62,926 nt of DNA, filler included, from Ionaspis alba (GCA_964255285.1; 11 parts of 11 records of this genome joined end to end with filler, not necessarily neighbours in it); one strand, 5' to 3'. Counted from the whole stretch's first letter, positions 1-62,926 are shown. Notes: generated from the sequence alone by a model not told the origin. Numbers and translations: made by a program.

Positions 1-11557: not shown

Positions 11558-14135
11558 GGGTAGGGTTTGAGGAGACTAAGGTTGGGAATGTTAGTCGAAG
11601 TTGGAAGGGAGCTGGTGAGGATAGAGGAGATGAGGAAGGAAGGGTAGTAAGGGAGATTGATGAAGGCCATGGAAGCGAGATGTTGGATGGGTGGAGAGGG
11701 AGAAGAACTTACTCTTAGCTTGGATGTCAGCGGCAGTGGGGTTGGGACCGAGCTGGCGGGAGAGCTCGAAGATCTGGTCGACGATGTAGTCTGTAAGGGT
11801 CATGGACCATGCTGTGATGCCGACCATGGATTGATAGACATCTCCATTATGTCAGTGCGGTCAACTGGCTGCGCTGCTATCTTCAAATTGATTTGTACTT
11901 ACCAGGTTTGCTGAGCTCAGTCTCGCTTCCTTGGGCGCTGCTTGATTTGGCGAAGGCAAGGAAAAAGGTAAGGGAGATTATGCGGAGACTCGTCATCGTC
12001 CAAGCGAGCTTAGAGGATAATGAGCGGGTCTCGTTGCGGCCTGTAAAGCCTAGGGCGGCTTGCAAGCTAAGACCACGCTGGAGTGTTTGGTGCCGGAGGA
12101 GCTTGTCGGATTGAGGGTCCAAGACTCGGTCAAGGTTGATCTCTAGTACTCGATAAAGCTCACTGAGGAATTCGGTCCTCATCTTGCTGCGAAGGTCTAT
12201 CGATTCTGGAGATGTGTGGCTGGGAAGTTCGTGCAGGAATTGCTGCATCACCATGACCAGGTCATCAGTGTTGTTGTTGATCACTGCTCCGATGGAGTTA
12301 TGGAGGACAAAGGCCGCAATTATCTTCTCCAAGAGATCTGTAGACTCATAAGCAATCGCTGATTTATGGTCGTCGCATAACAAATTAAAGACATGCCTTC
12401 TTCCTGGACCGCAGTATCTGCATGCATCATTGCCAATTTAGGTTCATATTCTGCCCCAAAAGATATTTTGACGCAAGCATTAGGCGACAGAGCGGTATAT
12501 AAGCCTTTTATAGATCAGCAGCTATTTCGTATCATACGGAGGATGTTCAAGGCTTGTAGACTGAAGCAAGCACTCACAAGGCTCCGTTTCTCGGAACATA
12601 AAACCAACCTGCACCAATCCCGATGCTTTGTTCATTCCTTCGTCGATTGCAAGATACTCCAATGATCGAGCTCGAAATTCTATGCTGCCATCGCTAAACG
12701 CAAAAGCGAGCATGGTGCTGAGATTCAGCTGATATACTTGAAGCACTGTTCTTTCGATGCGAATGTTATCGGCCCTCTTGAGCTCCAAGCTTTCCTGCTA
12801 GAGCTTTAGCAAAAGTGTTGGAGTGAAACTGTTGTCTATAGACTCGTACCTTCGACTTCTTGTTTGAAGAGGAGTTCGTTCTTTTAGAAGCCAGTTGACT
12901 GAAGCTCGGATGTGTAGTCAAATTCTCCATCTCCAAATCCCAGGTTGAAAGAATGCTGTATGCCTGACCTCGGAGCTCCGCGTTGCTAAATTGGTCGGGG
13001 ACATGAGAAAATACAGCGAGAAGAGTCGGACAGGTGGTCTCTTTACTGTTTATTTTAGGAGATGGAGACAATAGTGCGAGGTGAGAAAGATGTATATCGG
13101 ATGTTGGCACCATGAACATATCGCCATTGCTGTCCATCGACTGTACTGTCGGACTGCAGCCGTTGATCATTCCCACATTCTGTAGGTTTATTCTTGGGAG
13201 CGTAGTTACTGGATCCTTTACGTTGGGTTGCTGCCAAGCTATACGCACTCTGTATAATCGTATTTGTTCGCTGACAGTGTAAACCGCGAGCAGAAGAGAA
13301 TCATCTAGATCAATGCGTTAGCAAAGCTTAATTCAAGGCTTCAATTTCCTACCTTTATCAGGACACATCGAAGCATGAGTTAAAAAATCAAGAGATGTGG
13401 AGACGCCGTCTATTTCATGTCTTACATCGTGCCATTGCCCGTCTGGTCCTTGAAATGCCAATCTCAGGCTGCCGCTTCTGGTGATTGTTACCAGGGCAGT
13501 CTTGCCTGAAGGATTGAATGGACCAATCACATTATATGGCGTGAATGAGTATGTCCACCGACCATCTTCCTTTATTCCTGGTTGATGAAACTGAGTACCG
13601 AGCTGCCGCTTGCTGTTCAACCATGTCAAACCGACGAGAGAATTTGCATGGTCTTCCGGATCAGCATTCCAGGCCTTGATTGGAGTAAGTCGGTTGATAA
13701 CAATATAAATCGTAAGAATGGATAATCGACCATATATATCGACGACAGCCAATTCAGTTCCAGAGGGGCTCCAAGAGATATGAACCAATTCGCGACCCTT
13801 GTAGATTTTGGTTATCTGCTCCGCTAACATAGAATCTTCATGGGTCTCATGAAGCCAAGAACTGGTCGCTGGATCATAGACCAAACTACCCACATGTATG
13901 CCTTTGCCATCTGGGGTGATATAGGCGATGCAGCCAACCTTGGACCACGCCAATTTTCTGGGCGCAAAATTCAGAAAAGAACAATGTTTGAAGGATTGGA
14001 CTTGACGTACTGACAGCAGCGGCTGGATCGAAGCTCATCTAAACGCTCTTGTAGGCCTGGAGGGTTGGGCACCGAGGGCGGAAGGCTCAGAGGATCCGTG
14101 AACAGGTCATCTAGATCGTCCATGATCATGGGCAT
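11558..14135 (-). CDS. MED16: Mediator complex subunit 16 (Sin4); multi-exon, 3' partial
   Basis: MPMIMDDLDDLF...GLQERLDELRSSRCCQ/KIAWSKVGCIAYITPDG, WSPSGTELAVVDIYGR, LAFAFSDGSIEFR and LSPNAC. At least seven introns restore a continuous frame. Confidence 0.88.
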
Positions 14136-15086
14136 GGTTCTAGAAGGCAACAGTAGGCCTTGAGGCACGATCAAATGACCACTGAACTCGAATATAAACA
14201 AAAAGAAGAGCAATCAGAATATAGGTATAATATAATGTACGGAGAGACTTTGGTCCTGAACTAGATGCAATTTAGATGCAATCGGGTCGAGGACTAGGAG
14301 GGGTAGCCTTATTGCTTGGCCTGATATTCAGGTACCCGATGGCCCCGACATCTGCCACCACACGAGGGAACAAATCAAAAGGATCGACAATGCGACCATG
14401 ACACGGATGCGCTGCAACAATGACTTGTATTACCAAAGGCCGCAGATTGAACAATCATATAATACTGCTTCATCAAGTCTCTACCACGGATATCGTGTCA
14501 TGCAAGTCAGGAAGATAGGCGTGAGTAGAGCATGCAAGCACGCCGGTCTAGATCATAGTTTGCATGTTGGGTTCTGGCCAGTAAAGAGCGAGCCGACGGA
14601 ACAGATTGTATGCTGTAGAACAATAGTGGTCGCACCTGAAGATTCAGACATTGAAGAGAATAGAACGTCGTTTCTAGAATATGAGTAACAATAGGTCAAT
14701 AGGGCATGTGTGGAATAATAGCAATAAGAATATAGCTGGTCATTAGGGGACAATAAACAAACAGATCAACAAGCGGCTGAACGACTGACGGGGTGTCAAC
14801 CCCCGCCCACATGTTCTCCGCGCATCTCGCTTCCCTCAATAGACGCTTAGCACATTGAAGGAGTGACGGTCCATGGCTGCATGCGCAACAACCTCGAACT
14901 TGTCCTCCCTCCCTCGCCATCCTCCACCTCTCTTCATCACACATGCCTCAACACTCGATCGCACTTTCGTTCAACACCAGGGCCCACAGAATGTGCTAGT
15001 GTATGTATATACATGAGAGGCAGCTGCAATCCAGAATCTCACCGATTATCTATTCCCTTTCGTATCGTCGAGCTGCTTCTTCAACC

Positions 15087-16939
15087 ATGGACGACGAAAG
15101 CAGCTTGTCTGACTTGTCCTCCGACCTCTCCTCCGACCTGAGCTCAGTCCGATCACTGTCTCCAACGATGGATTACCCTACACCGCCATCATCGCAAGGT
15201 AACGAGTCCAACGATGCTTGCAGCCAAACAGAATCGAAGAAGCGCACTCTTGAAGAGGGAGACGCGCCGCTCGCGAAGAAGAGGAGAAGGGTCGAGCCAA
15301 AACCCAGAACAACACAGTATCTCGATCTTACCGCTTCACCGAGCTCAATAGCCACAGAGCAGAAATCGCAAGTTGATACTTTGCTCAAGGTCTTGCGGAA
15401 GCGCAAAAAGATCGTGGTGATTGCAGGCGCAGGAATCTCCGTCTCTGCTGGCAGTACGTGTTGTCATCTCTGGACACTTTTGCTGCCCAATCGCTGACCC
15501 AAAACGCAGTCCCCGACTTTCGAAGTTCTACCGGACTTTTCAAGACCTTGAGAAGTGAACACAAGCTCAAAGCTTCCGGCAAGCAATTGTTCGACGCTTC
15601 GGTATACCAGACCAACTCATCCACTTCATCATTCCACGATATGGTGCGCTCGCTATCGCATCTTGTGAGCACAGCCAAGCCGACCGCGTTCCACCAGATG
15701 CTCTCAACGCTTGGGACTGAAGGCCGGCTTCTGCGACTTTACACTCAAAATGTGGATGGGATAGATGTTGCATTGCCTTCCTTAGAAACGAATGTACCGC
15801 TGAGCGCAAAGGGACCTTGGGCGCGATCGATTCAGCTTCACGGAGGATTGGAGAAAATGGTCTGCTCGAAATGCAATCACTTGTCAGATTTCGAACCTGC
15901 ATTGTTCGATGGTCCAGAGCCACCATTATGTCGCGTCTGCATCGAGACAGACAAGGTGCGCACTGATCACGCTGGAAAGCGAAGTCATGGAATTGGGCGA
16001 CTACGACCTCGTATCGTTCTCTACAACGAACATAATCCAGACGAGGAAGCGATAGGAGCGGTGATGGGCTCAGATCTGAGAGCACGACCAGACGCTGTTA
16101 TTGTCGTCGGTACAAGCATGAAAATCCCAGGTGTGAGGCGCATCGTGAGAGAAATGTGTGGCGTGGTAAGAGGACGACGAGATGGATTAGCTGTATGGAT
16201 CAACCAGGACGGACCCCCACCAGGCAAGGAGTTCGAAGACTGCTGGGATCTGATCGTCAAAGGTCCTTGTGACGAAGTTGCCCGTCACTGGAATGAGGCT
16301 GGGAATGGATATACTGATTGCACGGATTCTGATGTTGAGCGGGCTAAGCAGAGGACCGGTGAGCTCAAAGTGCTTGTTGGGTCTCAGCAAGAAAAGATCG
16401 ATGCAATGCCTACGCCAGCTCCAAGTCCTCACATCAATCCCTTGGATCAGCGCAAAACTCCAAAGATCAAGATACCTATTACTGCATCGTTGCGCAAAGC
16501 GATGGAAGCGCAAGGCAGCATGAGGGCTGGACCACAAAATACCAAACTCTGCACCAAAGCATCCTCGAAAGCAGGTACTACGAAGCGGCCTGGTCGACCA
16601 CCTAAGAATAAACCTCCCCAAGATTCGAAGATCGACCAAAGATTCTTCAACAAGGTTACCAAGCCCAGCCACGGGAAACTGAGCAAGTCGAAACTACCAA
16701 AGTTCAACGAAGACGATCTCTCTCGATCTGCACCAATGGAGCCACTATCTCCTTCCGCAGCGCGCAACAATGGTCCTCTCTACGTTCCCTCTACACCAGT
16801 ATTTCCAAATCTCGGAAAATCCACTACGATTGACACGAAGACTGCTGAAGATGAAGGTAAATGGAGAAGGCGGAGCAGAGAGACGATTTCTCCGACAGGG
16901 AATGTTCCAAAAGATATGCTTAGACTCTTAGACGGATGA
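15087..16939 (+). CDS. HST4: NAD-dependent histone deacetylase (sirtuin), Hst3/Hst4 class; intron 15454-15509
   Basis: GAGISVSAG/IPDFRS across the intron, YTQNVDG, QLHG, CSKC...CRVC zinc site, RPRIVLYNE and VGTS. Confidence 0.85.
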
Positions 16940-17317
16940 TTCTGGTGAGGAAGGCTGTACGAAGAATACGGTTATGCTCTATTGTACTTCTTTGGCATTG
17001 TCTGTTGCTGGTAGTGCATGAGTTGGAAGATACCCCTGGTGTCGCCTGTTGGATTTGTGCTCGGGGAGTACACTGTCCATAGTCAGGGAATGTATGACTT
17101 TTGGCGTTTGGGGTCATATTGTGAGATCTAGAGCAGCTTCTGGCTGGATGGAATCTAGGCTAGGAAATGTATGCATATGATGGACTCTTTTCGCATCTGG
17201 CCCGTTCCAACGCTCAANNNNNNNNNNNNNNNNNNNNNNNNNNNNNNNNNNNNNNNNNNNNTTAATTAATTAANNNNNNNNNNNNNNNNNNNNNNNNNNN
17301 NNNNNNNNNNNNNNNNN

Positions 17318-20300
17318 GTGTTGCAGCTCGGGCAGGATTGGGGGTGCGGCGTGCTGCTCGGGGACGACGACGATGTCGGCGGCTTTGGTGGAGTGCAGGG
17401 TTTCGTCGATGCTGGCGATGCTGGGGCCGTTGGTGGCGAGGGGTGGACTGTCGATTGAGGGCGTGCGCCGTTGCTTGCCGATGTTGTCTAGAGGGGAGAA
17501 GTTTGGTCGTTTGTTGGTTGAGGGGCGGAGACCGCGGTGGAAGGCGGGGTGCGTGGGCATGTCGGAGGGAGGGGAAACTTCGGGTTCGGGGATGGGTGCT
17601 GACATGGAGCGAGGTAGTTCCATTCGGACCGGTTGGTAGAAGGCGTCGGGGAGTTCGGGGACGGCGGGGATCTCGTCGACCTGGCTGGGGTATTTGGGAT
17701 GGCGCATGGCGCGAGGTGTCGCTGGGAGGCCGTATGGTCCAGTGCTGGACGCGCGATCGACGGGGCTGAACTCGGTGCTGGTGGAGTCGCTTGTGTATTG
17801 TTGGGGAGAAGTTACGCGAGACCAGGAAGACGTCGTGGGGCTGTTGCTGAGGTCGGTTTGAGCTCGGGATAGAGTATTTGATGGTCTGCTTGGGTTGGGG
17901 ATGGTGGAAGGAGATGGGATCATCGGTACTAGAATTCGTTGCGAAAGGGATTCACGACGCGCTTCGAGTTCTCGTGCTGCCATCTCCTTCTTCAATGTTC
18001 TTTGAGACTTAGTACGATGCAGAGATTTCTCGTTTCCGTCCGATGGTACTTTCTCACCATCAGAGGTCTTCTGATCGGTAGAAGAGTCGTTCTTCTGCAT
18101 AGACTCCGTGCTTTGACTCGGGTACGGAATTCTCTCTTCCGGCATTCTTCTTCGATCTGGAGATACCTCACGACGTGTAGAGGCTCCTCGTTCTCTCGGA
18201 CGCCGGCTTGTGCTCCGATGAGCGGACCTCAATCTTTGACGGTTTGCCTCAACGAGTCGCATGGGATCATCATCATTGTCGCTTGCTTGATAGGCCTTTG
18301 CAGGAATTGACATTGGAAGAGGCGAGGATGGAGATCTTGAAGCCGATCCAATGTGCTTGGACTTGCTTCGTCCACGACTGCTCATTGGGCTGAGAAGAGT
18401 ATCCGGACTTCGCGCGCGACTGCTAGCCATGGACTCATTACTGGCTTCGTTGACCAATAGATGCTCCATCGAGACGCTCGGTGATCTTCTTCGTGCCGTT
18501 CGATGTGACCAATCGGACGTCTTAGACTGAGATCTGTTCTTGGAGGCAGCCTTTCTTTGATGACTCTGTGCTCGGCCGTGAGTAGGAGCTCCATCATCGG
18601 ACGAGTCACGAGACAGCGAAAGTGTCGAATCGATACTCTGGCTGTTGGCATCCCGATACTTCTGAAGATCCTCCGGTGACATCGGAACAGGAGACGACGG
18701 AGATCTTTTGGCAGGCCGGATGTATCTCTGTCCACCTCGTCCTCGATCTTCCGATTGCTCGCGATACCTGCCTTTATTCCGCGAAGTGTGTTCAGCTTCC
18801 CTCGAGACGTTCAATCGACCGTCTCGGCTCCGTTGAGTGCGACGCCGAGTGTCTCTCTGTTGATTCTGGGCATAATATTGAGCTTCTTCGAGGCTGCTGA
18901 TATACTGATCGATGCTTCTTCCGCTCACACTAGGGCTTTTAGCAGATGAGCTGAAACTCTGTCCGGTCAAAGGAGGGCTCTTGGTGTCGTTTTGGAAGTC
19001 GAATCTACCAGAAGCGCTGCTACCCGAATGAAGCGATGCTGTGTTCGATCTCCGATGCTTGGAGCGAGGAGAGTCTCCGGTGGCACCCGTAACGTAAGAT
19101 TTCAGGTTTACTTGACTGAGGGACGGCATATGAATATGGAGACCATCCGGCTTCCTGTCTCTCGAACCGTTTCGTATCCGAGATCTATCGGTCAGCGCGG
19201 CAAATCTGTCCTCGTTGCTACTGGTTGGCACCCCTTTGATCGCAGTCGTGGGAACAGCAGTTTGAGGTGTGGCATGCGGTGTGGCGTCTACTTCCGGTTC
19301 GTACCTTGCCGAGCTCAACGTTAAGGGTGCGTCCTCTATCATTTCAGGTGCAGACGTAACTTCCAGTGTCTTGATCTCAGATTGCATCTCCTTCTCCCGG
19401 TCAGAACCAGAGTCGTTTGGCGTTGGTAAGGCACCAGGTCTTGTGATTGGGAAAGGTGGTGGAACAGAATCGATTGGAGTCTCGCCAATGGAAGGCAAGC
19501 GGTTCCTAGTATAACCTCCAGGAGTCTTGACCGCAAGATTGTTTCGCGTACGTAGTTGTGGTCTGAGATATGTACTGGGAGTACCACCGGGTGACAAAGC
19601 TGACTCTGCGATTGGCGTAATCCCTGGAGCATTGGTTGGAGTACGATCTTCCGACAGCAGTCCCGGGAACTTGAACTTGGCATCCGCTTTCCCGAATGAT
19701 GTGATGAGTTTCAGGGAAGAATTCTTTGTCGTCATTCGGGATTGACCAGATTGTTGGTTCGGAGGTGGCGAGGTTGGCGGACTGATGACCTGTGGCAGGC
19801 TTGGTGGTGGTTGACTACCAGTAAATGGTGACTGTGTAGGCGAGGCCCAAGGTAATGATGTATCGACACCTGTACACGAAAAACAGCGGATGGCGAGATG
19901 CTGTTGAGAATTCTCGACAACATACTCGCCCCATCTTCGGACAAGATGGGCTTGTCGTTCCCACTCATCAGGGAAGAGTAGGCAAGTAAGCAAGATACCC
20001 TCCATATAGAAACACCGGGAAACATAAATCTCAACAGCATCTTCCCGATCTCCCATTCCCAGTAGTATTGTAGCTGCTGTGTGGATATCGCCTTGTTGGA
20101 GTAGCTTCTGGACGAAAGACTGGCCGAGTTGCTTGCTCGCGGCTCCTTGTCCGTTCATCTGGCTCAAGGCAAGTAACATCCAATCGGTCGTACTTATCGA
20201 CTCGGATCCTATTGCAGCAGCCATTGTATCGATGTTGACCTCACCAAGCCATTTCGAAAGCAAAGTAGCATTCATCGAGCCTGGCGCGTGATGGCCGAGC

Positions 20301-22154
20301 TCATCACGAATCATATCTTCGATATCGCCATCCCATCCAAAGACAACCTGAAGCATCTGTCTTCGCAACTCGCTCGCGGAAAGCTTGGTCTGATCAAGAG
20401 CTGGAGGCTGTGCGGAATATGGAAGACTTGAAAGACGAGCTCTGGCATGTGGAAAGAGATCGACCAGCTGCTGCTCTTCGGGACTGTGAAGAACTTCTTG
20501 ACGAAGTCGAGATCCGCCGCGAGATCGTCGCCCTGACGATGCGACAGAGGCTGTTCGTGGAAAGAACGGAGAAGCTACACTGTCTCGGCCGATCATTGAT
20601 GGTGCAAAGGTCGAAAAGGTCGTGCCGCTACCTGCTCTCGATGACACTGAGGGAGCTCGATGAGGCTGATATTGCCCAGCCGAAGATCTCGAATTCACTG
20701 ACTCGGTCCTGCTTGTCGTTGACAGAGGACTACCTATTTCCGACCTTAGCTGTCGTGCATGTTCGATGGCTTGCATTTCCTCTGAAGCGCGCTGGATGGT
20801 CGAGAGTGACTGAGGTCCTCGTGCAGCTTCCTGGGGCCTGAATATAGGCACTGGCGGAGCCGCTCCAGGGATAAAGTGCTGCGCCATTTTGGGGGTACTT
20901 TGGGACGAAGACTGCTGAGGAGGAGGTGGTGACATCGGAGAATGCCGGACATTCTTGACCAATGCTGGAGGATTCAGATCGTATTGCTGTACGGAATTGT
21001 CGGGTCCTAGAGAGAAAAGCGTTGCCGTTGGACCATAGTTCGCCAACGCCGTCACACCCTCGATTGTCGGCACTGGTTCGTAAGCCACATGTTTCGTCCG
21101 TACATCCCATGACCAGGTTTCGCTATGGGATGCATTAGCATGGAATTCAGAACATCGGACTATGCCATGTAAGATTTGCATGAACTTGTCTCACCCTTGA
21201 GAGAATTGTAGGATTCGGCCGTTCTTCGACCATGATATCCAGTTGAATCCAGCCTCAACATTGTCTCCTCGCTTCAATATCCTTATGACCTTCGGTGCCT
21301 CTGCACTTGCTGGCTTACCGACACTCCAGACCTTGAGATCGCCGTCGGCGCTTTGCGTCGCCAGCATGTCCGACTTCTGCTTGCTGGAGGATGCATGCCA
21401 TGCCAATCCTACGATTGGTGACGGTGCACGAGAGGTCGATAAGGTGTGTAAGACCGTGAAGTTAGGTTGGAGAGCTGCAAGCAGGATCGAACCGTTTTGG
21501 TAGCTTGGTATGAGTCAGCACTTGGTTCATTCGTGTCTCGAATCGAGGTACAAACCCTATCGCATATGTCTGACAATCCGCGGCAGGTGCTATCGAAGTG
21601 ATGGGATCGAAGATAGTCCGTACAGATCTGTGTCCTGACGTAGAGGGTTCGAAAAGTATAACATTGCCTTGTGTATTTCCTACATGCCGTCAGCTCTTCC
21701 ATCCGCTACGACAACAACGCCCCAGCCCGGTGTAAGCCATACCGAATGCAACGCTCCCATTCTTCATCCATGCAGCGACCTTGATCTGCTCATATGATGC
21801 AAACCGTGCAATCTCATCCCCGGTGAACAGATCCCACACAATGGCCGTCCTCTCCGCATCATAGCTAACGACCAACCGTCCAGCACCCCTCTCGCTCACA
21901 TTGTCTACCGATATCAGAACAACGGCTTGTTTATGTTTCTCGAACCGGCGCTCAACGGCCAATGTGTCGTGGTGTAGGCAGAGGATGGATTTGCCTTGGG
22001 CAAAGAGGAAGAGAGAGGCAGTAGCGGCGCATGGCTGGTCCGGTTCGATATCGAAGGAGGTACTCTGGATGCTGACGGGTGTCATGGACCTGTTGATGGG
22101 CCTCGACCCCGTGAAGGAGGAGGTACGATGCCTTGCCGGCTGTCCGGCAGACAT
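17318..22154 (-). CDS. Large WD40-repeat protein with central helical (Gemin5-like TPR) region and long low-complexity C-terminus; 3' partial; three introns
   Basis: WD signatures AIVWDL, DGDLKVWS, WSWD and DNSVQQYD. Helical block GDIHTAATILLGMGDREDAVEIY...EGILLTCL...WGEY...AIRCF. GT-AG introns near 21741, 21555 and 21195. Confidence 0.7.
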
Positions 22155-23324
22155 GGCGACGGCGGCCCGCTCGATTGCAGTCTGCTATATGCTGATATCA
22201 AGTCAACTTGTGGGTATGTATCGGTTAGGATAAGATGCGCTCGGGAATATGCCCAGAGTCGCCTGATCGCATTGCATCAACCGACGCGCAGGAAGATCAG
22301 TCCCAGGAGATAGTGAAGTGCTAGAATGATGGGGCAATTGGATCTGTTTCAAGGTCATGGGGTGAAGGAGGGACAAAAAGGCAACGTACCCGAAGAGTGG
22401 GTTCAACGGTGGAGGCTGGTATCACCGAAACCCGTACCACTCCTGCTTGCCACAATGCTGCAGACCCTGAGAAATCCCAAATTGGCAACCGAAACGTTCC
22501 GGGGGGGACCTGCAGGGAAGTCAAAGCACCGTGCCGTGAATGTCTCTTTTTACTTTTAGTTTCCTTCCTGCGTGGCAGCGGCGGCTAAAGTTGGATGTGC
22601 TTCACTTTATGCAGGCGGGCGCCAAATGCAAGGAATGTCTGGGGGAGTGATTGAGAAATAGAAAAGACAAAAATGAAATGCACGAGAAATGTAATGGAGG
22701 GGGCCAGGAATATCCGGGGGAGTTATTATTAAAGGAGGGCAATGTCGAGGATTGATTGCGGCCCATGCAAATGATGAAATGTGGGATCCTATGTGGGATG
22801 TATATTCGCGCCGAAGTGGTGATCAGCCAAGCAGGGCCTGGCGCTTCAGATGCAAATCCAGAGCCTGGTAGCTGGTACTGGTAGCGATGGGCCCAGAGGT
22901 CTATCACGTTTGCTGAAAAGGGATCGGCAGGAACAGTCGTGAGCGAAGTGGTACGGATTGCATANNNNNNNNNNNNNNNNNNNNNNNNNNNNNNNNNNNN
23001 NNNNNNNNTTAATTAATTAANNNNNNNNNNNNNNNNNNNNNNNNNNNNNNNNNNNNNNNNNNNNGTAACACTGCAGGTTCATCTCAGACCAAAAGTGGAC
23101 TAAATACATACACTAGTCGGGTGAACTAGTCTGCCAAGCCCACCGATCACGTGTTCTGCCCTCCGCCCTAACAGCTTGCAACGCACGAATATCATTTGTT
23201 TCTAGCGAGTGTAGTATAACGGAAATAGCTCAGCCAACTTTCGCAACATACACACATCATCGTCTTCTGCAGAATTGTCTTCGGGCATAAAAGAAGGATG
23301 CCCCATTCGAGACACTTGAAAATC

Positions 23325-23714
23325 CTACTTCGGCGGATTGTGTGCTCCATTCCTGCAGTGGCATGACTCACACCCGCCTGGTTTGCAATGTGTATCGACA
23401 CGCCAGATGAAATTGGTAGTGCCCGTGACGTGCTTACACACCAACTAGAGAGAGCACCAGAATGTTAGTACACATGTAGAATGAATCTTATAACAGGCCA
23501 ACGTGTGAACGGATAGATCAAGCTCGGGGGTACTTACTTTATTGCCATCATTTCCAGGTCCACATGTAAAGGACCCCTCATTGGTTGCCTCACAGGAGTT
23601 GCCTGCGTGTTTAGGACCGTTGATACAGATGGCACTCGCGGGAGCGGGAGCAGCCTGAGAGATTGGAAGCGATATCAGGGCAAAGGCAACAGCAAGAGTA
23701 GTTGTGATCTGCAT
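23325..23714 (-). CDS. Small secreted cysteine-rich protein, 98 aa, 8 Cys (exons 23714-23538 and 23444-23325)
   Basis: Signal peptide MQITTTLAVAFALISLPISQA. The 93-nt intron has GTAAGT, TACTAAC and TAG signals. Exon 2 reads LVCKHVTGTTNFIWRVDTHCKPGGCESCHCRNGAHNPPK*. Confidence 0.8.
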
Positions 23715-23840
23715 TGTGACTGTCTTGATGGTGGAAATGGAGGTGACTGTGATTCCGAAGTGTATCTCAAGAAGTAGATGGCTTAAGAGGCAGATGGCTG
23801 AGGTTGATGAGTAGAGAGAAAAACGGGGAGAGTTGGGGGC

Positions 23841-23848
23841 TTTTTATA
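23841..23848 (-). promoter_or_regulatory. Putative TATA box of the small secreted protein gene
   Basis: TATAAAAA on the minus strand about 130 nt upstream of the ATG, followed by a pyrimidine-rich tract. Confidence 0.55.
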
Positions 23849-26130
23849 GACAATCCGGCTTCGTTCGCTTGTATGGAAGCAAGCAATGTCAATAGTCTTA
23901 TCCCGCATCGACAAGCTGCAGGCAGCCTGAATAGAATCCAATCAAGACCCGAAGGATGATCATTCCTCGAGCCCCTCCGCATGAGCGCTTCCATCTCTCT
24001 CTCTCCGCAGTGATACCGTCCAGTTACCAGTGAATTGAAAATCGAACTAAGGCACTGTGACTGGCACCACCAACTTATTACGAGGATGTCGGTTTCCCCG
24101 CAATTGGTTGGGAAGCTTCCCAATGACGACGTGGATGAGGCAATGCCTATTATGTCTGCAGCCCTGCACAGTCATTTCTGGGGAAATATGCAGAGCTTCT
24201 TACCAACTGTTGGACTCTGTGCTGCCTTGAAATTATTGGTTAAACAAAGCCGATGTGATCTGTTGATGTTTCAAGACCGCGGCCTAGAATCGAGATTGTG
24301 ACTGCCTATATCCTGGGATAGATGTAGAGTTCGATAGCGAGCCCTGAACATATAGGCACTACGCTTGGATGTGCTGAGGTGGCGGCGGCACGCTTTGTCC
24401 TGTTATTGGCTAGCGAAGTCCAGAGTCGACAAGAAATGGAAGCCTTTCATTTTTATACGGGTTGGCTATGTCGGATAAAGCGGGATCGATCCTTCAATTG
24501 AAGAGCTATGTTTCCATGCCGCAGCTGATGGGGATGGCTGCAGCAAAAGCGATGGGAGTTCAAGTATGTTTTTTCCGCTGATGAGTGGTGCTGTCTGCAG
24601 ATCAGCATAGAGGCTCTAAGCAGTATTTTGTAGCGTTGGAAGTCGCGCTGTCCCGTCGGCTGCGACATTGAGATGTCGATCGACAAGAGAGACTGTCATC
24701 AAAGCAGGTGTTGTTCAGATCCAGGACATGTCGTTGGATGAGCATTTACTTCCGTATCGGGCTTCTTGGCAGTGGTTTCGGGGTCTTGGCATCTGCGACT
24801 CAAAATGGAAAGCAAGGGATTGTTTCAGACTTTTTTTAATAACGTTCAGCAACCACCAGGTATTTCGCCATTTTCAGAAGTCTTCAAGAAATTGAACAGG
24901 AACACTGAGACATTCGGCATAAAGAATGATCGAGATCGGAACCCCTCGCGCACAATATCCAATTCTTAGATCAAAACTGATACAAAGGTGTAAAAGTCGT
25001 AGCTCCAATCTGATTGGACAATTGAGCTCTTAAGAATCGCCAAAAACGGACATAAGATCTTTTACACTGAAAAGGTGGTGCTGGATTTTAGGGACCTGAA
25101 GAATTGTGAAATGTCAGCGCCGCCGTCGGTCTTGGACAGCATACGCTGGTTGTACATGCGCGATCTAAGAGGACGCTCGGTCAGTCGAGCCTACTATGGA
25201 ACTAGACACTGGCTGCAGCCTTTGTCCCGGGCTGGGCCACAGTACTGCATTGGGCTCAGCAGCAACAACAGCCCTCTATCTTACAGCTTGACCTGATTTC
25301 TGCAATTGTCCCGTATTCCGGAGAAGACGCCATTCTCGGGAGCAGCTTGCCAAGTCAACTAGCGGCCTCGACTTGCAGGTTTACTGTACCAACACAAGCG
25401 GCGTATTGACGTCGCAAATATATCGACCCAGGGACGAGTCGGCTGAGGATTTATGAGAGATGTTGCACAGAGAACTCTACCTGAAGATGAAGTCAGCATC
25501 CCCACATTTGAGAGCAAATGCGGGGATGCCGGGTTCTCGGGGATGCTGAGTCTCCACCAAGGAGCAAGGTAATCTGTCGAGAGCACTAGCATCAATGTCC
25601 CAAGGGCCTCATCGCCATGCCGACGAGGCGTACCTTGCTCGCTAGCCAGGTGGGTGTGACGAGTGTGTCGAAGAGGGCATTGTGGGAACCAAAGCGGCGA
25701 GGGAATAATGGCAGGTCTTATACCTACATACGTATACCCTCCGGAACAGAAAGGTTAACGGAACATACTTTGGCCGAGGCGTGAATAGGTGATGCCGCTG
25801 CTTTACCACAGCCCAAAATCAGGCAGTGGAGATACATGCCAAAGTCGCCGGTGTATTCCCGGGATCCCCGTCAAGGATGAGCGCCGACCCGCCCGTCGCG
25901 CGACGCGGCTGATGCTAGGGTGAGCGTAAAGCGGCCTCACCCTCGTTCTTGGCTCGTGAGAATCATCGGAGAATTCAATTCGCTGCCCAAGCTATCAATC
26001 AGCCCGTCATAGTCGGAAGAGGAGCTCATTCTAAGCCATTGAGACCTCTTCCTTGGTGCCAGCATCCTCCACACTCTAGCTATTGCAGTAGCCACTTCTC
26101 GACTGCAAATCCTTACTCCCCACTGCGAGC

Positions 26131-27525
26131 ATGTCAACCGACCTTCCCAGAATCCTCACGCCCCTCTCTCCACTCAAACCTCCTTCCTTGTCCCGCGCCT
26201 GGCTCAGCGCCCCCCACCATTCCCTTCCCCTTCTCGCAACTTGCTCCTCCGACAAGACCGTCCGCATCTACTCCCTCACCTCCTTCACCCTCCTCAGCTC
26301 CATCACCGGCGGCCACAAGCGCTCCGTCCGCTCCTGCGCCTGGAAGCCAGGCACGAAAGGCGAGAGCGTGCTCGCGACGGGAAGTTTCGATGCCAGTGTG
26401 GGGGTTTGGAAGCGCTGGGATGGGGATGGAGGGGGTGGGTTGAATGTTAGGCCTGAGCCGGAGGAGGTGGATTTTACGGGTGGAGTGGGTGAGGGTGGGG
26501 AGGATAATAGGGAGGAGGAGGACGATGATGAGTGGCGGTTTGCGCTCGTGCTCGATGGGCATGATTCGGAGGTTAAGAGCGTGGCGTGGTCGGCGGGTGG
26601 GAATCTCCTGGCCACTTGCTCCAGGGACAAAAGTGTTTGGATATGGGAGGAGGTTGGAGAGGATGATTTTGAGACTGTGGCGGTGCTGCAGGAGCATACT
26701 GGGGACGTCAAGTGTGTCGCCTGGCATCCAGAGGAGGAGTGTGTCGTTAGTGGGAGTTATGATGATGACATTAGGGTTTGGAGGGAGGATGTTGATGATT
26801 GGGCTTGTGTGGCGGTATTGAGAGGGCATGAGGGGACGGTTTGGGGTGTCGAGTGGGAAGGTACCATGTCTCATGTCTACGGAGATTACAAGGAAGGGGA
26901 AGAGGGGAGAAAGAGATGGATGGAGAGAAGAGAGAAGGCGGGTCCGAGGCTGGTGAGCTGCTCAGATGACATGAGTATCAGAGTATGGAGGAAGAGACCA
27001 AGGGAGAGGGGCCCGGTGCAGTCGAAATTGAGCATCATTCGCTCGGGCAGTATCGAGGAGGATTGGGTTGAGGAGTCGAAGTTACCACAGAGGCATGAAA
27101 GGGCGATTTACGCGGCAAAGTGGAGTGAGAAGACGGGGAGGGTTGTCAGTACTGGCGGAGATGGCAAGATCGTGGTCTATGAGGAGCGATGGAAAGGTGA
27201 AGGTCAAAGTGGAAGGAGTGGTTCAATTGCTGTGGCTACGAATGGCTTTGAGGAAGCTATGGAAGGTGTCGAGACAAATGGTCATGAACAGGTTCCTGCC
27301 CCGGAGAATGGGCCCGCTACCACAAATGCTTCAGAAGCTACGGAAGAGTTCCCAGATACAGAGTGGGTAGTTGTTGCCGAGTTTGAAGGAGCTCATGGTG
27401 TCTTCGAGGTCAACCATGTCTGCTGGGCACGAAGAGCCGACAGAGGGAAAAGAAGCGATGACGAAGAAATCATTGTCAGCACTGGCGATGATGGAGTGGT
27501 CAAGACGTGGATTTTGGACATTTGA
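26131..27525 (+). CDS. CIA1: Cytosolic Fe-S assembly WD40 protein Cia1
   Basis: GHKRSVRS.AW, LATGSFD, GHDSEVKSVAWS, LATCSRDKSVWIWE, FETVAVLQEHTGDVK.VAWHP and AHGVFEVNHV. Confidence 0.93.
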   Translation: MSTDLPRILTPLSPLKPPSLSRAWLSAPHHSLPLLATCSSDKTVRIYSLTSFTLLSSITGGHKRSVRSCAWKPGTKGESVLATGSFDASVGVWKRWDGDGGGGLNVRPEPEEVDFTGGVGEGGEDNREEEDDDEWRFALVLDGHDSEVKSVAWSAGGNLLATCSRDKSVWIWEEVGEDDFETVAVLQEHTGDVKCVAWHPEEECVVSGSYDDDIRVWREDVDDWACVAVLRGHEGTVWGVEWEGTMSHVYGDYKEGEEGRKRWMERREKAGPRLVSCSDDMSIRVWRKRPRERGPVQSKLSIIRSGSIEEDWVEESKLPQRHERAIYAAKWSEKTGRVVSTGGDGKIVVYEERWKGEGQSGRSGSIAVATNGFEEAMEGVETNGHEQVPAPENGPATTNASEATEEFPDTEWVVVAEFEGAHGVFEVNHVCWARRADRGKRSDDEEIIVSTGDDGVVKTWILDI

Positions 27526-27861
27526 CAAATATTTGATGACGTTCATTCACAGCATCTATGGCACTCAAATGACTGCGCGACTGGTGGACTTACTCATACC
27601 CTCAATACAATTCGCCGAATCAGAGTCAACCCAATTCATGTGCTACCAATCATAGCTGATGAGTACGTTTTTGTTTTGCCCGATATAAGTCCAGTCTTCC
27701 TTGTTTGCGATCCTTTTCGTTCCTCTTCCATATCAGACATTTTGTTCAACAATCCTCTTTGTGTTCTCCTATTACCACATTCACCATTCTTTGTCTGCCC
27801 ACTGACACAGTCTAAGCTATCAAAGATCCGCAAACAGCTAATTGCGGTAATCAAGGCTAAA

Positions 27862-28699
27862 ATGCTGCTTTCGCGCATAATCATTCTGGCTTTCGCAGCC
27901 GGCGCGCTTGCTCAGAGCTCCACCGATATTCTCGCAAGCAGTTCCGACAAGGCCACCCAGCAGCTGAACGAAATACTAAGCGTTCATGAGAACGTGTACT
28001 GCAACGTTCTCTGCCTCACGCCAAGTTCCGGCTATAAAAGCAAAGCGCCTTCAGAGTTGGCATTACTCACCACGATACTGACCGCGCTCTTCATGGTCGC
28101 CTCCAGCTCCCAATCTCTTGCCTATCTTGCCTTTCCAACCTTTGCTCATACTCAGGTTCATCACAGACTGTCAGGCGATTCTGGTCTGATATTTCACGAC
28201 ACCAACTCCCAAGCCTCGGAAAGAGATATCCAGCATTCTAGCAGCATTGCTACTTCACTGTCAAACGGCTCTTCGGAGCTTCATATCCTCGAAAACAAAG
28301 ATCGTAATGCTAAAAAGCATTTCTGGGATACAAGCTCTGGAAGTCGCAATAGCAGATCGATTTCTGCCTTGACGGCTCTGATCCCATTCCTGACGTCTTT
28401 ATTGATCGGCAAGAATGGTTTTTATTCTATGCTTTTTGTTGCCATTCCAGCTTTCGCTCAGAATCAAATGAACCAAGAGAAGCCGAACGATTTTCATCTC
28501 TTAGACCCTGACCTTCATGCTCAAGGTCTTGAAGAAAGAACTTCATTTCTTACAGTCAACATCACAAACCTATCGAATGGTACTTCCCATCTTGCTTTGT
28601 CTGATAAAAAAGGTCACAGCTGTCATCCGGATAAGGAAACTTGCCCAAAGACTTCCGCAAGCCGCAGTGGCAAGACTCTTTCTTGGGTGTCGGTTCTGG
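27862..28699 (+). CDS. Orphan secretory-pathway protein with tandem signal/GPI-like modules; 3' partial
   Basis: AAAATG start, signal peptide MLLSRIIILAFAAGALA|Q, 279 open codons to the scaffold end, and an internal repeat TSLSNGSSELHI / TNLSNGTSHLAL. Confidence 0.7.
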
Positions 28700-28799
28700 N
28701 NNNNNNNNNNNNNNNNNNNNNNNNNNNNNNNNNNNNNNNNNNNTTAATTAATTAANNNNNNNNNNNNNNNNNNNNNNNNNNNNNNNNNNNNNNNNNNNN

Positions 28800-29225
28800 A
28801 AGTTCACGGGTTCTATCCTGTCGAACATGCCCCGTGCATACAGAAGACCGCAACAATAACGCGCAATCAGGCCACCGAGGGAGTATCCAACCATGCTAAG
28901 CTTCTTGATCTCAGGTCCATCCTTCGAAAACCGTTCGAGCTCGTCCTCAATCTCTTGTGCCAGGCGTTCTCCACCGACTTCGATGCCATCGTAAGTGTAA
29001 TTGTCCGAATTGCGCGCAGCTACTAGTACGTGGAGTTTGTCTCCATATTTGGTTTCTAAGGAAGACCGAAGGTATTCGAGATGACCTGGGTTGCCCCAAA
29101 GACTATACAATGATAGTCAGCAACAGCGCAGACGTGTTCTTCAGGTCTGTTTACCCATGTACCAAGACACAAAGGTGATCTGCTTTTGCACTTCCGCCAG
29201 TAGTCGTCCGCTCTGCTGCTTCCAT
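28800..29225 (-). CDS. DUF676 putative serine esterase/lipase; 3' partial; intron 29154-29103
   Basis: HLCVLVHG/LWGN, TYDGIEVGGERLA and the nucleophile elbow GYSLGG. Confidence 0.88.
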
Positions 29226-29768
29226 TACTCCCAGAGTCGGCAGTGCTTCCAGTGGAGCACTATATGTTATGTTAATTGAAACGTGGAGACTGTCAAGAAG
29301 AATATCTATCACAAGATCCAAAGCGATGACGATGACGCCGCCGCGCGCCTCATGCATATGCGGATGAACTCCGAAAGCCGAGCCCGTGGCCAGTTTCTAG
29401 TGGATAAAAATAGCCTAGCCAGATGCAGATTGAATATCAATTGTGAAAGCGATCTTTAAAGAACCCCATCACTAAATAGTATTGAGCCATTCTCTATCCC
29501 AGTGCCGCAAGCTTATGCTGTCTTCATTAAACGGAAAGACTGCTCGTGAGCATTGATGAGACCTCGGAGGAGTAACACATTAGAATAAAGTCTTATCGAT
29601 CTTTGAAGCCTCATCCTGTGCGCGTCACACCTCATCTGCAGGAACAGATTTTGATCCTCATTAAAGCCTTGCATCACGTATATGCGTCGGTTTCTCGTTA
29701 TAATGGCACTCATCACCGGTCATTCAATTGTTCGATTCCTACGCTGACTACTCGCCCTCCTCAATAAA

Positions 29769-31721
29769 ATGTTCTCCACACTCGGTCTGTTCAAACAGAT
29801 CAATTGTCCTCAAGGAGCTCAGTGTAAACTCCCACAATGCATGTTTCTCCATGACACATTTTCCTCTGGTGTCGGCGCCAGAGGACCATCAGAGACTGTC
29901 AAAGAAAATGTCCAAGCACATGCAGACCTTGAATTCAAGGAATCTGATCGTCCGAGGAAAAAGCAGCGTATCAGTGAAGAGTTCGAGATTGGGGAGAATG
30001 ATGCTCCAATACAAACTGCCCATTCAAGTGCTACAAGGTCTACTAGCAATTCAACTACCAAGAGGGAAGACTCCCCACGATCTTTCGAAGGAACGTCGTT
30101 GAGCAAGAAATCCACTTCTAGAACGGCAACACCAAACTCTACCCTGAGAACCATCAGTCCACCTCACCTGAAAACTCAGCAGCAGATCACTACCACCAAT
30201 GCCAAGATTTCGAGTCTTCCGAACGGTCATCACGTCCTGGCGGAACAGAAGGCCGCAAAGGACGCAAAGCAAGTCCGACAATCGCTCAATCCGAGGCTCT
30301 TACAGAAACCCCCTGCTACGCACGATATCCGTCTGAAGCTGATAACATTCCTCCATGAGCAGATGGTACGACTAAACAAGGAGATCCAAGAATCTCAGGA
30401 TGACCCGAAACATGCGTTGGAGCTCTCGCCTAATGAGTTGATAATTCAAGCTCTAGACGAGGAAGAACAAATAGCCAAAGAAAACCCTACCGTCTACCTC
30501 AACGTGCTGAAACTCCGAATCGGTTCCCTAAAAAAGATGAAACTAGACACATGGAAAAAAGAGAGATTAAAGCAGATCGCCAAAGGCCATCCCGAACCCG
30601 CTCCACCCCAACCAGCCTCCCTCCCAATCACCATCGACACAGGCCTCTCCCCTGCAGAAGAAATCTCCATCCTCCCCAAACTCCTCGCCCAACAAGCCGA
30701 CCTCGCAAAACACGGCTACGTCCCCTGTAAACCGACCCCCACCGAAGTCTCCCAAGCCCGGGACGGCGTCCAAGCATCCCACAACTGGGAAGTCTGCGAC
30801 CGATGCAAATCCCGCTTCCAAGTGTTCCCCGGCCGCCGAGAAGAAGACGGGGCGCTCACCACAGGCGGAAAATGCACGTACCACTACGGGCGCGCTCGTC
30901 GTCCTCCCAAGGAGAAAACCGATACGGGACCCAAGGACATGGCCTTCACGTGCTGTGGAGAGTTGCTGGGGACGGCGGGCTGCACCACAGCGGATACGCA
31001 TGTGTTCAAGGTTTCGGAGACGAAGAGGCTGGAGTTGGTTATGCCGTTCTTGGGGACGCCTGTTGAGGGGGTGGGGACGCCGAAGAGCGCCGTTTGCTTT
31101 GATTGTGAGATGGGGTATACGACGCTCGGGATGGAGTTGATTCGGTTGACGGCGACGGAGTGGCCGGGTGGTGGGGAGTTGTTGGATGTGCTTGTCAGGC
31201 CGATGGGGGAGGTGCTGGATTTGAATTCGAGGTTTTCGGGGGTTTGGCCGAGGCATTTTGCGGAGGCTGTGCCGTACGGAGACAGAGCGGCTCGTTGTGA
31301 AGAACTGGATAAAGGAGAGTTCAAGAGTGAACGCCTTTTGATGGTCGAATCACCGGCGAAAGCGAGGGAGCTGTTGTTCGAGCATCTGACGACTACGACT
31401 CCGCTTATTGGCCATGCTATTGAGAATGATCTTAATGCTACACGGATCATTCATCCTTCGATTATCGATACCGTCTTGCTGTTTCCACATCCTCGTGGGC
31501 TGCCTATTCGTCATGGTTTGAAGATGTTGGTCAAGAAGTATCTGAATCGGGACATTCAGATGGGGGGTGCCCAGGGTCACGATTCCAAGGAGGATGCGAG
31601 GGCTGCTGGTGACTTGGTACGGGTGAAGGTTGCGGAGATATGGAAGGTTATGAAGAGAGAGGGGTGGACGGTGAGGAAGGGGGAGTTCTTTCCTCCTATG
31701 CCTGAAGGTCAAGCATCATGA
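29769..31721 (+). CDS. REX3: RNA exonuclease 3 (DEDDh)
   Basis: FDCEMGYT, LIGHAIENDL, IIDTVLLFPH and GHDSKEDA, with a CDRC...C.YH zinc region and an N-terminal CCCH. Confidence 0.88.
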   Translation: MFSTLGLFKQINCPQGAQCKLPQCMFLHDTFSSGVGARGPSETVKENVQAHADLEFKESDRPRKKQRISEEFEIGENDAPIQTAHSSATRSTSNSTTKREDSPRSFEGTSLSKKSTSRTATPNSTLRTISPPHLKTQQQITTTNAKISSLPNGHHVLAEQKAAKDAKQVRQSLNPRLLQKPPATHDIRLKLITFLHEQMVRLNKEIQESQDDPKHALELSPNELIIQALDEEEQIAKENPTVYLNVLKLRIGSLKKMKLDTWKKERLKQIAKGHPEPAPPQPASLPITIDTGLSPAEEISILPKLLAQQADLAKHGYVPCKPTPTEVSQARDGVQASHNWEVCDRCKSRFQVFPGRREEDGALTTGGKCTYHYGRARRPPKEKTDTGPKDMAFTCCGELLGTAGCTTADTHVFKVSETKRLELVMPFLGTPVEGVGTPKSAVCFDCEMGYTTLGMELIRLTATEWPGGGELLDVLVRPMGEVLDLNSRFSGVWPRHFAEAVPYGDRAARCEELDKGEFKSERLLMVESPAKARELLFEHLTTTTPLIGHAIENDLNATRIIHPSIIDTVLLFPHPRGLPIRHGLKMLVKKYLNRDIQMGGAQGHDSKEDARAAGDLVRVKVAEIWKVMKREGWTVRKGEFFPPMPEGQAS

Positions 31722-32993
31722 CTCGGTGTATAGACACGGTATTGCCATTGTGGACAAGCACCGAGATGCTTGGATCCTTGGGCAGAGTCCCAGGTTCAGT
31801 AGAACTGCCCCTGTCGTGCTCGCCTCTCCTCGTCAACGGAGCAGGTGGCAGTGGCTGGGCCTTGAGCCACGCAGCCTCCGTCTGACCGCCGCTTGACGTG
31901 CTTCCTCTAAGTCAGAGTCTTTATCTAAACTGTTGATGCTCTGGTCGTTGATGCTCATGTAGCCGCGTAATCGGTGTTGACCCTATTTCACATGCTTGCC
32001 CATTACATATTGCCCAATCACGGCACTTCCATTCATCTATGCCAAGAGCCATCTCCCAGGGGTACTGTCGCAGTGATGTCATCCCCTGGAAACTGTGCTG
32101 TAGAGATTGAACTTGTGTCCCTGAGCTACGGTCAGAATTGGTTCTGGTCGACTTGTCCGGTACTCAAGTGAACAGGATAAATGTGAGGAGATAGTTTACC
32201 ATCACCATCCAGTCACCAGCGATCTACATTCCACTCTATTAGAAGAGAGGCAAATACGAATACAATCACAATTTTCCTCCTCGAAGACCCCTGGAAGCGA
32301 ATATATCTCGTCCCGCTAGGAACGGCTTTGACTCGGGGAATTCGGGGGCTAAGGGTGGCTAAGGGTGGCTAGTGGAGCTTTTATCGGCGGTATTGCAGGC
32401 ATTTACGGGCAATCAGATTTCAGGATTTGCCAGTGGGGTCCAAGGGATCTCTAAGGTCTGGTTCTCTGCTGCCCCACCTCGTCATCGTAGCACCGAAAGA
32501 ATGAATATCCTTGTCACCCACTGTGTTGAATACATGCTTTTTCGAAGGATTGGTAAGAGCGTAGTGGCATGAGTGATTGTCCCCCTTGTGGAAGAACTAT
32601 GGGCCCGTGGGGCCGATAGGAAGGAGGGACTGGTTAGGACCCATATAAATACATTGTTGCCAGTCGTTTCGACTCACTCTTTTTACATCTCTGCTTGATT
32701 GACCTCGGACCTCCTATCCATCTTATCCTTCCCCACAGTCGTTGCCAATTGAGCACACAAAGCTTCACTGTTACTCCTACTCAGGCAGACCCACAGGCAG
32801 CGACCCACCAAGGCTCTTTGTCCCCTCGCAGAAACTCGATGTCCACCACGACTACANNNNNNNNNNNNNNNNNNNNNNNNNNNNNNNNNNNNNNNNNNNN
32901 NNNNNNNNNNNNNNNNNNNNNNNNNNNNNNNNNNNNNNNNNNNNNNNNNNNNNNNNGACCCACCAAGGCTCTTTGTCCCCTCGCAGAAACTCG

Positions 32994-34381
32994 ATGTCCA
33001 CCACGACTACAATCTCAGCCACGAACATGGCGACCCTTGCAATGCCCTCCGAGCGCCCCAAGATCCGTCGTCTGTCCTCTGTGACAGCGACGCGAGAGGA
33101 ATTGTCGTCTGGGCCTTCAGTCGTCGTTCCCCCGCAACACATGATGGCGCCCAGCAACGCGCACGAAACAGCTGCTGCCATGGAAATGGCGAAGCACCGT
33201 CTCAGCAGAGTCAGTGACGGTGAGAGCACGCCGCCGGGCCGAGTCGAAACAGGAACCACCGATGCCTATGCGTATGCCTTTGATATCGACGGTGTTCTTA
33301 TTCGTGGGGGCAAGCCTATCCCTGAAGCGGTTGAGGCGATGAAGAAGTTGAATGGGTATAACGAATATGGCATCAAGGTGTAAGTACCTCACAGATGGAA
33401 ATGTCGGACATGCCACTAATACTCTGCAGTCCATACATCTTCGTCACCAACGGAGGCGGAAAAACAGAACAAGAAAGATGTCTCGACCTCAGCAAACAGC
33501 TCGAGATCGAAGTCTCACCTGGCCAATTTATCTGCGGCCACACCCCCATGCGAGAAATGGCAGAGCGATACAAGACCGTTCTTGTCGTCGGCGGAGAGGG
33601 CGAAAAATGCCGACTAGTAGCCGAAGGCTACGGATTCAAGGACGTCGTCACACCCGGGGACATCATCAAAGACAACCAGGACACAACTCCCTTCCGGAAA
33701 TTAACAGCGGAGGAAACCGAACACTCGCGAGCACGCAATTTCGGCGAGGCGGAGATCGAAGCTATCTTCGTCTTTGCTGACAGTCGCGACTGGGCCGGCG
33801 ACCAGCAGATCATCTTGGATCTTCTGATGTCCAAGAACGGTCGACTGGGGACGCGGTCGGAGACTTTCGATGAAGGTCCCCCCATTTTCTTCTCCCATAA
33901 TGATGTTGTTTGGTCGACTTCGCACAATCTGACTCGTATTGGCATGGGTGCTCTACGAGCCTCGTTGGAAGCCATGTTCAAGGCCGTGACTGGTAAAGAG
34001 CTGAAAACCACAGCTTATGGCAAGCCTCAGATTGGGACGTTCCAATTCGCCACTCGGCTGTTGAAGCAATGGCGGAAGGATACTCACGGCATTGACGGTC
34101 CTCCTGAGACAGTCTACTTCGTCGGAGATACTCCAGAGTCCGATATCCGCGGAACGAATGAGTTCAATGACTCGGAGTTCTCGGAGAATACGTGGTATTC
34201 CATTCTTGTTCGGACAGGAGTCTTCCAGGAAGGGACTCAGCCTCGTTTTACGCCTAAAGCGACGGTCGACAATGTCCTTGATGCGGTCAAGTATGGCATG
34301 CAGAGGGAACATACGAAGGCGATGAAGAAACAGACGTTGGGTCGAGATCGCTTGGAGAGCACTGTCATCATTGAAGAATAG
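32994..34381 (+). CDS. HAD-superfamily IIA hydrolase, CECR5/HDHD5 type; intron 33380-33429
   Basis: FDIDGVL, P.IFVTNGGG, GKP, YFVGDTPESDIRG and W.SILVRTG. The start codon choice (32994 or 33027) is uncertain. Confidence 0.88.
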
Positions 34382-34523
34382 ACTGAGCATAGGGGAACTT
34401 GAGGAAATCGGTTTGATGCGGCTNNNNNNNNNNNNNNNNNNNNNNNNNNNNNNNNNNNNNNNNNNNNTTAATTAATTAANNNNNNNNNNNNNNNNNNNNN
34501 NNNNNNNNNNNNNNNNNNNNNNN

Positions 34524-35569
34524 TGACGGGGGTTTTCTGGGGAGGGGTATGTAAGTATTTGATACTTTAATGGTAGGGGGGGTGGGTAGAAACTGACTTT
34601 TGTGAAGAGGATGGTGGAGGTGGAAGGAAAAATTCCAAAAGTTGATCTGACGATGGTGGCTTCGAAAGTTGATCCGATGAAGGTGGCGGTGAGTGGTTCA
34701 GATATTGGCGGAGGAGCAGGTGGGGGTGTGGGCGAAGGACGGAAGGAAAGGGTGAAGAAGGCGGAGTTCGCTTCCGTGGCTGCGCAGGGGGTGATGGGTG
34801 TTATGGTGATTGGATCGACGGTGATGTTTCCGGTGGCTGTGATGGTGAATGCTTCCGTTACGGTGGAGGTTTCGTAGACGATGGATGATTCCGAGGTTCC
34901 TGTACAGGATGGTTCGGATGTTGCTGGTGTGACTGGGCTTTCGGGTGAAGTGATCGCGGAGACTCCTGGGATGAGACCTGTGGGGATCGTTGGTCTAGAG
35001 CCAGTCCCGGTGGGCATTCGTGGACCTCCTGTCCCTGTTGGCCACCATGTGTATGAAGAACGGTTGAAGGTGAGTTGAGGGAAGCTGACTGTCTCGCCGA
35101 GAGATTCATAGTCGGGAGTGGAGGAAGTGGTGCAACCGGAATCGCTACCGTCGTATGGATCAGGTGAACATGTTATCATTGGTGGAGGTGTCCGGAATTC
35201 TCCATCATCGGTGGAGGTCGGATAGATTATTATTGTTGTAGAGAATATCGCTCCTGAATCGTCTTTGGAACTGGATGGAGGGAAATAGTACGGCTCGTCG
35301 ACGATCTTTGGCGGGTTTGACGAAGGTGGGTTTTCTGAGGATGACGAGGAGTTTGACCATCGTTCTTTCGGTTCCGGAGCTATAACGGGAGTGGCGACGG
35401 CTTTTTCGTATCGTCGGATTCGAGCTAGAGCTTTCATGAGTGGTGTTCACCTTAGACTTTGTATCTGCCCGGCTGCTTGCTTACCTCGAGGATTCGCATA
35501 TGCTGTTGTTGCGCAGTTGCTTACCAGCAGTACTGCGCATAACGAGCAGAGGACCTGAAGACGCGCCAT
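34524..35569 (-). CDS. Secreted Ser/Thr/Pro-rich (cell-wall/mucin-like) hypothetical protein; 3' partial
   Basis: Signal peptide MARLQVLCSLCAVLLVSNCA and a GTAAGC donor near 35484 splicing in frame into a 321-aa S/T/P-rich ORF. Confidence 0.65.
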
Positions 35570-36339
35570 CTCTTTTTTTTTCAGGTGGTTTGTTTGTCTG
35601 GTGAGCTCGGAGAATTGAAGCTCGATCAAAATCGGACTATCATCATATACTGATTTTTACACAAGTGAGAAGGATCTTTGGAGAGTAAAAAGAAGCCGAT
35701 GATATTGAAACGACAGAGAGACTTGGGATCAAGTCCAGTAACGTAATTACTCCAAAATCAAAGGATCAAACGAGCGGACGAGAAAGCCAACGACGTGGTG
35801 AGGCATATTAGGAATTTTACTCGTCAGCAAGAGAGATCCAGATGATTAGTATGGTAGAAGTAGTGGTAAATCTTGGTTGAAATGCGCAATATCAATCCCT
35901 GGCCGGCAGCTGGGCTGGACTGGCAGCCCCGGAGGCTGATTCCTTCCCACATTTGCGGTAGGTGCTGAGGAATTAGGGCTAAAGCATGTTCGCCACGGTG
36001 GTGGTGTGTGGTCCCGAATGAGATCTGTGCCGTAGCACACGCAGGCCAAACAGTCGGGTAAATAGCTATTCAATCAGTCGATCAATACAGTCACCATCCC
36101 TCCGATCCACTCATTATCAACCGCTCGGCGTAGATGATGTGCCTTGTCTCTCACTCTCTGCGTGAGCCATGAGGTAGATTTCCTGTCCCGAGTCCAGCCT
36201 GCCTCGGTGCATATGTCTGTGCAAGGTTCATTATTGGTGACACGACATGGATATACGACTGACCAGGCCCCCCTGCCCTGCGGAAGACCCGGGCATGGCG
36301 CTTCTGTGGCCTGTGATACGGTGGAGGGGCAGGTCTTGG

Positions 36340-36360
36340 CAGCAGCAGCAGCAGCAGCAG
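36340..36360. repeat. (CAG)7 microsatellite, intergenic
   Basis: Seven perfect CAG units, followed by short (TAT)/(CAT) runs. Confidence 0.9.
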
Positions 36361-38076
36361 AAGATCCCCGCCCCTCGTATTATTATTATCATCATCACAT
36401 ATCCAGTACGCACATATGTACATCATCCCAGTCTTTCAGCCGCCCCTCTTCCCTGGTCCCTTCCCTTCCCACGCGACAACCTGCAATAATTGTCCTGTAT
36501 GCAAGATGGGCCAGGCAGACAGCACGAGACAATACTCACAATAGCGTTCGGCTCGTTTATTCCTTCTTGCTACTGCCACCGCCGCTGCACAAACCGAAAC
36601 CAGTGAGACGCCTTTCCAATAGTTTGCTGCAGGTCGGGGAAAAAGCCTCATCACGATCGTCCGCAAAACCAGAACAAACCTCGGACGTTGGATTTAGAAA
36701 TCGCCAAGACGTTTCTAGCGTGCAGCTGCGGCGGGGGATCTTGGCAGCTATTAGGTGCGCATGCTGATTGGTGCTTCGGCATAGTGGGCCTGCATGTCAG
36801 CCTTATCCTCTTTCGAGTGCTGCTTCCTTCGGCTCCGGGCGGGGGGCTACAATCGTTGTTATTCGGCCGGCTTTTCTCTCCTCCTCTCTCGTTCCAGAAA
36901 ATGTCTGCCTTGTGTGACTTTTCTAGTAGGGATATGCAGGTCTTACTATGAATAGAAGTACCAGAGTCGAAGGATTGCTTTAACGAAGACTCGCTAAACT
37001 GCATCTGCTCGATGACAACTTCCGTATAGTCTCGGCATGTAGGATGGAAGCAAGTTGGCCCGCTTCAAACCACGAACGACCTGAACAGCAAAGTGGGGAT
37101 TTGGGTAGCATTCATTATTACCTGGAACCTGATGGTGGAATTAAGATTCCCGAGTCCTTTCGCCCAGAGACTCAAGTACTGACTTCTCGTTGGTCTCTTC
37201 CGCCGGGCTTATTCCCGGAGCTGAGATCTCCTGCCAGCAACTCTAGGCGATGCACATTTTCTTTGGTCGACAAGTTCAGTCACCGGGCAACTTACTTAGT
37301 CACTACATACAACCATGTCCGTACCGTACTGGTGGTGGTGGTGGTGGCAGTGGCTAAAGTAGATCCTGGTATAATTTGCCAATATATTCCCATCTGCACA
37401 GGAAACATATGGTGGCGGCGCAGCTGAAACCACCTTCGCTCTCTTCTGATTGGTCGCACACACGACAGAAACCTTGTTTAGACCACTCAATGGTTACCCA
37501 GGTCCTTGGTGATCGACCGCAAGACGGGGAACGACCCTCGCTGTTTGTCGTCGTCGGCTTCACCCGCTGAACGGGCGGTGGGTCGGTCGGTCGTTCTGGG
37601 ATGGGGCTGGGTAGGGACAGGGCTGAATCAGCGTAGCATTTTCATTTCTCACTTCTCTGCTGCTTTGCGCACGTATGAATGGGGTTTGTTCTGTCTGTCG
37701 CACATACACAGGTTCCTGTATCATCCCACCGCTGCTTGCCTGCCTGCCTGCCTGCTCGATGCGACGGTGAATCATAATCGATCTTGCGTAAGCCGCGTCT
37801 TCTTTCCACGTGGGTTTTTGTCTGACCTGCAGGTGGAAGAGGGAAGGATTGGAGTGTCTGCGGGTGGTGAGCCCCGTATCCCGAACGGTCGGGTGTGCTG
37901 CCCGGGTCCTTGTTTGTGTGTTTGTGTGGGTGGGGTGATCCTTTGCAGAGGGAGTGGGATCAGTGGGATCAGTTCTNNNNNNNNNNNNNNNNNNNNNNNN
38001 NNNNNNNNNNNNNNNNNNNNNNNNNNNNNNNNNNNNNNNNNNNNNNNNNNNNNNNNNNNNNNNNNNNNNNNNNNNN

Positions 38077-40144
38077 TTTTTCTGCATCGCTCTGGCCCTG
38101 TTGTTGCATTTCTCTATGGCTCAGGCAACTCAACTGCTGCCGTCGCCGATATCTGTTCCTGCACAGCCAAATTGGTATATTCCACAGTGAAAGGTCTTGA
38201 TACCGCTGCTCCAGCTAATACTGTACATTCTCAGGCTAGGATATGATGGCCAATGGTCAGCATCCACCATCCGGGTCGGCACTCCACCTCAGTGGGTGGC
38301 CCTCTTACCATCAACAGCCGGGCAAGAAACATGGGTAATCGGCACCAGTGGCTGCGATGGATCAGACACCTGCAGGACCAAACGTGGTGGTCTCTTCGAG
38401 GCGAACATTTCTTCGACCTGGCACAATGTCGGACCATACGCGTTGGGTTTGGACCCTCAACTCGGATATACTGGTGCTGGAAGTTATGGATTCGACAGTA
38501 TTGCTATCAGTGAGGATGCAAGTGTCAAGGATCAGATTGTGTCGATTGTCAATGATACGCAGTATTGGCTGGGATATCTTGGACTCGGTGTCAAGGGGAC
38601 CAATTTTACGCAGGAGAATAAACCTACGTTTTTGTCTTCTATGACGACGAGTCAGAATCTTAGTTTGAGCTATGGGTATACGGCGGGTGCTTACTATCGT
38701 AAGACAATTCTCTTCATACTTGGGATGATATGCTGATAGATTCAGAACTGAAAAAGGTTGTCTCTTCCCTGACACTTGGAGGCTACGATCGAAACAGATT
38801 CATCCCCAACAATCTCACATTATCTCTTGACTCCGATCAAAAGCCCGTCGTAACAATCAACAAGATAACAGCTTCCACAAAGTCAAAATCGTCTACCATC
38901 AGCAAATATTGGGGCAAAGACGTCTCTCCGATCCTCCTTGATACCGTCGACGCCGATCTTTTCACCATCGACTCCTCCACACCATACCTATGGCTGCCAG
39001 AGAACGTCTGCAAGAACTTTGAGACCACCCTCGGCCTGACGTACAACGAAACCCTTCAGCTTTACACCTATAACAGTACTCTCCAGCATTCGTTGTTGAG
39101 GTCTGCAGGTATAACATTCAACTTCACCCTCACCGATCTACCCGGCTCTCAAAACACCATTATGCTATCCATACCATTCGACGCCGGAGACTTGACATTA
39201 TCATATGGATTCCCCGGCCTCAACATGACAGCCTACTCCCCTGACGTCCCCTACTTCCCACTACGAAAAGCCGCCAACTCAACCCAATACACCATCGGCC
39301 GCATGTTCCTCCAAGAAACCTACCTGATAGTCGACTACCAACGCAACAACTTCTCCATCTCCCAAGCCGTCTTCGGCACCAACGCCATCCAAAACACCTC
39401 CCTAGTCGCCATCCTGCCCCCCAACGCCATCGCTCTAACCAGCACCTCGCAAACCCCCTCCCAGAGTCTCAGCACCGGCGCTCTAATCGGCATCGCCGTC
39501 GGCGCAACAGTCTGCGTCGTCATTCTCGCCATCCTCATAGGATGCTACCTCCTCCGCCGTCGCTGGCGCCGCCAATCCGCTAACGGCAAAACCCTCCCGA
39601 AACCTCGTAACGCCTTCACCCGCTGGCTCCGCAATCTCTACACACCGTCAGACCCCACCCCCGAACTCGACAGCTCCCACGGTCCTGCCTACGAAGTCGA
39701 CCCCAACACCGACATCAAAGAACTGCCCTCGACGCCTCTCCCCGCGCGCGAACTCGCCGGCCCCGGCAAATATCTCGTCGACGAGAAATACTACGTCTCC
39801 ACGCCCACGGGTCACAACCCACAAGTACCCGTCGAGTTACCGGCAAGCACCAGCATGCCGGATGTCTATCAGCTGGCAGGAGATATCAGTCCTGATGAGA
39901 GGACGGAAACGAGTATCTACTCCCCTGATTGCGTGGGCAAGGTCTCGCCACGCAGTACCAATTTCACGGGCACGAGTCATCCATCCAGCGATCGCTCGAC
40001 GATGGTGTTGAGTCCGCTTACGCCGGAGGGGAGGTCGATGCTGCATTTGGGAGCGCCGAGTCCGTTGACGCCGGATTTTAGAGAGGCGGATTTGCAGACG
40101 GGGTATTTGCAGTGTTTGCCGTCGCCGCCGACGGATTGGGAAAG
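38077..40144 (+). CDS. A1 aspartic-protease-fold type I membrane protein (start in gap, 3' partial; introns at about 38175-38234 and 38699-38750)
   Basis: W.GYDGQWS, VGTPPQ, SYGYTAGA.Y, SLTLGGYD, IDSSTPYLWLP, GRMFLQETYL.VDY.R.NFS and the TM helix GALIGIAVGATVCVVILAILIGCYLL-RRRWRR. Confidence 0.85.
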
Positions 40145-41120
40145 NNNNNNNNNNNNNNNNNNNNNNNNNNNNNNNNNNNNNNNNNNNNTTAATTAATTAA
40201 NNNNNNNNNNNNNNNNNNNNNNNNNNNNNNNNNNNNNNNNNNNNTGGTCGGGAATGACGATTCGGGGAGATGTGAAGTGGAGCCGCTGCAAAACATAGTT
40301 GCGTCGACTTTCCACCAGGATCAATGCTTTGAGGAGCTGGTTCGGGACCAACGGTGCACAACCTTTACCATGGAAGGAATCGAAGCACCAGTCGGAGATC
40401 TTGGCATTAGTCGGAGCATGGGGGCCCATTGGAGGCGCTATGGGTGTGATGGCGGTTGTGGATGGTGGGGTGGAGACCCACGGACCTCCAACGATCTGGC
40501 GGGAGCAGCGGTACGTATCGTGGGAGCTGGCGTCACTGGTCAACGGTCATCAGATAGTAGGCATCAAGAAAGCATAGAATTTATGAGCTTCATAGTGTTC
40601 TTTTTCCGTTGTGGAACATTTACATTCTTCTCCAACAGCTACAAGATAAAATATTACAAATTGCCTTCGATTCCGTTTTGACTCTCTTCCTTCGCCGTCT
40701 CCGAAGTGGTTCTTCTGTCTCGGGACCTTTCAACGCGCCACGTCGAGCTACGACAAGCTATACGACTTATAGCAAGCAATCGACAGATTTGTCTCCACAT
40801 CATGCTCTATCCTTGCTCGTTATAGACCGTCAGCCGCGATAACCTTCGTCTGTTCTTTCTCCAGAGCAGATCCAACCTATCAGAGCTTCACCTTCAACTT
40901 CTGTGACCCCCACCTGCTCGAAATCTTAATCCTTCCTATCCTCTAATACTCCAAATCTTTGCTTTCTCCTCTTAGAACACAATCCGACTCGCTCCAAATT
41001 TCCCTTACGATCTACACTAAAGTCAGATCCCGTCGATATTCCTCGGTTTCTGCGGCTGCTGATCGCCCATCGACTCCAACGAACTATCTGCAAGGCACGC
41101 GGCCGGTTGGGTTGTTCAAG

Positions 41121-42167
41121 ATGTCCATAAAGTTAGTTTCAAGATTCACATATCTCATAGACACCCCTCCGTCCCCGGTCTTTCTCTTAGGAGGCATTCA
41201 TGTCCTGAGTGGACTACACACTCTCTTGTTGTTGTACAACTGCTTTTAAAAACTGCCACTGTTTGTTCCTTGATACCTATCACGATGCCCACCACCTCCA
41301 CCAAGAATGTTATGCTAAAGAAATTACGCGCTGTTCGTGATAGTTGGGTTATGCTCGACGAACACACTGGCTTTGTTCCTCTTCCACGAGAACGGATACT
41401 CTTCACCTCGCCGCCTCGGACTACTCTCGTTCTTCAAACGCCAAATTCATATCCCGGAAAGGAGCCTCTAGCAATACAAAGCTCTGCCGGGACTGCATTT
41501 CTCACAAACCAACGGGTGAGCACGTATCCCATATTACGGTGTTGTAGCTTGCTAACGGGTATCCAAGCTCGTCTACCTACCAGCAAGCCCGACATCTCAA
41601 CTGCAGTCCTTCTCTGCGCCTATCCTGAATCTCCAGGATACACACGTGTCTGCACCATTCTTTGGCCCGAATGTATGGACTGGGATCCTGCAACCTGTCA
41701 GTGGAGGAGGCATACCACCACAGCACGCATATGTCGAAATAAAAATGACTTTCAAGGACGGCGGAGCATTTGACTTTCATTCGAATTTTGAGCGAGTCAA
41801 GGAAACATTATCACAAGCGGTAGAGGTGGCTCGGGAAAGCGGGCGTGCTGGGCAGGCACCCAACATCGACCTATCTACCGTCAATCTGGAGCAGCTCCCA
41901 GCGTATGAAGAATTGGGAGGTGGGCTTTCGTCGCCTCCACCACGAACAGATCCGCCGGCACCATTCGCTCCTACAGCTGTTCGACCGCCACAATCGAGGG
42001 AAGCTGTCTTGAACTCGTTCAGTCCTCCGAATGAGAATACTCCTCCTGCTCGACCTGCAGCGCAGCAGCAATTTCAGCCACCGAGCGGACCACCCCCAGG
42101 ATACGAGGAAGCGCAGCAGAGTAGTGTCGTGAACAATCTGGAGGAAAGCATACGTCGATCACAATGA
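41121..42167 (+). CDS. WW-domain-binding protein 2 (WBP2)-like GRAM/PH protein; introns 41132-41343 and 41516-41567
   Basis: Spliced start MSINWVML, then G..FLTNQR/LVY, APFFGPN.W, FKDGGAFDF and C-terminal LPAY and PPGY motifs. Confidence 0.85.
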
Positions 42168-42627
42168 TTTGGAAGAATTTTCTTTGGAGGGGCTGAGTAA
42201 AGACATTGACATGATTGATGATGGAGGCAAGGATTCGAGCATTGGCGTAAAGGATTGAAAGGACAAAACGGAGGACAAATTTGTAGGATAAGTAATTTTA
42301 ATGGAGGTTTGAGTGTCATAAATCTGGTGTGCGAAAGGTTCTTCGTCTTGTAGCAATATTCGATAGTCCATCTCAAGGCTTGCCAACATGGTTGACCAAT
42401 CAGCGCCGAGCTCCCGGTGACGCTAACAACTGTCCTATCGATGTTGCCTCATCACCACCATCTATCATAGTCACGCTTCATCAAGCTTCTGTCTACCACG
42501 CCACTCAGCTCTCCCCGCCATAACATCTGGTGGCTTGAATTATAGAAGTCTCTTGCGACTATTTTGAAGTGGCGACTTGTAACTCCTCCGGCCCATCAAG
42601 GGCAGGACCGACGAACAGCCACCCACG

Positions 42628-45480
42628 ATGGGTGCACCGAATACGTTGTTCCGCTCGGCGGAAATGTCCTTGACGCAACTATACATTTCCAATGAGATTG
42701 GNNNNNNNNNNNNNNNNNNNNNNNNNNNNNNNNNNNNNNNNNNNNNNNNNNNNNNNNNNNNNNNNNNNNNNNNNNNNNNNNNNNNNNNNNNNNNNNNNNN
42801 NACATTCACTCAGGAAATAAGGAGATTAGATAATGTGGAAAGACAGCTCCGTAGGCCTTCTCATACCCCTCAAATATGATCACGCTGACATTTTGCAGGT
42901 TATTTCCAAACTCACATTGAGAAGGAGTCGATACCTATGAGGCCACGACACGACTTCGACAACATCCTAGCAGCACCATCAGCATCTGAGATTGACGAGT
43001 TGGCAGAACGAAGTGAAAGCCTTGAGCAGCGAATAGCTTCCCTCAACGACAGCTACGAGACATTGAAGAAGCGAGAAGTGGAGCTCACAGAGTGGCGATG
43101 GGTATTGAGAGAAGCAGGAGGGTTCTTTGATCGGGTATGTAAACTCCTTCACAAGAGATGTGATCATAGCTCAGACTGATAGGCTTTCAAGGCACATGGA
43201 AATGTCGATGAAATTCGCCAATCCACCGACAATGACGAAGCCCCACTGCTGCAAGACATTGAACATCAGCCACGCGGACAGCACGGAGACAATGCTGGTC
43301 AACAGTCCTTTGCTGTCATGAACATCGGTTTTGTTGCAGGTGTCATACCAAGGGAGAGAATCGCAGCCTTCGAGCGAATATTGTGGCGGACACTACGTGG
43401 TAATCTGTACATGAATCAGACGGAGATACCAGAGCCTATCATCGACCCTACGAACAATGAAGAGACACACAAGAACGTCTTTGTCATCTTTGCACATGGA
43501 AAGGAGATTATTGCCAAGATCCGCAAGATCTCGGAGTCTCTTGGAGCAGATCTCTACTCCGTCGACGAGAACAGTGATGAGAGACGTGACCAAATCCACG
43601 AAGTCAATACGCGACTTGCGGATCTTGCAAATGTGCTGAGGAACACTAAGAACACACTTGACGCTGAGCTCACACAGATTGCGAGGAGTCTTGCCGCCTG
43701 GATGGTCATCATCAAGAAGGAGAAGGGTGTCTACGAGACCCTGAATCGGTGCTCATATGATCAAGCAAGGAAGACTCTCATCGCAGAAGCATGGGTTCCC
43801 ACAAATTCTCTGGGTCTCATCAAGTCTACACTTCAAGACGTCAATGATCGTGCTGGTCTCTCAGTCCCGACCATTGTCAACCAGATCAAGACATCGAAGA
43901 CGCCTCCAACGTACAACAAAACCAACAAGTTCACGGAAGCTTTCCAGACCATCATCAATGCTTATGGAACAGCCAAATATACCGAAGTCAATCCTGGATT
44001 GCCAACCATTGTGACCTTCCCTTTCCTCTTCGCTGTCATGTTCGGAGATCTCGGCCACGGGTTCCTGATGACTTGCGCCGCACTTGCCATGATCTACTGG
44101 GAAAAGCCTCTACTGAAAAGGAAGAACGACGAATTATTCGCTATGGCCTTCTATGGACGCTACATCATGCTGATGATGGGAATCTTCTCTATGTACACTG
44201 GGCTGATCTATAACGACATGTTCTCTAAAGCAGTCGATCTGTTCCCAAGTCAATTCGAGTGGCCACACAAGTTCAAAGAGGGTGACACCGTCACTGCTAC
44301 ATTGAAGGAAGGTTATAGATACCCTTTTGGATTGGATTGGGGCTGGCATGATACTGAGACTGAGCTTCTCTTTGGCAACAGCTATAAGATGAAGCTCAGT
44401 ATTATCATGGGATGGGCACATGTAAGTCTACGATGCCATAAGCCTCTAATTTCCAGTCTGATTTCTATAGATGACATACTCCCTCTGCTTATCATACATC
44501 AACGCTCGACACTTCAAATCACCCATCGACATCTGGGGAAACTTCGTCCCCGGCATGATCTTCTTCCAATCCATTTTCGGCTACCTCGTCTTTACCATCG
44601 TCTTCAAATGGTCCGTCGACTGGTACGCCATCAAACAACAACCACCAGGACTCCTCAACATGCTCATCTATATGTTTCTTTCACCCGGCACCATTGTCGA
44701 ACCGCTTTATAGTGGTCAGAAACAAGTCCAAATCTGCCTCTTGCTTCTCGCTGTTGTCTGTGTGCCCATATTACTGCTCTTGAAACCGTTGTATCTCAGG
44801 TACGAGCACAATAAAGCTCGCGCTATGGGCTATCGTGGCATTGGCGAGAATTCGAGAGTCAGTGCTCTTGATGCGGATGATGAGAATGGGCATGCGATGA
44901 ATGGAGGTAGGGATAGTATGGGCTCGGATCGCGAGGCTGCGGCTATGATTACGCAGGATATTGGGGATGAGGAGCACGAGGAGTTTGAATTCTCCGAGGT
45001 CATGATTCATCAGACTATTCATACGATTGGTGAGAGTCTTGAACTCCCCCGTTTCGCTCCAAGGCTAATGATGACTGCCAGAATTCTGTCTGAACTGTGT
45101 CTCCCATACCGCTTCCTACCTCCGCCTGTGGGCCCTGTCGCTCGCCCATCAGCAGCTCTCGATCGTGCTATGGAACATGACACTCAACCAGGCTTTCGCA
45201 CGACCGGGTGTGATTGGTGTTATTATGACTGTCGTTACCTTTTACATGTGGTTCTTCCTCACAATCGCTATTCTTTGCGTCATGGAGGGTACCTCGGCTA
45301 TGCTTCACAGTCTGCGTTTGCATTGGGTGAGTCCGCAGTCCTTCTCGCCGCCTTTTGACGCTGGACACTGGCTAATGCAGTGAATAGGTCGAAGCTATGT
45401 CGAAGCACTTCATTGGCGATGGTGTTCCGTTCGAGCCTTTTTCGTTCAAGCTCATATTGGAGGAAGAAAGTGGGGAGTAG
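42628..45480 (+). CDS. VPH1: V-type H+-ATPase V0 subunit a (multi-exon; internal N gap)
   Basis: [54 protein letters not shown] and LRLHW/VEAMSK. Confidence 0.95.
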
Positions 45481-46303
45481 ATGGGGCTTGGTGTGCACGC
45501 TGTTCAAGAAGATGTATATAGATAGGAGGAATACTTATATATGATTACCTGATCACGTTGACCTACATCTTCGTCCTCCTCGTTATTCAGTTTGAAGTAT
45601 TCGCAGATTTGACATTGATTTCTGTATTGTCGTGCGGTGTCCGCCGCGTCCTCTCTCTTTTTCTTTTTTCTTTTCAGTTCCGATGGTGAAATTCTGTGTA
45701 CGTCGTTGATATTGAAATTTTGACAAGATTAGATCAACTATATATGAAACAAACGCCTTGGGTAACGGTGGCAGCTATGGCCGGGCCCGTGAGGGTGCCC
45801 GTGGGGAATGGCGAGAGAGGGGAGGAAGAGGAGGAAAGGGAGGGAGCAACGGGGTGGGTNNNNNNNNNNNNNNNNNNNNNNNNNNNNNNNNNNNNNNNNN
45901 NNNTTAATTAATTAANNNNNNNNNNNNNNNNNNNNNNNNNNNNNNNNNNNNNNNNNNNNTGCAGGGGGAGGGATTGGGGAGGGATGGGGTGGGGGAGTGT
46001 GTGTTTGGATATACAGAGCGTGGAGTTTGGATGGGATATATGCTTGGATTGGATATGGGTATTGGATGAGCTTTCTTGATGGTGGCGAGGATTGGATGAG
46101 ATCCACGTGTAGCGTTCTGTTGAACGGGATGGTCCGTAGATACATTGGTAGGATATACATAACGCTTCTGGATTGAAACTCCGATTGGAACCCTGGCCTT
46201 CTGGATGTCCAAGCGAAATAGGTATTTTCCATGACACTTGAATGACTGCGATGCCCTTTTCACCCCCATAGCTCTCCGTACCATTTGCCTCACTGTCTGT
46301 CAA

Positions 46304-46984
46304 TCATCCTCCGAAATCCCCGCCCTGGGCCCCAACATCACCCACCACGCCCTTCGCCCCCAACCTCTCCACAACACCCTTCCTCAACCCCAACCTCCTC
46401 TCAATCTCCCCCGCTTCCATCCCCTTCTCATCCCTCAACGACAACATCTGCCGTATGAGCACCACATCCAAGAACCTCCTCCCCTCAAACCCTCTCCGTC
46501 CCATATCCGCGAACTCCGCTTCCGCTTCGTCCGTCAGCCGATTGCGGGCGTCGACGACCTGGATGGCGGGATTGGTCGCCGGAGAAGGAAACATCTGCGG
46601 ATGCGTGGGAGAGGGGCCGGTAGTGGATTGTTGGGATGTGCTGGCGTAGCTATTGAAGGTTGAGGAGTTGGAAAGCGTGGGCGATGGCGTTACAGGACCA
46701 ATGGAGCGTAGGGAGCGTGCGAAGTCGGGGTCGGCGGCGTCGCGGGAGATTGCTGGATTTAGATCAGTTGATAACATTGGTGGAGTATAGGAAGAAAAGC
46801 ATATACTATCGTCGCGCGTGGCACTTGCGTGCGTCTTTGGGTGGACCGTGGGACCGCTTTCAGAGGGCGGCGGCGGAGAATTGTAGGCGGGCGAGGGAGT
46901 ATTCGGAGGGATACGGGTGGGGTACTTGCGTGTTGCGGCGCCAGCGGCAGTTTTAGCTGCTGACTTTGAGGCAGATGAGCCCAT
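46304..46984 (-). CDS. Conserved fungal hypothetical protein with C-terminal helix-turn-helix; in-frame 54-nt intron at about 46807-46754
   Basis: MGSSASK...RKYP, DAADPDF, NPA..V..AR, GRRFLDV..IRQ.L.LRD and EIERRLGLRKGVV. Confidence 0.75.
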   Translation of the reverse strand: MGSSASKSAAKTAAGAATRKYPTRIPPNTPSPAYNSPPPPSESGPTVHPKTHASATRDDSICFSSYTPPMLSTDLNPAISRDAADPDFARSLRSIGPVTPSPTLSNSSTFNSYASTSQQSTTGPSPTHPQMFPSPATNPAIQVVDARNRLTDEAEAEFADMGRRGFEGRRFLDVVLIRQMLSLRDEKGMEAGEIERRLGLRKGVVERLGAKGVVGDVGAQGGDFGG

Positions 46985-47383
46985 TGTTGGTGCTGTAGGA
47001 GCTTCAATTGGGTGCAGGTTGACTATAAAGCCAGGTACCTTCTTTCGATGACAATGAGGTCATAAACGTGCATAATTGTGGTATAAATCTTTTGTGCCAC
47101 AAGGCATCGAAATAGTGGCATTGAAGGGAAGCTAAGCCACGATAGGTAGCTGCATCCTGGACATCTTATCGATTTTCGGGTCTCGTTCGCCAATACCCCT
47201 CCATTGCCCCACCTAGAGCTCCGTTACGAAATCTTCATGTACAAAAGCTTCCCCATCTTTTCATATTCAAGCATCACCAGCTCATCCAGATATAAGTTGT
47301 GGGGACCTCCAGCCTACTTTAATCTGCTTGAACTCCGATATTCGTTATCTACCTCCAGTTTCCGTAGCAACCAAATTAACAAG

Positions 47384-48939
47384 ATGTCCGACCTCGAGAT
47401 CGAGCTCACAGCGCCTAATGGCCGCAAATACAAGCAACCGACTGGACTGTTCATCAATAACGAATGGGTAAAGGCCAAGAAAGGAGAGAAAATTACTAGC
47501 ATAAATCCCACGTATGCTACCCCATATCACGCTACCTATATCGACTGACCCTTTTCCGTAGTGACGAGTCAGAAATCTGCTCTGTTCAATGCGCCTCCGC
47601 TGAAGACGTCGACACAGCTGTTGCAGCTGCCCGGAAAGCTTTCAAAGCCGAGTCATGGCGGGACATATCACCCACAGACCGCGGCAAGATGCTCTTCAAG
47701 CTTGCTTCCTTAGTGGAGGAGCACGTCGAGACTATGGCTACCATTGAGACATGGGATAATGGCAAACCTTACTCTGTCGCCTTGAATGATGATTTGGGAG
47801 AGGTTGTATCGACCTTCAGATACTACGGTGGCTATGCAGACAAAGTCCATGGGCAGGTCATCGACACTACTCCTGCCAAACTTGCATATACTTTGAGACA
47901 GCCAGTGGGGGTATGTGCACAAGTCATCCCGTGGAACTTTCCCTGTCTTATGGCGGCATGGAAATTGGGGCCTGCTCTTGCATGCGGTAATACTGTGGTC
48001 ATCAAAGCTGCCGAGCAGACACCATTGAGCATTTTGTATCTCGCCAACCTGATCAAGGAAGCTGGTTTCCCACCAGGCGTGGTCAATGTGCTCAATGGTA
48101 TTGGCAAAGATGCTGGTGCAGCAATGGCCAGTCATCTTGATGTCGACAAGGTCGCGTTCACAGGGTCAACAGTGACTGGAAAGCAGATCATGAAGATGGC
48201 CAGCGTCAACATGAAGAGCATCACTCTCGAGACGGGAGGAAAGTCCCCCATACTCGTCTTCGACGATGCCGACCTCGATCAAGCTGTCAAATGGAGCCAC
48301 ATCGGAATCATGTACAACATGGGCCAGGTCTGCACAGCAACATCACGTATCTTGGTCCAAGAAGGCATTTACGACAAATTCGTCGAGCAATTCAAGGAGC
48401 AAGTCAAGAACGTCAGCAAAGTCGGGGACCCCTTCAAGGACGACACCTTCCAGGGCCCACAAGTCACAAAAGCTCAGTTTGAGAAAGTCCTTGGATATAT
48501 CGATTCGGGCAAGTCAGAGGGTGCCACACTAGCCATGGGAGGCGAGGTGCACAAGAACGCAAACGGCAAAGGCTTCTTCATTGCTCCCACTATTTTTACG
48601 AACGTCAAGGACAGCATGAAGATCTACCGAGAAGAAGTCTTCGGTCCCTTCGCTGTCATTTCCTCTTTCAAGACTGAAGAGGAAGCTGTCGAGAGAGCCA
48701 ATGACACTACCTACGGACTGGGAAGTGCGGTGTTCACGCAAGATATCACGAAAGCGCATCGGGTAGCCAGGAATATCGAGGCGGGTATGGTGTGGATCAA
48801 TAGCAGTAATGACAGCGATTTCCGCATTCCGTTCGGAGGGGTTAAACAGAGTGGGATTGGGAGAGAGTTGGGAGAGGCGGGATTGGCGGCTTATACGACT
48901 GTGAAAGCTGTGCATGTTAATCTCGGGAACAGACTATGA
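47384..48939 (+). CDS. NAD(P)-dependent aldehyde dehydrogenase (ALDH1/2-like); intron 47512-47561
   Basis: QPTGLFINNE, IPWNFP, FTGST, LETGGKSP, GQVCTA, EEVFGP and PFGGVKQSG. Confidence 0.95.
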
Positions 48940-49301
48940 GGTAAAGGGGTAAAAGGTTCTTATATTCGTAGAATCTGTTAGGGTAATACTGTAACCGCGA
49001 AGCGCCGTGCTACAAACTTCCAAATACCCTGAAAATTGGTTTCCGCTTAACGTCTGACGACGTAGCCTGGAGTGGTGGGTGGGGGAAGTCGTGGTCATAT
49101 TGTAAGAATCAGGGAATTGTCGGAAACGCACCTGCGGATTGCTGTGTCTCTGAGAAGACAGTCTGGTCATGTTCTGTCAAATGATAAATTAACCAACACA
49201 AAGCAGGATATGCTCTCTATCCAGATCTGCGTGGCACTCGCACAATCACAACGATCCATTGGCGCTTGAAATTACTTCTCAACCTCTTTGAAATCCATGT
49301 A

Positions 49302-50098
49302 CTAGTCGCATCTCAGAGGCTTCCTTCCCAGTACTATCAACATGTCAAGCCCGATACTCACCCCTTGCTGAGTCTCCAGCACCGCTTGGTCAAAAGTCTC
49401 CTGAAAGGCTCGGTACGAGTCAGCGGCTTCGCCGTCCTGCTGGCTCGCAGCTCGACGAGCGCTCTCGATAGCCATGAGGGATAATTCGGTTATTGACTTC
49501 CGGAATGGATCCGTGGTGGGTAGGCGAAGTGAATCGAGTACCTGAAATCCGCTGGTGGCAAAACTATCGGCAAGCTGGGCTATCCACCTGAAGGGAAACG
49601 GTGAAGAATTAAATCCTGCACGTGACATCAACCGGAGTTGCAGGCGACAAACCTGAGATCGATACCCTGCTTATCGCAGAGACCAAGAAACTCATCGACC
49701 AGTTTCTCGCTGTTGTGCTTCGCGACGATGTCGTTCGGGGCATGGGCATTGTAGGTCGGAAGGTCCAGCTCGTCCCATTGGAGGTAGCCACCTGGTTCTA
49801 TCGGTGAANNNNNNNNNNNNNNNNNNNNNNNNNNNNNNNNNNNNNNNNNNNNNNNNNNNNNNNNNNNNNNNNNNNNNNNNNNNNNNNNNNNNNNNNNNNN
49901 NNNNNNNNAAGCGGTACTGCCATAACCAGTGCTGACAGCTCAATCTAATTAAGTAGCGCCAGGGTTATTTATGTAGATGTCATAAGCAGACCCGAAAACT
50001 TGCCTGACAGATTCTTGGTATCCTCGGCCTAATAGGTATTGTGTCTGCTTAGCTGAGCGTCCTGTATCCGCCATTACAGAAAATTCTTTCGCTGACAT
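49302..50098 (-). CDS. Class I SAM-dependent methyltransferase (fungal secondary-metabolism-associated type); middle lost in N gap
   Basis: Spliced N-terminus YLLGRGYQESVR/LSCQHWLW. After the gap, (K)PGGYLQWDELD, then C-terminal ...IVLGRKP. Confidence 0.75.
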
Positions 50099-50558
50099 GG
50101 CTCCACCATTAGATAGAATCAGACATGAACTAGGAAGACTGTCTCTGTGGAAAATACTATCAGCAAGATGGTATGGGTTCTAAATGATGGAATCATTTAT
50201 ATTGAGAAGAAGCACAAGCCAGATATTGTTGAGACTTAGAAGTGGAAGAGATGTGTGATTACGAGATCGGTCACCATAGAAACAGGGAATGAGTCGTCGA
50301 GGTCGTACACTTCATGACCCACGCACGCAGCAAACAAAGCTTGTACTCTGGTCAGATCGAGTCCAGTGGTAGAGTGGGCCGTACACAATTCTATCTTGCC
50401 AACAAATGTACTGACACAAAGTCTTTGGCTATCCAGAGAGTATCAATCGCTCTAGGACACCTGACACTAAAGCTTGAGTGGCTGGCAGCGAGCCACATGA
50501 TGGTTTATCAACTGAGGGCATCGATGGCCTTGACATGTAAATCATCCGCGGAGACTTG

Positions 50559-51484
50559 ATAAGGTTGACCAGAGGCTGATGTCAAGCCCTGGTACTCTTG
50601 CAATATGGGTGGAGGAGGTCTTGATGACTCCCTCCAATTGCAGGACCACAGCCAGCATAAACAAGAATGCATCACTGGTAAAGTAGGTGTGATAGTTTCT
50701 GCATACATAAGGTGCATTGAAAGTTTAGCATGCCTGGACCAATTGGTGAAATGCAATCAAGACGCCAACAGATTGGACATCTTCACCAGATGAGATCGGG
50801 GGCGCATCTGTAGAGGGATCTCAGAGGCTCTCTGGATAATCAGATGGGAGGGAAAAAAGAAAAAATCGCCCATGGTAGCACGGAAAGACTGGCTCGCGTA
50901 CATGCAGATCATGGTCTCGCATAAGGGAAGCCCAACATTAGAGGGGTGGCGATCATTGATGGAACACCTTATCGACTTCTCTTCAAAGAAGCGTAGGGGC
51001 AATTCCCAGACAATCCTTCTCATTCCAGCTTGTTTCTGCATAAACTTTAATTTGAAGAAAAGATCAGCTGAGTAACCAGAGCGTTGCAGAATTAATCTTT
51101 CTTCCCTCTACACATCTGCAGCTTCGGAAGCTTTCGCACATGGTGACTGCAGAGGAGAGCGGGAGAGCGGGAGAGCGCGATCACTTGGGTTGCAGGAAAT
51201 GTGGAGGATGGCCGAGTTTGGAACGGGGCATGAATGTGAGTTCGTCCTACGGGAAAGATCTCGCACGGATGGATCTCCGCAACTGCCGAAGTTGCGTCAA
51301 CGTGCTCGGCTATTCGCAGGACGATATCAAAGTGGCTTGAGATCCTGCATGGAGCTACTCCCTGCAGAGCACCACTCTCGTCGAGGTAAGAACAAAAGGT
51401 CTGAGAGTCGTCGTCTAATAGGTCTGGCTCACTGGGCGTCATTGGCAATTCGAAGCAATCTAGCTGCATCAATAGCAGTTCGAT
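50559..51484 (-). CDS. Possible 3' exons of an unidentified multi-exon gene
   Basis: Acceptor-preceded open frames (IELLLMQLDCFELP...; NYHTYFTSDAFLFMLAVVLQLE...*). I recognise no motif. Confidence 0.25.
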
Positions 51485-51654
51485 CTATAAAAGAAAGCGG
51501 CGCGAGAAGCATCAACCCGTCGACATCCGGCCAAGTCGATACTCGAGCCAGGATNNNNNNNNNNNNNNNNNNNNNNNNNNNNNNNNNNNNNNNNNNNNTT
51601 AATTAATTAANNNNNNNNNNNNNNNNNNNNNNNNNNNNNNNNNNNNNNNNNNNN

Positions 51655-62926: not shown

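What the first reader, a model, noticed from the sequence alone, without database searches (positions are those of the whole stretch)
27862..28699. Candidate polyprotein of tandem [signal peptide - mini-ectodomain - GPI signal] units
Seen in the sequence: after the N-terminal signal (…AAGALA|Q) the ORF repeats one architecture three times. A short polar or Cys-containing segment is followed by small residues, a basic/polar spacer and a hydrophobic run: TPSSG-YKSKAPSE-LALLTTILTALFMVA; DTSSG-SRNSRSIS-ALTALIPFLTSLLI; KTSAS-RSGKTLS-WVSVL… (cut by the scaffold end). The first two runs are followed by a second hydrophobic stretch ending in a signal-peptidase-like site (LAYLAFPTFA|HTQ; FYSMLFVAIPAFA|QNQ). 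Units 2 and 3 share T(S/N)LSNG(S/T)S-L with an N-glycosylation sequon. Established: GPI signals are omega small residues, a spacer and a hydrophobic tail, normally only at the C-terminus. Inference: one translation product may be cut by signal peptidase to expose internal GPI signals and release several different GPI-anchored surface peptides. I do not know of this processing logic being described in fungi, where known repeat precursors are Kex2-processed.
Basis: partly seen in the sequence, partly recalled or inferred. Interest (0 to 1): 0.8.

Follow-up and report, generated by a model that had tools for sequence, protein, structure and literature searches.

The report
Orphan repeat protein with GPI-like junctions
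A fungal gene with no known relatives encodes an export-type protein whose repeated units are joined by a conserved "anchor signal plus export signal" block, which might let one protein be cut into several surface peptides; this is untested, and the gene is cut off by the end of its scaffold.

Summary
An ATG at 27862 opens a frame that runs to 28698, where a 5.6-kb scaffold ends. It is far longer than chance allows, has the window's codon usage, and shows no intron signals. After a classic signal peptide come units of about 104 aa. Units 2 and 3 are homologous (27% identity, E 4e-9). The best-conserved part is not the ectodomain but a 46-aa junction block. This block holds small residues, 7-8 polar/basic residues, 14-15 hydrophobic residues, 4-5 polar residues, and 10-13 hydrophobic residues ending P-x-F-A before Q/H. 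No homologue turned up in any protein or metagenome search, and no RNA data were available. SignalP and NetGPI could not be run. The small-residue rules on their own are weak (chance 0.48 per omega site).

My best reading (0.42) has two parts. First, nearly the whole coding sequence of a small signal-peptide/ectodomain/GPI-signal gene was duplicated in frame. Second, the junctions are now cut, as in hepatitis C virus E1/E2, to release several tethered mini-glycopeptides. The main rival is an uncut multi-hairpin membrane protein (0.33).

The parts
27684..27689 (+). TATAAG, a possible TATA box about 175 bp before the ATG, in a pyrimidine-rich upstream region
   Evidence: Read directly. Not tested.
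27862..28698 (+). Open reading frame of 279 codons, 3' end missing (the scaffold ends at 28699)
27862..27912 (+). N-terminal signal peptide aa 1-17 (R5, 12 hydrophobic residues, A-L-A before Q18)
   Evidence: rule-based only
27913..28023 (+). Ectodomain 1, aa 18-54, two Cys, no sequon, no similarity to units 2 and 3
28018..28155 (+). Junction module 1, aa 53-98: T-P-S-S-G, spacer YKSKAPSE, 15 hydrophobic residues, SSSQS, 10 hydrophobic residues ending P-T-F-A before H96
28147..28332 (+). Ectodomain 2, aa 96-157, with the sequon N135-G-S
28330..28467 (+). Junction module 2, aa 157-202: T-S-S-G, spacer SRNSRSIS, 14 hydrophobic residues, GKNG, 13 hydrophobic residues ending P-A-F-A before Q200
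28459..28653 (+). Ectodomain 3, aa 200-264, sequons N233, N236 and N239, two Cys; homologous to ectodomain 2
28651..28698 (+). Start of junction module 3, aa 264-279: T-S-A-S, spacer RSGKTLS, then WVSVL, cut by the scaffold end
28700..28799 (.). Artificial linker (N44, TTAATTAATTAA, N44) between two unrelated scaffolds

Best explanation
This is a real, lineage-restricted gene of a fungus. It encodes a secretory-pathway precursor built from at least three tandem units of about 104 aa.

The constrained element is a 46-aa junction module. It holds a GPI-type signal (small residues, 7-8 polar/basic residues, 14-15 hydrophobic residues), then 4-5 polar residues, then a signal peptide without its head (10-13 hydrophobic residues, Pro at -4, P-x-F-A before Q or H).

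Origin (inferred): an in-frame tandem duplication of almost the whole coding sequence of a small gene of the type 'signal peptide - ectodomain - GPI signal'. A duplication running from inside the signal peptide to just before the stop codon gives exactly 'tail + headless signal peptide' at each joint.

Mechanism (inferred, not shown):
1. The N-terminal signal peptide takes the chain into the ER.
2. Each junction forms a short transient hairpin.
3. Signal peptidase cuts after P-x-F-A.
4. One precursor thus yields several different small N-glycosylated peptides, each ending in a C-terminal hydrophobic peptide.
5. That peptide is either exchanged for a GPI anchor at the S-S-G / S-A-S site, or kept as a membrane anchor after flipping, as in HCV E1/E2.

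The ectodomains diverge freely while the junctions are kept.
For: Real coding sequence:
- 391 stop-free codons against a maximum of 283 in 1000 shuffles.
- In-frame codon log-odds of 0.149, within the range of 14 other ORFs, and negative off frame.
- Frame 0 best in 12 of 12 windows, with no intron candidates.
- Between units 2 and 3, nucleotide identity by codon position is 53/56/43%, with pN 0.453 below pS 0.633. The copies therefore diverged while being read in this frame.
- An independent contig of run X1 reproduces 27640-28699 with one difference, 28578 T>C. By my reading this is AAT>AAC, which is synonymous.

The junction is the conserved module:
- Junctions 1 and 2 align without gaps over 46 aa, a score reached by 0 of 5000 shuffles even when the hydrophobic/polar layout is kept.
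- Ectodomain 1 has no similarity to ectodomain 2.
- The shared columns include A-x-P-x-F-A-x-x-Q at the proposed cut.

Fit to signals rather than to transmembrane helices:
- The second hydrophobic stretches are only 10 and 13 residues and never pass a 15- or 19-residue hydropathy window.
- The first stretches are borderline (19-residue Kyte-Doolittle maxima 1.66 and 1.54).
- K+R counts are 2, 2, 2 in the spacers on the lumenal side and 0 and 1 in the would-be cytosolic loops. This is against the positive-inside rule for stable anchors.
- All four sequons lie in the ectodomains. One, LSNG(S/T)S, is conserved between units 2 and 3, so the units sit on the same, lumenal side.

Precedents read:
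- HCV E1/E2 anchors are two abnormally short hydrophobic stretches separated by polar residues. They form a hairpin until signal peptidase cuts, then flip (PMC3970144, passages in section 2.1).
- Yeast signal peptidase cuts after a 14-Leu segment, partly after 17 Leu, and also cuts double-spanning model proteins (PMC8277137, sections 6 and 10).
- An internal GPI signal gave GPI-anchored DAF from a DAF-hGH fusion (PMC2288913, abstract).
- The GPI signal is defined as small omega and omega+2 residues, about 10 hydrophilic and about 20 hydrophobic residues (PMC7125958, section 2.1 passage; PMC2119539, abstract).
Against: - No cleavage, anchor or transcript has been observed.
- There are no homologues at all, so there is no comparative support and no variable unit number.
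- SignalP, NetGPI and DeepTMHMM were not available. All site calls are rule-based, and the rules are weak here (0.48 per omega site, 0.21 per -3/-1 edge).
- For signal peptidase to reach the site, the first stretch must span the membrane. Its borderline hydrophobicity and lumenal positive charges argue it may not.
- In yeast, cleavage of a signal sequence falls as the N-terminal extension before it grows (PMC8277137, section 6).
- A Trypanosoma cruzi study states in its title that signal peptide recognition relies on an N-terminal position (PMC6513831; listing and start of abstract only).
- The only demonstrated internal GPI signal is engineered and mammalian.
- As encoded, the GPI-type tails are 14-15 residues and internal, not about 20 and C-terminal.
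- The true C-terminus and unit number are unknown.
- Homology of the junctions shows common descent and constraint, not which constraint.
Confidence: 0.42

Rival explanations
1. Uncut membrane glycoprotein. The signal peptide is removed, and each 30-31-aa split hydrophobic block stays in the membrane as a hairpin or re-entrant wedge. All ectodomains hang on the lumenal/extracellular side as loops of one chain. The resemblance to a GPI signal plus a signal peptide is a relic of the duplication.
For: - Topology is the same as in the processing model: all sequons are in the loops.
- The junctions are conserved as blocks, which a structural hairpin would also explain.
- The small-residue rules are weak.
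- The AlphaFold single-sequence model puts helices on 63-81 and 170-181, but its mean pLDDT is 38.8, so it carries little weight.
- Yeast Spc1 shields transmembrane segments from signal peptidase (PMC8277137, abstract).
Against: - The second stretches are 10 and 13 residues with a Pro, too short to span a bilayer as helices. 15+10 or 14+13 residues cannot make a full double span.
- The positive charges lie on the wrong side.
- The most conserved columns of the second stretch are the P-x-F-A-x-x-Q edge rather than its core.
Confidence: 0.33
2. Not a working gene. It is a young or decaying open frame that is not expressed, or makes nothing useful. The architecture is a frozen accident of tandem duplication.
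For: - It is an orphan in every search.
- The ORF's own protein is not in the 5.8-billion-cluster collection.
- The language-model recognition value of 1630 is below the 2300 reached by 91 in 100 known-family proteins.
- The structure model is of low confidence.
Against: - The copies have diverged to 27% protein identity and 51% nucleotide identity, yet 391 codons remain stop-free.
- Third codon positions are the least conserved, and pN is below pS.
- Codon usage is typical of the genome.
- The first in-frame ATG is followed at once by a signal peptide.
Confidence: 0.15
3. Several separate small genes or products read from one stretch of DNA, by internal initiation or by splicing, each an ordinary signal peptide - ectodomain - GPI protein.
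For: Unit 3 has a Met (M190) inside its signal-like stretch.
Against: - There is no stop codon anywhere between the units.
- Unit 2 has no Met before its signal-like stretch.
- There are 0 intron candidates.
- The signal-like stretches lack the charged head of a free-standing signal peptide.
Confidence: 0.03

Closest known systems
Envelope glycoprotein junctions of Flaviviridae polyproteins (HCV E1/E2 transmembrane domains)
   Same: - A block under about 30 aa made of two abnormally short hydrophobic stretches separated by a few polar residues.
- The first stretch stops transfer and the second acts as the signal for the next lumenal ectodomain.
- Host signal peptidase cuts after the second stretch, and the ectodomains are N-glycosylated (PMC3970144 passages).
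   Different: - Here it is a cellular fungal ORF with no sequence similarity to any virus or to anything else.
- The units are homologous repeats of about 104 aa with tiny ectodomains.
- There are no charged residues in the first loop.
- Small-residue sites sit 7-8 aa before each tail, which also fit a GPI signal.
- Cleavage is not shown here.
Engineered internal GPI signal (DAF-hGH fusion, Caras 1991)
   Same: A GPI attachment signal lies in the middle of a translocated chain and is followed by another lumenal domain. It was processed to GPI-anchored protein, even when its hydrophobic part was replaced by a signal peptide (PMC2288913, abstract).
   Different: It is artificial, was tested in mammalian COS cells, and has one signal only. 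It has no repeat and no signal-peptidase site after the tail. No natural counterpart was found in searches.
Fungal Kex2-processed repeat precursors (such as Ustilago Rep1 and Candida Ece1; names recalled, not from a call)
   Same: An N-terminal signal peptide followed by tandem units, with one precursor thought to give several peptides.
   Different: The defining KR/RR sites between units are absent: 0 KR or RR, and only two KK, both inside ectodomains. The joints here are hydrophobic blocks.
Ordinary fungal GPI-anchored wall or plasma-membrane proteins
   Same: - A signal peptide and a Ser-rich composition (15.8% Ser).
- N-glycosylation sequons.
- Small omega and omega+2 residues, a hydrophilic spacer and a hydrophobic tail (definition in PMC7125958).
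   Different: - The signals are internal and multiple.
- The tails are 14-15 aa rather than about 20.
- Each tail is followed by a second hydrophobic stretch.
- The real C-terminus is not in the assembly.

Membership tests
GPI-anchored protein precursor | Cleavable N-terminal signal peptide | tested here: met
   aa 1-17: R5, a 12-residue hydrophobic core, A-L-A before Q18. Rule-based only; SignalP was not available.
GPI-anchored protein precursor | Small residues at omega and omega+2 | tested here: met
   S-S-G (55-57), S-S-G (158-160) and S-A-S (265-267). Chance expectation is 0.48 per tail and 0.106 for all three, so this is weak evidence.
GPI-anchored protein precursor | Hydrophilic stretch of about 10 residues after omega | tested here: met
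   Spacers of 8, 8 and 7 residues, each with 2 K/R. Definition from the PMC7125958 passage.
GPI-anchored protein precursor | Hydrophobic stretch of about 20 residues at the C-terminus of the precursor | tested here: not met
   The tails are 15 and 14 residues and internal. Each is followed by 4-5 polar residues and 10-13 more hydrophobic residues. The feature would be met only after a cut at P-x-F-A. The true C-terminus is missing.
GPI-anchored protein precursor | GPI attachment shown (PI-PLC release, transamidase dependence) | not testable with these tools
   Needs an experiment.
Signal-peptidase-processed polyprotein with split hydrophobic junctions (HCV E1/E2 type) | Two short hydrophobic stretches separated by a few polar residues | tested here: met
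   15 + SSSQS + 10 and 14 + GKNG + 13 residues. Hydropathy.
Signal-peptidase-processed polyprotein with split hydrophobic junctions (HCV E1/E2 type) | Small residues at -1 and -3 after the second stretch, and no Pro at +1 | tested here: met
   T-F-A|H and A-F-A|Q with Pro at -4. Chance is 0.21 per edge. The columns A-x-P-x-F-A-x-x-Q are shared by both junctions.
Signal-peptidase-processed polyprotein with split hydrophobic junctions (HCV E1/E2 type) | Downstream domain is lumenal | tested here: inconclusive
   Sequons occur in units 2 and 3 only in the ectodomains, and one is conserved. Their use is not shown.
Signal-peptidase-processed polyprotein with split hydrophobic junctions (HCV E1/E2 type) | Cleavage by signal peptidase shown | not testable with these tools
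   Needs an experiment.
Fungal Kex2-processed repeat proteins | Dibasic KR/RR sites between the repeat units | tested here: not met
   0 KR or RR. KK occurs at 151 and 249, inside the ectodomains.
Polytopic helical membrane protein | Hydrophobic segments long enough to span the bilayer (about 19 residues, Kyte-Doolittle 1.6 or more) | tested here: inconclusive
   The first stretches are borderline (1.66 and 1.54). The second stretches do not register in 15- or 19-residue windows.
Polytopic helical membrane protein | Positive-inside distribution of K/R | tested here: not met
   K+R is 2, 2, 2 on the lumenal flank and 0 and 1 in the loops that would be cytosolic.
Any Pfam family or solved structure | Significant sequence match | tested here: not met
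   0 Pfam families at E up to 10. 0 PDB sequences at E up to 1.

The most novel reading that the evidence does not exclude
One mRNA and one precursor give three or more different GPI-anchored glycopeptides. GPI transamidase acts at each internal S-S-G / S-A-S site, and signal peptidase acts at each P-x-F-A edge. The two cuts alternate along the chain and discard the 40-aa junction each time. The gene grows by in-frame duplication of whole 'signal peptide to GPI signal' units. The junctions are held constant while the displayed peptides diversify. This would be the first natural use of internal GPI signals and a cellular counterpart of viral glycoprotein polyproteins.
Probability: 0.25. Interest if true: 0.85.

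Novelty: new variant of a known kind. Interest (0 to 1): 0.58.

Why it matters
GPI signals are treated as strictly C-terminal by textbooks, by predictors and by genome annotation. The only internal one known to me from the calls is an engineered fusion from 1991.

A natural gene that strings several 'ectodomain - GPI signal - signal peptide' units in one frame would have three consequences:
- It would show that the ER machinery can process such chains.
- It would give fungi a compact way to make and diversify several surface peptides from one promoter.
- It would show how a whole-gene in-frame duplication can be functional at once.

Even if the units are not cut, the case is a clean example of a junction module conserved more strongly than the domains it joins. 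It also warns that C-terminus-only GPI prediction would miss such genes.

Tried and rejected
Homologue searches (all blank or spurious):
- Pfam at E up to 10: 0 families.
- Word-indexed search of 5.8 billion clusters at near lengths, at longer lengths of 490-2000 aa, and with the two-unit profile at 50-181 aa: none.
- Exhaustive phmmer over 1.84 billion representatives: 1 hit, P0002 (E 3.3e-6, 856 aa). It is a different repeat protein that matches only around A-Y-L-A-F...A-Q-x-H. I judged it spurious on reading it.
- ESM Atlas, whole protein and unit 84-182: no usable hit.
- PDB sequences: 0.
- JGI metagenome contigs by protein (65 pattern matches, 0 confirmed) and by an exact 40-mer from the scaffold end (0).
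- tblastn against the window itself: only E > 2 noise.
- Earlier findings of this scan: nothing by place, sequence or words.
- The window's own genome is not held.

Expression: no RNA holder is listed for the stretch. The three runs laid are contigs of unrecorded kind, so nothing can be said about transcription.

Extending the gene:
- The X1 contig stops at the same base as the scaffold.
- An X2 contig of 178 nt runs 45 nt further, but its letters are not given.

Structure: the AlphaFold2 single-sequence model has mean pLDDT 38.8 and pTM 0.22. It is not usable, and no fold search was made.

Other checks:
- Introns: 0 candidates with GT[AG]NG[TCA]...branch...YAG.
- Kex2 model rejected: no KR or RR.
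- DNA-level repeats: only short chance matches of 12-19 nt.
- Unit 1 vs unit 2 as whole units: no BLASTP alignment. hhalign finds only the tail, 29 columns, E 0.074.
- N-terminal signal peptide vs the internal signal-like stretches: short alignments with scores 16-17, not tested for significance.

Literature: five searches for a natural GPI polyprotein or a natural internal GPI signal found none. The library lacks most subscription journals.

Full report
WHAT THE WINDOW IS

The 62,926-base window is not one stretch of chromosome. It holds 11 pieces of 5,689, 5,668, 5,660, 5,647, 5,635, 5,624, 5,621, 5,615, 5,595, 5,588 and 5,584 bp. They are joined by the artificial linker N44-TTAATTAATTAA-N44, so they are small scaffolds sorted by size.

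The finding lies at the 3' end of the fifth piece (23065-28699). The DNA after 28800, a DUF676 esterase fragment on the minus strand, is not a neighbour.

Other long ORFs of the window hit V-ATPase subunit a, aldehyde dehydrogenase, Sir2, pyridine-nucleotide disulphide oxidoreductase and SOG2 of the RAM pathway. I infer that the organism is a fungus. No whole genome is held for it.

THE OBSERVATION

The ATG at 27862 is the first in-frame ATG after the stop of the upstream WD40 gene (26131-27525; Pfam WD40, E 6.5e-40). From there the frame is open for 279 codons to 28698.

The ORF is not a chance frame:
- The stop-free run of 391 codons compares with a maximum of 283 in 1000 shuffles of the region and 233 in 300 shuffles of the scaffold.
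- The in-frame codon log-odds is 0.149 bits per codon, against -0.247 and -0.212 off frame. The 14 other long ORFs score 0.088-0.209.
- Frame 0 wins in 12 of 12 sliding windows, and no GT...branch...AG intron candidate exists.
- An independently built contig of run X1 reproduces 27640-28699 with one difference, 28578 T>C. From this is AAT>AAC and synonymous.

THE REPEAT

Units 2 and 3 are homologous over their whole length. They share 25 of 91 identities at E 4e-9 with one 2-residue gap, and the Smith-Waterman score of 94 is reached by 0 of 2000 shuffles. At the DNA level nothing beyond 12-19-nt chance matches is seen.

In the codon-wise alignment the two units are 50.6% identical. Identity by codon position is 53/56/43%, with pN 0.453 and pS 0.633. 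The duplication is old, and the copies diverged while being read in this frame.

The new point is where the conservation sits. The two complete junction blocks (aa 52-98 and 155-202) align without a gap over 46 residues, with a score of 62. This is reached by 0 of 5000 full shuffles (z 9.2). It is also reached by 0 of 5000 shuffles that keep the polar/hydrophobic layout (z 5.4).

By contrast, the ectodomain of unit 1 has no detectable similarity to those of units 2 and 3. A profile of units 2 and 3 finds only the tail of unit 1 (29 columns, E 0.074).

The conserved module therefore reads: T-x-S-small-small; 7-8 polar residues with two K/R; 14-15 hydrophobic residues; 4-5 polar residues; 10-13 hydrophobic residues ending A-x-P-x-F-A; then Q/H-x-Q. 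The period is 104 aa.

HOW STRONG ARE THE 'SIGNAL' READINGS?

I could not run SignalP, NetGPI or DeepTMHMM. By simple rules, all three omega sites and both internal -3/-1 sites pass. In this Ser-rich sequence (15.8% Ser), however, an omega-like site 5-10 residues before a tail is expected with p = 0.48, or 0.106 for three. A -3/-1 pass is expected with p = 0.21 per edge. These rules add little.

The physical layout adds more:
- The second stretches (10 and 13 residues, each with a Pro) are too short to be helices across a bilayer and do not register in 15- or 19-residue hydropathy windows. The first stretches are borderline (19-residue maxima 1.66 and 1.54).
- The K/R lie before the first stretch (2, 2, 2) and hardly in the loop that would face the cytosol (0 and 1). 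This is opposite to the positive-inside rule for a stable stop-transfer anchor.
- All four N-glycosylation sequons lie in the ectodomains. One, LSNG(S/T)S, is conserved between units 2 and 3, so the units most likely face the same, lumenal side. That excludes a model in which each 30-aa block is one long span that alternates the sides.

WHAT IS KNOWN THAT BEARS ON IT

- Definition of the signal. The GPI signal has small omega and omega+2 residues, about 10 hydrophilic and about 20 hydrophobic residues, and spans 20-30 residues in all (PMC7125958, passage in section 2.1; omega+2 requirement in PMC2119539, abstract).
- Internal GPI signal. A GPI signal placed in the middle of a DAF-hGH fusion was processed to GPI-anchored DAF in COS cells. 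This held even with a signal peptide as its hydrophobic part (PMC2288913, abstract only).
- Viral junctions. [quoted passage not shown] These stretches are 'abnormally short'. They form a hairpin during translation, are cut by signal peptidase, and then flip to a single span (PMC3970144, passages).
- Yeast signal peptidase. It cuts after a 14-Leu segment, partly after 17 Leu, and cuts double-spanning model proteins after the second segment. Spc1 damps this, and long N-terminal extensions lower cleavage (PMC8277137, abstract and sections 6 and 10). Short h-regions distinguish cleaved signals from signal anchors (PMC2120157, abstract).
- Natural cases. Five searches for a natural polyprotein of GPI proteins or a natural internal GPI signal found none. 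The library misses most subscription journals.

BEST EXPLANATION

The junction is what an in-frame tandem duplication of almost a whole small 'signal peptide - ectodomain - GPI signal' coding sequence would create. Its breakpoints would lie inside the signal peptide and just before the stop. The result is a GPI-type tail followed by a signal peptide that has lost its Met and charged head. This step is inferred.

The junction has been kept through divergence to 27% identity, while the ectodomains drifted or diversified. That argues it is used. I think the most likely use (0.42) is cleavage. The junction would form a transient hairpin, and signal peptidase would cut after P-x-F-A. One precursor would then yield several small glycopeptides, each with a C-terminal hydrophobic peptide. 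None of these steps is shown.

RIVALS

- An uncut multi-hairpin membrane glycoprotein (0.33). It fits the topology and the block conservation, but not the short second stretches, the charge distribution or the conserved P-x-F-A edge.
- A non-functional frame (0.15). It fits the total lack of relatives, but not the long open frame kept through old divergence, the codon-position pattern or the codon usage.
- Separate small products by internal initiation or splicing (0.03). This is contradicted by the lack of stops, of a Met for unit 2 and of introns.
- Kex2-type processing. This is rejected: there is no KR or RR.

LIMITS

- No relatives were found, no RNA data could be laid and the C-terminus is missing.
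- No trained predictor was available, and the structure model is unusable (pLDDT 38.8).
- The scaffold and the X1 contig both stop at 28699, while a low-depth X2 contig runs 45 nt further. The break may mark a repeat or a branch in the assembly, but I could not read the extension.

VERDICT

The architecture and its plausibility stand, but the processing is untested, and a signal-peptidase-only outcome or an uncut outcome fits as well. It is a new variant built from known signal types, of moderate to high interest pending the experiments listed.

Noticed in passing
whole window; linkers at 5690-5789, 11458-11557, 17218-17317, 22965-23064, 28700-28799, 34424-34523, 40145-40244, 45860-45959, 51555-51654, 57243-57342: The window is 11 unrelated scaffolds (5689 down to 5584 bp, sorted by size) joined by N44-TTAATTAATTAA-N44. 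Four further N100 runs are gaps inside scaffolds (32857, 37977, 42702, 49809). Any 'neighbourhood' across a linker is artificial.
   Followed up: yes
window 23448-23714, minus strand: A small ORF of 89 aa with a signal-peptide-like start (MQITTTLAVAFALISLPISQA) and six Cys. It has no Pfam family. It is a candidate small secreted cysteine-rich protein on the same scaffold.
   Followed up: partly
window 26131-27525 (+) and 27526-27861: The upstream WD40 gene (Pfam WD40, E 6.5e-40) is in the same frame as the target ORF. The 112 codons between its stop and the target ATG hold no stop and no ATG, GTG or TTG before 27640. The stretch is pyrimidine-rich, which probably explains it. Read-through was not examined.
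   Followed up: partly
window 23065-26200 versus 26176-28699: In run X1 the first 3 kb of the scaffold is covered by two forms at roughly half depth each. They differ by many substitutions and small indels (contigs 90-95% alike). From about 26176 to the end, single contigs with 0-3 differences are listed. This points to two diverged haplotypes or strains for part of the scaffold only.
   Followed up: no
window 28699 (scaffold end): The scaffold and an independent X1 contig (1060 nt) end at the same base. A 178-nt low-depth X2 contig continues 45 nt beyond, and summed depth rises from 118 to 138 in the last bin. The assembly break may reflect a repeat or branch, perhaps further units of the same gene.
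   Followed up: partly
window 28802-29110, minus strand: A fragment of a DUF676 putative serine esterase (E 1.5e-22) begins the next scaffold and is cut by the linker.
   Followed up: yes
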